NCBI GenBank assembly: GCA_046331325.1
Contig: JAXLRB010000007.1
Span: 82,107 to 146,106 of the forward strand
DNA: 64,000 nt
From: Vicinamibacterales bacterium
GTDB taxonomy: Bacteria > Acidobacteriota > Vicinamibacteria > Vicinamibacterales > UBA2999
Direction: 5' to 3'
Part shown: positions 1-64,000 of the stretch, piece by piece
Numbering within the stretch: the first letter of the stretch is position 1
Layout: every line of letters starts with the position of its first letter
Position numbers and translations under genes: made by a program
Notes under the pieces: generated by a model
What the model was told of the DNA's origin: nothing
What the model saw: only the letters and a program-made list of their open reading frames with translations
Database searches by the model: none

Positions 1-297
1 CCACGAGCTGACCGGCTTCTCCTGGTCGGGACCGGATTCAGTGGCGACGACCAGCAGGCGGATCGCGTCGAGATCCTCGGCCGTCAGCAGCGGCTTCGCG
101 GCGTTCACCGCCAGCGTCACCACGTCCTCGAAGGGACCGACCACCGAGCGTTCCTCGCACAACAGACGATCGCGCACGTTGGCCGTGTCGAGGCCACGCG
201 CTTCGCACAGGTCGGCGATGTCGAGGCGGCAGGTGCATGGATGCACGCCGATGGCCTCGATGCCGACGACGGGTCCGCTGGGGGGATGGTGCGGCAT
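1..297 (-). CDS. HMG-CoA synthase family protein, PksG-like (beta-branching type); only the N-terminal 99 codons, gene continues past the window edge
   Basis: Absent from the ORF track because no stop lies in the window. My translation of the minus strand from ATG (295-297) reads MPHHPPSGPVVGIEAIGVHPCTCRLDIADLCEARGLDTANVRDRLLCEERSVVGPFEDVVTLAVNAAKPLLTAEDLDAIRLLVVATESGPDQEKPVSSW. VGIEA, NAAKP and ATESG.D are N-terminal hallmarks of HMG-CoA synthases. The start lies 6 nt after the stop of the reductase gene. Confidence 0.7.
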   Translation of the reverse strand, partial: MPHHPPSGPVVGIEAIGVHPCTCRLDIADLCEARGLDTANVRDRLLCEERSVVGPFEDVVTLAVNAAKPLLTAEDLDAIRLLVVATESGPDQEKPVSSW

Positions 298-302
298 CGC
301 GA

Positions 303-1073
303 TCAGTGCAGCCAGTCGAGGCCGCCGGTCACGCCCAGCGCCTGGCCATTGACGAACGACGCGCCGTCGCTCGCGAGGAAGAGCACCGCCGCCGCCGCTT
401 CCGATACCTGCCCCGGCCGGCCGATGGGGCAGTGCTTCGCGTAGAAGTCGCGGTTCTGCGCCGAGAGTTCCTTCAGCGTCATCTCCGTTTCGAACAGACT
501 GAGCAGCAGCGCGTTGCTCGTGATGCCCTTGCGGCCGTACTCCTTCGCCAGCGCCGACGACAAGCCGAGCAGACCCGCCTTGCTGGCGCTGTAGGCGACG
601 TCGCCCGACATGCCCTGCGCGGCGATCGACGACATGAAGATGAAGCGGCCGAAGCCGTTGGCAAGGAACGCCGGCAGGAACTGCCGGGCCACGTAGAACG
701 CGCCCGACAGGTTGGTGTCGAGCACGTCCTGCCAGTCGTCGTCGCTGGTCGAGAAGGCCAGGCCGGCGCGCGTCACCGCGGCGTTGGCCACCACCACGTG
801 GACGGTGTCGAAGTCGTCGAGCACCTGTTCGCCGATGGTCTCGACGTCGGCGGACTTGCGCACGTCGAGCTGATACGCGCGCACGCGGCTGGACGGCGCG
901 ATCGTCGAAGCTTCGGCGATCACCGCGTCGGCGGCGTCGCGACGTTCGCGATACGTGAACGCCACGTCGAAGCCGGCGGCGGCCGCGGCCGTGACCACGC
1001 CGGCGCCGATGCCGCGCGACCCGCCCGTGAGGAACAGCACCCGGCGCTCGCCGGCGTCGCGATCAGGCGTCAT
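303..1073 (-). CDS. SDR-family 3-oxoacyl-ACP reductase-like ketoreductase
   Basis: 256-aa ORF with the TGGSRGIG Rossmann motif and the S...YSASK catalytic pattern. Its start overlaps the KS stop by 11 nt. Confidence 0.85.
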   Translation of the reverse strand: MTPDRDAGERRVLFLTGGSRGIGAGVVTAAAAAGFDVAFTYRERRDAADAVIAEASTIAPSSRVRAYQLDVRKSADVETIGEQVLDDFDTVHVVVANAAVTRAGLAFSTSDDDWQDVLDTNLSGAFYVARQFLPAFLANGFGRFIFMSSIAAQGMSGDVAYSASKAGLLGLSSALAKEYGRKGITSNALLLSLFETEMTLKELSAQNRDFYAKHCPIGRPGQVSEAAAAVLFLASDGASFVNGQALGVTGGLDWLH

Positions 1074-2343
1074 GGCGCCGCCACAGGCTCACGCAGTTGA
1101 TGCCGCCGAAGCCGAAGGAGTTCTTGAGCATGACGCGTACGTCGCGGTCGCGCGGACCGTCGGCGCAGACGTCGAGATCGACGGCCGGATCGAGCGACTC
1201 GATGTTGATCGAGCGGTGCAGGCGGCCGGCCCGCATCTGCAGCAGGCCGGCGACCGTTTCCACGGTGGGGGCCGACCAGCAGCAGTGCCCCAGCATCGAC
1301 TTCGGCGCGTTGATGGCGATCTTGTAGGCGTGATCGCCGAACACGCGCTTGATCGACTTCAGCTCGGTGAGATCGCCGAGCGGCGTCGACGTGGCGTGGG
1401 CGTTCACGTAGTCCACGTCCGACGGCGCCAGACCGGCATCCTTCAGCACGCGCGTCATCACCCGCGCCTGCCCGTCTTCGGAGGGCTGCGGCAGGTGGTT
1501 GCCGTCGCTGTTGGCGGCGCAGCCGAGCACCTCGGCGTAGATGCGGGCGCCGCGGCGCAGCGCGGCCTCGCGCTCTTCGAGCACCAGCGTGGCGCCGCCG
1601 TGCGCCGGCACGAAGCCCTCGCGACGCGTGTCGTAGGGCCGGCTGGCCAGGGACGGTGCGTCGTTGAAGCTCTCGAACGTGATCGCGCCCATGATCGCCA
1701 TCGCGTGCACGTCGATCGGCGCGAACTCGAGCACCGCACCGACGACCAGGGCGGTGTCGGCGCCGTGGTGGCGGATCTCGTCGATCGCCGTGCGCAGCGC
1801 CACGTTGCCGCTGGCGCAGGCCGCGCCCATGGTGAAGATGGGGCCGCGCGTCTGCAGCACTTCCGAGACGCAGCCGGCGTGATCGGTGTCGAGCGAGTAG
1901 AGCGACGTCATCCCGTCGATGAAGTCCGGCTCGTCTTCGAACTGACGCCGCGTGTCGTACTGGTAGAGCGCGTTCAGGTTGTGGCCCGACACCACGACCG
2001 CCTGCGCGTGCGGGTCGTAGCCGGCGTCGAACAGCCCGGCGTCGAGCCAGCCGTCCACCGCCAGCAGCATCGAGAGCTTCGTGGTCCACGGCACGCGCGC
2101 CACCAGCTTCCTGAGGCGCTTGAAGGTGTCGGCCGGGATGCGGCCGTCGAACGTCGCCAGCTTGGCGTCGACGTCGTAGTGCGACAGGTCGCCGCCCACC
2201 TTGCTGTAGACGCGATCGGTCGGAAACGCCTTCCAGTGCGAGATCGCCGAGCGGCCCGCCATCAGCGCGTCGCGGAATCCGTCGAGCGTGTCGCCGATGG
2301 CGGTGTTGACGCTCATGCCCGTGACGACCACCCGCTTACTCAT
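1063..2343 (-). CDS. beta-ketoacyl-ACP synthase (FabF/KS-like, active-site Cys retained)
   Basis: 426-aa ORF with GAACASG (Cys), HATSTPLGD and GHCCWSA (His) motifs and NSFGFGGIN at the C-terminus. Confidence 0.9.
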   Translation of the reverse strand: MSKRVVVTGMSVNTAIGDTLDGFRDALMAGRSAISHWKAFPTDRVYSKVGGDLSHYDVDAKLATFDGRIPADTFKRLRKLVARVPWTTKLSMLLAVDGWLDAGLFDAGYDPHAQAVVVSGHNLNALYQYDTRRQFEDEPDFIDGMTSLYSLDTDHAGCVSEVLQTRGPIFTMGAACASGNVALRTAIDEIRHHGADTALVVGAVLEFAPIDVHAMAIMGAITFESFNDAPSLASRPYDTRREGFVPAHGGATLVLEEREAALRRGARIYAEVLGCAANSDGNHLPQPSEDGQARVMTRVLKDAGLAPSDVDYVNAHATSTPLGDLTELKSIKRVFGDHAYKIAINAPKSMLGHCCWSAPTVETVAGLLQMRAGRLHRSINIESLDPAVDLDVCADGPRDRDVRVMLKNSFGFGGINCVSLWRRHDA

Positions 2344-2869
2344 CGATGTAGACCTCCGCGACCATGCAGGCCGCCAGCACGTCGCCGTTCCAGGCCTGGC
2401 CGGCGGCGACGAGCGTCATGTCTTCCTCCACCACGTACGCGTGCAGCGTCATGACGTCGCCCGGACGGAACGGCGCCAGGAACGTCGCGTGATGGATGTG
2501 CGTCGCGCGCACCGGCGCCGGTGTCAGTTCCGCCGGCACCTCGGTCGTGCGCCGCCGAGCGAAATGCACGAGCGTGAGCCCGAGCTGGCCGATCGCCTCC
2601 ACGGTGAGCACGCCCGGATACACCGGCGTGTCGGGGAAGTGGCCGGCGAAACCGAGGTCGTCCGCACCGAGCGTGCGGTGCCCGCGCACCGCCGACGCCG
2701 CGACGTCCACGCGGTCGACGCCGTCCACGAGGCGCATTGGCCGGCGATGCGGCAGCAGGCGATCGAGCTCGGCATCGCCATAGGCCACGCGGACGCCGGC
2801 GTCGGCGGCCACGATCGGGCCGCGCTTCAGGCGCCGCACCACGTCCTGCAGGACCTCAGGCGCGAGCAC
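2336..2869 (-). CDS. FabZ/FabA-like 3-hydroxyacyl-ACP dehydratase (hot-dog fold)
   Basis: 177-aa ORF with a GTG start. Contains LPHRRPMRLVD and GHFPDTPVYPGVL..E motifs. It overlaps both neighbouring genes. Confidence 0.8.
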   Translation of the reverse strand: MLAPEVLQDVVRRLKRGPIVAADAGVRVAYGDAELDRLLPHRRPMRLVDGVDRVDVAASAVRGHRTLGADDLGFAGHFPDTPVYPGVLTVEAIGQLGLTLVHFARRRTTEVPAELTPAPVRATHIHHATFLAPFRPGDVMTLHAYVVEEDMTLVAAGQAWNGDVLAACMVAEVYIDE

Positions 2870-3818
2870 TGAGCGCCTCCAGCGTGGATCGCAGATGCAT
2901 CGCGGGATCGCGACCGTCCGGCGCGTCGACGCGGTGGCGCGCCAGGCGTCTCCAGCCGCGACCCACCAGGTTGTGCAGCACGCCGCCTGGACCGACCTCG
3001 ACGAACGTGGCGTCGGCGTGCGTCGTCGCGACGAGGTCGAGCGAGGCGTCCCAACGCACGGGTTCGCTCACGTGTCGCGTCAGCAGATCCACGAACATGG
3101 GCGCGTCGGCATGCACCGGATCGATCGCGCGGCCGGTGACGTTGGGCCGATAGGCCATCGCCGGCCGGCGCCAGCCGGCAGTGGCCAGCGTGCGTCCGAA
3201 CTGCAGTGCCACGCCCACCATGAGCGGCGAGTGCATTGGCACGTGCGGCTCGATCAGGATCGTGTGCGCGCCCGCGTCTTCCAGGGCCCCGGCGACGCGG
3301 GTGACCGCGGCGTCGTGACCGGCGATGACGTGCTGCGTCGGCGCGTTGTAGTTGCTCACCACCACCGTGCCATCGGAGGGGGCGCTGGCGGCGACGGCGG
3401 CCTCGACCGTGTCGCGGTCGGCGCCGAGCACCGTGACCATCACGCCCTGGGGCGCGCGGTCGTAACAATGACCTCGCTCGCTCACCAGGGCGAGCGCGTC
3501 CTCGAACGAGATTGCGCCGATGTGGACCAGGTGCGAGTACTCGCCGAGACTCAGGCCGAGCGACGCGGAGGCCCTGACGCCTTCGGCCTCGAGCGCGCGC
3601 AGATACATCTGCGAGGCGAGGAACACCACGAGCTGCACGTCGCGGTTGCCGGCGAGGCGTGCCGATGGGCCGGCGAGGTATGCGTCGGCCTCGGTGCGTC
3701 CGAGCACGGTCACCGCCGCATCGGCGACGGCGTCGGCGGCCGGATGGGCGCGCCTCGCCCGGGCCAATGCCTGCGGATCGGCCGAGCTCTGGCCGGGGAA
3801 CAGGAACACGTGCGCCAT
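2856..3818 (-). CDS. malonyl-CoA:ACP transacylase-like discrete acyltransferase
   Basis: 320-aa ORF with an FPGQ N-terminus and the GLSLGEYS nucleophile elbow. It is the first gene of the AT-DH-KS-KR-HMGS string. Confidence 0.85.
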   Translation of the reverse strand: MAHVFLFPGQSSADPQALARARRAHPAADAVADAAVTVLGRTEADAYLAGPSARLAGNRDVQLVVFLASQMYLRALEAEGVRASASLGLSLGEYSHLVHIGAISFEDALALVSERGHCYDRAPQGVMVTVLGADRDTVEAAVAASAPSDGTVVVSNYNAPTQHVIAGHDAAVTRVAGALEDAGAHTILIEPHVPMHSPLMVGVALQFGRTLATAGWRRPAMAYRPNVTGRAIDPVHADAPMFVDLLTRHVSEPVRWDASLDLVATTHADATFVEVGPGGVLHNLVGRGWRRLARHRVDAPDGRDPAMHLRSTLEALSARA

Positions 3819-3925
3819 GGCGGCTAGCCTCGGCGCCGGACGTGGTCCGGGCTGGGGAGGGGGGAGGTCACTGTCCCCGTAAGCGGAAGCCGACCGAAAA
3901 CCGGGTCAGCCCTGGTGGCGCCCCA

Positions 3926-3931
3926 TACAAT
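3926..3931 (+). promoter_or_regulatory. -10-like hexamer TACAAT, 7 nt upstream of ATG 3939 (leaderless-type arrangement)
   Basis: An AT-rich TANNNT hexamer in a GC-rich background, followed by N7 and the start codon. No Shine-Dalgarno sequence lies between them. Confidence 0.45.
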
Positions 3932-3938
3932 TGCGGGC

Positions 3939-4619
3939 ATGCCCGCGCCGTACTCGGCCACCGACCTCGCCGTTCGCCGCACGATCCTTGACACGTTCGT
4001 GCGCGGCGGCGTGCCGACGCGCCTCTCGGTGATGCAGGCGCTTGGTCTCGAGTACGCCGAGGTGACCGCCGCCTACACGCGCCTCGCCGCCGGCCACGTG
4101 ATCGTGCCCGACCCCGACAGCGGCGAGGTGTGGATGGCGATGCCGTTCTCGGCCGTGCCCACCGAGTTCCGGGTGGTGGTGGGCGAGCACTCGGTGTGGG
4201 CCAACTGCGCATGGGACGCCTTCGGCGTGGCGGCGGCGCTCGACGCCGATGTCGCGTTCGTCACGCGCTGCCCGGCGTCGAACGCGCCGGTGCGCGCGGG
4301 TGTGCGCAAGGGTGTGGCCTTCGCGGACGCCGGCGCCGTGGCGCACGTGCCGGTGCCGGCGAGCCGCTGGTGGGACGACATCGGCTACACGTGAAGCACC
4401 ATCCGGCTCTTCCGGTCGGAAGAGGATCTCGCGGGATGGTGTGAACGGCAGGGCCTCGGGCCCGACGGGCGCGTGGACGTGAGCCAGCTGGCCGCGCTGG
4501 CCCGGCGGTGGTACCGCGATCGGCTCTCGGCCGACTGGCAGCCGCGCGGCCGCGAGGCGTCGCAGGCGCTCTTCACCGCGGTCGGCCTCACCGGCGCCCA
4601 CTGGACGCTGCCGGGTTAG
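3939..4619 (+). CDS. MerB-like (alkylmercury/organomercurial lyase family) protein with in-frame TGA 4392-4394; candidate selenocysteine codon
   Basis: The ORF track stops at 4394 (alternative GTG start at 3915). The same frame stays open for 75 further GC3-rich codons to TAG 4617-4619. NCAWDAFG, TRCPASNAPV and the post-TGA STIRLFRSEEDLAGWCERQGLGPDG align by eye with MerB WCALDTLI (Cys96/Asp99), SHCAATGAPV (Cys117) and [24 protein letters not shown]. This places the TGA opposite Cys159. Confidence 0.6.
4401..4427 (+). promoter_or_regulatory. SECIS-like hairpin downstream of TGA 4392-4394
   Basis: ATC[CGG]CTCTTCC-GGTC-GGAAGAG-GAT: a perfect 7-bp upper stem (4407-4413 / 4418-4424) plus a 3-bp lower stem. 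The apical loop GGUC begins 19 nt after the UGA. Confidence 0.5.
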
Positions 4620-4666
4620 GCGCCGGTAACCTTTCGCGGGTTCGCGCGTATCGTCTGCGGACCCCG

Positions 4667-5170
4667 ATGATCGACTTCGACGGCCTCTATCGCGAACACG
4701 CGCCGCACGTACGGCGTTACGTCCGGCACCTGTCGGGCGATGCGGCGCTGGCCGACGACATCACCGCCGAGACGTTCGTGCGCGTGTGGCAGACGCGCGA
4801 CATGCTGCGCCACGAGACGCTGCGTGCCTTTCTCTTCGCCATCGCCCGGCATCTGTTCCTGAGCGGCGTGCGCGTCAACTGGCGGCGCGCCGCCCTCGAG
4901 GACGTGCATGCCGATCCCGGGCCCGATCCCGAACGTCAGGCGCAGGCCGGCGACGACGCGGCCCGACTCGAGCGGGCCCTCGCGGCCCTGGCCCCGGCCG
5001 ATCGCGAGCCGCTGGTGCTGCGCGCTGTCGAAGGCCTGAGCTACGACGCCATCGGGCAGGTGATGGACCTGTCGGCTGGCGCGGCCAAGGTGCGCGTGCA
5101 CCGCGCCCGCCGGCGTCTGCTGGCGCTGATGACTCCAACCCCCACGCGTTCCACTGGAGACCCCGTATGA
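4667..5170 (+). CDS. ECF-type RNA polymerase sigma-70 family factor
   Basis: Start trimmed to ATG 4667 (MIDFDGLYREHAPHVRRYV...). Region 2 reads DITAETFVRVW and region 4 reads LSYDAIGQVMDLSAGAAKVRVHRARRRL. Its stop overlaps the next gene's start (ATGA). Confidence 0.85.
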   Translation: MIDFDGLYREHAPHVRRYVRHLSGDAALADDITAETFVRVWQTRDMLRHETLRAFLFAIARHLFLSGVRVNWRRAALEDVHADPGPDPERQAQAGDDAARLERALAALAPADREPLVLRAVEGLSYDAIGQVMDLSAGAAKVRVHRARRRLLALMTPTPTRSTGDPV

Positions 5171-5577
5171 ACGTGACCCGCGACGTCGTGATCGACCTGC
5201 TGCCCGTCTACCTCGCCGGCGAGGCGAGCGCTGACACCCGCGCGCTGGTGGAGGCGTTCCTCGCCACCGACCCGCCGCTGGCACGCCTGGCCCGCGAGGG
5301 GTTCGGCGAGGCCGGGCCGTTGCCCGTCGTCGCGGATGCGCCGGCGAGAGCGGCGCTGTCGCGCACGCGCCGCCTGCTGCACCGCCGTCAGCTGGCGTTC
5401 GGTGTCGCCCTGGCACTCACGCTGCTGCCGCTGTCGTTCGGATTCGTCGACGACCGCATCGTCTGGGCGATGTGGCGTGACGCGCCCGCCACGGCGGCGC
5501 TGTGCCTGATCGGCGCGGCGGCATGCTGGACCTGGTTCGCGCGCGTCCGCGCCGCCCTGCGCGCACCGGGCTTCTGA
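5167..5577 (+). CDS. putative membrane anti-sigma factor
   Basis: 136 aa from ATG 5167, translationally coupled to the sigma gene. It has an N-terminal cytoplasmic segment followed by two hydrophobic helices. No specific motif was recognised. Confidence 0.55.
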   Translation: MNVTRDVVIDLLPVYLAGEASADTRALVEAFLATDPPLARLAREGFGEAGPLPVVADAPARAALSRTRRLLHRRQLAFGVALALTLLPLSFGFVDDRIVWAMWRDAPATAALCLIGAAACWTWFARVRAALRAPGF

Positions 5578-5589
5578 TCGCCGGCGCGA

Positions 5590-6717
5590 TCAGTGCATCG
5601 ACACCGGCGACGGGCATGCCGACGCCGCCGGCACGCCGCCGGCGATCCAGGCGTCGATGAGCGCCAGTGCCTCGCGGTCGGCGAGCGTCGTGCCGATGGG
5701 CGGCATCTGGCTCGACGGCCGCCGCGACTTCGCGCGCACCAGCAGCGCGCTCAGATCTGGCCGGCCCGGCGTGAGCAGGCGCGACGTGCCCTCCGGGGCG
5801 CTCGGAATGGCCCAGTGACCGGAACGGCCCGCGGTGGTGGCGATGGCAGCCGGGGCGCAGGCGCCGGTATTGGCGAGCGCGTAGCGCAGATCGAGGCCGA
5901 GCGACGCGATCGTGCTCTTCGGGTTGTGGCAGCTGCCGCAGTTGCTCGACAGATAGCCGAGCACGGCGCGCTCGCGTGGATCGGACGCGGCCACGCGCGG
6001 CGGCGACGTCAGCAGGTCTGCCGGGGCATGGGCCAGCCGTCCCTCGGCGACGAGCGAGCGCAGCGTGAGCATGCCGGGCGCGAGCGGCTCGGCGTGCGGC
6101 GCCAGCGGATCGCGATCGTCCGAGAGCTGCAGCGCGGTGAAGCCGAGCGCTTCCGTGCGGCCGCTGTCGTGACAGGCGCGACACTCGGCTTCCGACGGGA
6201 TGCTGTGCCACTTGCCGGGCGCGATCTCGGCGACGTCGGCGAGCCCCGTCTCCGGCACCAGCATCGCGTCGCGTTGATCGTCGGTCCACGCGTACGACGC
6301 GAACGTCCAGTGCGTGGGCGTGTCCTTCCAGAACAGGCGCGTCTCGACGCGGCGGCCGTTGAAGGCGAACTCCTTCCAGAAGCGCGTGCCCACCGGCAGA
6401 TCCCACTGGTCGCTGTCGCGCGCGTCGATCGTGGCGCCGTCGGGCATACGCACCCAGCGACGCTTGGCCGCGCCGTCGCTCCATAGCGGGTACTGCGGCG
6501 CGAAGGCGCGGTTGCGCGGATCGATCGTGAGCGTCGCGATGTCCGCGTAGAGGCCGGTGGCCGACAGGCGCGGCGGCGCGACGCCGTCGAACACCGGCGG
6601 GCCCGCGGGCGTGTCCGCGCGATCGAGGCCGCGATCGGCGGCGACGCGGCCGGATGCCGTGGCCATCCACAGCAGCATCACGGCCGTCATCGTCGTCGTC
6701 GCCCGCACGGTGGTCAC
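5590..6717 (-). CDS. secreted protein with two CxxCH haem-binding motifs (putative c-type cytochrome domain protein)
   Basis: 375-aa ORF carrying CRACH and CGSCH motifs and an N-terminal hydrophobic signal. Its GTG start overlaps the stop of the upstream cytochrome gene (GTGA). Confidence 0.6.
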   Translation of the reverse strand: MTTVRATTTMTAVMLLWMATASGRVAADRGLDRADTPAGPPVFDGVAPPRLSATGLYADIATLTIDPRNRAFAPQYPLWSDGAAKRRWVRMPDGATIDARDSDQWDLPVGTRFWKEFAFNGRRVETRLFWKDTPTHWTFASYAWTDDQRDAMLVPETGLADVAEIAPGKWHSIPSEAECRACHDSGRTEALGFTALQLSDDRDPLAPHAEPLAPGMLTLRSLVAEGRLAHAPADLLTSPPRVAASDPRERAVLGYLSSNCGSCHNPKSTIASLGLDLRYALANTGACAPAAIATTAGRSGHWAIPSAPEGTSRLLTPGRPDLSALLVRAKSRRPSSQMPPIGTTLADREALALIDAWIAGGVPAASACPSPVSMH

Positions 6718-7334
6718 CGCTGCGCCTCGGGCGGATCCACCGGCTGCGGCACGTGGTTCTTCAGCGGCGCCAGCGACTGGAGGTACGCGAAGATCGCCTT
6801 CAGCTCCTCGGGCACCAGCTGGCCGAGGATCTGATACGGCATGGGCGGCAGGATCGCACGGCCCTTGCCCTGGTGCTTCCCGGTGCGCATCGCCTGCACG
6901 AACTGCTCCTCGGTCCAGTCACCGAGGCCGGTTTCCTTGTCGGGCGTGAGGTTCATCGCGAAGCTGACGCCCCACGGACCGGCGAACGCGGTGTTGGTGG
7001 CCGCGTTCATCGTCAGCCACGGTCCAGGTGGCAGCGCCGGCGGAGGCGGCATCTTCAGCCCTTCGGGATGACCCGAGAGCGCGCGCGCCGTGTCGGGCTC
7101 GGGGCCCTTCGGGCCCAGCTTGAACGGCGTGTGGCAGTCGTTGCAGCCCATCGTCTTCACGAGATACGCGCCCAGCTCGACCGGCGTGCGATGCACGGCC
7201 GAGGCGGGTCGCGAGGCCTGCGGTTGCGGCGCGCTGGCGGTGGCGATGAAGGTGGTGAGCGCGGCTCCGGTGAGCGCGAGGGCGGCGGTGGCGAGTCGGT
7301 GTGTGGTCATGTGCGATGTCCTCCTGACGTTCAT
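6714..7334 (-). CDS. mono-haem c-type cytochrome
   Basis: CNDCH motif and a C-terminal LPPMPY...LKAIFAYLQSL pattern. The likely true start is ATG 7310 (MTTHRLATAALAL), which is preceded by AGGAGG. Confidence 0.8.
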   Translation of the reverse strand: MNVRRTSHMTTHRLATAALALTGAALTTFIATASAPQPQASRPASAVHRTPVELGAYLVKTMGCNDCHTPFKLGPKGPEPDTARALSGHPEGLKMPPPPALPPGPWLTMNAATNTAFAGPWGVSFAMNLTPDKETGLGDWTEEQFVQAMRTGKHQGKGRAILPPMPYQILGQLVPEELKAIFAYLQSLAPLKNHVPQPVDPPEAQR

Positions 7335-7438
7335 GGAGGATGACGGACCAGCGCCGACGGTGTTCGCTCACGACACGCTAACGACTCGCTACAAGAATCC
7401 TAACGGCCGCGTGACGACCTTAAGAAAACCCTAAGCGC

Positions 7439-7444
7439 TATACT
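7439..7444 (+). promoter_or_regulatory. -10-like hexamer TATACT, 16 nt upstream of ATG 7461
   Basis: Lies in the lower-GC divergent intergenic region. It is embedded in the 13-mer GCTATACTCGGCC, which recurs at 29843-29855. Confidence 0.4.
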
Positions 7445-7460
7445 CGGCCTCGTCCCCCCG

Positions 7461-7919
7461 ATGATCGACGACGCGCTCGCCACGTTCCTGCAGCAGGGAC
7501 TCGGCATCAACCTGGGCACGCGCGATGCCGCGCTCGAACCGCACGCCGCCTACGTGGCGGCCGCGCGCGTCGAGCCTGGCGGCACGCACATCACCGCGTT
7601 CGTGCCGGCGATTGGCGCGGATGAGGTGCTGGCCGATCTCGCCGACAACGGCCAGGCGGCGCTGGTGTTCGCGCGTCCCGAAGACGACCGCGCCTGTCAG
7701 GTGAAGGGCGTGTTCGAACACGCGGCGCCGGCCAGCGAAGCCGATCGCGCGTGCGTCGACGCGCAGCACGCGGGGTTCATGCGCCAGCTCGAGATCATCG
7801 GCACCGGCGGCGAGCACGTGCGCGGGTGGACCACGTGGCCGTGCGTGGCCGTGCGGCTGCGCGTCACCGCGCTCTTCTCGCAGACGCCGGGTCCAGGCGC
7901 CGGAGCGCCGCTTTCATGA
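7461..7919 (+). CDS. pyridoxamine 5'-phosphate oxidase-like (FMN-binding split-barrel) protein
   Basis: 152-aa ORF. The assignment rests on overall resemblance to the split-barrel family. Its stop overlaps the next start (ATGA). Confidence 0.55.
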   Translation: MIDDALATFLQQGLGINLGTRDAALEPHAAYVAAARVEPGGTHITAFVPAIGADEVLADLADNGQAALVFARPEDDRACQVKGVFEHAAPASEADRACVDAQHAGFMRQLEIIGTGGEHVRGWTTWPCVAVRLRVTALFSQTPGPGAGAPLS

Positions 7920-9286
7920 GCGTGCCCCTCCACACGCTGACGTCGTGCTTCCAGGGCATCATCCCGGCCACGCTCTACACCTGCGCGGCCGATGGCACGC
8001 CGAACGCCGCCTACCTCAGCCATGTCGAGTACGTGGACGACCGCCACGTGGCGCTGTCGTTCCAGTTCTTCAACAAGAGCCGCCGCAACGTGGCCGAGAA
8101 CCCGCGCGCGGTGGTGCGCGTGGTGGATCCGGACACGCAGCAGGGGTGGGAGTTGCGGCTGCGCTTCACGCGATCCGAGACCGCCGGCGCGCTCTTCGAC
8201 CGGATGGCGCTGCGCATCGAGGCCATCGCCTCGTACTGCGGCATGAAGGGCGTGTTCAAGCTGCTCGCCGCCGACGTCTACGAAGTGATCGCCGTGCGGA
8301 AGGTGCCCGAGCAGCCGGGGCAGCCGGCCCTGGTCGAACGCCGCACGCCCGATGCCGTGTTCACGATGCGGGCGCTGCAGGATCTGTCGCAGCGCATCGA
8401 TCGCGCCGATGGCCTCGAGCCGCTCATCGACGCCATCCTGCAGGGCCTCGACGACATCTTCGGCTTCACGCACTCGGCGATTCTGCTGCCGGGTGAGCGG
8501 CCCGGCACCCTCGTCACCATCGCGACGCACGGCTACCCCGAGAACGGCGCCGGCGCCGAGGCGCGCTTCGGCGAGGGCATCGCGGGTCTCGTCGCCGAGG
8601 CGATGAAGCCGATCCGCATCGCCGGGCTCATGCGCGGCATGCTCTACGCCTACGCGTCGCACTTCCGTGCCAACGAGCCCGGGTGGTGTCCGCCCGAGCG
8701 CCGCGTCGCCCTGCCGGGACTCGCCAATCCCGAGAGCCAGCTCGGCGTGCCCCTCATCGTGCGCGGCGAGCTCGTGGGCGTGCTGTGCATCGAGAGCGAG
8801 GTGCCGTACCGCTTCCACGAGGACGATCGCGCCACCATCGAGCTGCTCGGCTCGTACCTGGCGATCGCGATCCAGAACGCGGTGCTGCGCGAAGCCCGCG
8901 ACGCCGACGAGGATGGCGAGACTCCGGCCGCGCCGCCGGCCGCCGTGGCCGTGACGCCGAAGGCGGCCCGCGAGATCACCTACTACGCGAGCGACGAGTG
9001 CGTGCTGGTCGACGGCGAGTACCTGATTCGCGGCCTGCCGGCGAAGGTGCTGTGGAAGCTGCTCTCCGCGCATCGCGCCGAGGGCCGCACCGAGTTCACC
9101 AACCGCGAGCTGCGCCTCGACAAGTCGCTGCAGCTCCCGGAATACAAGGACAACTTGGAGACGCGACTGCTGTTGCTGCGCCGCCGCCTCGATCAGAAGT
9201 GCCCCGACATCCGCCTCGTGCCGACCGGACGCGGCCGGTTCGGGCTGGCCCTGGCGGCGCCGATCGCGCTCGCCGAGCGCCCCTGA
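7916..9286 (+). CDS. PNPOx-like / GAF domain protein with C-terminal winged-helix-like region
   Basis: Start trimmed to ATG 7916 (MSVPLHTL...). The GAF core reads FTHSAILLP...GIAGLV...LGVPLIVRGELVGVLCIES. The C-terminal 100 aa (GLPAKVLWKLL...RLVPTGRGRFGL) resembles a DNA-binding domain. Confidence 0.65.
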   Translation: MSVPLHTLTSCFQGIIPATLYTCAADGTPNAAYLSHVEYVDDRHVALSFQFFNKSRRNVAENPRAVVRVVDPDTQQGWELRLRFTRSETAGALFDRMALRIEAIASYCGMKGVFKLLAADVYEVIAVRKVPEQPGQPALVERRTPDAVFTMRALQDLSQRIDRADGLEPLIDAILQGLDDIFGFTHSAILLPGERPGTLVTIATHGYPENGAGAEARFGEGIAGLVAEAMKPIRIAGLMRGMLYAYASHFRANEPGWCPPERRVALPGLANPESQLGVPLIVRGELVGVLCIESEVPYRFHEDDRATIELLGSYLAIAIQNAVLREARDADEDGETPAAPPAAVAVTPKAAREITYYASDECVLVDGEYLIRGLPAKVLWKLLSAHRAEGRTEFTNRELRLDKSLQLPEYKDNLETRLLLLRRRLDQKCPDIRLVPTGRGRFGLALAAPIALAERP

Positions 9287-9289
9287 CGC

Positions 9290-9871
9290 CTACGCGTCCT
9301 TCGACGTGATCCAGCGCGGCACGGCCGGGATGTCGGTGGCCAGCAGGCGATCGAGCAGCGTGTCGATGTCGCTGCTCGCCGACACGATGGCGCGCGTTTC
9401 CGGCTTGATGAACCCTTCGGTCCAGGCCTTGTCGAGGAACGCGATCAGGCCGTCGTAGAAGCCGGCCACGTTCAGCAGGCCGCACGGCTTGCGATGCAGC
9501 CCCAGCTGCGTCCACGTGATCGCCTCGAAGATCTCCTCGAAGGTGCCGACGCCACCGGGCAGCGCCACGAAGGCGTCCGAGAGCTCCGCCATCATCGCCT
9601 TGCGCTCGTGCATCGAGTCGACCACGTGCAGCCGGGTGACCCCGCCGTGACCGATCTCGCGGGCCATCAGCGCGTGCGGGATCACACCCGTGACCTCGCC
9701 GCCGGCCTCGAGCACGGCATCGGCCACCACGCCCATCAGACCGACGTTGCCGCCGCCGTAGACGAGCGTGTGGCCGCGAGCCACGAGTCGCCGTCCGAAC
9801 GCCCGCGTGACCTCGCCGTACTCGGGTCGATTGCCGTGGGTGGACGCGCAGAACACACAGATCCTGGCCAT
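9290..9871 (-). CDS. LOG-family (TIGR00730-like) nucleotide phosphoribohydrolase
   Basis: Start trimmed to ATG 9871 (MARICVFCAS...). Contains YGGGNVGLMG and PGGVGTFEE motifs. Confidence 0.85.
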   Translation of the reverse strand: MARICVFCASTHGNRPEYGEVTRAFGRRLVARGHTLVYGGGNVGLMGVVADAVLEAGGEVTGVIPHALMAREIGHGGVTRLHVVDSMHERKAMMAELSDAFVALPGGVGTFEEIFEAITWTQLGLHRKPCGLLNVAGFYDGLIAFLDKAWTEGFIKPETRAIVSASSDIDTLLDRLLATDIPAVPRWITSKDA

Positions 9872-9905
9872 GCGGGCGACAGGATAGCAGGTGCGGACAT
9901 AATGG

Positions 9906-11642
9906 ATGAGCCACGCCATCACGGACCCCATGGCCGACGACGTTCTTCCGCCCGCCCCCGGGCAGGACGACAAGAAGAAAAAGAAGAAGGCCGACAAGCA
10001 GCGCGGCGCCTGGATCTCGTTCGCCGGACGCATCGTGGCGCAGGTGGTCGGCGCCATCGCCAGCGTGATGCTGGGCGTGTTCGTGCTGCAGAAGTCGCAG
10101 GCGCCCGCGCCTGGCGCCGCGAACACGGCGGCGCGCCGGTCGGCCACCGACGCCGTGCGCACGGCGGCCACCGCCCGCCGTCCCGGCGAGGCCACGCTGG
10201 CGGTGCTGCCGCTGGCCAATCTCTCGGGCCGCGCGGATCAGGAGTATTTCGTCGAGGGAATGGCCGAGGCGCTCACCGCGAGCCTCGCGCGTGTCGACGG
10301 CCTGCGCGTGATCTCGCGCACGTCGACGATGCGCTACAAGGTCGATCCGCCGCCGATTCCCGAGATCGCGCGGGCGCTGGGCGCCGATCTCGTCATCGAA
10401 GGCTCGGTGCTGCAGGCCGATGGCAACGTCCGCATCACCGCGCAGCTCATCGACGGCGCCACCGACGAGCACCTGTGGGCCCAGAGCTACACGCGGCCGC
10501 TCCGTGACGTGATCGCGCTGCAGGACGCCGTAGCCACCGCCATCGCCACCGAGATCAAGGGCACGGTGAGCCGGCGTCCGGTGGCAGGCGCCGCCGGCAC
10601 CGCCGTCGATCATCCGATCGATTCCGCGGTCTACGATCTCTACCTGCGCGGCCGTCACGCCTGGTATCAGCGAACGCCCGAGGCCCTGCAGACCGCTCTC
10701 GACTTCTTCGAGCAGGCGGCGAAGGCCGACCCGCAGTTCGCCCTCGCGCAGGTCGGCATCGCCGACACCTACGTGCTGCAGAACTCACCGAGCATGCCGC
10801 TCGACGTCGGCCGCGATCGCCTCGACAAGGCGCGCCAGGCGGCGCTGCGCGCGCTCGATCTGAACGGCAATCTCGCCGAGGCGCACACGGCGCTGGCCGG
10901 CGTGATCTTCTTCGGCGATCGCAACCTGGGCGATGCCGAGCAGAAACTGCGCCGCGCCATCGAGCTGAACCCGAACTACCCGGTGGCGCACGAGTGGCTG
11001 GGCCTGCTGCTCGGCGAGCTGGGCCGCGTCGACGAGGCGCTGGTGCACGTCGACGCCGCGATTCGGCTCGATCCGTTCGAGGCGACGATGTACCAGGCGC
11101 GCGGCATGGTGCAGTACAACGGCCGCCGCTACGCCGACGCCATCGTGTCCGAGCGTCGCGCCCTGGATCTGACGCCGCAGCTGCCGCTGGCGCGTGTGCT
11201 GCTGGCCAAGGCCTTCGTCATGGCGGGGCGTCCCGCCGAGGCGCTCGACGACTGCCGGCGCGTCACCGATACCGTCGTCGACGTGGACCTGCGGATCGTC
11301 TGCGTCGTCGCGGCGACACGCGCCGGACAGGGCGAGCTGGCGAAGAGCCTGCGCGCGCCGATCGAGCAGCGGGCGTCGATGATGGGCGCGGCGCTCGCGC
11401 AGATCGACGGCGGTCTCGGCAACTTCGCCGCGGCGTGGCCGCGCCTGCGGGCGCTTGCCGATCGTGGCGCGCTGCCGCCCGTGCTGCTCACCGATCCGCT
11501 GTTCGAGGGACTTCGTCGCGAGGCGCCGTGGAGCGAGATCCTGGCCACCCACCGCGCGCGTCGTCCGGTCGCGCGGATGCCGCCTGGGCCGCCGCCTGGT
11601 GCCCCGCCCGGTGCGCCGCCGCGACCGCCGAGCGCGAACTAG
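9906..11642 (+). CDS. membrane-anchored TPR-repeat protein with TolB-N-like periplasmic domain
   Basis: 578-aa ORF; the start is uncertain (ATG 9906 or 9930). It has a Lys-rich N-terminus, one TM helix, LAVLPLANLSG...GADLVIEGSV, and then TPR repeats. Confidence 0.7.
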   Translation: MSHAITDPMADDVLPPAPGQDDKKKKKKADKQRGAWISFAGRIVAQVVGAIASVMLGVFVLQKSQAPAPGAANTAARRSATDAVRTAATARRPGEATLAVLPLANLSGRADQEYFVEGMAEALTASLARVDGLRVISRTSTMRYKVDPPPIPEIARALGADLVIEGSVLQADGNVRITAQLIDGATDEHLWAQSYTRPLRDVIALQDAVATAIATEIKGTVSRRPVAGAAGTAVDHPIDSAVYDLYLRGRHAWYQRTPEALQTALDFFEQAAKADPQFALAQVGIADTYVLQNSPSMPLDVGRDRLDKARQAALRALDLNGNLAEAHTALAGVIFFGDRNLGDAEQKLRRAIELNPNYPVAHEWLGLLLGELGRVDEALVHVDAAIRLDPFEATMYQARGMVQYNGRRYADAIVSERRALDLTPQLPLARVLLAKAFVMAGRPAEALDDCRRVTDTVVDVDLRIVCVVAATRAGQGELAKSLRAPIEQRASMMGAALAQIDGGLGNFAAAWPRLRALADRGALPPVLLTDPLFEGLRREAPWSEILATHRARRPVARMPPGPPPGAPPGAPPRPPSAN

Positions 11643-11645
11643 CGG

Positions 11646-12350
11646 CTAGCCGGTGAACTTGTAGCCCAGGCCGTGCACGGTCTGGATGAGCTGCGGCACC
11701 TTCGGGTTCACTTCGAGCTTCTGACGCAGCCAGGCCACATGCACGTCGACGGTGCGCGTCGACGGCGTGTGCTCGTAGCCCCACACCTCGGTGAGCAGCT
11801 CGTCCCGCGAGATGGTGGCGCCGCGATGCTCGAGGAAATAGCGCAGCAACTGGAACTCCTTCGCCGACAGCTCGAGCGGCGCGCCGGCGCGGGTCACCTC
11901 GGCCTTGCGCACGTCGACCACCACGTCCTCGAAGGTGTAGCGCGAGTGGCCGTTCACCGCGGGAGCGGCCGCCGCCGTCTGTCCGGCGCGACGCAGCAGC
12001 GCCTCGATGCGAGCCAGCAGCTCCGCCGACTCGAACGGCTTGGTGAGGTAGTCGTCGGCGCCGAGCTTCAGGCCCACCACGCGATCCACCACCTGACCGC
12101 GTGCGGTGAGCATGAGCACCGGCGTCGTCACCCCGCGCGCCCTCATGGTGCGGCACACGTCGAGGCCGTCGCGCTTCGGCAGCATCACGTCGAGCACCAC
12201 CAGATCGAAGCCGCCGCCGAGCGCCAGCGTGAGGCCCGTCTCGCCGTCGCCGGCGGTGTCGACCTCGTAGCCCTCGGCCATCAGCCGATCGCTCAGCGTG
12301 AGCTGCAGTCCCGGCTCGTCTTCCACGAGCAGCAGACGTCCCGACGCCAC
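11646..12350 (-). CDS. OmpR-family two-component response regulator
   Basis: The receiver domain has LLLVEDEP, VVLDVMLP and LTKPF. The winged-helix output domain has LSAKEFQLLRYF and VDVHVAWLRQKL. Confidence 0.9.
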   Translation of the reverse strand: MASGRLLLVEDEPGLQLTLSDRLMAEGYEVDTAGDGETGLTLALGGGFDLVVLDVMLPKRDGLDVCRTMRARGVTTPVLMLTARGQVVDRVVGLKLGADDYLTKPFESAELLARIEALLRRAGQTAAAAPAVNGHSRYTFEDVVVDVRKAEVTRAGAPLELSAKEFQLLRYFLEHRGATISRDELLTEVWGYEHTPSTRTVDVHVAWLRQKLEVNPKVPQLIQTVHGLGYKFTG

Positions 12351-12357
12351 GATCGCC

Positions 12358-14292
12358 TCAGGAGGCCGACGGCGCGGCGGCCGTCGACCCGGTGGCTGCC
12401 GGCGCGGCGGCGGCGAGATCCGGCGCCGCCGGCAGGCAGATGGTGAAGGTGCTGCCGCGGCCCGGCTCGCTCACGAGATCGACGCGGCCCCCATGTGCAT
12501 CGGCGATACGCTGCACCAGGCTGAGCCCGAGGCCGCTGCCCTGCACCTGGTTCGCCACCGCGTCGCGGCCGCGGTAGAACGGCTCGAACACCTTGCGCCG
12601 TTCGTCGGCGCCGAGGCCGGCGCCGTGATCCTCCACGGCGATCCGCACCTCGGGCCGCGAGCCGCCGACAGCTGTCGCCGCGACCCGCACCCAGCGATCC
12701 GAGCCCGCGTATTTGATGGCGTTGCCCACGAGGTTCTGCACCGCCGACAGCAGCATGCCGGCGTCGCCGACGATCGCGGGAAGGTCGGCCGGCGCCTGCA
12801 CTTGGACCTCGATACCGGCCCGCGCCGCCTCGGGCGAGAGCCGCGACACCGCGTCGTGCACCAGCGTGTGCACGGCCAGTGGCGCCATCGGCAGCGGCCG
12901 TCCCGATCCCAGGCCGGCCAGCTGCAGCACGCGCTCGACGGTTTCGCCGAGACGTCGCGCCTCGCCCTGGATGGTCTCGCCGTACTTCTTCACGCGTCCC
13001 GGTTCCGCCACCACGCCGTCGGCGAGGTTGCCGGCCGCCGAGTTGATCACGGCCACCGGCGTGCGCAGCTCGTGCGACACCGCGGCCACGAACTCCATGT
13101 GCTGACGCGCCAGACCCTGCGCGCGCCGCGCCGACACCGCGATCAGGCCGACGACCACGCCGAGCAGGGCGAGCGTGCCGCCGCTCACCATCAGGTTGCG
13201 GCGCCGCGCCGCGGCCACCGCCGCCTCGAGCGAGCCGGCGGCGTGCTTCACGCGCAGCGTCCAGTGCCCGCGTCCACGGCCGCCCGGCATCGATCGCGTC
13301 CGCACGGTGCGCTGGCCGTCGCGCTCCCGCACCTCCACCATGTTCACGACCGCGCGGTCGGGCGGCGCGCCGTCGAGATCCGGCGGCGGCAGGCGATCGA
13401 GGCGCGGCTCGAGCGGCGGCGTGGGGCCGTTGGCGCCGACGCGCGCGAAGATCATCATCGGCCCCAGGCGCGGTTGCAGGAACGTGGTGGACAGATCCGG
13501 ATCCTTGGCGGTATCGGCGGCCGCACCGGGCGACGACTCGTACACCACGCGGTTGTCGGCGTTGGCCACGACCGCGACGCGGTACTCGGCCTCTTCGGGG
13601 AAGTGCTCGGCCGCCAGTTGCGGCAGGCGCTCGCGGGCGAGCGCGTCGACGTCGAGCCGCACGATCGTATAGCCGCGCATCCGCACGTCGGTCACGAAGC
13701 GATCGGGCGTCTGGCCGGGCGTGCGCGGCGTCTCCACGCGCAGGATCGGCATGACCAGCGTGCGCTCGTCGCCCACGCCGCTCACCGCCGCGAACATCTC
13801 GCGGGGGCCGCGGCGTTCGGCCTGTGCGTCGTGCGCCGGCACGGCGAGCAGCTGGGTGTGCAGGGCCTGCAGCTCGGATGGCCATGCGGTGTCGTCGAAG
13901 GTGCGGCTGGCCGGATTCCAGTGGCGCAGCACGATGCGGGCGTCAGGTGACTTCGCCGTCTCGTCGATCTCGGCGAACCACACCTGCGGTTCGAGCACGC
14001 TCGTGCCGCCGTCGAGCGCGGCGTCGTAGCGCAGGGCGTAAGCGTCCCAGTCGCGGCGCTCCACCATCGCACCGTCGAGCTGGAGGCCGCCGCCGAGTCG
14101 CGAGATCTCGGCATCCACCGCCGCGGTGAACTGCGCGCCGGCGGCGCGCAGCGTGCGTTCGCGGCGTTCGCGATCGGCGGTGGCGAGCTGGTTCACCCAG
14201 TCGTACTGCAGGTACGCGAGCGTCGGCAGCAGGATCGCCACCGTGGCGGCGAGCCACGGCGTGGCTCCGAGCGAGCGCGGAACGCCCTTCAT
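12358..14292 (-). CDS. sensor histidine kinase
   Basis: H-box FVAAVSHELRTP, with VGNAIKY, DHGAGL and GSGLGLS boxes. The start is set to ATG 14292 (MKGVPRS...) because TACACT lies 7 nt upstream. The ORF track extends to 14361. Confidence 0.85.
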   Translation of the reverse strand: MKGVPRSLGATPWLAATVAILLPTLAYLQYDWVNQLATADRERRERTLRAAGAQFTAAVDAEISRLGGGLQLDGAMVERRDWDAYALRYDAALDGGTSVLEPQVWFAEIDETAKSPDARIVLRHWNPASRTFDDTAWPSELQALHTQLLAVPAHDAQAERRGPREMFAAVSGVGDERTLVMPILRVETPRTPGQTPDRFVTDVRMRGYTIVRLDVDALARERLPQLAAEHFPEEAEYRVAVVANADNRVVYESSPGAAADTAKDPDLSTTFLQPRLGPMMIFARVGANGPTPPLEPRLDRLPPPDLDGAPPDRAVVNMVEVRERDGQRTVRTRSMPGGRGRGHWTLRVKHAAGSLEAAVAAARRRNLMVSGGTLALLGVVVGLIAVSARRAQGLARQHMEFVAAVSHELRTPVAVINSAAGNLADGVVAEPGRVKKYGETIQGEARRLGETVERVLQLAGLGSGRPLPMAPLAVHTLVHDAVSRLSPEAARAGIEVQVQAPADLPAIVGDAGMLLSAVQNLVGNAIKYAGSDRWVRVAATAVGGSRPEVRIAVEDHGAGLGADERRKVFEPFYRGRDAVANQVQGSGLGLSLVQRIADAHGGRVDLVSEPGRGSTFTICLPAAPDLAAAAPAATGSTAAAPSAS

Positions 14293-14299
14293 GGGCCGG

Positions 14300-14305
14300 A
14301 GTGTA
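14300..14305 (-). promoter_or_regulatory. -10-like hexamer TACACT, 7 nt upstream of ATG 14292
   Basis: The minus strand reads gcTACACTccggcccATG, with no SD sequence. Confidence 0.45.
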
Positions 14306-14469
14306 GCATGCGTGAAACGCCTGAAAATCAAGGCGAATCGCGCATTTAACATGGTTAACAAACCCTTTGCCGATCCTTGACGTCGGAATGTCCGGCGCGC
14401 CCGTCAGAATGGAGGACGACGGCGCGAGACGACACCGCGGCGACGGCGACCCTTGAAGGAGACGACACG

Positions 14470-15567
14470 ATGAGAGCGTGGATGGCGATGGCGACAGCGA
14501 CGGCGATGTTCGTGGGCGTGGGCGTCCCGGGCACGGGACGCGTGGTGCCGCTGCCGGTGTACGCGGCCGAACAGGCCACGGATCAGGCGGCGAAGGTGCT
14601 GGCCGACATGCGCAAGGCGCTCGGCGGCTCGAAGGTCGACAACGTCAAGGCGCTCTCGCTCGAGGGCCCGTTCCGTCGCGACATGGGCGGCCGGCAGATG
14701 GAGGGCACGATCGCCCTCACGCTGCAGGGCGCCGACCACATGTACAAGAGCGAGGAGAACGAGTTCCCCGGCGGCATGTCGGTGGAACGCATCCAGGTGC
14801 TCGCCGGCGAGTCGGCGTGGGCCGACATGCAGAACCGCGGCGGCATGGGCGGCGGGATGCAGATCATGATGCGCAACGGCCCGCCGGGCGCCCCGCAGGA
14901 TCCGGCCGAGGCCGAGAAGCGGCTCGCGGGCCAGTTCCGCACCGAGATGCAGCGCTGGATGTTCGCGCTGCTCGGCGCGCCGGGCACCGCGGTGACCTAC
15001 GCGGGCGTCGCCGAGTCGCCCGACGGCAAGGCCGACACGCTCGAGATCAAGGACGCGCGCGGACAGGCGGTGCGGCTCTTCGTCGATCAGGAGACGCACA
15101 TGCCGCTGATGCTCACGTATTCCGAGATCCGGCCCCGAATCATGATGCGCGGCGGTCCGGGCGGCCCTGGCGGTCCCGGTGGACGTCGCGGCGGTGGTCC
15201 TGGCGGGCCCGGCGGGCCTGGTGGCCCCGGCGGCGGTGGTCAGCCCGGCGCGGCGCCCGCCCCTGGTGCCGGCGCGACGCCTCCGCCCGCTGGCGGCGCC
15301 CAGGCGGGTGCCCCCGGTGAGCCCGGCGCCGGTGGCGAGCGCCGCCGTCCGACCGAAGAAGAGATCAGGCAGCGGATGGCGTCGATGCCGCCGCCCACGC
15401 CCAGCGCGATGCGGATGACCTTCGACGAGTTCGGCTCGTTCGACGGCGTCAAGCTGCCCAAGCACATCAGCATCGCGGTCGACGGCAAGCCGAGCGAGGA
15501 ATGGACCATCGAGAAGGTGAAGGTCAATCCCGCGATCAAGGCCGAGCTCTTCCAGAAGAAGCAGTAA
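14470..15567 (+). CDS. secreted LolA-like/outer-membrane-lipoprotein-sorting-like protein with Gly/Pro-rich insert
   Basis: Start at ATG 14470 (MRAWMAMATATAMFVG...), preceded by GGAG. It contains a low-complexity GGPGGPGGPGGRRGGGPGGPGGPGGPGGGG block. The family call is tentative. Confidence 0.5.
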   Translation: MRAWMAMATATAMFVGVGVPGTGRVVPLPVYAAEQATDQAAKVLADMRKALGGSKVDNVKALSLEGPFRRDMGGRQMEGTIALTLQGADHMYKSEENEFPGGMSVERIQVLAGESAWADMQNRGGMGGGMQIMMRNGPPGAPQDPAEAEKRLAGQFRTEMQRWMFALLGAPGTAVTYAGVAESPDGKADTLEIKDARGQAVRLFVDQETHMPLMLTYSEIRPRIMMRGGPGGPGGPGGRRGGGPGGPGGPGGPGGGGQPGAAPAPGAGATPPPAGGAQAGAPGEPGAGGERRRPTEEEIRQRMASMPPPTPSAMRMTFDEFGSFDGVKLPKHISIAVDGKPSEEWTIEKVKVNPAIKAELFQKKQ

Positions 15568-15587
15568 GCGTTTCCGAGAGGCCCGTC

Positions 15588-18263
15588 ATGTTCCGTCTGC
15601 GTTCGTTCTTCGTCCTGGCCATCGCCGTGCTCGTCACGGCGGTGTCCGCCGCCGCCCAGAGCGGATCGGCGTCATTGCGCATCACCGTGGTCGACGAGAC
15701 CGCCGCGGTGCTGCCCGGCGCCACCGTGCTGCTCGTGGGCAACGGCGGCGCGGAGCGCACGCTCCAGGCCGACGAGCTCGGTCTCGTCAACGTGACGGGC
15801 CTCACGCCCGGCGACTACACGATCGGCGCGTCGTATCCCGGCTTCAAGCCGGCGACCGGCACACTGAACGTGAAGCGCGGCGCCAATCAGACGATCATGC
15901 GGCTGGCCGTGGCGTCGATCGCCGAAGAGGTGAAGGTCGAGACCGCCGACGCCTCGGAGCGTCGCGACAACGGCTTCACGCAGACCCTGTCGCAGGACGA
16001 GATCGACGGGCTGTCCGACGATCCCGACGAGATGGCCGACCAGCTCGCGCAGATGGCCGGCCCTGGCGCGCAGATCTTCGTCGACGGCTTCCGCGGCGGC
16101 CGCCTGCCGCCGAAGAACCAGATCCAGCAGGTGCGCTTCCGCACCAACTCCTACGCCGCCGAGTATCACGACGCCGGCATGGTGCGCGTGGAGGTGATCA
16201 CGCGGCCCGGCATGGGCGACTGGCGCAGCCGCGTCACCTTCGGCTTCCGCGACACCTCGCTCAACGCGCGCAACGCCTTCGCGTCGACGCGCCCGCCCGA
16301 GCAGACCCGACGCGTGCAGGTGAGCAGCCAGGGCCCGATCAAGAAGGGCAAGACCAGCGTGTCGTTCTCGGCGGAAGGGAACTCGTCGTACGACGCGCAG
16401 ACCATCGTGGCGGCGACGCCCACCGGCGACGTGCGCGACCAGGTGCGCCGTCCGAACGACGTGCTCAACACGAACGTCCGGCTCGAGCACGCGCTCAGCC
16501 CCGGCAACTCGATCCGCGCCGAGTACCAGCGCCGCACGCAGAATCGCGACAACCTCGGCGTCGGCGACTTCAACCTCGAGGAACGCGCCTGGACGAGCGA
16601 CTCGACCACCGACACGCTGCGCGTGCGCAACACGCGCACCATCGGCAAGAAGATGTTCAGCGAGCTGAAGTTCGAGTTCAACCAGTCGACCTCGAAGAAC
16701 AGCTCGTTCTCGCAGGATCCGACCTTGCAGGTGCTCGATGCCTTCACCGGCGGCGGCGCCGGCCAGTCGGGCACGCGCGAGGGCCGTCAGTTCACGGTCG
16801 ATCAGAGCCTCGACTTCACCGTGCGCAAACACGCGCTGCGCGCCGGGCTGCTCTTCGAGGCGGGCAACTGGGACAGCACGCAGCAGACCAACGCCAACGG
16901 CACCTACACCTTCTCGAGCCTGGCCGATTTCCAGGCCGGCATCGCCCGCACCTACACGCGTCGCGTCGGCGACCCCACCGTGTCGTACTCGCAGTACCAG
17001 GCCGGCTGGTACATCCAGGACGACTTCCGCCTCTCGAAGAACCTGCAGGCGAGCTTCGGCCTGCGCCAGGAGATCCAGACGCACCTTGGCGACAAGTGGA
17101 ACCTGGCGCCGCGCGCCGCCTTCACCTGGTCGGTGAAGAAGACCAACGTGCGCGGCGGCTACGGCATCTTCTACGACTGGTACGACGCCCAGACCTACGA
17201 GCAGACCGTGCGCGTCGACGGCGTGAAGCAGGTGGACGAGGTGATTCTGAACCCGACGTATCCGGTGACGGCCACGTCGTCGGGCACGCGCCTGCCGGCC
17301 AGCCGTATCCAGGCCGCCGACTCGCTCACGCAGCCCATCGTGCACCAGGCCTCGATCGGCTTCGACAAGAACCTCAAGGAGTGGATGGGCGTGCGCGCCG
17401 ACTACATGTGGACGCGCGGCTACGACGTGCTGCGCTCGATCAACGTGAACGCGCCGGTGAACGGCGTGCGTCCCGACCCCACGGTGGGCAACGTGTCGGA
17501 AATCACGTCGAGCGGCAAACGCGCGTCTGACCGCCTGTCGGTCGGCATCAACATGCGCGTGCCCAACAAGCGCATCTTCGGCAACGTCATGTATCAGCTC
17601 GGCTCGGTGCGCAACAACGCCGACTCGGTGCTGAGCCTGCCGTCGAACTCGAACGACCCGAACGCCGACTGGGGCCCGGGCATGCAGGACATCCGGCACC
17701 GGCTGTTCGTCATGGGCAACTTCCCGCTGCCGCAGGGGTTCCGCGCCGGCCTCAACATGCAGATGTCGTCGGCGCGGCCGTACAACATCACGACCGGCCT
17801 CGACACCAACGGCGACACCGTGTTCAACGATCGCCCCGTGGGCGTCACGCGCAACAGCGCCCGCGGCGCCGGCGCGATGTCGGTGGATCTGCGCCTCACG
17901 AAGTCGTTCAGCCTGGGCGGGCTGCTGCGTGGCGGCGCCGAGGGCGTGCCGATGGGCAGCGCGCCGCCGCCTCCTGGCGGCGCGGCGAACCAGCGTGGCA
18001 CCGGCGGCGCGGCGTTCCAGCAGGGCCCCGGCGGCGGCATGGGCGGCGGCCCGGGCGGTGGTGGCGGCGAAGGGCCGCGGATGGTGATCATGGAAGGGTC
18101 GAACTCGCGCTACCGCGCCGACCTCTACATCAACGTCCAGAACCTGTTCAACCAGACCAACCTGAACGGATTCATCGGCAACCAGCTGTCGCCGTTCTTC
18201 GGCAAGGCCACGTCGGCCCAGGCGGCGAGGAAGATCGAGCTGGGCGCCACGATTTCGTTCTGA
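15588..18263 (+). CDS. TonB-dependent-receptor-like outer-membrane protein with CarboxypepD_reg N-terminal domain
   Basis: Start at ATG 15588 (MFRLRSFFVLAIAVL..). LRITVVDETAAVLPGATV is a CarboxypepD_reg pattern. The protein has a long beta-rich body and a terminal aromatic residue (..GATISF). Confidence 0.75.
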   Translation: MFRLRSFFVLAIAVLVTAVSAAAQSGSASLRITVVDETAAVLPGATVLLVGNGGAERTLQADELGLVNVTGLTPGDYTIGASYPGFKPATGTLNVKRGANQTIMRLAVASIAEEVKVETADASERRDNGFTQTLSQDEIDGLSDDPDEMADQLAQMAGPGAQIFVDGFRGGRLPPKNQIQQVRFRTNSYAAEYHDAGMVRVEVITRPGMGDWRSRVTFGFRDTSLNARNAFASTRPPEQTRRVQVSSQGPIKKGKTSVSFSAEGNSSYDAQTIVAATPTGDVRDQVRRPNDVLNTNVRLEHALSPGNSIRAEYQRRTQNRDNLGVGDFNLEERAWTSDSTTDTLRVRNTRTIGKKMFSELKFEFNQSTSKNSSFSQDPTLQVLDAFTGGGAGQSGTREGRQFTVDQSLDFTVRKHALRAGLLFEAGNWDSTQQTNANGTYTFSSLADFQAGIARTYTRRVGDPTVSYSQYQAGWYIQDDFRLSKNLQASFGLRQEIQTHLGDKWNLAPRAAFTWSVKKTNVRGGYGIFYDWYDAQTYEQTVRVDGVKQVDEVILNPTYPVTATSSGTRLPASRIQAADSLTQPIVHQASIGFDKNLKEWMGVRADYMWTRGYDVLRSINVNAPVNGVRPDPTVGNVSEITSSGKRASDRLSVGINMRVPNKRIFGNVMYQLGSVRNNADSVLSLPSNSNDPNADWGPGMQDIRHRLFVMGNFPLPQGFRAGLNMQMSSARPYNITTGLDTNGDTVFNDRPVGVTRNSARGAGAMSVDLRLTKSFSLGGLLRGGAEGVPMGSAPPPPGGAANQRGTGGAAFQQGPGGGMGGGPGGGGGEGPRMVIMEGSNSRYRADLYINVQNLFNQTNLNGFIGNQLSPFFGKATSAQAARKIELGATISF

Positions 18264-18327
18264 TCGGCCGCGACGCGACGGCAGGGCCGCCGCCGGCGGG
18301 CACTGGCGGATCGCGGCGCTCACGTCG

Positions 18328-18333
18328 TACAGT
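18328..18333 (+). promoter_or_regulatory. -10-like hexamer TACAGT, 7 nt upstream of GTG 18341
   Basis: Reads cgTACAGTacgcagcGTG, with no SD sequence. Confidence 0.45.
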
Positions 18334-18340
18334 ACGCAGC

Positions 18341-19459
18341 GTGAGCGCCCGATCCGCTGAAGTGATCGTCATCGGCGCCGGCGTCGTCGGCGCCAGCGTG
18401 GCCTTCGAACTGGCGTCGCTGGGGCGACGCGTGCTGGTGGCCGACATGCGGCACGCCGGCGGCGGGGCGTCGCAGGCCTCGGCCGGCATCCTCGCGCCGT
18501 GGATCGAGGGCCATCATTCCGAAGGACTGCGCACGCTGGGCCTGCGCTCGCTGGCGCTGTACGAAGAGTTCCTCGAGCGCGTGACGCATCGCGCCGGCCT
18601 GGCGGTGGAGTTCCGTCACCCCGGCACCCTCGAAATCGCCGTCGGCGATGCCGACATCGAGCGCCTCACCGACTCGGCGACCACCCTGGCCGATCTCGGC
18701 GTGGCGTCCGAGTGGCTCGACGGGCCGCGCGCCCGGGTGATCGAGCCGACGCTGACCACGCACGCGGTGGGCGCGCTGCGCATCCCCTCGCACGCCGTCG
18801 TCAACGTGCCGGCCTTCACGATCGCCGCGGTAGCGGCGGCGCGCGCGGCCGGGGCGGCCTTCAGCGAGGGCCTCGCCGTCACCGGTCTCGATGCCGGGGG
18901 CGACGGCGTGATCGTGCGCAGCACGCAGGGCGACCTGACGGCGCCCCACGTCGTGCTGGCCACCGGATCGTGGTCGTCCGCGCTGGCGCCCGATGGCGCC
19001 CTGCCGGCGCCGGTGCGACCGGTGCGCGGCCAGTTGCTGCACCTGAAGACGCCGCCCGGCACGCTGCGCCACGTGGTGTGGGGCGCGCACGTCTATCTCG
19101 TGCCGTGGTCCGACGGCACGATCTACGTCGGCGCCACGTCGGAAGAGGTGGGCTTCGACGAGCGCACCACGGTGGAAGGCGTGTCGAGCCTGCTCGCGGC
19201 CACCGCGTCGCTCACACCCGGGCTGGCGAAGGCGACGTTCGTCGAAGCGCGCGCCGGCCTGAGGCCCGGCACCGACGACACGCTGCCGTTCATCGGCCCG
19301 TCCACGGCTCTGCCCGGACTCGTCTACGCCTGTGGCCACTTCCGCAACGGCGCGCTGCTGGCGCCGCTCACCGCCGCGCTGGTGGCGCAGGCCGTACAGG
19401 GCGATCTCTCCGATCCGGCTTTTTCGCTGGTGAATCCGTCGCGTGCAGGCCGGTTGTAG
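18341..19459 (+). CDS. thiO: FAD-dependent glycine oxidase-like oxidoreductase (ThiO/DAO family)
   Basis: VIVIGAGVVGASVAFEL dinucleotide fold and a C-terminal GHFRNGALLAP motif typical of ThiO. Confidence 0.7.
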   Translation: MSARSAEVIVIGAGVVGASVAFELASLGRRVLVADMRHAGGGASQASAGILAPWIEGHHSEGLRTLGLRSLALYEEFLERVTHRAGLAVEFRHPGTLEIAVGDADIERLTDSATTLADLGVASEWLDGPRARVIEPTLTTHAVGALRIPSHAVVNVPAFTIAAVAAARAAGAAFSEGLAVTGLDAGGDGVIVRSTQGDLTAPHVVLATGSWSSALAPDGALPAPVRPVRGQLLHLKTPPGTLRHVVWGAHVYLVPWSDGTIYVGATSEEVGFDERTTVEGVSSLLAATASLTPGLAKATFVEARAGLRPGTDDTLPFIGPSTALPGLVYACGHFRNGALLAPLTAALVAQAVQGDLSDPAFSLVNPSRAGRL

Positions 19460-19485
19460 ACTGGGACGCATCCCCGTCCTGACCC

Positions 19486-19770
19486 ATGGCCGTGCTGCTG
19501 CCGCCCGACGCCATCGCCGATGCTCTCACCCGCCTGCCCGGCTGGCGGCACGAGGGCGCGTCGATCGTGAAGACGTTCACGTTCGACGGATTCCCCGACG
19601 CCGTCGCGTTCGTGTCGCGGCTGGTGGCGCCGGCGGAAGCCGCGGATCATCACCCCGACATCGCGATTCACTACCGCCGTGTCGAGGTCACGTTCACGAC
19701 GCACAGCGCCGGCGGACTCACGGCGAAGGACCTCGACGGCGCCACCGCCGTGGAGGCCCTGGCCCGGTGA
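19486..19770 (+). CDS. pterin-4a-carbinolamine dehydratase
   Basis: 94 aa with the DHHPD motif (AADHHPDIAIHY). Confidence 0.85.
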   Translation: MAVLLPPDAIADALTRLPGWRHEGASIVKTFTFDGFPDAVAFVSRLVAPAEAADHHPDIAIHYRRVEVTFTTHSAGGLTAKDLDGATAVEALAR

Positions 19771-20270
19771 AGCTCAAGGGGCACTACTCGTCGCGCGAAG
19801 TCGCCGCCGAGACGGGCCTCACCGCGCGGCAGCTGCAGTGGTGGGATCGGCGCGGCCTGTTCGTGCCGTCGGTGCCGTCGCACCGCACGCCGGCCGGCGG
19901 TTACACCGAGCGCCGCTACACGCCGATCGAGCTCATCGAGCTGCTGGTGCTGGCCGATCTGCGCCGTCGCGGTTTCACGCTGGCGCGCATCCGCCGGCTG
20001 CTGACGGCGCTGCGATCGCGCTTCAAGGTGCGGCTCTTCGACGCGGTGGAAGGCAGCGGCGACGTGACGCTCTTCGTCGACGGCCTCGACATCTACGCGC
20101 GCAGCGCCGGCGGCGAGTACTTCAACCTGCTCGAGGATCCGCGGCAGCCGCTGCTCGTGCTGGGCGAGGAACCGAAGCTGCGCCGCCTCACGGCGCGTGA
20201 GCAGGCCGCGAAGCCGAAGCCCGCCCGCGCCGCGATGCGGCCAGGCGGCAAGGGCGCGCCGCGCGCGTGA
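19767..20270 (+). CDS. MerR-family transcriptional regulator
   Basis: GTG 19767 overlaps the upstream stop (GTGA). The HTH reads YSSREVAAETGLTARQLQWWDRRGL. Confidence 0.75.
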   Translation: MKLKGHYSSREVAAETGLTARQLQWWDRRGLFVPSVPSHRTPAGGYTERRYTPIELIELLVLADLRRRGFTLARIRRLLTALRSRFKVRLFDAVEGSGDVTLFVDGLDIYARSAGGEYFNLLEDPRQPLLVLGEEPKLRRLTAREQAAKPKPARAAMRPGGKGAPRA

Positions 20271-21916
20271 TGCCGCCGTCGTCGACAGGTCCGGCGAGCC
20301 GCCGCGAGTGGCTCGTGGCGGCGCTCGTGGTGCTCGTGACGGGCGTGGTGTCCACATGGCCGCTGGCGACCAGCCCGTGGCTCGTGCCCGATCACCAGGA
20401 TCCGCTCTTCTCGACGTGGCGCCTCTACACGTGGGCGCGGAATCTGGCGTCGTTCGGCGCCCAGGGCTGGTTCGACGGCAATCAGTTCCATCCAGCCCAC
20501 TACGTGCTGCTCTTCTCGGACGCGATCGCGCTGCCCGCGCTGATTGGCGCGCCGTTCATCTGGGCCGGCGTGCCGGTGGTGCTCGTCTACAACGGGCTCG
20601 TCTGGCTCAGCATAGTCACAGCCGGCCTGGCGATGTACGCCTGTGCGCGCGCCATCAGCGGTAGTCACGGCGGCGCGTTGGCGGCGGCCGTGCTCTTCGT
20701 CGGCGCACCGCTGCGCCTCGATCACGTGATGCACCTCGAGCTGCTGTGCACGGCCTTCATGCCGCTCGCGGTGCTGGCCACGGTGCGGGCGATGGACGGC
20801 AGCCGCCGCGCCGCGTGGGGCATCGGCGCGTCGATCGCGGGGCAGTTCGTGAGCTGCATCTACTACGGCGTGTTCCTGCTCACCGTGTGGCCGATATTGG
20901 CGCTCGTGGAATGGCTGCGGCGGCGCGGCCAGGTGGATCGCGCGGTCGTCGTGCGGGTGGTGGCCGGTCTCGGCATCGCCGCGGTGATCGCCGGGCTCTA
21001 CGCGCTGCCGTATCAGCGGGCCCGCGCGATCGTCGGCGATCGCACCGACGGCGAGCTGGGCGGCTACAGCGGGTCGTTCGACGCCTTCGTCCTGTCGCCC
21101 CCGACCAGTCGGCTCTGGGGATGGACGTCGGAGGCGGGGAAGTCGGAGCGTTTTCTCTTCATGGGACTGGTCGGACCCGCGATCGCGGTGTCGGCGCTGA
21201 CCGCGCCGGCCGCGCCGTGGACCGCCGCCGTGGCGGTGACGGCCGCGATCGCCGCGGATGCATCGCGTGGCACCGACGGCATCGCGTATCCCGTGTTCCG
21301 CACGGTGCTGCCGCCCTACAAGGGCCTGCGCGTGCCGGCGCGCTTCGGGATGGTCGTGCTGACGATGGTGGCGCTGCTCGCCGCGATCGGCTGGAGCACG
21401 ATGTCGCGGGCGTTCGCGTCGCGCCCGCGCGCGTCGCTGCTTGGCGCCGTGATGGTGGCGCTGCTCGTGGTCGAGACGGCGGCGAGCGTGCCGGTGCGCC
21501 GCATGCCGTCGTCGCCGCCGCCGGTCTATCAGTTCCTCGGCACCCTGCCGCCCGGCGTCGTCGCGCACCTGCCGCTGCCGAATCCCAGCCGCCTGCCCGG
21601 CTTCGATGCCGACTTCATCTACTTCGGGCAGTACCACCGCCTGCCGATGGTGAATGGCAACAGCGGGTTCTATCCTCCCGACTACATGCGTGTGCTCGAG
21701 GCCTCGCGCGACATCGCCGGCGACGCCACGATGGATGCGCTGCGCAGCGTCGACGTGCGGTACGTGGTGGTGCACGACCGCTACTTCGACACGGAAGGCC
21801 TGCGCGGCGCGCAGATCTATCGGCTGGAACAGCGCACCGATCTGCAGCCGCTCGGCGTGTTCGCCGACGAGGCGGGTCGAGGAAACGCGCGGGTCTACCG
21901 GCTGCTGCCGCGCTGA
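20267..21916 (+). CDS. polytopic membrane protein, GT-C-like putative glycosyltransferase
   Basis: 549-aa ORF with many TM helices and a soluble C-terminal domain. Its start overlaps the MerR stop. The family call is tentative. Confidence 0.5.
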   Translation: MMPPSSTGPASRREWLVAALVVLVTGVVSTWPLATSPWLVPDHQDPLFSTWRLYTWARNLASFGAQGWFDGNQFHPAHYVLLFSDAIALPALIGAPFIWAGVPVVLVYNGLVWLSIVTAGLAMYACARAISGSHGGALAAAVLFVGAPLRLDHVMHLELLCTAFMPLAVLATVRAMDGSRRAAWGIGASIAGQFVSCIYYGVFLLTVWPILALVEWLRRRGQVDRAVVVRVVAGLGIAAVIAGLYALPYQRARAIVGDRTDGELGGYSGSFDAFVLSPPTSRLWGWTSEAGKSERFLFMGLVGPAIAVSALTAPAAPWTAAVAVTAAIAADASRGTDGIAYPVFRTVLPPYKGLRVPARFGMVVLTMVALLAAIGWSTMSRAFASRPRASLLGAVMVALLVVETAASVPVRRMPSSPPPVYQFLGTLPPGVVAHLPLPNPSRLPGFDADFIYFGQYHRLPMVNGNSGFYPPDYMRVLEASRDIAGDATMDALRSVDVRYVVVHDRYFDTEGLRGAQIYRLEQRTDLQPLGVFADEAGRGNARVYRLLPR

Positions 21917-21928
21917 GCGGCGCGACGG

Positions 21929-22228
21929 CTACTTCTTCGGGCGGATCGGGAAGGCCTTCTCGAGATCGTCGCCGGGACGCGGGATGACGTGCACGCCCAC
22001 CAGCTCACCCACGCGGCGGGCGGCCGCGGCGCCGGCATCGGTCGCGGCTTTCACCGAGCCGACGTCGCCGCGCACGATGGCGGTGACCATGCCGGCGTCG
22101 ACCTTCTGCCAGCCGACGAACACGACGTTGGCGGTCTTGAGCATCGCGTCGGCGGCTTCCACCATGCCGACGAACCCGCGGGTTTCCACCATGCCGAGCG
22201 CGTCGCCCACCTGCGTCGTGTCGCTCAC
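21929..22228 (-). CDS. bacterial microcompartment shell protein, BMC-H (PduA/EutM/CcmK type)
   Basis: 99 aa with the canonical [27 protein letters not shown]...[15 protein letters not shown]...VGVHVIPRP. The GTG start lies 15 nt after the upstream gene's stop. Confidence 0.9.
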
Positions 22229-22243
22229 GTCCGTGTCCTTCCG

Positions 22244-23395
22244 CTACTGAATCCGGCCCCGGGCGGCCACCGCCAGCATGCCGGCGATTTCGTCGCCGTC
22301 GGCCAGCCATACCGTGTCGACCAGGTTCGACACCACGCACGCGTGGTTCGGCACCACGCGCACCCGATCGCCCGGCCGCAGCGGCCGCGCGCCCGCGGTC
22401 ACGCGGACCGTCGCATGTTCCTCCGAGAGTCGCTCGACGATCAAGTGATCATCGGGCACCTGTCCGGGCCCGGCGGCGAGATCGCGGAACACCGCGCCGT
22501 GGCCGGCGGCGCCGGCGAAGCCGCGGGCGCCGTCGGCGGCGAGCGTCTTGCTGCCGCAGTCGAGCACCACGCGATCGGCGGCATGCGTGCTCACCACGGT
22601 GGCCAGCACGCTCATCGCGCAGTCGTCCCACGACGCGGCGCCGAGGCCGACCATGGTCCGATCGAAGTACACGTAGTTGCCGGGCCGGAACTCGGTGTAG
22701 GTGTCGCGCCCCGCCGGCATGGCGTGCCGCGCGTTGGGAGTGGTGCCGGCGCTGACCTCGTCAATCGTCAGCCCGGCGGCGCGCGCTTCGTGCGCCAGCG
22801 CGGCCATGGTCGCCACCTCCGCCTTCGCCATCATCCGCAGCTCGTCTTCGGAATGCGCGTGGTAGGCGTGCCCCGCGTGGCTCAGGATGCCGGAAAGCCG
22901 CAGCCCCGGCAGCGCCGCGACCGCTTTCAGGAACGGCACCGCGAGCACCGGATCGGGCGCGATGCCGCAGCGATGGAAGCCGACGTCGATCTTGGTGAGC
23001 ACCTCGACGCTGGCGCCGGCCGCCGTCATCGCCTCCGACCAGCCACGCGCGACGTCGAGCGAGTCGACGATGAACGACACCCGCGCCCGCGCCTGCAGCG
23101 CCAGCACGCGATCGGCGTTCGACGGCTGCAGCGGATACGGCAGGCGGATGTCGGTGAACCCGGCCTCGGCGAACACCTCGGCCTCGCCGAGCTTGGCGCA
23201 GCAGATGCCGTGGGCCCCGGCCTCGACCTGCCAGCGGCCGATCTCCGGGCTCTTGTGGGTCTTGGCGTGCGGACGCAGTGCCAGACCGGCGTCTTTCGCC
23301 AGCTGCTGCATACGGCGGATGTTGTTGACGGCGCGCGGGCGCTCGATGAGCACGGCCGGCGTGCGCAATTCGGTGAGGGTCACGCCCGACATCAT
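22244..23395 (-). CDS. D-threonine aldolase / D-serine dehydratase-like PLP enzyme (alanine-racemase-N fold)
   Basis: 383 aa. LRPHAKTHK is the PLP-lysine context, and the C-terminus reads VVPNHAC...ARG. Confidence 0.75.
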   Translation of the reverse strand: MMSGVTLTELRTPAVLIERPRAVNNIRRMQQLAKDAGLALRPHAKTHKSPEIGRWQVEAGAHGICCAKLGEAEVFAEAGFTDIRLPYPLQPSNADRVLALQARARVSFIVDSLDVARGWSEAMTAAGASVEVLTKIDVGFHRCGIAPDPVLAVPFLKAVAALPGLRLSGILSHAGHAYHAHSEDELRMMAKAEVATMAALAHEARAAGLTIDEVSAGTTPNARHAMPAGRDTYTEFRPGNYVYFDRTMVGLGAASWDDCAMSVLATVVSTHAADRVVLDCGSKTLAADGARGFAGAAGHGAVFRDLAAGPGQVPDDHLIVERLSEEHATVRVTAGARPLRPGDRVRVVPNHACVVSNLVDTVWLADGDEIAGMLAVAARGRIQ

Positions 23396-23454
23396 ACGCG
23401 GCGGGTGAGGTAACCTTGCACGGATGGGGCGGCGAGGCCGGCCCTACCAGAGAC

Positions 23455-24423
23455 ATGGCGCTCACGCTCACCGCGGCCTCCGGTCCCACCCTCGATCAGA
23501 TCCTGCGCGACACCTATCCGATCTGGGGCGGCGGCCTGACCTTCGACGCCTACGCCAGCTACCAGATCGGCCAGCGCCGCACCGCCTGGGGCGGCTCGCA
23601 CATCGAGCGTGTGGTGTTGCTGGATGGATCGCGGCCGCTCGCCAGCGCCAAGCGCTACGACCTGAGCGCCCGCGTCGACGGCCGCATCCGCCGCGTGCTC
23701 GGCATCGGCGCCGTGTTCACGCCGCGCGAGCTGCGCGGCCGCGGCGCCGCCTCGGCGCTGCTGGCGCACATGGTGGATGCCGGCAACACCGAGGGCTTCG
23801 AGTTCGCGCTGCTCTTCTCGGACGTCGGCCCGGCGCTCTACGAACGCCTCGACTTCGTGCCGGTACCGCTCGAGTCGGCGACGCTGCGCGTGACCCGCTA
23901 CGACGGCGCGCCCGCGATGGCCATCCGCGGCGGCGACGATCGCGACCTGCCGCACATCGCCGAGCTCAGCGCCGACCGGGCCGCCAAGGCACGCTTCGCG
24001 CTCGATCGCAGCGAAGACTTCATCCGCTACGCCATCACGCGCCGCCGCCTGCTCTCGGGGCTCGGACCTGCCGGCCTGCGCCAGACCGAGTTCCTCGTGG
24101 CCGAGGAAGGCCATCGGCCCGTGGCGTACCTCGTCTGCAGCGTGCACAACGGGCAGTGGACGATCGAGGAATGCGGAGACCGGGATCCGCAGGGTGCGCG
24201 CCTTGGCGGCATGCTGCAGATGATGCTGGCTCGCGAGCCGTCGCTGGCGCCGCCGCGCATCACCGGCTTCTGGCCGCACGACCTGCAGCCGCCGCAGGTG
24301 GCGATCGCGTCGCGCCAGTCGACCGAGCAGGTGATGATGATCCGCCCGCTGCGCGATCGCACGCTGCCCATGCCGCCGCTGAACGCCAGCGACGTGCTGT
24401 ACTGGCACGGCGACTTGTTCTAG
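23455..24423 (+). CDS. GNAT-family acetyltransferase (Eis-like, with C-terminal extension)
   Basis: Start trimmed to ATG 23455 (MALTLTAASG). RELRGRGAASALL is an acetyl-CoA binding pattern. Confidence 0.6.
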   Translation: MALTLTAASGPTLDQILRDTYPIWGGGLTFDAYASYQIGQRRTAWGGSHIERVVLLDGSRPLASAKRYDLSARVDGRIRRVLGIGAVFTPRELRGRGAASALLAHMVDAGNTEGFEFALLFSDVGPALYERLDFVPVPLESATLRVTRYDGAPAMAIRGGDDRDLPHIAELSADRAAKARFALDRSEDFIRYAITRRRLLSGLGPAGLRQTEFLVAEEGHRPVAYLVCSVHNGQWTIEECGDRDPQGARLGGMLQMMLAREPSLAPPRITGFWPHDLQPPQVAIASRQSTEQVMMIRPLRDRTLPMPPLNASDVLYWHGDLF

Positions 24424-24430
24424 CGGCTGG

Positions 24431-26146
24431 CTACGGCTTGAGTCGCAGCTCGATCGTCTTCGCCTCGCCCTCGCCGAGCGTGAGGCGCTCGGCCTGGTCG
24501 CGCACGCTGGCGAGGAATTCCGGGTCGTTGGCCTGGCCGCTCTCGAGGCCCTGCACGGCGACGACGCGGTAGCTCTGCGAGGCCGGCAACCCGCCGATCG
24601 TGAAGGTGCCCGTCGTGTCGGGACGCGCGGTGGCGATGAAGCGCGACTGCGGCGTCCATCGTGATTCGTCGTCGGGGAAGATGACGACCGACGCGTCGAG
24701 CACCGCGTTGCCTTTCGCATCGCGCACCGCTCCCGAGAGCGACGAGGCCGTCTGCGTGAGCACGACGCGCACACCCTCGAGGCGCGAGCCCGACTCGAGC
24801 GCCAGCGGCGTCTCGGTGATGTCGCGACCGTCGGCGTAGATGCCCTTCACGTACCAGCCGCCCGGCGCGTTCACGCGCAGGTAGGCAGGTTCCGAAAGGC
24901 CGGCGGTCTGGAACGTGAAGTCGTCGTTGGCGCGCCCGCTGGCCCCGCGCCCGCCGCGGCCCATCGGAATCGCGCTCGGCGTCACCGGCACGGCCGTGAT
25001 GCGCACCTGCGAGGCGCGGAAGCCGCCGCCCTGATTGGTGTCGCTCTGCACGAGGCCGCTGATGGTCGGCGCCGGCGCCAGCGCCACGGTGAGGCCCTCG
25101 AGATTCGCGCCGTTCACCGTGATGGTGGTGGCGCCGGTGAGTCCGCCCTCGCCCGACGCCGCGCCCCACGACATCGCCTGCAGGCGATAGCGGCCTGGCG
25201 GCACGCCGCGCAGATCGAAGGTGCCGTCGTTGCGTGTCTGCGTGCCGCGCAGCGTCTGCGCCAGGCGGGCGCCGTCGGCGGGCACCGCGACGATCTGCAC
25301 GCCGCTCTCGTAGCCGGCGGCGGCCAGCACGCGCCCGCTGATCGAGGCGAGCCGCGTGAGCGACAGGCCGAAGCCGACGCCGCTCACTTCCTCGCCGAGC
25401 CCGACGTTCACCTTCTGTGCGTCGTTGAGACTCGACGTGCCCGGGAAGTAGGTGGGCGCGTAGCCGCTGTCGGGCACGTCGTCGGGCGACTGGCCGCCGC
25501 GCAGCATCGGCCGGTCGTCGCGCAGCGTCGCGGTGACCAGGTACTCGCCGGGCGGCAGACCGAAGATGCGATACGTGCCCTGATCGTCGGTGCGATCGCC
25601 GGCGCCCACGGCCTGCAGGCGACGCGCCCCCGACACCCAGCCGTTGCGCAGCGCCTGCACCTGCGCGCCGGTGAGCGGCTCGCCGTACTCGTCGACGATG
25701 CGGCCGGTGATCACGGAGCCGCGCGGCAGCGCTATCGTCAGCTTCTCGAGCGTCTGTCCGGCCGCGAGATCCACCGGCGTGCCGGCTTCGCCCGGACGCC
25801 GCTGCCCGTACTGCAGGCTGATGAAGCCGCCCTTCGAGGCGCCCAGCGCGTAGTGCCCGCCGGCCAGCTCGCGCAGTTCGAAGCGGCCGTGTTCGTCGGT
25901 GAGCGTGGTGCGCGTGTCGCCGGTGTCAGAAGCGGAGGCTCGCACCTGTGCCCGCCGCACCGGCGCGCCGCTGTCGGCGGCCACGACCACGCCGCGCAGC
26001 ACCGCGGTGCCCTTCGGCGGCTCTTCGCCCGGACGCAGCATGCGCGGTGGCGGCTGACGGAACGCGCCGCCGGGCTGCGCCCACGCGATCGCCGGAGCGA
26101 TCCACGCGGCCAGCACCGCGACGACGAGCAGGCGGGGAAGGGCCAT
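24431..26146 (-). CDS. secreted multi-CarboxypepD_reg (transthyretin-like) repeat protein, paralog 1
   Basis: 571 aa with a signal peptide (MALPRLLVVAVLAAWIAPAIAWA). It contains about 5 repeats of the form G.V.D..G.P...A.V......T.DG.F....L..G.Y. Confidence 0.75.
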   Translation of the reverse strand: MALPRLLVVAVLAAWIAPAIAWAQPGGAFRQPPPRMLRPGEEPPKGTAVLRGVVVAADSGAPVRRAQVRASASDTGDTRTTLTDEHGRFELRELAGGHYALGASKGGFISLQYGQRRPGEAGTPVDLAAGQTLEKLTIALPRGSVITGRIVDEYGEPLTGAQVQALRNGWVSGARRLQAVGAGDRTDDQGTYRIFGLPPGEYLVTATLRDDRPMLRGGQSPDDVPDSGYAPTYFPGTSSLNDAQKVNVGLGEEVSGVGFGLSLTRLASISGRVLAAAGYESGVQIVAVPADGARLAQTLRGTQTRNDGTFDLRGVPPGRYRLQAMSWGAASGEGGLTGATTITVNGANLEGLTVALAPAPTISGLVQSDTNQGGGFRASQVRITAVPVTPSAIPMGRGGRGASGRANDDFTFQTAGLSEPAYLRVNAPGGWYVKGIYADGRDITETPLALESGSRLEGVRVVLTQTASSLSGAVRDAKGNAVLDASVVIFPDDESRWTPQSRFIATARPDTTGTFTIGGLPASQSYRVVAVQGLESGQANDPEFLASVRDQAERLTLGEGEAKTIELRLKP

Positions 26147-26151
26147 GCCTG

Positions 26152-26157
26152 ATCCTA
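26152..26157 (-). promoter_or_regulatory. -10-like hexamer TAGGAT, 5 nt upstream of ATG 26146
   Basis: The minus strand reads gTAGGATcaggcATG. Confidence 0.35.
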
Positions 26158-26177
26158 CGCGCGGCGCTGGCGGATGT

Positions 26178-27929
26178 TTACGGACGCGGACGTGGCACCG
26201 CGGTCAGCGTGATCTCGTGCACGCCGCCGTCCTCGAGTCGGACCGGCGTGGAGGCGGAGCGCAGCGCCGCCAGCATGCCGTCGGTCCACACCTCGATGCT
26301 CTCGAGTCCATCGACGGCCACCGCGAGGTAGCGGTCGCCTGGGGGCAGGCCTCGCAGCGTGAAGCTGCCGTCGGGCCGCACGGCCGCCGAGCGCACCCCG
26401 ATCGATTGCGGCGTCCACCGCGCCTCGTCCTCGGGGAACACGACCACCAGTGGTCGCGTGCCGTTCGCCGCTGCGCCGCCCGTGACGCGGCCTTTCAGCT
26501 CCGGCGGCGAGGACGTGACGACCAGCGTGAGATCGCGGACGTCGACGGGATCGAGCGGCACGTCGCTCACATCGCGGCCGTTCACCTTGACCGCCGCGAG
26601 CATCGGGCGCGCCCCCGGCCCGGCTGCCGCGGCTCCCGACGGCAGCAGGCGCAGGAATCCTGGCGTGAACACGTGCTCGATACGAAACGTGCCGTCGGCC
26701 TGCACCTCGACCGGCGGGGGTGGCGGCGTCATCATGGCCTCCATGTCGCTGCGTACGTGGTTCACACGCAGCGACGAGGCGTTCGGCACGGGCTCGCCGG
26801 CGGTCGTCACGACGCGTCCGGCCAGGGTCGCGCCCGGCGCCAGGACGAGCACGACGTCGTCGAGGTCGACGCCATCCACGTCGACGATCGTCGACGCGAA
26901 CAGCCGAAGGCCCTGACCCGGACGCGCGCTGCGCGAGTCGCCGGCGGTGAGACGGTAGCGGCCCGGCGTGAGCCGTGTCGCCGAGAACGTGCCGTCGGCG
27001 TTCACGCTGCGGCCCGACATCCCGCTGCCCATGCGCTCCGGCACGATCTCGCCGATGCTCACGCTCACCGTCGTGATGTCGATGCCGGCCGGCACGATGA
27101 CGCGCCCGCGGATCATCGCGAGCTTCGCCGGGGCCAGTGACAGCACGAGGCCGCCGGTCTCTTCGCCGCTCTTCACCGTGACCGTCTTCGCGTCGGCGAG
27201 GCGCGTGGTGCCGGGGAAGTAGGTGACGGCGACGCCATCGCGACTGGCGTCGCGTTCGCCCACGCCCGAGAATCCCTGGCCCATCGTGGGTCGCACGCTG
27301 ACCACGTACTCCGCGGGGGGCAGGCCGAATACGCGGAACGCCCCGGTGTCGTCGGTGGTCGCCGGACCGCCCCGACCGCCCGACGCCCAGCGCATGCCCG
27401 CTGGTCCCCGTGAGCGTCGCAGCACCTCCACGTACATCCGCTCGGCCGGCTCGCCAGATGGCAGCAGCACCTTGCCCGTGATCACGCCGGCGCGCGACAG
27501 CGACACGACGACGTCGTCGAGCGTCTGGCCGGCGGCCAGCGGCCGCATACGCTGCATCGCCGCGCCGCGCGCGAACGCGTCGTCGCCCTCGTAGGTGTTG
27601 TAGTAGCCGCTCTTCTCGGCCGAGACCGTGAAGGTGCCGACGGGCACGCCGGCGAACTCGAAGCGTCCATCCGCGTCGGACGACGCCGTCGCGGTGAACG
27701 GCGCGAAGGGCACGCCGATCTGCTGGCTCGATGGACCGACGATGAGCCGCAGCGTGGCACCGCCGACGGGCTGGCCGCCATCGGTCACCACGCGACCGCG
27801 CACCATTCCCGTTGCGGCCGGGGCTCGCTCCACGGGCTGGGGCGGTGGAAACGGCAAGATGCCCTGCGCCAACGCGGGGCGAGTCCAGACGCTGACAACG
27901 GCAACGACGATCGCGACGACGATGCGCAC
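26178..27929 (-). CDS. secreted multi-CarboxypepD_reg repeat protein, paralog 2
   Basis: Start set to GTG 27929 (VRIVVAIVVAVVSVWTRPALA), which is preceded by GGAGG-N5. The ORF-track N-terminus up to 28127 has no coding character. The protein ends ..LTAVPRPRP, like paralog 3. Confidence 0.75.
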   Translation of the reverse strand: MRIVVAIVVAVVSVWTRPALAQGILPFPPPQPVERAPAATGMVRGRVVTDGGQPVGGATLRLIVGPSSQQIGVPFAPFTATASSDADGRFEFAGVPVGTFTVSAEKSGYYNTYEGDDAFARGAAMQRMRPLAAGQTLDDVVVSLSRAGVITGKVLLPSGEPAERMYVEVLRRSRGPAGMRWASGGRGGPATTDDTGAFRVFGLPPAEYVVSVRPTMGQGFSGVGERDASRDGVAVTYFPGTTRLADAKTVTVKSGEETGGLVLSLAPAKLAMIRGRVIVPAGIDITTVSVSIGEIVPERMGSGMSGRSVNADGTFSATRLTPGRYRLTAGDSRSARPGQGLRLFASTIVDVDGVDLDDVVLVLAPGATLAGRVVTTAGEPVPNASSLRVNHVRSDMEAMMTPPPPPVEVQADGTFRIEHVFTPGFLRLLPSGAAAAGPGARPMLAAVKVNGRDVSDVPLDPVDVRDLTLVVTSSPPELKGRVTGGAAANGTRPLVVVFPEDEARWTPQSIGVRSAAVRPDGSFTLRGLPPGDRYLAVAVDGLESIEVWTDGMLAALRSASTPVRLEDGGVHEITLTAVPRPRP

Positions 27930-27967
27930 GGCGACCTCCACGTCCGGAGAGGGCAGGTGGAATCCGA

Positions 27968-27973
27968 ATTCTA
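27968..27973 (-). promoter_or_regulatory. -10-like hexamer TAGAAT upstream of paralog 2
   Basis: The minus strand reads cgtcTATAGAATtcgg, an AT-rich island between paralogs 3 and 2. It is followed by a leader of about 35 nt that contains GGAGG. Confidence 0.4.
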
Positions 27974-28005
27974 TAGACGTGGCGGCCGTCCGCACGGCCG
28001 TTCTT

Positions 28006-29781
28006 CTACGGTCTCGGCCGTGGCACGGCGGTGAGCCCCAGCTCGTGCGTGCCGTCGTCGTCGACACGCAACGGCGTGGCGAGCGGCCGCAGCGACTCGA
28101 GCATGTCGGGTCGCACCGCGGTGGCACGCGACGCGCCTTCGACCGCCACCGCGAGGTAGCGTCCGCCCGACGGCAGTCCGCGCACGTCGTAGCGGCCGTC
28201 GTCGTCTACTTCCGACGTGCCGACGAAGCGCGACGGACGCGTCCACCGGGTGTCGTCGTCGACGAATACCACCACCACGGGCTTGCGCGGATTCCGCTGC
28301 CGGTTCCACGACACGCTGCCGCGCACGCTCGACGCGCGGTTGGTCATCACGATGTCGAGCATCGCGCCCGACGGGTCGATGTCGATCGACTCGTCGGTGA
28401 CGTCGCGGCCGTTGAAGAGGATGGACTTCAGCCACCACGTGGTGCGGGCCCGTGGCGCCGCGGTGACGTCCTGCAGACGGCGCACGTTGATGCCGGGCAC
28501 CTCGGCGCCGGGAATCACGCGCGCCTCCACCGCCCGCACGCGCTGCCGCCCGAACACGCCTTCGATGCGGAACGAGCCGTCGGAGTAGGTGCGGGCCGGC
28601 GATGGCGAGGGCGCCTCGCCCGAGACGGCGGCGTTCATCGTCACCATCACCGGCACGCCCACCGGCTCGCCCTGCTCGTTCACCACGCGTCCGCGCACCA
28701 CCGCGCCCGATCGCATCGGCACGGAGACGCCCTCGAGATCCTGGCCGTTCACGTCGATTTGCGCCGTGCCGTAGTACTCGCCGCCGCCCTGTCCGAAGTA
28801 GCGCGCGGTGATCTGATACGTGCCCGGCGCCAGGCGCGACAGCTCGAAGCTGCCATCGTCGCGGGCCCGCGCGCCGCGCGTGACGTAGCCGTCGAGACGC
28901 TGCGGCGCCACGAGACCCACGCCAAGATTCACGAGCCGGCCCGACACCTCGGGCGGCAACTGCACGGTGCCGGTGACGCGGGCCAGCGGCACCGACACCA
29001 TCGCGAAGCCCACGCCGGCGGTGTCGCGTCCCGCGGCGACGCGAATCGTGCGCGCCCCCGACAGGCTCGCGGTGCCCGGATAGTAGGTGGTCGCGTAACC
29101 GGCGCGTCGCGTGTCGTCGCTGGCGGCGTCCGCCGTGAAGCGGTTCGGCCGCGCACCGACGATGTAGTCGCCAGGGGCGAGGCCCCATACGCGGAATGCG
29201 CCGGTGTCGTCGGTCACCGGCGTGAACGCACTCGACGTGGTGCGCACGGCATCGGCCTGATCGCCGGGCTCGCGCCGCAGCACTTCGATCTCCACGCCAG
29301 CGGCCGCCTCGCCGAACTCGTCGAGCACGCGTCCGGCGATGACGCCGCCCTTCCACAGCGGGATGCGCACGCCCTGCACGCGCTGCCCCTCGGTGATCGT
29401 CTGCCAGTCGATCTCCTCCAGCTCGCCGTTCCAGACGTTGTCGTAGGCGAAGTAGCCGGTGCGCGACGCCGTGACCTGCACGCGGCCCGCCGGCACGCGC
29501 GTGAACTCGAACTGGCCGCTGCCATCGGTGGTGGCGGCGACGGTGCGCGAACTTTCGCGATCGAGGTCCTCGATCAGCAGCGACACGGCGGCGTTGCGCA
29601 GCGGCGCGCCGCTGGTGCCATCCACCACCACGCCGCGGATCACGGCAGTGCCGGTGCGGCGGGCCGGCGTGTCGCGCGGGCCGGTCACCTGATCCCCGCG
29701 CGCGCCCACGCCGAGACCCTGGCTCAGCCACAGGGCGGCGAGACCGATCGACACGGAGCGGAGAATGGCGGATCGGGCCAT
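28006..29781 (-). CDS. secreted multi-CarboxypepD_reg repeat protein, paralog 3
   Basis: Start taken at ATG 29781 (MARSAILRSVSIGLAALWL); the ORF track extends to GTG 29823. It has the same repeat architecture and ends ..LTAVPRPRP. Confidence 0.75.
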   Translation of the reverse strand: MARSAILRSVSIGLAALWLSQGLGVGARGDQVTGPRDTPARRTGTAVIRGVVVDGTSGAPLRNAAVSLLIEDLDRESSRTVAATTDGSGQFEFTRVPAGRVQVTASRTGYFAYDNVWNGELEEIDWQTITEGQRVQGVRIPLWKGGVIAGRVLDEFGEAAAGVEIEVLRREPGDQADAVRTTSSAFTPVTDDTGAFRVWGLAPGDYIVGARPNRFTADAASDDTRRAGYATTYYPGTASLSGARTIRVAAGRDTAGVGFAMVSVPLARVTGTVQLPPEVSGRLVNLGVGLVAPQRLDGYVTRGARARDDGSFELSRLAPGTYQITARYFGQGGGEYYGTAQIDVNGQDLEGVSVPMRSGAVVRGRVVNEQGEPVGVPVMVTMNAAVSGEAPSPSPARTYSDGSFRIEGVFGRQRVRAVEARVIPGAEVPGINVRRLQDVTAAPRARTTWWLKSILFNGRDVTDESIDIDPSGAMLDIVMTNRASSVRGSVSWNRQRNPRKPVVVVFVDDDTRWTRPSRFVGTSEVDDDGRYDVRGLPSGGRYLAVAVEGASRATAVRPDMLESLRPLATPLRVDDDGTHELGLTAVPRPRP

Positions 29782-29844
29782 GGCGTGCGTGGCGGCCACG
29801 CGCGCCGCCGTTCGATTAGACACCGGAAGCCGGCGCGAGGTGGC

Positions 29845-29850
29845 TATACT
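29845..29850 (+). promoter_or_regulatory. -10-like hexamer TATACT upstream of the TPR gene
   Basis: Embedded in the same 13-mer, GCTATACTCGGCC, as at 7437-7449. It lies about 65 nt upstream of GTG 29916. Confidence 0.4.
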
Positions 29851-29915
29851 CGGCCGGTTCCTGCGCCCGGGCGTTGCCCGGCCCTCCGCGACGGGGACGG
29901 CCGGAGGCTGCCCGC

Positions 29916-30995
29916 GTGTCGCTGTCGCTCGTTCTCGCTCTGTCCCTGCTGCTCGTCCACGCCGCGTTGCCGGCCTCGGCCCAGCCGATTCCCGCCACGG
30001 TGAAGGCCGTGGCGCCGCCGAGCGACGCGGAGATGACGATCCTGCGCGAAGGCGTGGCGCTGCTGAACCAGGGCAAGTTCGACGAGGCCATCGCGACGTA
30101 TCGCAAGGTGCTGGCCGCGAACCCCGACAGCCCCGGCGCCATGTACGAGATTGCCCTCGCGCTGCACGAGCAGCGCGACCTGAAAGGTGCGATCGCGCAG
30201 GCGCGCCTGTGCGCCCAGTACGATTTCGCCGAACGGGACAAGTGCCTGGTGTTGCTCGGCACCGCCTACGAGGAAATGGGCGAGATCGACCAGGCGCTCG
30301 CCATCTACGACGCCGCCATCGCGGCCCTGCCGACGTCGGCGACGCTGCATTACAACAAGGCCGTCACCGAGCTGCAGGGTAAGAAGGACCCCGAACGCGC
30401 GATGCGGACGCTGAAGACCACCGCGCGCCTCGACCCTCGTCACGCCGCCACCCAGTCGCTGCTCGGCCGCGTCTTCGGCGCCGACGACCTGCGCACCCCG
30501 GCGGTGTTCGCCTTCTCGCGCTTCCTCATCCTGGAACCGGCGTCGCCGCGCACTGGCGAGATCTTCCAGCTGTGGTACGGGCTGCTGCAGACCAATGTCA
30601 CGAAGGACGCCGACGGCAAACTGGTGATTGCCGTGAACCGGAACAAGAAGCGGACGGAAGGCGACCTGCTGCCGCTCGACACCTACATCGCGCTCAGCCA
30701 GATCGACGCCGCCGGCCTGCCGGCCGGGACGCCCCCGGGCGCTCGCCTGGTGCAGCTGTTCACCACCTACCTGACGGCGGTCGCGGCCCACGATCCCGGC
30801 AAGGACGCGAACACGTTCCTCTGGACCTACTACGTGCCGTATTTCCGCGAGCTGCACGCCCGCAAGCTCGTCGAGCCGTTCGTCTACCATGTCGCGCAGT
30901 CGGTGGGCATGCCGGGCGCCCGCGAGTGGATCGACGCCAACGCCGAGCGCACGGCGGCGTTCCTGGCCTGGGACAAGGACTACGTCTGGCGGTGA
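29916..30995 (+). CDS. secreted TPR-repeat protein
   Basis: Start set to GTG 29916 (VSLSLVLALSLLLVHAALPASA), preceded by GGAGG-N8. TPR motifs are present (GKFDEAIATYRKVLAANPDSPGAMYEIA...). Confidence 0.7.
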   Translation: MSLSLVLALSLLLVHAALPASAQPIPATVKAVAPPSDAEMTILREGVALLNQGKFDEAIATYRKVLAANPDSPGAMYEIALALHEQRDLKGAIAQARLCAQYDFAERDKCLVLLGTAYEEMGEIDQALAIYDAAIAALPTSATLHYNKAVTELQGKKDPERAMRTLKTTARLDPRHAATQSLLGRVFGADDLRTPAVFAFSRFLILEPASPRTGEIFQLWYGLLQTNVTKDADGKLVIAVNRNKKRTEGDLLPLDTYIALSQIDAAGLPAGTPPGARLVQLFTTYLTAVAAHDPGKDANTFLWTYYVPYFRELHARKLVEPFVYHVAQSVGMPGAREWIDANAERTAAFLAWDKDYVWR

Positions 30996-31055
30996 CCTGA
31001 GCCCTCCCGCCGAACCTTTCGCGACGGCAGTTCGTAAGAACCGGGAGGGGGCAAG

Positions 31056-33533
31056 ATGGGAGAGTTCCTGCAGGACGTGCGCGTCGGGTTCCGCCAGCTG
31101 GTGCGCCGGCCGGCCTTCGCCATCACCGCCATCGGCTCGCTGGCCCTCGGCATCGGCGTCACCACGACGCTCTTCACGGTGGTCAATGCGGTGCTCTTCA
31201 AGTCGAGCCCGCTGCGCGATCCGTCGGCGCTGGTCGAGATCTACTCGACGCAGCGCGGTGAGTCGATGCAGCTCACGAGCTCGTATCCCGACCTGCAGTC
31301 GCTGCGCGCCGGCGTGCCCGCCTTCAGCGGCATCGCCGCCAACGCATTCGTGCGGGGCGTGCTCTCCACGTCCACTACGCCCCGCCTCGTCACCGGCGAG
31401 GCGGTCACGGCCAACTACTTCGACGTGCTCGGCGTGCCGGTGGGCCAGGGACGCGGGTTCCGCGCCGATGAGGACGCCGCGGCCGACGGCGCGCCGGTGG
31501 TCGTGCTGAGTCACGGCCTGTGGCAGCGCGAGTTCGGCGGCCGGCCGGACGTGATGGGCACCACGGTGAAGCTGTCCGGCCTGCCGTATACGGTGATTGG
31601 CGTCGCGCCGCCGTCGTTCCCCGGCACCATGCCGGGGCTGGCCTCCGACTTCTGGGTGCCGGTCACCATGATCGAGCGCTTCCAGTTCACCGGCATGCAG
31701 TGGACGGGCGACAACGACCCCGGCACCACGCGCCTCGATCGCCGCTCCACGCGCTGGCTCTTCGCCAAGGGACGCCTGGCCGACGGACAGACGATCGAGC
31801 AGGCGCGGGCGCAGGCCGAGGCCGTGTTCGCGTCGCTGGCGACGCAGTATCCCAACACCAACGAGAAGGCGCTCGTGAACCTCGTGCCGGCCGGCAACAT
31901 CCGCTTCCATCCGATGGTCGACGGCTACGTGCGCGCGGCCAGCGCCGGGTTGCTCGGCGCCGTCGGGCTCGTGCTGCTCATCGCCTGCGCGAACGTCGCG
32001 GCCCTGTTGCTGGCGCGCGGCACGGCGCGGCGCCGCGAGATGGCGGTGCGGGCGGCGATTGGCGCCGGACGCGGCCGCCTGGTCCGTCAGCTGCTCAGCG
32101 AAGGCCTCGTGCTCGCGGCGATCGGCGGGGCGGCGGGTGTGCTGGTGGCCGCGTGGGCGGCGAGTCTCATCGGCACCTATGCCACCACGCTGCTGCCGAT
32201 CACGACCACGTTCGACTTCACCCTCGATCGCACGGTGCTGCTCTTCGCCGGGGCCGTCTCGCTCGTCACCGCGGTGATCTTCGGCCTGGCGCCGGCGTGG
32301 TCGGCCTCGCGGCCGGAACTGGTGCCGGCGCTGAAGGATGGCCTCGATACGGGCGGCGCCACCGGCCGCCGCTTCACGCTGCGCGATACGCTGGTCGTCG
32401 GCCAGCTCGCGCTGTCGCTGGTGCTGCTCGTGTCGGGCGCGCTGCTCGCGCGCGGCCTGGTCGTGGCGCGCGGCACCGACCTCGGCTTCGATCCCACCCG
32501 CGTGGCCGCGCTGTCGTTCAGCCCGCAGATGAACGGCTACGACCTGGATCGCACGATTGCGCTGCGCGATCGCGCCATCGACGCGCTGAAGGCAGTGCCT
32601 GGCGTGACCGCGGTGTCGATGTCGACGCGGATGCCGCTCGGGCCCGACATCAACATGAGCAGCTACGCCGTGCCCGGCCATCACGCGGCCGACAGCGACG
32701 GCGAGTCGGTCGACACGGTGGCCATCGGCGCCGACTACTTCGAGGTGATGGGCATTCCGCTCGTCGAGGGGCGCGGCTTCACGCGCGACGAGGTCGACAA
32801 CGATCGGCCCGTGGTGGTGGTGAACGAGACGTTCGCGAAGATGTTCTGGCCCGGTGAAAGCGCCGTGGGCCGCAGCGTGCACGACGGCGGCTTCGATCAG
32901 CGGGCGCTGCAGATCGTCGGCGTCTCGCGCGATCACAAGGTGCGCTCCGCGGGCGAGGCGCCGATGCCCTACGTGCACGTGCCGATGGGGCGCAGCAAGT
33001 CGATCAACCTCGTGGCGCGCACCGCGGGTCCGGCCGCGCCGGTGGTGGCGGCGATGAAGCGTGCGGTGTGGGCGCTCGAGCCCGACGCCGTGTTCACGGC
33101 TGAAGGTCCGGCCACCGATGCCGTGGACGCCACGCTGGCGCCGACGCGCATCGGCGCGACGATCATCGGCGTGGTCGGCGTGATGGCGCTGCTGCTCGCT
33201 GCCGTAGGCCTCTACGGCGTCATCGCCTACTCGGTCAGCCTGCGGACGCGCGAGGTCGGCATCCGCATGGCGCTCGGTGCCGAGCGGGCACAGGTGCTGC
33301 GCATGGTGCTCGGCCAGGGCACGCGCCTGGCGCTGGTCGGCGTGGGGCTCGGCGCGGTGCTGGCCGCCGGTGCGGCCACGGTGCTGCAGTCGATGCTCTA
33401 CGGCGTGAGCACGTTCGATCCCGTCGCCTACGCCGGCGCCGCTGTCGTGCTGCTGCTCGTGGCGCTCGCCGCCAACCTCGCGCCGGCGGTGACGGCGTCG
33501 CGCGTGCAGCCCGCCACCGCGATTCGCTCCTAG
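31056..33533 (+). CDS. ADOP-family duplicated ABC-transporter permease (MacB-like periplasmic domain + FtsX, x2)
   Basis: 825 aa. It has the characteristic N-terminus MGEFLQDVRVGFRQLVRRPAFA and two MacB_PCD/FtsX units. A GGGAGGGGG SD sequence lies upstream. Confidence 0.85.
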   Translation: MGEFLQDVRVGFRQLVRRPAFAITAIGSLALGIGVTTTLFTVVNAVLFKSSPLRDPSALVEIYSTQRGESMQLTSSYPDLQSLRAGVPAFSGIAANAFVRGVLSTSTTPRLVTGEAVTANYFDVLGVPVGQGRGFRADEDAAADGAPVVVLSHGLWQREFGGRPDVMGTTVKLSGLPYTVIGVAPPSFPGTMPGLASDFWVPVTMIERFQFTGMQWTGDNDPGTTRLDRRSTRWLFAKGRLADGQTIEQARAQAEAVFASLATQYPNTNEKALVNLVPAGNIRFHPMVDGYVRAASAGLLGAVGLVLLIACANVAALLLARGTARRREMAVRAAIGAGRGRLVRQLLSEGLVLAAIGGAAGVLVAAWAASLIGTYATTLLPITTTFDFTLDRTVLLFAGAVSLVTAVIFGLAPAWSASRPELVPALKDGLDTGGATGRRFTLRDTLVVGQLALSLVLLVSGALLARGLVVARGTDLGFDPTRVAALSFSPQMNGYDLDRTIALRDRAIDALKAVPGVTAVSMSTRMPLGPDINMSSYAVPGHHAADSDGESVDTVAIGADYFEVMGIPLVEGRGFTRDEVDNDRPVVVVNETFAKMFWPGESAVGRSVHDGGFDQRALQIVGVSRDHKVRSAGEAPMPYVHVPMGRSKSINLVARTAGPAAPVVAAMKRAVWALEPDAVFTAEGPATDAVDATLAPTRIGATIIGVVGVMALLLAAVGLYGVIAYSVSLRTREVGIRMALGAERAQVLRMVLGQGTRLALVGVGLGAVLAAGAATVLQSMLYGVSTFDPVAYAGAAVVLLLVALAANLAPAVTASRVQPATAIRS

Positions 33534-33737
33534 GGTCGGCGTTCGATTGCCCGTGCGCACGGCCGGGCTGGATCGCGTGGATCGCAGCGCGCGATCTACG
33601 ATGCGGACGTGGCGCGTGAGTTCCCGCGCCGCTCGCGGCGCTCGCACTCCTCGTCCAGAGGAGCCCGCGCGATGCCGCTCGTCCGCGTCAGTTCCGTCGC
33701 CGTACTCGTGGCGGACCGGTCGCATCGCGGGAGCCCC

Positions 33738-35504
33738 ATGCACGCGTACGATCTCATCCTCACGATCACCGGAGGTCTCGGCGGAGCCCTCGTCCTCGGC
33801 TACATCACGCATCGCCTGGGCCTGTCGCCCATCGTCGGCTACCTGCTGGCCGGCACCATGGTGGGTCCCCACACCCCCGGCTTCGTGGCCGACGCCAGCC
33901 TGGCCGAGCAGCTCGCCGAGATCGGCGTCATCCTGCTGATGTTCGGTGTGGGCCTGCAGTTCCACGTCGAGGAGCTGCTGGCGGTACGACGCGTAGCGAT
34001 TCCCGGCGCCATCGCGCAGAGCGGTGTCGCCACCGTGCTCGGCGCGCTGCTGGTGCGCGCGGCCGGCTGGGAGTGGCCGGCGGCGCTCATCTTCGGCATG
34101 GCCCTGGCCGTTGCCAGCACGGTCGTGCTCATCCGGGTGCTCTCCGACAACAACGACCTGCATACACAGGCCGGCCACATCGCCGTCGGCTGGCTGGTAG
34201 TGGAAGACCTGTTCACGGTGATCGCGCTCGTGCTGCTGCCGGCGCTGTTCGGTGAGAACGCGGAGAACACGTCGCTGGCGTCAGCGCTCGGCCTCACGAC
34301 GCTGAAGGTCGGCGCGCTGGTGGCGTTCACGGCGCTGGTCGGTGCGCGCGTGATCCCGAAGGTGCTCGATTACGTGGACGGCACGCGCTCGCGCGAGCTG
34401 TTCACCCTCACGGTGCTCGTGATCGCGCTGGGCATCGCGGTGGGGTCGTCGCTCGTCTTCAGCGTGTCGATGGCGCTCGGCGCGTTCCTCGCCGGCATGG
34501 TCGTCGGTCGATCGGAATACAGCCTGCGCGCCGCCTCGGAAGCGCTGCCGATGCGCGACGCCTTCGCCGTGCTGTTCTTCGTGTCGGTGGGGATGCTGCT
34601 CGATCCGCGGGCGCTGATGGACTCGCCGTGGCTCGTGCTCGGCGCGCTGGGCGTGGTGCTCGTGGGCAAGCCGCTGGTGGCGCTGCTCTTCGTGTGGCTG
34701 TTGCGGTATCCCTTCGGCGCCGCGCTCACCGCCGGCGTCGCGCTGGCGCAGATCGGCGAGTTCTCGTTCATCCTGGCGTCGATGGGCCGCGGCCTGGGCG
34801 TGCTGCCCGCCGAGGCGACCAACGTGCTGGTCGCCACGGCGATCACCTCGATCGTGCTCAACCCGATCGCGTATCGCACCATCCGGCCCATCGAGCGCTA
34901 CGTGCGGGCGAATTCGCGCCTGCGCGCGCTGTTGAACCGTCCGCCCGCGGGAGGCGGAGACGCAACGACGGACGCCTCGCACGCGAAGCGCCCGGCCGAT
35001 GCCGGCAGCCGCGCCATCGTCATCGGCTACGGCCCCACGGGCCGCACCCTCGTGCGCCTGCTGACGGACAACGGCATCGCGCCGACGGTGGTGGAACTCA
35101 GCATGGACGCGGTGCGCACGCTGCGCGACGCCGAGGTGGATGCCGTGTACGGCGACGCCACGCGCTCCGAGGTGCTCGAGGCGGCCGGCGCGGCCACCGC
35201 CGGCAGCCTGATCCTCGGCTCGGCGGGCATGGCCAATGGGGCCGAGGTGATTCGCGCGGCCCGCGCGCTGAACCCGCGCCTGCGCGTGCTGGCCCGTGCC
35301 ACGTATCTGCGCGACGTGCCGGCGCTGAAGGCGGCCGGAGCCCACAGCGTCTACTCGGGCGAGGCCGAAGTGGCGCTGGCCTTCATCGAGGACATCCTCG
35401 ACGAGCTCGGCGCCACCGCCGAGCAGATCGATCGCGAGCGGGCGCGCGCCCATCGCGAGTTGAGCAGCGGCGTGATCGAGGCGTCGGCCGGCACGCCGGC
35501 GTAG
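33738..35504 (+). CDS. CPA2-family cation:proton antiporter (KefB/KefC-like) with C-terminal TrkA-N domain
   Basis: Start at ATG 33738 (MHAYDLILTITGG..). It has a multi-TM Na/H-exchanger core and the AIVIGYGPTGRTL Rossmann motif. Confidence 0.85.
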   Translation: MHAYDLILTITGGLGGALVLGYITHRLGLSPIVGYLLAGTMVGPHTPGFVADASLAEQLAEIGVILLMFGVGLQFHVEELLAVRRVAIPGAIAQSGVATVLGALLVRAAGWEWPAALIFGMALAVASTVVLIRVLSDNNDLHTQAGHIAVGWLVVEDLFTVIALVLLPALFGENAENTSLASALGLTTLKVGALVAFTALVGARVIPKVLDYVDGTRSRELFTLTVLVIALGIAVGSSLVFSVSMALGAFLAGMVVGRSEYSLRAASEALPMRDAFAVLFFVSVGMLLDPRALMDSPWLVLGALGVVLVGKPLVALLFVWLLRYPFGAALTAGVALAQIGEFSFILASMGRGLGVLPAEATNVLVATAITSIVLNPIAYRTIRPIERYVRANSRLRALLNRPPAGGGDATTDASHAKRPADAGSRAIVIGYGPTGRTLVRLLTDNGIAPTVVELSMDAVRTLRDAEVDAVYGDATRSEVLEAAGAATAGSLILGSAGMANGAEVIRAARALNPRLRVLARATYLRDVPALKAAGAHSVYSGEAEVALAFIEDILDELGATAEQIDRERARAHRELSSGVIEASAGTPA

Positions 35505-35560
35505 CCGCCGACGTGGCGTCAGCGATCGCGATCGCGGCGCCACCTCGGCCGCGGAAGGCG

Positions 35561-35566
35561 TAGAGT
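35561..35566 (+). promoter_or_regulatory. -10-like hexamer TAGAGT, 6 nt upstream of ATG 35573
   Basis: Reads CGTAGAGTGATCGC-ATG. The identical 14-mer precedes GTG 52102 on the other strand. Confidence 0.45.
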
Positions 35567-35572
35567 GATCGC

Positions 35573-36355
35573 ATGTCGATGCCGCGCCTCGTCCTCCTCG
35601 CCGCTCTCGTGCTCGTGGTGCCGTCGCTCGTCGACGCGCAGCCCGTGATGCCGCCGCGGCCCGACCTCTACAAGTTCGTCAACATCCAGGCCGCGCCGGG
35701 CAAGCTGCCCGAGCTGCTGGCGCTGTATCGCCAGCGCTGGCCGGTGATGACTTCCAACGGCGACGAACTGCCGATCGTGGTGCGCCACTCGCAGGGCGAC
35801 CGCTGGGATCTGCTGGTGATCTACCCGATGGGCACGGGCTTCGCCGATTTTTACAGCGCCGAGCGCGCCGCGAAGCGCGACGCCGCCGGCAAGGCGTCGG
35901 GCGTCACCAACGCGCAGTTCCAGGAGCGGCTCTATCAGCTCATCGCCTGGCACGAGGACGTGTTCGTGTGGGGCCCGTCGATCGCCGAGTTGCGCGGCTA
36001 TGTCGCCGGCAACACGGTGGCGCATCTCGAGATGATGCAGGCGATGGCCGGCCAGCACGACGCGCTCATCCGCGAGCGCCACATGGAAAGCGACTTCAAC
36101 GTGAACCGCGGCCGTCCGCGCATGCTGGTGTTCACGCACGAGCAGGGGGCGGCCTGGGACGTGATCACGCTCGACGCGTGGAAGGACTGGCGGCAGTACG
36201 GCGAGCTGCAGATGGTGTCGCCCGAGGTGTCGGACGCCGCCGCGAAGAAGGCCGGCTTCCCGAACGCCGACGCGCCCGGCGTGGCGATGCGCAGCAGCAT
36301 CAACACGCACCACGACACGCTCGGGTCGTTCGTGAATCTCGCGCCGCCGAAGTAG
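35573..36355 (+). CDS. secreted hypothetical protein
   Basis: 260 aa with a signal peptide (MSMPRLVLLAALVLVVPSLVDA). Coding-like GC3, but no motif recognised. Confidence 0.55.
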   Translation: MSMPRLVLLAALVLVVPSLVDAQPVMPPRPDLYKFVNIQAAPGKLPELLALYRQRWPVMTSNGDELPIVVRHSQGDRWDLLVIYPMGTGFADFYSAERAAKRDAAGKASGVTNAQFQERLYQLIAWHEDVFVWGPSIAELRGYVAGNTVAHLEMMQAMAGQHDALIRERHMESDFNVNRGRPRMLVFTHEQGAAWDVITLDAWKDWRQYGELQMVSPEVSDAAAKKAGFPNADAPGVAMRSSINTHHDTLGSFVNLAPPK

Positions 36356-36361
36356 CCGCCG

Positions 36362-37927
36362 TCAGCCGGCGGCGAGGATCGCGCGCGCCGCGTTGGCGCC
36401 GGATCCACCGGTCAGGCCCAGGCCGGGGTGCGTGCCGGCACCGCACAGCCACAGGCCGTCGATCGGCGTGCGGTACTGGCTCCAGCCTAGCAGCGGGCGC
36501 ATCGTGAACAGCTGATCGAGCGCCAGCTCGCCGTGATGGATGTGGCCGCCGGCCAGGCCCCACTCGCGTTCGAGATCGGCCGTCGTGAGCACTTCGCTCG
36601 CCACCACCATGCCACGGATGCCGGGCATGGCGCGGTCGAGCGCGGCGAGCACGGCGTCGAGCAAACGCGGACGCGCCTCGTCCCAGGAGCCGTCGCGCAG
36701 CGTGTGCGGGGCGTACTGCGCGTACACCGACATCACGTGCGCGCCCGGCGGCGCGAGGGTGGGATCGACCAGCGACGGGATCAGCGCCTCGATGTACGGC
36801 GCCGGCGACATCCGTCCGTACTTCACCTCGTCGAAGGCACGCTCGACGTAGTCGATGTCGGGGGCGATGCGCAGGCGCGTCGCGAGCTGTTCACGTTCGG
36901 CGCCGGGCACGACCGGTAGGGCCGAGAGCGCGAGGTTGACCTTCGCCAGCGTGCCGGCGGTGCGGTAGCAGCGAGCGCGCCAGCGCACCTCGGCAGGCAG
37001 CGCCATCGGATCGCAGAGCCCGTACGTCGTTTTCGGATCGATGCCCGACACGACCTCCGACGCATCGACGGTGCGGCCGTCTTCGAGCGTCACGCCACGC
37101 ACGCGGCCGCCGTCGCTCAACACGGCGACGACGCGCGCACCGGTGGTGATGGCGACGCCCGCCGCCTCTGCCGCGCGCACGAGCGCCGCGGTCAGTGCGC
37201 CCGGCCCGCCCTTCGGCCACACCTGGCGCGGATCGCCGCTGGCGTCGTTCGCCGCGTGCAGCAGGAACAGCAGGCCGCTGCCCGCGGACCACGGCCCGAG
37301 CATGGCCCCGTGGATGCCGTCGGCGGCGAGTGCGGCGGCGACGAACGGCGTCTCGACGTGCTCGTGCACGAGATCCGCCACCGGCATCGGCCCCCAGCGC
37401 AGCAGGCGGTAGCCGTCGGTCGCGCCGAGCCCGCGGAACTGCCGCGCCGTCTGCAGCAGGCGCCACAGTTCCTTCGGCGCCGGGCTGTCGATCGAGGGCG
37501 GCGTGTGCGGGAAGATCGACGCGACGACGCGGCCCAGCTTCGCGCGCGCCGTCATGAATGTGGCCCAGCGGTCGGCGTCCTTCGGGCTGAAGGCGCGCAG
37601 CGCGTCAGCGGCCTTCGCGGCGTCGTGCCACAGCGTGACCGCGCGACCGGCGCCATCGAGCGCCGTCATCCATGCGTCGCGGGGGGTGAACTCGAGGCCG
37701 TGACGCGCCAGATCCAGATCGCGAAGCACGTCGGCGCGCAGCGGCCCCACGTCGTGCGCGGCCGCCGGCACGCGGAAGCCCGGTGCGAGTTCGCGCGTGA
37801 GCGCGGCGCCGCCGACGGAGTCGCGCGCTTCGAGCAGCGTCACCGTGCGTCCGCCACGTGCGAGCAGCGTGGCCGTCACCAGCCCGTTGACGCCGCCGCC
37901 GATGACGATCGTGCGCGCGTCGCTCAT
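36362..37927 (-). CDS. phytoene-desaturase-family (CrtI-like) FAD-dependent oxidoreductase A
   Basis: Start trimmed to ATG 37927 (MSDARTIVIGGGVNGL), overlapping the upstream stop (ATGA). The remainder of the 861-aa track ORF is an out-of-frame overlap. Confidence 0.8.
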   Translation of the reverse strand: MSDARTIVIGGGVNGLVTATLLARGGRTVTLLEARDSVGGAALTRELAPGFRVPAAAHDVGPLRADVLRDLDLARHGLEFTPRDAWMTALDGAGRAVTLWHDAAKAADALRAFSPKDADRWATFMTARAKLGRVVASIFPHTPPSIDSPAPKELWRLLQTARQFRGLGATDGYRLLRWGPMPVADLVHEHVETPFVAAALAADGIHGAMLGPWSAGSGLLFLLHAANDASGDPRQVWPKGGPGALTAALVRAAEAAGVAITTGARVVAVLSDGGRVRGVTLEDGRTVDASEVVSGIDPKTTYGLCDPMALPAEVRWRARCYRTAGTLAKVNLALSALPVVPGAEREQLATRLRIAPDIDYVERAFDEVKYGRMSPAPYIEALIPSLVDPTLAPPGAHVMSVYAQYAPHTLRDGSWDEARPRLLDAVLAALDRAMPGIRGMVVASEVLTTADLEREWGLAGGHIHHGELALDQLFTMRPLLGWSQYRTPIDGLWLCGAGTHPGLGLTGGSGANAARAILAAG

Positions 37928-39513
37928 CGCCGGCCGTCCTTCAGGATCTTCTCTGCCGCGTTCTTGCCCGGCGCGCCCATGATGCCGCCGCCCGGATGGG
38001 TGGCCGAACCGCACATGTAGAGCCGGTCGATCGGCGTCGCGTACTGCGCCCAGCCGGGTACCGGCCGCAGGAAGAACAGCTGCTCGAGCGACAGCTCGCC
38101 CTGGAAGATGTTGCCCTCGCTGAGACCGAACGTGCGCTCGATGTCGAGCGGCGTCAGCACCTGTCGGTGCCGGATGATGTTCCTGATGTTCGGCGCGTGC
38201 TCCGCGATCGCGTTCACCACGGCATCGCCGAACGCCTCGCGCCGGGCGTCGTCCCACACGTCGCCGGGCTTGAGGTGGTACGGCGCGTACTGCACGAAGC
38301 ACGACATCACGTGCTTGCCCGGCGGCGCCAGCGAGCTGTCGCTCAGCGTCGGGATCACGATGTCGATGTAGGGCCGCTCCGAGAAGGCGCCGTGCTTCGC
38401 CTGGTCGTAGGCGCGCTCCATGTAGTCGACGCTGGGCGAGATCGAGATGGCGCCGCGCAGGTGCTCGCCCTCTCCGGGCCGGCAGGTGAAGTCGGGCAGC
38501 GCGTCGAGCGCCATGTTCACCTTGCCCGACGAGCCGCGGTACTTGTAGCGGCGCACGCCTTCCATGAACTCGCCGGGCAGATCCTTCGGGTTCATGAAAC
38601 GCTCGAAGGTGAGCCGCGGATCGACACTGCTCACGACGACGTCCGCCTGGATCTCGTCGCCGTTCTCGAGCGCCACGCCGGTCGTGCGGCCGTTCGTCGT
38701 GAGGATGTGCGCCACCGGCGCTTCGGTTCGGATCTCGGCGCCGAAGCGTCGCGCCGCGCCGGCGATGGCGTTCGACACCGCGCCGGTGCCGCCGCGCGAC
38801 AGGCCCCACGAGCGGAACGCGCCGTCGATCTCGCCCATGTAGTGGTGCAGCAGCACGTAGGCCGTGCCGGGCGAGCGCACGCCGAGGAAGGTGCCGATGA
38901 TGCCCGACGCGCTCATCGTCGCCTTCAGGGCATCCGTCTCGAACCACTGGTCCAGGAAGTCGACCGCGCTCATCGTGAGCAGCTGCACCTGGTTGACCTT
39001 GTCGTGGTAGCGCATGTCGCGGAAGCGCTTGCCCACCGACAGCAGTTCCAGCAGCCCGCGCGGATCGAGCGACATCGGGTCTGGCGGCGTCAGGCCCAGG
39101 ATGGGCTTGGCGAAGCGGCCCATCTCCACCATCGCCATGCCGTAGTCGTCGTAGGCATCCGCGTCGCGCTTGCTGTGGCGCGCGATCTCCTGGCGGCTGC
39201 GGTTGTGGTCGTTCATCCGCCAGAGGTAGTCGCCGTTCAGCATCGGCGTGAACGTGCCGTCGAGCGGCAGCAGTTCCAGGCCGTGGCTCGGCAGATCCAG
39301 ATCGCGGATGATCTCGGGCCGCAGCAGCGACACCACGTAGCTGCAGACCGAGAACTTGAAGCCGGGGAAGACTTCCTCGGTGACCGCCGCGCCACCCAGC
39401 ACGTGACGCCGCTCGAGCACGAGCGTCTTCTTCCCCGCGCGCGCGAGGTACGCCGCGCAGGTCAGGCCGTTGTGGCCGCCGCCGATGACGATGGCGTCGT
39501 ACTTCATGGGCAC
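37924..39513 (-). CDS. phytoene-desaturase-family (CrtI-like) FAD-dependent oxidoreductase B
   Basis: 529 aa with MPMKYDAIVIGGGHNGL. It is a paralog of the downstream gene. Confidence 0.8.
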   Translation of the reverse strand: MPMKYDAIVIGGGHNGLTCAAYLARAGKKTLVLERRHVLGGAAVTEEVFPGFKFSVCSYVVSLLRPEIIRDLDLPSHGLELLPLDGTFTPMLNGDYLWRMNDHNRSRQEIARHSKRDADAYDDYGMAMVEMGRFAKPILGLTPPDPMSLDPRGLLELLSVGKRFRDMRYHDKVNQVQLLTMSAVDFLDQWFETDALKATMSASGIIGTFLGVRSPGTAYVLLHHYMGEIDGAFRSWGLSRGGTGAVSNAIAGAARRFGAEIRTEAPVAHILTTNGRTTGVALENGDEIQADVVVSSVDPRLTFERFMNPKDLPGEFMEGVRRYKYRGSSGKVNMALDALPDFTCRPGEGEHLRGAISISPSVDYMERAYDQAKHGAFSERPYIDIVIPTLSDSSLAPPGKHVMSCFVQYAPYHLKPGDVWDDARREAFGDAVVNAIAEHAPNIRNIIRHRQVLTPLDIERTFGLSEGNIFQGELSLEQLFFLRPVPGWAQYATPIDRLYMCGSATHPGGGIMGAPGKNAAEKILKDGRR

Positions 39514-39518
39514 GGGGG

Positions 39519-39524
39519 AGTATA
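39519..39524 (-). promoter_or_regulatory. -10-like hexamer TATACT, 5 nt upstream of GTG 39513 (11 nt upstream of ATG 39507)
   Basis: The minus strand reads TATCTATACTcccccGTGcccATG. Confidence 0.35.
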
Positions 39525-39559
39525 GATACTGCGAGCGGCCAGCGGCTAGCCGCTGATCC

Positions 39560-40327
39560 CTAGGGAACCGTGAGTCCGCCGTCCACCGGAATCGCCAGGC
39601 CGGTGGTGGCGCTGGATTCCTTCGAGCACAGCCACAGCACGGCGTTCGCGACTTCGTCGACGGTGACGAGGCGGCCGATGGGGTGGCGCGAGATCATCAT
39701 CTTGCCGAGGTCGTCGTCGTGGAAGAACGCGCGCTCGGTCATCTCGGTGCGGACGACGCCGGGGCACACGGCGTTCACGCGAATCCCCTGCGCCGCGTAC
39801 TCCATCGCGGCGGCGCGCGTGGCGCCGACGACGCCATGTTTGCTGGCGCCGTAGCCGATACCGATGCGGGTGCCGATGAGCCCGGCCACCGACGACATGT
39901 TCACGATGGCGCCGCCGCCCTGCGTGAGCATCTGGCGGATCTCGTACTTCATCGACAGGAACACGCCGGTGAGGTTGATGGCCATCACCTGCTGCCAGAT
40001 GTCCTCGTCGTAGTCGGCGGTGGGCACGAATGCCTTGCCGCCCTCGATGCCGGCGTTGTTGCAGGCGCAGTCGAGCCGGCCGTAGGCGCGCACGGTCTCG
40101 GCCACCATGCGCTGCACGTCGGCCGAGGACGACACGTCGCCGGCCACCGCCAGGCCGTCGCCGCCCGCGGCCTTCACCTCGGCCAGCGTCTCGTCGAGCA
40201 TCGAAGCGCGGCGTCCCGTGACCACCACCTTCGCGCCCTCGCGCGCGAACGCCACCGCCACCGTGCGGCCGATGCCGCTGCTGGCGCCCGTGACGAGCGC
40301 CACCTGTCCGTCGAACCGTCGTGTCAT
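39560..40327 (-). CDS. SDR-family oxidoreductase
   Basis: Start trimmed to ATG 40327 (MTRRFDGQVALVTGASSGIG). Contains NNAG and S..YGASK. Confidence 0.85.
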   Translation of the reverse strand: MTRRFDGQVALVTGASSGIGRTVAVAFAREGAKVVVTGRRASMLDETLAEVKAAGGDGLAVAGDVSSSADVQRMVAETVRAYGRLDCACNNAGIEGGKAFVPTADYDEDIWQQVMAINLTGVFLSMKYEIRQMLTQGGGAIVNMSSVAGLIGTRIGIGYGASKHGVVGATRAAAMEYAAQGIRVNAVCPGVVRTEMTERAFFHDDDLGKMMISRHPIGRLVTVDEVANAVLWLCSKESSATTGLAIPVDGGLTVP

Positions 40328-41067
40328 GTCGTCGTGTCCTCGCGCCGCCGGAAGGGCGACTGATACAGCCAGACGGGCCGTCCGTCGGGGCACCGCAGCA
40401 CCTGCCGCGGCTCGAGATCCCGCGCCTCGAACTCGAGGCTCGCCATCCACGCGCCCGCCGGCAACTCGCGCGCGGCCTTGTCGACGGCGCGCGGCATCGT
40501 CTCGGGCCGCTGAAAGAGATACACCATCTGGTAGCCGGACCACGCCGCCGTCCAGATGTCGCCGCGCCGCACGCGCGCGAAGCCGCAGCGCGCCATGCAG
40601 GCGAGCGCGATCGGCCAGCTCCATTCCAGGCCGTCGAGTCGTGCCTGCGGATACTCACGATGCAGCTCGCGCAGGCCGTCGCCGAGGCCGCAGCCGGCAT
40701 CGAGCACGCGCGCGCCCGCGGGAAGCGGCGCCAGCGCGGCGAGGCCACGGAGTCCGCCCGACGGTGTGGGGAAGAGCGGCGCGTCGCGCCAGCTGCTCAT
40801 CGGATACAGCAGCCACAGGCCGGCCAGCGGCACCAGCCACGTCCATGCCGGCAGCGATTCGCCGGCGCCGCTGATGGCGAGCATCACCGGGAATCCGCCG
40901 GCGATGAAGATGCGCCGCCACGTGGTCGTGCCGAGCGCCGCGAGGGCGACGCCCACCAGCGTCGCGGCCGCGAGTCCCAGCCACGCCGTCAGGCGCAGCG
41001 TCACGGCGCCTAGGAACACGAGCCACGCGAGGCCCCAGGCGGCCAGCGCGGGCAGCGGCCAGATCAT
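40324..41067 (-). CDS. membrane-anchored class I SAM-dependent methyltransferase
   Basis: Three N-terminal TM helices followed by VLDAGCGLGDG (motif I). Its stop overlaps the SDR start (ATGA). Confidence 0.7.
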   Translation of the reverse strand: MIWPLPALAAWGLAWLVFLGAVTLRLTAWLGLAAATLVGVALAALGTTTWRRIFIAGGFPVMLAISGAGESLPAWTWLVPLAGLWLLYPMSSWRDAPLFPTPSGGLRGLAALAPLPAGARVLDAGCGLGDGLRELHREYPQARLDGLEWSWPIALACMARCGFARVRRGDIWTAAWSGYQMVYLFQRPETMPRAVDKAARELPAGAWMASLEFEARDLEPRQVLRCPDGRPVWLYQSPFRRREDTTT

Positions 41068-41122
41068 GCGGCGCTATTGTCGCCGCAATCCGGCCCGGTC
41101 ACACCGCCGCAGGCACTGCTCC

Positions 41123-41128
41123 TATAAT
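41123..41128 (+). promoter_or_regulatory. consensus -10 hexamer TATAAT, 6 nt upstream of GTG 41135
   Basis: Reads ctccTATAATccccccGTG, with no SD sequence. A weak -35-like GTCACA lies 19 nt upstream. Confidence 0.5.
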
Positions 41129-41134
41129 CCCCCC

Positions 41135-42340
41135 GTGCCGATCGGGTCCGCGTTCCATCCGCGCACGCTGCCGCTGGCGTCCAGCCTGAGCTTTCGCGAC
41201 TGGGCCGGCTACTACGCCGTCAGTGCGTACGAGACGCACCACGAGCACGAGTACAACGCCATCCGCAACGGCTGCGCGCTGATCGACATCTCGCCGCTGT
41301 TCAAGTACCACCTGCATGGGCCCGACGCGGTGCGGCTGGTGGATCGCTTGATCACGCGTGACGCGGCGGCGCTGACGGTAGGGCAGGTCTACTACACGCC
41401 CTGGTGCGACGACGACGGCCAGGTGATCGACGACGGCACCGTGGCGCGCCTGGCCGAGGATCGGGTGCGTTGGACGGCCGCCGATCCGAACCTGCGCTGG
41501 CTGCTCGAACACGCGCACGGGCTGAACGTGCGCGTCGAGGACGTCACCGAGCAGGTGGCGGCGCTGGCGTTGCAGGGACCGTCGTCGGCGCGCGTGCTCG
41601 CGGCCGTGAGCGACATCGACGTAACGCGCCTCAAGTACTTCCGCGCCGCCGCCGGCTCCATCGCCGGCGTGCCGGTGGAGGTGACGCGCACCGGCTACAC
41701 CGGCGACCTCGGCTACGAGGTGTGGATGCCGTGGGAGCGCGCGCTCGAGGTGTGGGACGCCATCGTGTACGCGGGCCGCGCGCACGTGCTGCGTCCGGCC
41801 GGCATGCTCGCGCTGGACGTGGCGCGCGTCGAGGCGGGGCTGCTGCTCACCGACGTGGATTTCCACAGCGTGCGCAAGGCCAGCATCGCGTCGCAGATGT
41901 ACTCGCCGTACGAACTCGGGCTCGGGCGTCTCGTCCAGCTCGACAAGGCGTCGCCGTTCGTCGGCCGCGCCGCGCTGGCGCGCGAGCACGCGGCGGGACA
42001 TCGCCGGCAGATCGTCGGGCTCGAGGTGCGGTGGACCGAGGTGGAGGCGATCTACCAGTCGGTCGGCCTGCCGCCGTCGGTGCCGGCCGCGGCGTCGCGT
42101 GTCGCCGTGCCAATCTACAAGGACCGGCGTCAGGTGGGGAAGGCCACGTCCACCGCGTGGTCGCCGACGCTGAAGAAGCTGGTGGCCCTGGCCACGATCG
42201 ACCGTCCGCACTTCGCCGAGGGCACCGAGCTGCAGATGGAGATCACGGTCGAGGCCACGCGTTACACGGCCACCGCCACCGTCGTCCCCACGCCGTTCCT
42301 CAAGCTGGCTCGCCGCACAGGAAATCCCTCGCTGGCTTGA
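41135..42340 (+). CDS. aminomethyltransferase-family (GcvT-like) folate-dependent protein
   Basis: Start at GTG 41135 (VPIGSAFHPRT..). Contains RNGCALIDISPLFKY and TRTGYTGDLGYEVW. Confidence 0.8.
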   Translation: MPIGSAFHPRTLPLASSLSFRDWAGYYAVSAYETHHEHEYNAIRNGCALIDISPLFKYHLHGPDAVRLVDRLITRDAAALTVGQVYYTPWCDDDGQVIDDGTVARLAEDRVRWTAADPNLRWLLEHAHGLNVRVEDVTEQVAALALQGPSSARVLAAVSDIDVTRLKYFRAAAGSIAGVPVEVTRTGYTGDLGYEVWMPWERALEVWDAIVYAGRAHVLRPAGMLALDVARVEAGLLLTDVDFHSVRKASIASQMYSPYELGLGRLVQLDKASPFVGRAALAREHAAGHRRQIVGLEVRWTEVEAIYQSVGLPPSVPAAASRVAVPIYKDRRQVGKATSTAWSPTLKKLVALATIDRPHFAEGTELQMEITVEATRYTATATVVPTPFLKLARRTGNPSLA

Positions 42341-42343
42341 ATA

Positions 42344-42367
42344 GGGGCCGGGTTCGGACCCGGCCCC
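42344..42367 (+). terminator. perfect 10-bp GC hairpin after the GcvT-like gene
   Basis: GGGGCCGGGT-tcgg-ACCCGGCCCC starts 4 nt after the stop. The tract that follows (cccctttc) is only weakly T-rich. Confidence 0.55.
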
Positions 42368-42444
42368 GACCTGTCCCCTTTCAGGCTCACGCCAGACTTG
42401 TGGCGGAAAGTGCGACGCAACCGGGTGCTAGACTGCCCGGGTCT

Positions 42445-43269
42445 ATGAAGCTGGCCCTCGTGCAGCAACACGCCACCCGCGATCGCGCCGACAACCTGCA
42501 CCGCGGACTCCTCGCGGTGGATCGCGCCGCGGCGGCGGGGGCGCAGGTGGTCTGCTTCGCCGAGCTGGCGTTCGAGTGGTTCTACCCGCAGCGCCCGGCG
42601 GATTCGACGTTCCGTGCCAACAGCGAGACGCTCGAGGGACCGATCGTGTCGGCGCTGCAGAAGAAAGCCGCCGAGCACGGCGTGGTGATCGTGGCGAACT
42701 TCTTCGAGCGCGACGGCCTCGACACCTTCGACACCTCGCCCGTCATCGACGCCAACGGCGTCGTGCTCGGCATGACGCGCATGGTGCACATCACCGAGTA
42801 CGCGTGCTTCCACGAGCAGGGCTACTACACGCCAGGCGATACCGGCGCGCCGGTGTACGAAACGCGCTTCGGGAAGATCGGGGTGGCGATCTGTTACGAC
42901 CGTCACTTCCCGGAGTACATGCGCGCCCTCGCGCTCAACGGCGCCGATCTCGTCGTGGTGCCGCAGGCCGGCACGATCGGAGAGTTCCCCGACGGCCTCG
43001 ACGAGGCCGAGTTGCGCGTGACGGCGCTGCAGAACGGCTACCACGTCGCCCTCTGCAACCGCGTCGGTGCGGAAGACTGCGTGACCTTCGCCGGCGAGTC
43101 GTTCGTGTGCGGTCCGTTCGGTGATGTGATCGCGCGCGCGCCGCAGAACGAGGATCACATCCTGCACGCCACCATCGATCCCGGCTCCGCGTACCTCGCA
43201 CCCGCGCGCAAGCTGTACCTGCGCCATCGACGCCCCGAGCTCTACGCCGAGTGGGTGGCCCGCGCGTGA
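42445..43269 (+). CDS. carbon-nitrogen hydrolase (nitrilase superfamily amidase)
   Basis: Start at ATG 42445 (MKLALVQQH..). Contains VVCFAELA (Glu) and IGVAICYD (Cys). TAGACT lies 10 nt upstream. Confidence 0.8.
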   Translation: MKLALVQQHATRDRADNLHRGLLAVDRAAAAGAQVVCFAELAFEWFYPQRPADSTFRANSETLEGPIVSALQKKAAEHGVVIVANFFERDGLDTFDTSPVIDANGVVLGMTRMVHITEYACFHEQGYYTPGDTGAPVYETRFGKIGVAICYDRHFPEYMRALALNGADLVVVPQAGTIGEFPDGLDEAELRVTALQNGYHVALCNRVGAEDCVTFAGESFVCGPFGDVIARAPQNEDHILHATIDPGSAYLAPARKLYLRHRRPELYAEWVARA

Positions 43270-44573
43270 GCGCACCCGCCTCGACGCCCGCGCTGCGCCG
43301 CGCGCTGGGCAAGTGGGACCTGACGGCGATCGGCATCAACCAGGTGATCGGATCGGCGATCTTCCTGCTGCCCGCGGATGTGGCGCGGCTGGTCGGCAGC
43401 TGGGCGCCGCTGATGTTCCTGGCCATCGGCCTGTCGTCGCTGTTCGTGGCGTTGTGTTTCGCGGAGGTCGGCAGCCGCTTCGACACCACCGGCGGTCCGA
43501 TCGGCCCGGCGCGCGTGGCCTTCGGACGCTTCACCGGCTTCGAAGTGGGCTGGATGCTGTGGTTCAGCCGAGTCTCGAGCGGCGCGTCCGTGATCAACGG
43601 CCTGGCGGTGGCCCTCGGCTACTACTGGCCGGCGATCTCCACCGGCATGCCGCGCGCCGCCGTGATCCTGAGCGTGCTCGGCGTGCTCACCTGGGTGAAC
43701 GTGCGGGGCATCAAGCAGTCGTCGTGGCTCGTGAACGCGTTCACGCTGGGCAAGCTGCTGCCGCTGGCGGTCTTCATCGCGGTGGGTGTGTTCTTCGCGG
43801 ATCTGTCGCGGGTCGTGCCGGCGGGGCCGGCGCCGATGGCCAACCTCGGCACGGCAGCGCTGCTGCTGATCTTCGCGTTCGGCGGCTACGAAGTGACCGG
43901 CGTGCCGGCGGGCGAGGCGGCGAATCCACGAAAGGACGTGCCCTTCGCGTTCATCGCCACGATTCTCACCGTGTCGGCGGTGATGACGCTGACGGCGGCC
44001 GTGACGGCCGGCCTGCTGCCGGATGTGGGCGCGTCGAAGACGCCGGTGGCCGATGCGTCCGCGCTCGTGATGGGCGCGCTCGGCGGCCTGCTCGTAAGCG
44101 TCGGGTCGGTGATCTCGATGACCGGCAACAACATGGGCCAGCTGCTGTCGGGATCGCGATCGGTGTTCGCCCTGGCCGAGCAGGGCGATCTGCCGCCGGT
44201 GTTCGCGCGCGTGCATCCCGCGTATCGCACGCCGCACGTCGCGATCTGGTTCACGTCGCTGGTGCTCGTCGGGCTGGCGCTCACCGGATCGTTCGTGTTC
44301 CTCGCCGCGGTCAGCGCCGTGGCGCGCCTCGTGGTCTACATGAGCGCCTGCGGCGCCACGCTCAGACTGCGCGGCGCATCGATGGCCGGCAAGGTCGGCG
44401 AGGCGCACTTCGTCGCCCCCGGCGGGCCGATCGTGCCGATCGTGGCGATCGCGATCACGTCGAGCATCCTGGTCAGCGCCACCACGCAGCAGTTGCTCGC
44501 CGGCGGCGCGGCGCTGGCGGCGGGCGCAGTGCTCTTCGCGATCGCGACCCGCGGCGCCCGCACCGCGGACTGA
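43266..44573 (+). CDS. APC-family amino-acid permease
   Basis: Multi-TM protein with N-terminal LGKWDLTAIGINQVIGSAIF. GTG 43266 overlaps the upstream stop (GTGA). An alternative start lies at 43251. Confidence 0.8.
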   Translation: MSAPASTPALRRALGKWDLTAIGINQVIGSAIFLLPADVARLVGSWAPLMFLAIGLSSLFVALCFAEVGSRFDTTGGPIGPARVAFGRFTGFEVGWMLWFSRVSSGASVINGLAVALGYYWPAISTGMPRAAVILSVLGVLTWVNVRGIKQSSWLVNAFTLGKLLPLAVFIAVGVFFADLSRVVPAGPAPMANLGTAALLLIFAFGGYEVTGVPAGEAANPRKDVPFAFIATILTVSAVMTLTAAVTAGLLPDVGASKTPVADASALVMGALGGLLVSVGSVISMTGNNMGQLLSGSRSVFALAEQGDLPPVFARVHPAYRTPHVAIWFTSLVLVGLALTGSFVFLAAVSAVARLVVYMSACGATLRLRGASMAGKVGEAHFVAPGGPIVPIVAIAITSSILVSATTQQLLAGGAALAAGAVLFAIATRGARTAD

Positions 44574-44575
44574 TT

Positions 44576-44594
44576 CGCGCGATCGAGTCGCGCG
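44576..44594. terminator. hairpin between convergent genes
   Basis: CGCGCGA-tcgag-TCGCGCG, a 7-bp stem with no U-tract. Confidence 0.3.
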
Positions 44595-44601
44595 TCAGCG
44601 C

Positions 44602-45195
44602 CTACGGCTTCGCGACGGCCGCCCGCAGCGCGTCGAGCAGCAACTCGTCGCGGGCGTCGTCGCGACCGCGCGGATCGGTGCCCCACGCCGCGTCCAGCGT
44701 GGTCATGCGGCCGACGATGCAGCTCACGTCGCACACGCCGCCGCCGCTCAGCCGTGCTGCCGCCGAGGATCGCGACTCGAGTTCCATGAGCCAGCGGTCG
44801 AAGAGCTGCGCTTCCTCGTCGTGACCGGCGGCGCCGACGTTCCAGTCGAGCAGCCGGTTCATGGCGGTGAGCACGCGCGGCTCCACCGGCACCGAGCGTC
44901 TGCTGATCGTGAACGCGAAGAGCGTGCTTTGCGCGCCGGTGAACGGCGACGGCGACGCGGATCCTGGCGCCACCGAGGGGCCCGGCTGCGCGTGCGCCTG
45001 CACCTGCTTCAGCAGCGGCACCAGCTTCCGCGCCGCCTCCTGACGCTGCGCCACCGTGGCGCCGATGACGATCTGTGGCGTGGCCGGGGGCGGCGTGGTT
45101 CGCGGCAGCGTGAGTTGCGGCGATGCGGCGAGCGCGCCGCCGGTGAGGACGATCGCGAGCCCGGTGACGAGCGCGCGAGACATGGCGAGCGACAT
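44602..45195 (-). CDS. secreted hypothetical protein
   Basis: Start at ATG 45195 (MSLAMSRALVTGLAIVL..), preceded by AGGAGG-N6. The segment LLDWNVGAAGHDEEAQLFDRWL faintly recalls a penicillin-acylase-family segment. The upstream part of the 451-aa track ORF is non-coding shadow. Confidence 0.5.
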   Translation of the reverse strand: MSLAMSRALVTGLAIVLTGGALAASPQLTLPRTTPPPATPQIVIGATVAQRQEAARKLVPLLKQVQAHAQPGPSVAPGSASPSPFTGAQSTLFAFTISRRSVPVEPRVLTAMNRLLDWNVGAAGHDEEAQLFDRWLMELESRSSAAARLSGGGVCDVSCIVGRMTTLDAAWGTDPRGRDDARDELLLDALRAAVAKP

Positions 45196-45266
45196 GAGGC
45201 GCCTCCTGTCGGCAGACACCCCCATCACATCACCACCGACACGGCGCCGCAAGCGCGGCCGTCGCC

Positions 45267-46034
45267 TCAGTCGGCGTCGTCGCGCGCGCCGCGACGGCGT
45301 GCGCGGCCGGTGGCGCCCTCGCCGAGGAGCGGATCGCGATCGAGGTGGCGCCGCATCTCGACGATGGGCTCGTTGAGGAACGCGACGAACGGCGCCATCG
45401 CCTCGAACGTGGCCAGCAGGTGCTTGTAGAAGTCCGGCTGCGCGGCGAAGGCCGGCGCCTCTTCGCGCGCCGCCAGGAACTGCTTGTGCTTCAGCACCTC
45501 GGCGGCGGGATGCGCCGGATCGAAGCCGCGCGGCATGCGGGTGGCGGTATCGCCCTGCATCTTCCCGAGCAGCTTCCTGAACTTCGCCGCCGACACCAGC
45601 CGCGCCAGCTCGTCGTGATGCGTGGCGATGTGCTCGCGCACCGCGTGCAGCGTCGGCGCGTCGGGAGCGTAGAGGCCGCCGCCGATCCACACGTGCTCGG
45701 GCGCCACCTCGAAGTAGAGGCCGGCCCCCTGCATGCGGCCCAGCGCGCGATGCGGAAACACGGCGGCGACATTGGTCTTCAGCGGCGCCTTGTTGGCGCT
45801 GAAGCGGGTGTCGCGCCACGGCCGGAACATCGAGATCTTCGGGTTCGCGACGAAGTCGGGCGCCACGCGTGCGAAGTCCACCGCCAGCCGCTCGACGATG
45901 GCCACCATCGGCGCGTGCACGTGCGTGTCGTAGTCGGCGCGCCGGGCGTGGAACCACTCGCGGTCGTTGTTGCGCTTGAGCGCGCGCAGGAACGTCAGCG
46001 TCTTCGGTGTGAAGCCGGGTGCAGCGGAGGGCAT
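45267..46034 (-). CDS. DUF2461/TIGR02453-family protein
   Basis: Start at ATG 46034 (MPSAAPGFTPKTLTFLRALKRNNDREWFHARRADYD..). Confidence 0.75.
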   Translation of the reverse strand: MPSAAPGFTPKTLTFLRALKRNNDREWFHARRADYDTHVHAPMVAIVERLAVDFARVAPDFVANPKISMFRPWRDTRFSANKAPLKTNVAAVFPHRALGRMQGAGLYFEVAPEHVWIGGGLYAPDAPTLHAVREHIATHHDELARLVSAAKFRKLLGKMQGDTATRMPRGFDPAHPAAEVLKHKQFLAAREEAPAFAAQPDFYKHLLATFEAMAPFVAFLNEPIVEMRRHLDRDPLLGEGATGRARRRGARDDAD

Positions 46035-46041
46035 GCCCGTG

Positions 46042-46047
46042 ATCCTA
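46042..46047 (-). promoter_or_regulatory. -10-like hexamer TAGGAT, 7 nt upstream of ATG 46034
   Basis: The minus strand reads cggTAGGATcacgggcATG. Confidence 0.45.
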
Positions 46048-46150
46048 CCGCACGCGCTTTCGTGCATTCGCCGTCGCTGCGTGCTGTTGCTCACTGCCCG
46101 CCGGCCGAAACGGTGTACGGCGGAATCCGCGCCCCGCCGACTGCCGAGCC

Positions 46151-49100
46151 ATGCCCACACCGATCCGCGTCGCCTTCTTCCTGGCCCTCGCCGGCCTCGC
46201 CGCCTGTTCCGCTCCGCCCGCCCGGGAGGTGCGATCCCTGCAGGTGCAGCGACCGGTCGTGTTCGGTCCGCCCGCGCGTCCGGGGCTCGACGGCCCCGTG
46301 GGCATCACCGAGATCGACACGCCGGCGCCGGTGTGGACCTCGACCGACGACGCGGTCACCCGCACCACGGCCGAGATGATGGCCGAGGCGGCGACGCGTC
46401 CGCCGACCTTCTCCGACTGGCGCGAGCGTCCGCATCCGAAGAAGCACCGGCCCAGCCGTCGCAACTTGCCGCAGGATCCGGCGGCCACGGCGCTCCCGCA
46501 ACGCGAACCCCTGACGCTCACGCGCGGCGGCGCGCCGCTGGTGGCGCAGACGGCGTCGACGCCGAACGCCGACGTGGCCACCCTGGGCGACACCAACTCG
46601 TTGCCGCCCGACACGATGGGCGACGTGGGGCCGACGCAGTACCTGGTGGGCCTCAACGGCCGCTTCCGCACGATCAGCAAGACCACGGGCAGCGCGGATG
46701 GCGCGCTGAACCTCGACTCCGACACGCTGTTCTCTGGCAGCCTGCCGGCCGGTCACTTCACCACCGACCCGCGCGTTCGCTTCGATCGCCGCCTCAACCG
46801 CTGGATCGTGCTGATGATCAGTGCGGGCGTGCCCAACCGCTTCATGATCGCGGTGAGCGACACGGCGACGATCTCCGGCAGCACCGTGTGGACGCACGTT
46901 CGCTGGGACAACACGCGCCTGGCCGCTGGCAGCGGCCCCGACGCGTGTCTGGCCGACTACCCGACGCTTGGTGTCGACGAGGACGCGCTCTACATCGGCG
47001 TCAACCAGTTCTGCGGCCCCGACGCCAACTCGCTCGCCTTCGACTCGACGTCGGTCTACGTGGTGAACAAGCAGGCGCTGGCCAACGGCACGCTGTCGGT
47101 GGCGCAGTTCAACGGCGTGCTGCCCAATGCCGGCTCCTCGGGCATCTACACGCCGCAGGGCGTCGACAACTTCGACGCCAACACGAACGAGGGCTACGTG
47201 ATCGGCGTGAACAACACGGCGTTCGGCCAGCTCGTGCTGCGCCGCGTGGCCAATCCCGGCGGCACGCCGAGCCTGTCGGGCGACATCGCCGTCACCGTGT
47301 CGCAGACGGCGTACCCCATCGACGTGCCCCACCCCGGCGGCGCGCTCGCGCTCGACGGCCTCGACGACCGCCTGCTGCAGGCCGTCGTGCGCAACGGCCG
47401 CTTGTGGACCGCGCATCAGCTCGAGGTGAACACGGCCGGCGTCGCAGGCTCCGGTGGTGGCCGCGACGGCGTGCGCTGGTACGAGATCCAGAACCTGTCG
47501 TCGACCCCATCGGTGCGACAGTCGGGCACCGTCTTCGACAGCGCCGCGACCACGCCACGCAGCTACTTCATGGGCGCGATCGTGCCGAATGGGCAGGGGC
47601 ATGCGGCGCTGGGCATGACGGTGGCGGGCGCCGTTTCACGCGTGTCAACACGGCCTTCACCGGCCGCCTGGCCACCGACGCGCTGAACACCATGGACGCG
47701 CCGACGCAGTACAGCGCGAACACGACCTTCGCCTACAACCGGCAGAGCGCGCCCGATCCGGCACAGCGCTGGGGCGATTACTCGTTCACCAGCGTCGACC
47801 CGACCGGACGATCGAACCCTTCGACGCTGCAGTACGTGAACGCCACCAACTCCTACGCCGTGCGGCTCGTGAAGCTGCTGGCGCCGGCCCCCGCCGTGAT
47901 GAGCGCGGGCGCCGTGTCGCCATCGACCGTCAACGCCGGACTGGCCGGGGTGAACGTCACGGTCACCGGTGCCGCCACGGGCGGGCGCGGCTTCTTCGAT
48001 CCGGGCGCCGGCTTCGCGCGTCGCATCGCCGCGTCGTTCGGCGCCGGCGTGACGGTGACCAACGTCGTCGTCAACAGCCCCACGTCGCTCACGCTCACCC
48101 TGAACACCGTGGGTGCGACGGCGGGCGCGCGCACGCTCACGGTGACCAACCCCGACGGGCAGACGTCCACGCTGGCGTCGGCGCTCACCATCGGCACGCC
48201 CCAGCCCGGTCCGCCGGTCTTCAGCAACGCGCCTGGCAACCAGCAGGTGTTCGATTTGGGCGCCGGGCATCGGCGCCACACCGACGCTGGCGTTCCAGGT
48301 GGTCGATCCCGATGGGTCGGCGTTCACTCTCACCGCGTCGTCTTCGAACACAGCGGTCGTGCCCGTCAACCGCATCCAACTCACGGCGCCCGATGGCCTC
48401 GGCAATGCCGTGCGTGTCGTCAGCAACGGCCAGTTTGCAGCAGCACAACTCACCCTGCGGGCGCAGGAGGATCTCAACCTGGCCAACTTCACCACCGCCA
48501 CCTCGTCGTGACCGTCTCGCAGTCGGTGGTGGCCGGCGCGCCGCAGAATCTCGCCGCGGTGGTCGTCCGCAATCGCGTCACGTTCACGTGGGACGCGCCG
48601 GCATCGGCCGGCGTCGAACCGGTGCTCAGCTATCGCATCGAGGCGGGCTTCGGTCCCGGGCAGACCGCGGCCCTGTTGCCGGCGGGCAACGTCACCACCT
48701 ACACCGTGTTCGCCGCGCCCGACGGCGTGTTCTTCGTCCGCGTCCGCGCGCAGACCGCCGCCGGGCTGAGCAGCCCGTCGAACGAAGTGCAGATCGCCAC
48801 CGGCCAGGCGGCGCCGCCGCTGGCGCCGCAGGCGCTGCTCGCCACGGTGCAGGGCACGTCGATCGCGCTGCAGTGGACCGAGAACCCGAACGGCCCGGTG
48901 ATCGGCGCCTACTACCTGCTCGCGGGCAGCGCGCCCGGGCTCGCCGATATCGGCGTGCTGCCGCTGCCGGCCACCGCGCGCACGTTCGCCGCCCTGGCGC
49001 CGCCCGGCACCTACTACGTGCGCATCGCCGCCGTGAACGCCGCCGGCACCGGGGCGCCGTCGAACGAAGCGGCGCTGGTGGCGCAGCCCGCCACGTGCAC

Positions 49101-49368
49101 CATTCCCGCGACGCCCACCGGCGCTACCGATCGCAGGCCAGCCGCCACCACGTTCGGCTGGGCCGCCGCGCTGACCAGTGCGCATTCCACGACGACCAGA
49201 TCCAGGTCGGGACGGCGTCGGGGCTGTCGAACGTCAGCGTGTTCCCGGTGGCCGGCAACGTTCGTGGTGGTATCCGGCCTCGTGAACCTGGGACCGCATT
49301 CTCCCGCGTCGCCGCGGTGAATGCGTGCGGCGTCGGCGACGACCAGTGACGTGTCGGTGACGGTGCCG
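46151..49368 (+). pseudogene. large lipoprotein (propeller-like N-terminal region + Ig-like + three FN3-like repeats) with at least five frame changes
   Basis: The lipobox signal reads MPTPIRVAFFLALAGLAAC. Coding sense jumps between frames near 47621-47635, 48261-48270, 48495-48510, 49130-49200, 49255-49290 and 49335-49345. Evidence comes from track ORFs 46151-47686, 45967-49320, 48299-48511, 48312-49349 and 49321-49767, each of which carries one plausible piece. Confidence 0.6.
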
Positions 49369-49371
49369 TGC

Positions 49372-49920
49372 GTGGGCCGACGGCCGCTCCACTTTCGGCG
49401 GCTGCTCGCGGGGTGGTCGCTGCGGCTTCTTCTCGGCGCGGGGCTGCTGCTGATGCTGTCGCCTGTCGGCTGTAACCCGGCGCGCGGGTGTGTGGAGTCG
49501 TCGTTCCAGTTCAGGGGCCGACTTCAGGCTGCCGCGCTGGTTCGGGATGAGGTCGCGCGCCGGTCGCAGCGAATACTCGGTGGAGATGTCCTACTTCGTG
49601 CCCCTCATGGACATCGACAATGCCGTCATCGATTTCCGCGTCCGGATGGCCGCAGGGTGAGGACTATCACCGGGAAGTCGTGCTGGTGTATCCGGCGACG
49701 TGGTGGACCGCTGCCGGACGGCACCTTCGAGCCCGGCGCTTTCCCTATCCTCACTACGGCATCGTGACCGTCGGTGAAGTCGGCCGAGGTCGAGCATCGT
49801 CGCGACAACCTGTTCGCCATCTCCGACGACGCGCAAATCGTGCGTCAGGCTGTCGAATCCGTCGCGCTGGGAGAGTGCAGGCACGAGCCCGACACCGACT
49901 CGGTGACGCCGCTCCAATAG
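49372..49920 (+). pseudogene. remnant of a small lipoprotein-like gene, coding signal hops frames
   Basis: Signal-like VGRRPLHFRRLLAGWSLRLLLGAGLLLMLSPVGC is followed by GC3-rich pieces in different frames: EYSVEMSYFVPLMDIDNAVIDFRVRMAAG, DYHREVVLVYPATWW, LPDGTFEPGAFP, YPHYGIVTVG and SVKSAEVEHRRDNLFAISDDAQIVRQAVESVALGECRHEPDTDSVTPLQ. The last piece ends at TAG 49918-49920. Confidence 0.35.
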
Positions 49921-49927
49921 CGCCCGC

Positions 49928-50655
49928 CTACGTGGCGTCGTGCAGGATGATCCCAGCGTGTGACGCCGCCCGGCGCGCACAGCGCTGACGCCGTGCCGCA
50001 TGTTCACACGGTAGGCGGCGCGCGTGCCGTCCACCGGGCGATGGTGCACCGCGAAGATCACGGCATCGCCCTGCGTGAGCGGCACCACCTCGGCGCGTGA
50101 CTGCATCCGCGCCGCCACCTGGTGAGCACGCGAACCGCCGCCATCGAAGTCGCGATCCGGTTCCGACAGCAGCACCGCCATCTGCAGCGGGAACACCAGC
50201 GGTCCGCACAGGTCCTGGTGCAGCGCGTTGAAATCGCCGGCCACGTAGCGGAGCAGCAGCGGCGTCGGCCGCGTTTGTCCGGCGGCATGACACTGCGCGA
50301 GGAAGGCGTCGTGATCCGGCGGATAGGCCGACTCGTGGCCGAGTCGCGCCTGCCAGGCACCCGCCACCGGCACCAGTCGCGGATAGAGCGCCGCGCGCAG
50401 CCCGGCGATGAGCGGCGGCAGCGGCGCCGCGAAGTACTGATACTCGCCGCGCCCGAACCCGTGCCGCGCCATCACCACGCGCGAGCGGAACCGTGCGGCG
50501 TCGTCGTACCACGACGCCACCTCGTCGCAGGCGTCGCGGTTCAGCAGGCGCGGCAGCAGCGTCCAGCCGCGGGCGTCGAGATCGGCGTGGGCGGTGGTCC
50601 AGTCGTAGGTATCGAGCGGCGTGTGCGTGAGCGTCGCGGTCGTCATGGTGACCAC
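49928..50655 (-). pseudogene. 2OG-Fe(II) oxygenase-superfamily protein with a frame disruption 8 codons before the expected C-terminus
   Basis: Contains GEYQYFAAPLP, RPTPLLLRYVAGDFNALHQDL (HxD) and RHGVS..RAGRRHTLG. The expected ending, IILHDAT-stop, is in another frame (track ORF 49928-50512) after a GGG run near 49951-49953. Confidence 0.6.
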
Positions 50656-50708
50656 GATGTCAGCGCGCCGGTGGCGACCGCATTCCGCCGCGTGCGGGTG
50701 ATGTGTCA

Positions 50709-50787
50709 GATCACTCGATCAACCGATGCGCGCATCCGATCACGCGATCGCAAGATCACCCGATCGCGAGATCTCGCCTACCTGATC
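50709..50787. repeat. GATC-periodic tandem repeat (16-bp unit GATCACNCGATCGCNA, about 3.5 copies)
   Basis: Eight GATC sites lie within 79 bp. Five are exactly 8 bp apart (50738, 50746, 50754, 50762, 50770). The repeat sits in the intergenic region upstream of the 2OG-oxygenase-like gene. Confidence 0.8.
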
Positions 50788-51218
50788 GGACACACGCTGT
50801 CGACGTACTGCACCGACGTGAGGTCCATCACCGGCACGGGCGCCGGCGTGGGCAGGTTGCCGCGCATCGGATCGCGTCCCGGTTGACCGACGATCACGCG
50901 CGTCTTGCCCACGCGCGTGCCGAGCTCGGGCGCCGTCAGGTCGGCCTTGCGCACGATGCCGACGATGGCCACGAGATGTCCGTCGTGCGCCTTCACGACG
51001 TCCATCTGCTCCTTCTTGCCGGCGAGGCGGAAGTTGCGACCGGTGACGTCGGGGCCGAGCGCGACTCCCTCGTCCTCGGTGCGCGGCGCCGCGGTGAACA
51101 CGCGGCCCTTCAGGCAGCCGCGGGCCTGGATCTCCACCGAGTCGTTGGGGATCTTCTTCGTGCCTGGCTCTTGCGGAGCGGCGGTGGCGAGCGCGAGCAC
51201 GATCAAGTACGAGAGCAT
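50778..51218 (-). CDS. small secreted hypothetical protein
   Basis: Start at ATG 51218 (MLSYLIVLALATAAP..), preceded by GGAG-N6. 146 aa. The rest of the 291-aa track ORF is shadow. Confidence 0.55.
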   Translation of the reverse strand: MLSYLIVLALATAAPQEPGTKKIPNDSVEIQARGCLKGRVFTAAPRTEDEGVALGPDVTGRNFRLAGKKEQMDVVKAHDGHLVAIVGIVRKADLTAPELGTRVGKTRVIVGQPGRDPMRGNLPTPAPVPVMDLTSVQYVDSVCPIR

Positions 51219-51256
51219 CGGAGACTCCAGGCTGGCAGGCGCGGAATGGATCGCGG

Positions 51257-52102
51257 TCAGTGCGTCATCGCGTAGAGCAGCACGTTGATGCCGAACGCGT
51301 AGCCGTCGATCGAGAAGGTCTGGAAATAGCGCGGATCGTCGCCTTCGCGCTCGAAGGCGTCGCCGTAGTCGGTGTTGTGCGTGGCCAGCACGAGCAGACG
51401 GCCGTCCTTGTCGAGGAAGCCGTGCGCGTACGGGATGCGGCTCTCGGGTCCCCATTCGGAAGTGTCGCCGCCCGATCCCATCCAGTAGTTGATCGATGGG
51501 ATCTGCGTGACCTCCTGCACCTGGAACTGGGCCTTGAACAGCGGGTGATCGCGATCGAGCGCGCGCACCGGAAACTGCTCTTCGGGCAGCACGCGGCGAA
51601 TCTCGTGCAGGAAGTTGTCCCACGCGGCGTCGCCCCAGAAGTCGTCGGCCCACAGGAAGCCGCCCTTCAGGAGATACGCGCGCAGCTTCGTCACCTCGGC
51701 GTCGTCGAGCACCATGCCGCCGGGCTCGGTCATCATCACGAATGGGCAGCGGAAGAGGGACGGATCGGTGAGCGGCAGCACGAAATGGCGCGGCTCGCGA
51801 TCGGCGTCGAAACTCACGCGCGTCTTCGTGAGCTCCGACAGGCGGATCGACAGGTTCACGTCGGCGCGCGGGTAGTCGACGCTCCAGGTGCCGCCGCGGC
51901 GGAAGCGCCCGGTCTGGAAGGCGATGCGGCAGAAGTTGAAGCCGCCGTCGAAGCTCGACTCGGTGGGAATCGGGAAACGATTCGACGTGCCCAGGCGGCG
52001 CTGTCGGGCCAGCACCTCGTGGCCGGCCAGCGCGATCGCGGCGGCGATCGCCACCGCGACGACGGCGTGGCGGACGCGCGGAGCGGGCACCCGAGGGGTC
52101 AC
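51257..52102 (-). CDS. DUF4159-domain protein
   Basis: 281 aa with a GTG start. The pattern WSVDYPRADVNL...MTEPGG...LRAYLLKGGFLWADDFWG is typical of DUF4159. Confidence 0.7.
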   Translation of the reverse strand: MTPRVPAPRVRHAVVAVAIAAAIALAGHEVLARQRRLGTSNRFPIPTESSFDGGFNFCRIAFQTGRFRRGGTWSVDYPRADVNLSIRLSELTKTRVSFDADREPRHFVLPLTDPSLFRCPFVMMTEPGGMVLDDAEVTKLRAYLLKGGFLWADDFWGDAAWDNFLHEIRRVLPEEQFPVRALDRDHPLFKAQFQVQEVTQIPSINYWMGSGGDTSEWGPESRIPYAHGFLDKDGRLLVLATHNTDYGDAFEREGDDPRYFQTFSIDGYAFGINVLLYAMTH

Positions 52103-52108
52103 GCGATC

Positions 52109-52114
52109 ACTCTA
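52109..52114 (-). promoter_or_regulatory. -10-like hexamer TAGAGT, 6 nt upstream of GTG 52102
   Basis: The minus strand reads CGTAGAGTGATCGC-GTG, the same 14-mer as at 35559-35572. Confidence 0.45.
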
Positions 52115-52133
52115 CGGGAATCGGGGCGGGACG

Positions 52134-52139
52134 TATACT
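52134..52139 (+). promoter_or_regulatory. -10-like hexamer TATACT, 17 nt upstream of ATG 52157
   Basis: Back-to-back with the divergent TAGAGT element in a 54-bp intergenic region. Confidence 0.4.
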
Positions 52140-52156
52140 GCCCGAGGTTCCTCGTC

Positions 52157-53551
52157 ATGCCTCTCGCGCCCGACACCGTCACCGCCCTCGTCCACGAATT
52201 GCGCACGATTCTCGGGGATCGCGTTTCCACCGCGGCGTCCGTGAAGGAGCACCACAGCCACGGCGAGTCGTGGCACGCGGCGGCCGACCCCGACGCCGTG
52301 GTTTTTCCAGAGACCACCGACGAGGTGAGCCGGGTGGTGCGGGCCTGCGCCGCGCACGACGCGCCGATCATCCCGTTCGGCATCGGCAGCTCGCTCGAAG
52401 CGCACGTGAACGCCATTCGCGGCGGCGTCTCGATCGACCTCACGCGCATGACGAAGGTGCTGCGCCTGAGCCCTGACGACATGGACGTCACGGTCGAGGC
52501 CGGCCTCACGCATCGCAAGCTCAACGACCACCTGAAGAACACCGGCCTGATGTTCATGGTGGATCCCGGCGCGGACGCGACCATCGGCGGCATGACCGCC
52601 ACGCGCGCCTCGGGCACGGCGGCCGTGCGCTACGGCACGATGCGCGAGACCGTGCTGGGCCTCACCGTGGTGCTGGCCGACGGCCGCGTGATCCGCACGG
52701 GCGGCCGCGCCCGCAAGTCGTCGTCGGGTTACGACCTCACGCGGCTCTTCGTGGGGTCGGAAGGCACGCTCGGCGTCATCACCGAGGTGACGCTGCGTCT
52801 TTACGGCCGCCCCGAGGCGATCACCACCGCCGTCTGCAACTTCCCGTCGATGGAAGCCGCGGCCACCACCGTGATCCAGACGATTCAGCTCGGCGTGCCG
52901 GTGGCGCGCATCGAGATCATCGACGAGGCGCAGCTGCGCGTCGTGAACCAGTACTCGAAGACGTCGTTCCCCGAAGCGCCGACGCTCTTCTTCGAGTTCC
53001 ACGGCCCGAGCCAGGCCGTGGTGGAAGAGCACGCGCGGCTCGTGAAGGACGTGACGGACGAGCACGGCGGCTCGGCCTTCCGCTGGACGTCGTCGCTCGA
53101 AGAGCGCGCGAAGCTGTGGGAGGCGCGCCACAACGCGCTCTACGCCACCATCGCGTCGCGTCCCGGCTGCAAGGCGTGGACGAGCGACGTCTGCGTGCCC
53201 ATCGCGCACCTGGCCGAGTGCATCGTCGAAACGCAGCAGGATCTGGCGGCCTCGAACCTCGTGGCGCCGCTCGTCGGCCATGCCGGCGACGGCAACTTCC
53301 ACCTGATCTTCATGCTCGATCCGAACGATGGCGACGAGCACGCGCGCGTCGCGGCGGCGAATCACCGGCTCGTGGAGCGGGCGCTGAAGTTCGGCGGCAC
53401 CTGCTCGGGGGAACATGGCGTGGGCACCGGCAAGCTGAAGTACCTCGAGCACGAACATGGCGTCGAGGCGCTGGCGGTGATGCGGCAGGTGAAGGCGGCG
53501 CTGGACCCGAAGAACCTGATGAACCCCGGCAAGCTGGTGCCGGGCACGTAG
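52157..53551 (+). CDS. FAD-linked oxidase (D-lactate dehydrogenase / GlcD-like)
   Basis: Start at ATG 52157 (MPLAPDTVTALV..). It has a PCMH-type FAD-binding domain, with HAGDGNFHLIF and GEHGVG motifs. Confidence 0.85.
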   Translation: MPLAPDTVTALVHELRTILGDRVSTAASVKEHHSHGESWHAAADPDAVVFPETTDEVSRVVRACAAHDAPIIPFGIGSSLEAHVNAIRGGVSIDLTRMTKVLRLSPDDMDVTVEAGLTHRKLNDHLKNTGLMFMVDPGADATIGGMTATRASGTAAVRYGTMRETVLGLTVVLADGRVIRTGGRARKSSSGYDLTRLFVGSEGTLGVITEVTLRLYGRPEAITTAVCNFPSMEAAATTVIQTIQLGVPVARIEIIDEAQLRVVNQYSKTSFPEAPTLFFEFHGPSQAVVEEHARLVKDVTDEHGGSAFRWTSSLEERAKLWEARHNALYATIASRPGCKAWTSDVCVPIAHLAECIVETQQDLAASNLVAPLVGHAGDGNFHLIFMLDPNDGDEHARVAAANHRLVERALKFGGTCSGEHGVGTGKLKYLEHEHGVEALAVMRQVKAALDPKNLMNPGKLVPGT

Positions 53552-53558
53552 CCGCGAT

Positions 53559-54425
53559 CTAGGGACGCAGCTTCAGCGCCGCGAAGCCGGCACGCAGCGC
53601 CGACGGCGACGCCAGGCGCACGTTGGTCTCGTGCGCCGCGCCAGGCGTGATCTCCGCCTTCCAGGGCAGGCCCGCGGCGGCGGCGCGCCGTTCGAGCACC
53701 GACCGCAGAAGCACGTAGCCGCTCTGCAGTCCCGCGCCTTCGTTGGCGCCGACGCTCGTGTAGAACCAGCCGCCGAGCGCATGTGCCGACGCGAGATGCC
53801 GGTCCACGGCGTCCATCACCACGTCTTCATCCCGCCACACCGCCGGGCTGTGCGCGAATCGCCCCTGGAACAGCGCCGGCGCGCTCACGAGCGACCAGCA
53901 CGTGAAGATGGCGCCGAGCGAGTGGCCGACGAGCAGCCGCGGGGCGGCGGTGCGGTAGTCGCGATCGATGCGCGGCACGAGCTCGTCGGCGAGGAACCGC
54001 AGGAAGCGATCGGCGCCGCCCACGAAGCGCGATCCGTCGCGGCGCGGGAAGGACATCGACGGCGGCAGGAAGTCGAGTGCGCGCTCGCCGCGGCGCATGT
54101 TGGGGATGCCGATCACGATCACGCCTGGAGCGGCGCCTTCGCGGGCCAGCGCGCGGGCGGCGTCGGCGGTGTGGCCGTCGAGCGGTGGACCGTCGAGCAC
54201 GTAGATCGTGGTGTAGCGGCGGTTCGGCGCGGTGCTGTACCCCTCCGGCAGATAGACGTGGTACTCGCGTTCGACGCCCAGCGCGGCCGAGCGCAATCGC
54301 GCGGTGACGTCGGGACGCGATCGCGGGGCGAGATCCTGCGCGAGCGCCACGGCGCCGGCGGCCTGGGGCACGAGCACGGCGAGACGGGCGAGGGCGGCGC
54401 GGCGCGTCAAGCCGGCGATCGTCAC
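53559..54425 (-). CDS. alpha/beta-hydrolase, putative esterase family
   Basis: VGHSLGA nucleophile elbow. Start set to GTG 54425 ([17 protein letters not shown], twin-Arg-like) so that it does not overlap the divergent topoisomerase start. The track start is 54503. Confidence 0.65.
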
Positions 54426-54486
54426 GACGCCGACGGTATCATCAACGGAGCCGGCGATCCGAGGCTGGTATCCTGACACGTTCCCG

Positions 54487-56929
<2,443 letters not shown>

Positions 56930-56943
<14 letters not shown>

Positions 56944-59922
56944 GGCGCGGATCCGCCGCGTCGTCGCGGCGGGTCTGCTGATCGCGTGCGCGCTGGCGAG
57001 TCGCGGATCCGTGGTGCGGGCGGATGTGGCGGCCACCGCGGCGTGGCGCGTCGCCAGCGGGATCTCGACCGCCTTCGCCATCGACTCGACCATCTACGTC
57101 GGCGGCGCCTTCACCCAGCTCTACACCCCCGCCACCTCCGAGGATCAGTTCTACGATCCCATCACCGGGCAGGTGCGCGCCGAGTGCGCGCGGTCCACCA
57201 GCAGCACGCGATCGCTCTTCGGGTATCCCGACAACCAGGGCGGTCTGCTCGTCCCCGTCAGGTGGGCGACACCTACGCCGATTCGGGCGGCTCGTTCGTG
57301 CCGCCCGACGACACCACCATCGTGCGCATCGCGCCGAACTGCCTGTGGGATCGCCAGTTCGCCGCCGGCACCCTCGATCCCCAGGATCCGTTCAACACCA
57401 CGATCGGCCCGCCGGCCCGCGCCGGCAACATCGTGGTCGCCACCAACGCCATCGTCAACTTCACCACCGGGTTCCTGCAGGCGCAGGCGGCGTCGTACAG
57501 CGCCATCACCGGCGCCCGCACGCGCTTCCGCAACGACTACCAGATCGGCTTCGGCGGCCAGCGCGTTTCGGAACTGGGCGTGCTCGGCGCCTCGGCCACG
57601 CGCATCATCGTGCGCGTGCGCACCGGCTCGCTGGGCAGCTACACGCTGGGCGCGCTGGATCCGGCCACGCTCGATCTGTTCACGTCGTCGTCGACGCTCG
57701 CCGACGAGTCGCTGGGCGCGAAGTCGTGGATCCGCGGCAACACGCTGTATCGGCTGCGGCCGTCGCCCTCGAACGCGCTCGAGGCCTACGACCTGGGCAC
57801 GCTGGCGCCGAAGAGCGGGTGGACCGCGCCCGTCGTGCCGTCGCTCACCGACATCGAGGTGGTCGGCAATCGCGTGTTCCTGGCCGCGCGCGTCGTGAAC
57901 AGCCAGACGCTGTCGCCACCGGCGGCCGTGCTGGCCACGACGGGCGCCATCGACACGTCGTGGGCGCCGCCGGCGCTGACGCGTCGCGTGCCCGATCCGA
58001 ACGGCGTGCCGTACCAGCCGGTGCTCACGGCGCTCGCCACCGACGGCGTGCGGCTCTATTTCGCCGGCGACTTCGAGCGCGTCGGCGGGAACGATCGCGA
58101 CGGCGTGGCCGCGATCGGCGCCTCGAACGCCGCGCTCGACGGCTGGGACCCGGCGCCGTTCCTCGTCTCGCCCCTCGACGCCACCACCACCGCGCTGCTC
58201 ATGACGCGGCCCACCGGGTCGAATCGCGCCACGCGGCGTTACCTGGCGGCGATCGATCGCGCCACGGGCGTGCCCACCGCGTGGGATCCGAACGACGCCG
58301 CCAAGGGCCTGCTGCACACGCCGGGGCCGGTCAGCGTCGTCACCGCCGACGCCACGCACGTGTACTTCGCCAACGCCTCGACCGGCGAGGTGCTGCGCGC
58401 CGATCGCGCGTCGGCGGTGGTCGACCAGACGTGGAAGGTCACGGTCACGCGCACGGATGGATCGCCGGGCGCCGTGAGCACCATGTCGGTCGGCAACGGC
58501 CTCGTGTACCTCGGCGGCGACTTCGACCGCATCACCGGCGTGAACTTCGGCGTGACGCCGCGTCGCTGGCTGGCCGCCATCGGCACCGATGGCCGTCTGA
58601 GCACCTGGGCGCCCGTGCTCGATGGCAACACCGGCGCGACGTGGCTGCGCACGCTGCTCGTCGATGGACGCACGGTGTACCTCGGCGGCGACTTCACCGC
58701 GGTGAACGGCGTGTACCTGCTGGGTTACGCGGCCGTGGATGGCCTCTCGGGCTCGGTGACGCAGCCGCTGATGTACGTGCCGGGCGACAACACCAGCGTC
58801 TACGGGCTCGCGACCGACGGCACGCAGATCTTCGTGGCTGGCGTGGCGTTCGGCGCGCCGCTGGTGGGCGCGGCCAGCGTGCCCGACGCACAGCTCACGC
58901 AGTACGGCCCCACCAACGGCGTCGTGCCGTCGAGCGCGGCGTTCGTCGCCGGCCGTCTCTATGCCGGGCAGGAATACGATCCGGACGCCAACGCGCCGAC
59001 GACACGCGCCGATCGCTGGGGCAAGGTGGTGGCCGACGCGCAGGGCCTCGTGCACCTGCTCGCCGACGGCTCGGTGGAGTACTTTCCCGCGCTGCCAGGC
59101 AATCCGCCCGGCGCCCCCACGCTGACGGCGACGTCGTTCGGCAACACGGTGTCGATCGCGTGGACGCCGGATGCCGCCGCCGGCGTGCCGTCGAGCTACA
59201 CGCTCTACGCGGGCAATGCGCCGGGCGTCTACAACCTGGCGGCGATTCCGCTGCGAGGCACCACCACGTTCAGCGCCAACGTGCCCACGGGGCTCTACTA
59301 CCTGTCGGTCGTGGCGCGAAACGGCTACGGCGCCAGTGCCCTCTCGAACGAAGTGGCGGTGCAGGCCGGCTGCGTGGCGCCGCCGCCGGCGCCGGCGGGG
59401 CTCGGCTACACGAAGTTCGGCAGCGCGCTGTCGATCGCGTGGAACGCGGCGTCGACGGCGACGACCTACACGCTCGAGGCCGGCACGGCGCCAGGCGTCG
59501 TCAACCTCGGCGCGATTCCGCTCGGCAACGTCACGCGCTTCACGACGGGGGCGCCGCTCGGCGTCTACTACGTGCGGGTGCGCGCGGCGAACGCCTGCGG
59601 CGTGGGGCCGGCGTCGAGCGAGATCGCGGTGAACCTGGATGGATCGACGCCGCCGCCGCAGACGCCGACCGGACTGGTCGCGACGGTGCAGGGTGCGGCG
59701 GTGACGTTCGCGTGGCAGCCGGCGGTGGCGGGTGGGCTGCCTTCGAGCTATCAGATCGAGGCGGGGGTGACGCCCGGTGGCGTCGTCGCGGTGCTGCCGA
59801 CGGCGTCGACCACGCTGCGCGTGCCGAACGCGCCGTCGGGCACCTTCTACGTGCGGGTGCGGGCCGTGAACGCGGCGGGGGCGAGCGCGCCCACCGCCGA
59901 CATCACGGTCGCGATTCCCTGA
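56930..59922 (+). CDS. large secreted repeat protein (propeller-like GDF..V.G repeats + three FN3-like domains), one frame change near 57253-57262
   Basis: The signal [23 protein letters not shown] is in the frame of track ORF 56930-57898. From about 57260 the sense continues in the frame of ORF 56986-59922 (..[18 protein letters not shown]..). The junction lies at a CCCC run. Confidence 0.7.
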
Positions 59923-59932
59923 TCGCCAGGCG

Positions 59933-60478
59933 CTAGCGCTTCGCGACCTTCAGCTCGGCGAGCTTGGCGGCCACGTCGGGTCCGGCCGTCGAGACCTTCA
60001 CCGATTTCTCGATGTACTGAATCTTGCCGTCGATACCGATGTAGAACGTCCAGCGGTTGGCGACACCGAACGTGCCGAGCACGCCGTACTTGTTGGCGAT
60101 GTCTTTGGAGGGATCGGCCAGGATGGGGTAGTCCGCTTCCACGTGCTGGGCGAACTTGGTGTTCTCTTCGATGGTGTCGACGCTGATGGCGTAGTACGCG
60201 ACCTTGTAGGCGCGAATCGCATCGCCGCTCTCACGGAGCGACTTGCATTCGATCGTTCAACCACCGGTGAACGCCTTGGGGAACCAGGCCAGCACCACCG
60301 CGCTCTTGCCCTTGAACTCGGCGAGCGTGTGGGTCTTGCCGTCAGAGCCCTTCAGCGTGAAGTTCGGAGCGTCGTCGCCAACCTTGAGTTCCACGGCCTT
60401 CTCCGCGCGGCCGGTTGCCGCGGCTGCGAGACTGATCACCATCCCGACACCGAATCTGAGCCACTTGCCGATGCGCAT
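59933..60478 (-). CDS. Bcp/PrxQ-type peroxiredoxin with in-frame TGA 60257-60259 at the peroxidatic Cys position; candidate selenoprotein
   Basis: Track ORFs 60257-60550 and 59933-60142 lie in one frame, joined by 38 open codons. The joined sequence reads ..VVLAWFPKAFTGG[TGA]TIECKSLRESGDAIRAYKVAYYAISVDTIEENTKFAQHVEADYPILADPS... This matches the Bcp pattern FYPKAMTPGCTVQAC. Start at ATG 60478 (MRIGKWLRFGVGMVISLAAAA), after GGAGG-N4. Confidence 0.7.
60224..60242 (-). promoter_or_regulatory. SECIS-like hairpin downstream of TGA 60257-60259
   Basis: The mRNA reads GUCGCUC-CGUGA-GAGCGGC, a 7-bp stem that includes one G-U pair. The apical loop begins 21 nt after the UGA and has GU at loop positions 2-3. 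Confidence 0.45.
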
Positions 60479-60549
60479 GTGCCCTCCGCCGCCGATCTTA
60501 GCAGCCCGGCCGGGCCGCATGCTCGTGCCGGATCGGCCCGGCGGCCCCA

Positions 60550-60555
60550 TATGAT
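60550..60555 (+). promoter_or_regulatory. -10-like hexamer TATGAT, 6 nt upstream of GTG 60562
   Basis: Reads ccaTATGATgggaacGTG, with no SD sequence. Confidence 0.4.
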
Positions 60556-60561
60556 GGGAAC

Positions 60562-63500
60562 GTGAGGGTGAGGGTGCCAGGCTGGCTCGCCTGGACGGCC
60601 GCCGGGATCGTGGCGGCCGTGGGCGCGCTGGCGCTGCTCGTGCAGTCGCCGCCGGCGACGCGCTGGGGCCGCGACTGGCTGATTCGGCAGGTCGCGACCC
60701 AGTGGCAGCTCGATCTCGCCACCTCGCGTCTCGAACTCGACCCCGTCTCCCGCCGCGTCACCGTCTACGACGTGCGTCTCGCCGCGCCGGGCCACGACGA
60801 CGTCCCCTTCTTCTCGGCCGCGCGCGTCTCGGCCTTGCTGCCCTGGTCGGTGTTCCGCGGCCGCGTGCGCGTCGACCTGCTGGAGGTCGACGGCGGACGC
60901 GTGCACCTCGTGCGCGAGAGCGGCGTGATGGTGAACCTGCCGCCGTCGTCGGGCAAACCGCCGCCCGAGGTGCCGCGCCGTCTCGACCTGCGCAACGTGC
61001 GCGTCAGCTGGCTCGACGTGATCTACCAGGATCGTACCGGCGACAGCGACGTGGCCGTGCGCGGCCTGCGCCTGATGCTCGACGAGCGGCAGCAGCGCGG
61101 CGTGGTCGACGCCGCCGGCACCATCGCCGCCGACTGGCTGCACGTGCGGCTCGGCGCCAAAGCGACGACCAGCGGCGCGTGGCGCGGCGGCGCGTCGTTC
61201 GACGGATCGCATCTCGCGCTCGACGGGCTCTCCATCCCGCTGCCCGAAGCGAACGTCGTCGTCGACGGCGCCATCCGCCGCGTGCTCGACGACACGCACT
61301 TCGAGCTCGGGCTGAAGGGCACGCTCGACTACGCGACGCTCTCGGCGTGGACGCCGCCGCCGGTGCCGGTGTCGGGTCCCGGCACGTTCACCGGCACCTT
61401 CACGGGTCCGTTCAACGCGTACATCCTCAAGGCCGACTTCGCGTCTCCGGGCCTCACGATCGCGCGCGCCGACGGCCTGCCTCTCACCGGGCATCTCGAG
61501 CTGACCTCGCCGCGCACCGTGATCCAGCCGTTCCGCGTCACGATGCCGGCCACCGCCGCATCGCCGCGTGAGGGCGTGGTTGAAGGCCGCTTCACCTACG
61601 AGTTCGGCGCCAGCTCGAGCGACATGGCGGCGACGTTCCGTGATGTCGATCTCGATCGCGCGCTGGCCGCCTACAACGAGGACCCGACGACGTTCGCCGC
61701 GTGGGAAGACGGCACGGTCACGATTCGCCGCGTCTCGCCCGCCGACACGATGGAACTGCACGCGCGCGGTACCAGCCGCGCGCTGACGCGCACCGATCGG
61801 ATCGCCCTCGACGGCACCTGGAAGGCGGACCTCGCGCGCGAGCAGTGGCACGTGGACCACGATCACCGCCTGCTCGACACCGTGCGCGCCAGCGGGTCGA
61901 TGGCGTGGCCGTCGGCCGACACGCCGGCGCGGTCGCCGCTGAGCGGTCCACTCGCCGTCGAGATCGGCAACGTGGGCCCCATGGTGCGCGCGGCGCGCCG
62001 CTCGGGCATCGATCTCTCGCCGTGGTTGATGGACGTCACCGGCCCCGCGTCGGGCACGCTGGCCATGGACGGCACCATGGCGCGAATGGTGATCCGCGGA
62101 CGGATCGCGTCGCAGCCGCTGCGGCTGCCCACCGGCGCCGCGGCCACCGCCGCCGCGGACATCGTCTACGACCTCGACACGCTGCAGGCCACCGCCTTCG
62201 AACTCACGACGCCCGGCGCGTCGATGACGGGCGACGTCACGATGGGCATGGAGTCGAGCCGCCTGAAGGGCAGCTTCCGCGCCTCGGCCACCGACCTGCC
62301 ACAGCTCGCCGCGCCCTTCGCCTCGCTGCCGACGCTGAGCGGCGTGGTGAACGTGCAGGGCACGATCGGCGGCACCACCGACACGCCCGACGTGCCGTTC
62401 ACGATCCAGTCGACGCCGATCGCCTACGAGGGGCAACGCGTCGGCACGGTGGATGTGCAGGCGCATCTCCTCGGTACCACGGTGGAGTTCGCGCGACTGT
62501 CGGTCGAGCAGGATCCCGGCACGTTCTCCGGCACGGGGCGTGTGGACTACGAGACCGGCGCCTACGACGTCACCCTCGCGGGGCGCGATCTGCAATGGAT
62601 GAACCCGCAGCAGGGGGCGCCGGTGGAGGCGGTGACGGCGCGACTCGACTTCGCCGGCGCCGGCACCTTCGAGACGCCGGGCGGCCGCGGCACGATGACG
62701 CTGACGCCGATCGGCGGTTCGATCGGCGACCTGGTCGGCGCGACCGACGTGCGCGCCGAGTTCGCGGCCGGCCTGCTGAACGCCACGGCGTTCCTGCCGA
62801 AGCTGCGCACGCTGGTGCAGGCCACGGTGTCGCCCCGCGCGCCCTACGCGTACCAGGGCACCGCGGCCGTGAGCGCGCTCGACGTGCAGCCGTTCCTGCT
62901 GGCCGTCGGCACGCTGCCAGAAGCCGTGTCCGGCACCGTGGGCGCCAGTGTCTCGTTCGACGGCCAGGCCAACGATCCCGATTCGGCGCGTGCGCTCGTC
63001 AACCTGCAGTCGGCCGAGCTCTCGGTGGGCGGCATGCCGGTGCGTCTCGAGCGCCCCGCGCGCGCGACCGTGCGGATGGACGACTTCACCGTCGACGATC
63101 TCGCGCTGCGCGCCGGGTCGACCACGCTCGTGGCGTCGGGGCGCTATCGCGACGGCGCCTCCACGCCGCTCAACGCCTCGCTGAACGGCCGCCTCGGCGA
63201 CGTGGTGGCGCTGGGCCGCGCGTTCGGCGCGGTGCCGCCGGGTGTCGCGGCCGACGGCGCCATCGACGGCACGTGGCAGAGCCGCGGTGGTTTCGAGAAC
63301 GCGCGTGCCACGCTACGTCTCGCCGACGCGACGGTGACGCCCGATGGCCTGCCATCGCTCACCGCGCTCACCACCACGGCGACCTTCGACGGCGCGGTGG
63401 TGACGGTGGATGCGCTGCGCGGCGAATGGCAGGGCGCGGTGCTCGAAGGCACGGCACGCGTGCCGCGTCCGGTGCTCACCGCCACGGCGGCGGCGCCGGC

Positions 63501-64000
63501 CTCCGCGCCAGCACGCGTCGATCTCACGCTGCGTGGCGTGACACAGCAGGCACTGGCGCCATGGCTGCCGGCGTCCACCGTGTCGCAGACCGATCTGAAG
63601 ATGGCGGCCACGCTCGGTCTCGACGTGACCTCGCCGACACTCGACGGACTTCGCGGCGCACTGGTGGTCGACCAGCTCGAGGTGACCGCCGCCGGCGTGC
63701 CGATCGCGCAGTCGCACCCCTCGAAGCTCGGCATCGCCGGACGCACCCTTACGTTCGACGACGTCACCTTCAGCGCCGGCACGCCGGTGGTGTTCGGCGG
63801 CCGCGTGACGATGCTCGACGTGCCGACGTTCGACGTGACCGTCACCGGGACGCCTGGCTTGCGACCCTTCTCGGTGCTGTCGCCATCGATGTCGGTCGAC
63901 GGCGCCGCCACCGTGGATCTGCGCGTCACCGGCACCACGGCCGCGCCGCGTGTGAACGGCCGCGTCGACCTCGACGATGCCGAGGTGGTGATGCGGAATC
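60562..64000 (+). CDS. TamB/AsmA-like translocation-and-assembly-module protein, N-terminal 1146 codons (runs off window)
   Basis: Not in the ORF track because no stop lies in the window. I checked the frame from GTG 60562 line by line and it is open to 64000. It has an N-terminal TM anchor (GWLAWTAAGIVAAVGALALLV) and then a long beta-rich repetitive body typical of TamB-like proteins. Confidence 0.65.
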   Translation, partial: MRVRVPGWLAWTAAGIVAAVGALALLVQSPPATRWGRDWLIRQVATQWQLDLATSRLELDPVSRRVTVYDVRLAAPGHDDVPFFSAARVSALLPWSVFRGRVRVDLLEVDGGRVHLVRESGVMVNLPPSSGKPPPEVPRRLDLRNVRVSWLDVIYQDRTGDSDVAVRGLRLMLDERQQRGVVDAAGTIAADWLHVRLGAKATTSGAWRGGASFDGSHLALDGLSIPLPEANVVVDGAIRRVLDDTHFELGLKGTLDYATLSAWTPPPVPVSGPGTFTGTFTGPFNAYILKADFASPGLTIARADGLPLTGHLELTSPRTVIQPFRVTMPATAASPREGVVEGRFTYEFGASSSDMAATFRDVDLDRALAAYNEDPTTFAAWEDGTVTIRRVSPADTMELHARGTSRALTRTDRIALDGTWKADLAREQWHVDHDHRLLDTVRASGSMAWPSADTPARSPLSGPLAVEIGNVGPMVRAARRSGIDLSPWLMDVTGPASGTLAMDGTMARMVIRGRIASQPLRLPTGAAATAAADIVYDLDTLQATAFELTTPGASMTGDVTMGMESSRLKGSFRASATDLPQLAAPFASLPTLSGVVNVQGTIGGTTDTPDVPFTIQSTPIAYEGQRVGTVDVQAHLLGTTVEFARLSVEQDPGTFSGTGRVDYETGAYDVTLAGRDLQWMNPQQGAPVEAVTARLDFAGAGTFETPGGRGTMTLTPIGGSIGDLVGATDVRAEFAAGLLNATAFLPKLRTLVQATVSPRAPYAYQGTAAVSALDVQPFLLAVGTLPEAVSGTVGASVSFDGQANDPDSARALVNLQSAELSVGGMPVRLERPARATVRMDDFTVDDLALRAGSTTLVASGRYRDGASTPLNASLNGRLGDVVALGRAFGAVPPGVAADGAIDGTWQSRGGFENARATLRLADATVTPDGLPSLTALTTTATFDGAVVTVDALRGEWQGAVLEGTARVPRPVLTATAAAPASAPARVDLTLRGVTQQALAPWLPASTVSQTDLKMAATLGLDVTSPTLDGLRGALVVDQLEVTAAGVPIAQSHPSKLGIAGRTLTFDDVTFSAGTPVVFGGRVTMLDVPTFDVTVTGTPGLRPFSVLSPSMSVDGAATVDLRVTGTTAAPRVNGRVDLDDAEVVMRN

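Follow-up and report, generated by a model that had tools for sequence, protein, structure and literature searches.

SaoL (NCBIfam NF040728) is a MerB-like selenoprotein in which selenocysteine (Sec) stands where MerB has Cys159 (Haft and Gwadz 2022, bioRxiv 10.1101/2022.07.06.499078). The protein carries a Cys-Sec (C-U) dipeptide at the metal site and belongs to the nine-gene Selenocysteine-Assisted Organometallic (SAO) locus, which encodes the ABC transporter SaoA/P/B, SaoE and others (10.1101/2022.07.06.499078). The hosts of this locus are strictly anaerobic and are found among Firmicutes, spirochaetes and Deltaproteobacteria (10.1101/2022.07.06.499078). For the bacterial SECIS (bSECIS) the published model comprises: (i) a loop of 3-9 nt on a stem of 4-16 bp; (ii) G at the first two loop positions; (iii) a spacing of 16-37 nt; (iv) a minimum free energy of -7.5 kcal/mol or lower (PMC13188914).

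In the 64-kb stretch of DNA analysed here, referred to at its whole length as the window, positions 3939-4619 very probably encode a 226-residue selenoprotein of the MerB (alkylmercury lyase, PF03243) superfamily, in which UGA-152 is decoded by means of a bacterial SECIS. This reading is drawn from sequence comparison. The gene stands alone and belongs to a large clade distinct from canonical MerB and from SaoL. An earlier note on this DNA had left open whether a Sec-containing MerB family was already catalogued; in kind it is, as SaoL, but SaoL represents another clade, and no description of the Thr-Sec (T-U) clade of the window was found in the literature.

The two observations on the reading frame in the earlier note have both been reproduced. 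The ORF called from GTG 3915 ends at TGA 4392-4394 with a 159-aa product, and the frame then stays open to TAG 4617-4619 for 74 further codons. When counted from ATG 3939, which is the start common to the homologues and agrees with their N-termini (MPAPYS.../MPAPLS...), the product ending at the TGA has 151 aa. It comprises an N-terminal helical, winged-helix-like domain followed by the first two-thirds of the MerB core. The GC3 value is 0.94 upstream of the TGA and 0.88 downstream. The features of the gene are collected in Table 1.

Table 1. Coordinates of the candidate selenoprotein gene, its putative catalytic residues and the hairpin behind the TGA (positions in the window).
Feature	Position	Strand	Remarks
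Complete candidate selenoprotein gene	3939..4619	+	226 codons, from ATG 3939 to TAG 4617-4619, UGA as residue 152
Portion annotated as the whole gene	3939..4391	+	151 aa; 159 aa from GTG 3915
TGC, Cys90, equivalent of MerB Cys96 (metal ligand)	4206..4208	+	profile alignment to 1s6l MerB; family column nearly invariant
GAC, Asp93, equivalent of MerB Asp99 (proton donor in MerB)	4215..4217	+	alignments
TGC, Cys111, equivalent of MerB Cys117	4269..4271	+	profile alignment to 1s6l; column invariant in two family alignments
In-frame TGA, read as putative selenocysteine 152	4392..4394	+	column of MerB Cys159 by alignment
C-terminal 74 codons absent from annotation	4395..4616	+	end of the MerB core and family-specific C-terminal extension (...RRWYRDRLSADWQPR...GLTGAHWTLPG)
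Extended stem-loop, lower stem GCACCAUCC/GGAUGGUGU around the core hairpin	4396..4442	+	-25.2 kcal/mol, in the window sequence
Core candidate SECIS hairpin, 7-bp stem CUCUUCC/GGAAGAG, apical loop GGUC 4414-4417	4407..4424	+	encodes Leu-Phe-Arg-Ser-Glu-Glu

Comparison with the Pfam MerB profile (PF03243) gives 63.9 bits for the truncated product, which covers profile positions 1-80 of 126, and 97.6 bits for the read-through product, which covers positions 1-125 of 126. The latter match spans residues 70-192 and lies well above the gathering score of 27. The correspondences that the earlier note had proposed for the active site hold under profile alignment to the R831b MerB (1s6l): NCAWD falls on WCALD (Cys96/Asp99) and TRCPASNAP on SHCAATGAP (Cys117). 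In the alignment to MerB2 (PDB 5c17), 'gyt[U]stirlfrsee' stands opposite 'ggtCkqihyfssve', with the TGA on the catalytic Cys, and the assignment of the TGA to the Cys159 column stands in the Pfam, MerB2 and cluster-representative alignments alike. The equivalents of the catalytic triad Cys96, Asp99 and Cys159 are thus Cys90, Asp93 and Sec152 by alignment.

The fold of the family was examined on P0117, a natural Cys homologue that is 45% identical to the window protein. Its AlphaFold model has a pLDDT of 91.3, and in a Foldseek search the model retrieved MerB2 5c17 as the top match (E 2.9e-11, TM 0.70/0.75), followed by MerB 3f2f/3f0o; MerB2 and MerB were the only strong matches. In the model the C-terminal part is helical with high confidence, and the N-terminal section of about 64 residues weakly resembles a DtxR-type HTH domain. 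These results predict a MerB fold for the family of the window protein. The alignments and the modelled fold of the natural Cys homologue together show the putative Sec152, Cys90 and Asp93 at the positions of MerB Cys159, Cys96 and Asp99, respectively.

Among 51 related loci from six phyla the column of the UGA contains TGA in 48 cases, TAG in one (L021) and TGT in one (L026); the window also has TGA. The residue preceding the putative Sec is Thr in 50 of the 51 sequences. Frameshifts are present in L023, which has TGA, and in L015. The UAG of L021 and, in L024, a putative Sec in each of the two metal-ligand positions would, as natural variants, illustrate the flexibility of Sec recoding. Cysteine stands at the UGA column not only in L026 (TGT) but also in P0117/L052 (TGT), and in about 57 of the best 150 cluster representatives (50% identity); another 75 of these representatives stop exactly one residue short. 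The columns of Cys90 and Asp93 contain C and D in all 75 Sec-form representatives from this best 150. This Sec/Cys pattern bears out the proposal that the UGA replaces a catalytic cysteine. Truncation by standard annotation, which the earlier note had foreseen, is seen in 114 of the 120 closest database proteins, which terminate exactly before the UGA codon.

The perfect hairpin CTCTTCC-GGTC-GGAAGAG was located exactly at 4407-4424, with a UGA-to-loop spacing of 19 nt, as had been described. It falls within all the published bSECIS criteria, with a 4-nt loop (GGUC), a 7-bp stem, the 19-nt spacing and a free energy of -9.1 kcal/mol for the core hairpin alone; the local fold is unusually stable (-30.1 kcal/mol, z = -3.5). 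Under loose bSECIS rules, 14% of the 1264 TGA trinucleotides in the window, which has 71% GC, precede a hairpin with 7 bp or more, and such a hairpin in one lone sequence is weak evidence. The observation goes beyond chance because the Sec-type UGA and the hairpin are kept across about 50 species, mostly soil bacteria.

Across the 51 sequences, pairing is retained in 96.4% of cells and both-sided changes occur in five of the seven pairs, as in the synonymous, compensatory replacement of CGG/UCG by AGG/UCU in L016. Synonymous codons are nearly fixed within the hairpin (CTC 41/41, CGG 50/51, TCG 48/50), in contrast to the adjoining upstream stretch, where conserved columns of Pro, Ala, Ser and Arg use four to five codons each. 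Part of the stem conservation is entangled with protein conservation because the Leu/Phe and Glu codons are mutually complementary. The Cys form L026 (TGT) has a decayed hairpin, and most of the stem is still kept in two non-Sec forms, L052 (TGT) and L053 (GGA). A common lower-stem register across clades was tested and found unsupported (58.8% paired), and many relatives possess some lower stem. No Rfam family matches the hairpin, either at gathering thresholds over the whole window or at E values up to 10 over 4300-4520; this result is treated as uninformative because bacterial SECIS elements are diverse.

From the anatomy of the gene and of the hairpin the following decoding may be proposed. 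UGA-152 (4392-4394) would not be taken as a stop, since the hairpin located 19 nt downstream (4407-4424, GGUC loop) would serve as a bacterial SECIS. The hairpin would recruit SelB with Sec-tRNA(Sec), selenocysteine would be inserted, and 74 more codons would be translated. An alternative genetic code was considered and rejected, as TGA terminates 12 of the 20 long ORFs in the window, where it is a normal and the commonest ordinary stop.

It is improbable that near-cognate or suppressor tRNAs instead insert Trp, Cys or Gly at the UGA and that the hairpin merely stimulates read-through. Such a reading would agree with the sel machinery not being found within the 64-kb window: a crude motif scan of its six-frame translation revealed no SelA, SelB or SelD signatures, and ARAGORN detected no tRNA-Sec there or at the 51 loci. 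It would also agree with the W or G found at the UGA column in a few database homologues (P0121, P0124 and P0078, the codon of the last being verified as GGA). It is opposed by the agreement of the hairpin with the SelB-type bSECIS model, including a GGUC loop as in fdhF; by the non-UGA homologues with Cys at this column, a pattern specific to Sec/Cys exchange; and by the ordinary use of TGA as a stop in the same window, which contains a second Sec-type gene. ARAGORN made a single call in the window, a 'tRNA-Val' of 87 nt (60716-60802); it falls within a long ORF and looks like a false positive.

The second gene (59933-60478), pointed out in the earlier note as having TGA at a catalytic Cys, is real. 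It is located on the minus strand and encodes a BCP-type peroxiredoxin with TGA at the column of the peroxidatic Cys and with its own hairpin after the TGA; it is counted in favour of the selenoprotein reading of the MerB-like gene. A GC3 screen of the whole window for genes with an in-frame TGA proved too unspecific in high-GC DNA, and only the TGA at 4392 and that at 60259 resemble parts of real proteins.

The candidate selenoprotein gene and the 51 related loci are flanked by unrelated genes, namely those of an aldo-keto reductase, UvrD, a LOG-family protein, a two-component system, cytochrome c-like proteins, a GAF protein and an ECF sigma factor. Neither merR, merT/P nor merA occurs in the flanks of the window gene or of the 51 loci. 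Clustering of the neighbourhoods of the 51 loci revealed synteny solely within the Acidobacteriota clade and none common across phyla. Guilt by association therefore gives no clue to the substrate, because the clustering yields no functional partner. The hosts are mainly Acidobacteriota (Vicinamibacterales), Gemmatimonadaceae, Actinomycetota and Dehalococcoidia, mostly soil or environmental lineages; Gaiellales, Solirubrobacterales and Acidimicrobiia are also named among them.

SaoL is the best NCBIfam match of the window protein and likewise has Sec in the place of MerB Cys159, so that the gene could be regarded as a SaoL orthologue working within the SAO system. This is nevertheless very improbable. 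Compared to the NF040728 cut-off of 140 bits, the window protein scores 36.5 and P0117 47.4, and all 17 tested members of the family remain below it. The metal-site motif is T-U, not the C-U of SaoL. The SAO genes (ABC transporter, efflux pump and others) are absent within 10 kb in the window and within 3 kb at the 51 loci, so that the clade is without the nine-gene neighbourhood, and its hosts are mostly soil and environmental bacteria, in contrast to the strictly anaerobic SAO taxa.

The sequence behind the UGA behaves as a protein-coding continuation of the same gene. The downstream 71-84 codons are open in every compared locus and contain conserved motifs. Differences in this part are most frequent at the third codon position (642, against 478 at the first and 432 at the second), and among close relatives they are about twice as common at position 3 as at position 1 or 2. 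The orthologues do not end naturally at the UGA, given that TGA is found in 48 of the 51 loci and in the window while the downstream frame shows conservation at the protein level. Split genes do sometimes occur in bacteria, and a hairpin might in principle act by pausing ribosomes or by stabilising the mRNA; the UGA might on these grounds be a true stop, followed by a separate small protein of a split MerB or by a regulatory or terminator element. The chance of this is very slight. The downstream ORF never leaves the frame of the upstream part, begins directly at the stop and lacks a conserved start codon, whereas each homologue with Cys is one uninterrupted protein. A single Pfam domain and a single predicted fold bridge the UGA junction, and the catalytic residue would be absent from both halves.

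A pseudogene or sequencing error, in which a Cys codon (TGC/TGT) has mutated to TGA or been misread as TGA, leaving a dead fragment of 151 aa as the product, needs one base change and agrees with the 151-aa form carried by the databases, but its probability is practically nil, as it is refuted by the recurrence of this TGA in 48 of the 51 species-level loci, which were assembled independently and come from six phyla, by the open downstream frame with its third-position excess and by the conserved, covarying hairpin with compensatory changes. Base-call error in particular, which the earlier note had wished to see checked, is ruled out because the identical codon recurs in about 50 independent assemblies.

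For the selenoprotein so reconstructed, a reaction course can be suggested by analogy with MerB. An organometallic substrate, in all likelihood an organomercurial such as methylmercury if MerB is the guide, would be bound through its metal by the thiolate of Cys90 and the selenolate of Sec152. Asp93 would then protonate the carbon, so that the hydrocarbon is released and the metal ion stays on the S/Se pair, from which a thiol or a partner protein would finally take it off. That the substrate is indeed an organomercurial has, on this analogy, close to an even chance or slightly less; it is an extrapolation because there are no mer genes nearby and the scores are far under the MerB equivalog cut-offs.

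It is possible, though rather doubtful, that the clade represents an uncatalogued selenoenzyme family, separate from SaoL and common in soil and environmental bacteria, which cleaves carbon-metal or carbon-metalloid bonds without a mer operon and accounts for an unrecognised selenium-dependent breakdown of methylmercury or other organometals in soils. If the selenoprotein reading is true, well over 100 database entries, which go by the names 'organomercurial lyase', 'Alkylmercury lyase' or 'hypothetical protein', break off at the catalytic residue, and surveys of merB diversity and of the soil selenoproteome overlook or misjudge them. The natural Sec/Cys pairs within one MerB-like family would then offer a direct probe of the role of selenium in C-metal protonolysis and metal release. 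Should the substrate be methylmercury, soils would possess a selenium-dependent demethylation capacity that is invisible to surveys based on the mer operon.

The candidate SECIS resembles that of E. coli fdhF in being a stem-loop within the coding region right after the UGA, with a GGUC loop at 19 nt in the window and at 18 nt in fdhF; the latter distance, given in the earlier note, was verified (GGTC 18 nt after the TGA). The stems differ in sequence, and that of the window is perfectly paired and without a bulge, whereas the fdhF stem has a bulged U.

Compared to MerB (R831b; 1s6l, 3f0p) and to MerB2 of Bacillus megaterium (5c17), the window protein shares the predicted fold, as modelled on P0117 (TM 0.70/0.75 to 5c17), and has the Cys that binds the metal, the proton-donating Asp and the second chalcogen ligand in the same columns; the Cys117 column is also conserved. 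The sequence identity is only about 20%. The scores of the window protein, 30.5 bits against a cut-off of 193 (NF009710) and 27.5 against 200 (NF033555), lie under the MerB equivalog cut-offs, and so do those of 17 family members. In contrast to MerB, the protein has putative Sec for Cys159, is without the vicinal Cys160 and is encoded without merR, merT, merP or merA nearby.

In relation to SaoL, the likeness consists of the common PF03243 superfamily, Sec at the Cys159 position and the retained equivalents of Cys96 and Asp99. Besides the differences in motif, score, neighbourhood and hosts described above, the clade of the window is distinguished by a family-specific C-terminal extension ending in ...GLTGxFWxLP. 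The kind of enzyme is thus already known from SaoL (2022), and the clade of the window is a second, sequence-distinct Sec clade, which appears to be the larger one, with Sec forms making up half of the best 150 cluster representatives (50% identity).

The MerB-like gene at 3939-4619 (+) is very probably a genuine selenocysteine (Sec)-encoding gene of the MerB superfamily, a reading put forward in the earlier note and now supported by the conservation of the TGA column, the open downstream frame, the covariation of the SECIS (the RNA hairpin directing Sec insertion at UGA) and the alignment with MerB. The reading frame is as that note had described it. Starting from GTG 3915, it stops at the in-frame TGA (Sec152 in the table) and gives a product of 159 residues, or 151 from ATG 3939, the start common to the homologues. 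A further 74 codons remain open in the same frame until TAG 4617-4619. Third-position GC content is high before the TGA (0.94) as well as after it (0.88). The Pfam MerB profile PF03243 matches the truncated product with 63.9 bits over profile positions 1-80 of 126 and the read-through product with 97.6 bits over positions 1-125, which indicates that the extension contributes the domain end absent from the truncated form.

Alignment with MerB2 (PDB 5c17) places its catalytic Cys on the TGA. In the family-profile alignment, WCALD (Cys96/Asp99) and SHCAATGAP (Cys117) of R831b MerB (PDB 1s6l) pair with NCAWD and TRCPASNAP, respectively. The correspondences proposed in the earlier note were right, since the 5c17 and 1s6l alignments give the same columns. 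For P0117, a natural Cys homologue that shares 45% identity with the window protein, AlphaFold gives a confident model (pLDDT 91.3, pTM 0.84), to which only MerB2 (5c17; E 2.9e-11, TM 0.70/0.75) and MerB (3f2f, 3f0o and others) show strong structural similarity. In MerB the metal is held by two chalcogen ligands and the leaving carbon is protonated by Asp99. By analogy with this mechanism, the protein would be a carbon-metal bond lyase with a selenolate as the second metal ligand; that its specific substrate would be an organomercurial is roughly an even bet.

The closest 120 proteins were taken from a collection of 5.8 billion sequences. As many as 114 terminate exactly before the Sec column, typically at 149-151 residues, under the labels “hypothetical protein”, “Alkylmercury lyase” or “organomercurial lyase [Vicinamibacterales bacterium]”; three run past it, with Cys (P0117), Gly (P0078, a true GGA) and Ser (P0118). 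With the Cys form as query, HMMER was run exhaustively against 1.84 billion cluster representatives and gave 1680 relatives at E <=0.001 and 685 at E <=1e-10. Among the best 150 representatives, 75 stop one residue short of the column, each of them with counterparts of Cys96 and Asp99, and about 57 are full-length with Cys at the column. This distribution of truncated or Cys forms is the classical Sec/Cys family pattern. The full-length Cys forms include 23 of the Cys/Asp/Cys type and a Cys/Cys/Cys subgroup of 29, in which the Asp column is Cys; P0127, P0128, P0131 and P0135 belong to this subgroup, which has a C-x-x-C motif and a C-terminal Cys. Replacement of the Asp99-equivalent proton donor points to another chemistry or to metal binding alone. 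Trp occupies the Sec column in P0121 and P0124.

A scan with one genome per GTDB species revealed 51 loci encoding relatives, in Acidobacteriota/Vicinamibacterales, Gemmatimonadaceae, many Actinomycetota (Gaiellaceae, Solirubrobacterales, Acidimicrobiales, Ilumatobacteraceae), Dehalococcoidia, Dormibacteria and one Desulfobacteraceae. The catalytic column is TGA in 48 of the 51, TAG in one (L021) and TGT in one (L026); L023, with TGA, and L015 carry a frameshift elsewhere in the gene. Behind the stop, the frame is open for 71-84 codons in all compared loci, with the conserved motifs TIRLFRSEE or MNLFRSEEH, W[YW]xDRLxPxWxPR and GLTGxFWxLP. Past the hairpin, differences from the window sequence number 642 at third codon positions, compared with 478 at first and 432 at second positions, and the excess is about 2:1 in the closest relatives, a pattern which shows that the extension is translated. 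A reassigned genetic code is excluded, TGA being the commonest ordinary stop within the window and terminating 12 of its 20 long ORFs.

The hairpin CUCUUCC-GGUC-GGAAGAG, with its loop 19 nt after the UGA, has the sequence previously described, and the comparison drawn with E. coli fdhF also holds, GGTC lying there 18 nt past the TGA. Folding of the 65-nt region gives -30.1 kcal/mol (z = -3.5 vs shuffles), that of the minimal hairpin -9.1 kcal/mol. Under loose bSECIS rules, 14% of the 1264 TGA trinucleotides of the window, whose GC content is 71%, precede a hairpin of at least 7 bp; since a hairpin in one sequence is weak evidence, the case for Sec was built on comparison across genomes. In an alignment of 51 sequences beginning at the stop codon, (i) 96.4% of the cells of the upper 7-bp helix are paired; (ii) five of its seven pairs show two-sided changes; (iii) shifting the partner by 1-3 columns cuts pairing to 40-54%. 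The closing C-G pair has become A-U in L016 through two synonymous changes (CGG to AGG, UCG to UCU), and the group of L046, L047 and L051 retains a hairpin, UCCUUC-GGUC-GAAGGA, where the peptide FLRSKD replaces LFRSEE. Synonymous codons within the hairpin are nearly fixed (Leu CTC 41/41, Arg CGG 50/51, Ser TCG 48/50), and Glu is GAA in 37 of 48, though the host genomes elsewhere prefer G or C in the third position; a little upstream, by contrast, Pro, Ala, Ser and Arg columns of equal conservation are each written with 4-5 different codons. The stem is nevertheless formed by Leu/Phe and Glu codons that complement each other, which entangles the protein constraint with that on the RNA. In L026, a Cys form, the region reads CTC TTT CGA TCT GAG and the hairpin is gone, whereas most of the stem is still present in two non-Sec forms, L052 (TGT) and L053 (GGA). 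The element conforms to the published bacterial SECIS model (PMC13188914) in all four of its constraints. A common lower stem across the aligned sequences is not supported, and no Rfam family matches the hairpin.

Several loci deviate at the Sec or ligand columns. L021 (uncultured Actinomycetota MAG MFD02840.bin.2.49) has TAG (3445-3447) at the Sec column, followed by the intact CUCUUCC-GGUC-GGAAGAG hairpin and an open, conserved frame; this is either Sec encoded by UAG or a nonsense mutation of very recent origin. PMC8124441, citing Mukai 2016, reports that UAG is recoded in nature by tRNA-Sec anticodon variants. In L024 (Desulfobacteraceae MAG, 49% GC) an in-frame TGA occupies each of the two metal-ligand columns, those equivalent to Cys96 (3238-3240, WWAN[U]AWD, with a possible small hairpin GCUGG-GGAUA-CCGGC behind) and to Cys159 (3424-3426), and the locus may encode a MerB-like protein carrying two selenocysteines. 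The loci of P0117 (L052:216-884, a forest-soil contig) and P0078 (L053:68-775) have the hairpins UUCUUC-AGGUCA-GAAGAA and CUCUUCC-GGUC-GGAGGAA, respectively, and may be recent conversions from Sec; Sec decoding at the TGT of L052 is possible by analogy with a Cys-codon precedent cited in PMC8124441. In L048 (Ilumatobacter sp. MAG), besides the Sec-column TGA, an extra in-frame TAG (2580-2582) at the Cys117-equivalent column (QAP*LDDGSP) may reflect a pseudogene, an error of assembly or a further recoding event.

The 64-kb window yielded neither tRNA-Sec nor sel gene motifs. The second gene with TGA at a catalytic Cys, also pointed out earlier, encodes a BCP-type peroxiredoxin in which the TGA falls on the column of the peroxidatic Cys (FPKAFTGG[U]TIEC vs YPKDDTPG[S]TRE of PDB 3drn). 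It is followed by a 7-bp hairpin, GUCGCUC-CGUGA-GAGCGGC, with a spacing of 21 nt from UGA to loop; the GC content of the gene is 62% vs 71% for the window. This gene probably encodes a second selenoprotein and lends indirect support to the presence of selABCD in the genome. ARAGORN called an 87-nt “tRNA-Val (gac)” with the anticodon at position 38; lying within a long high-GC ORF that starts near 60560 (+), it is most likely a false positive and not tRNA-Sec.

Features of the window, with coordinates
Feature	Position	Strand	Remark
Cys90	4206-4208		window protein
Asp93	4215-4217		window protein
Cys111	4269-4271		window protein
Sec152	4392-4394		window protein
SECIS-like hairpin	4407-4424		
SDR/FabG-like ORF	303-1073	-	by-eye reading of translation
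Ketoacyl synthase ORF	1063-2343	-	by-eye reading of translation
Hotdog dehydratase-like ORF	2336-2869	-	by-eye reading of translation
Malonyl-CoA:ACP transacylase-like ORF	2856-3818	-	by-eye reading of translation; GLSLGEYS
ECF-type sigma-70 factor	4667-5170	+	Sigma70_r2, r4_2
ECF sigma factor and small ORF	4667-5577	+	
BCP-type peroxiredoxin gene	59933-60478	-	in-frame TGA 60257-60259
ARAGORN tRNA call	60716-60802	-	

The flanks of the window gene and of the 51 loci contain no mer genes and no neighbourhood conserved across phyla; they encode an aldo-keto reductase, UvrD, a LOG-family protein, a two-component system, cytochrome c-like proteins and a GAF/PNPOx protein. Immediately 3' of the selenoprotein gene, and in the window alone, come an ECF-type sigma factor and then a small ORF that lacks a Pfam match and possibly encodes an anti-sigma factor. 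This pair looks like a local insertion, because it is absent at the corresponding position in all 51 loci. Upstream and divergent, four overlapping ORFs (303-3818) resemble fatty-acid or polyketide synthesis genes, an arrangement partly shared by L044 only.

The known MerB-like selenoprotein is SaoL (NF040728), in which the Sec of a C-U motif is aligned with MerB Cys159; it is found in strict anaerobes within the nine-gene SAO locus; its authors were aware of no selenoprotein in mercury resistance families (Haft and Gwadz 2022), and SaoL is the sole MerB-like entry in the prokaryotic selenoproteome reviews of 2022 and 2026. NCBIfam release 20 has no model for the present clade, and literature text searches, whose incomplete coverage is not proof of novelty, found no description of it. 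It forms a second Sec clade among MerB-like proteins, one that is apparently uncatalogued and whose members are systematically cut short in databases. Although the two are alike at the active-site level, identity with SaoL is rejected: the window protein reaches 36.5 bits where the cut-off is 140, and all 17 clade members tested fall under the SaoL and MerB cut-offs, Thr instead of Cys precedes Sec in 50 of 51 sequences, the flanks of the window gene and the 51 loci lack SAO genes, and the host range differs. The principle of Sec in a MerB-like protein thus has its precedent in SaoL, while the size and ecology of the present clade and its natural Sec, Cys, putative UAG and double-Sec variants make it a useful system.
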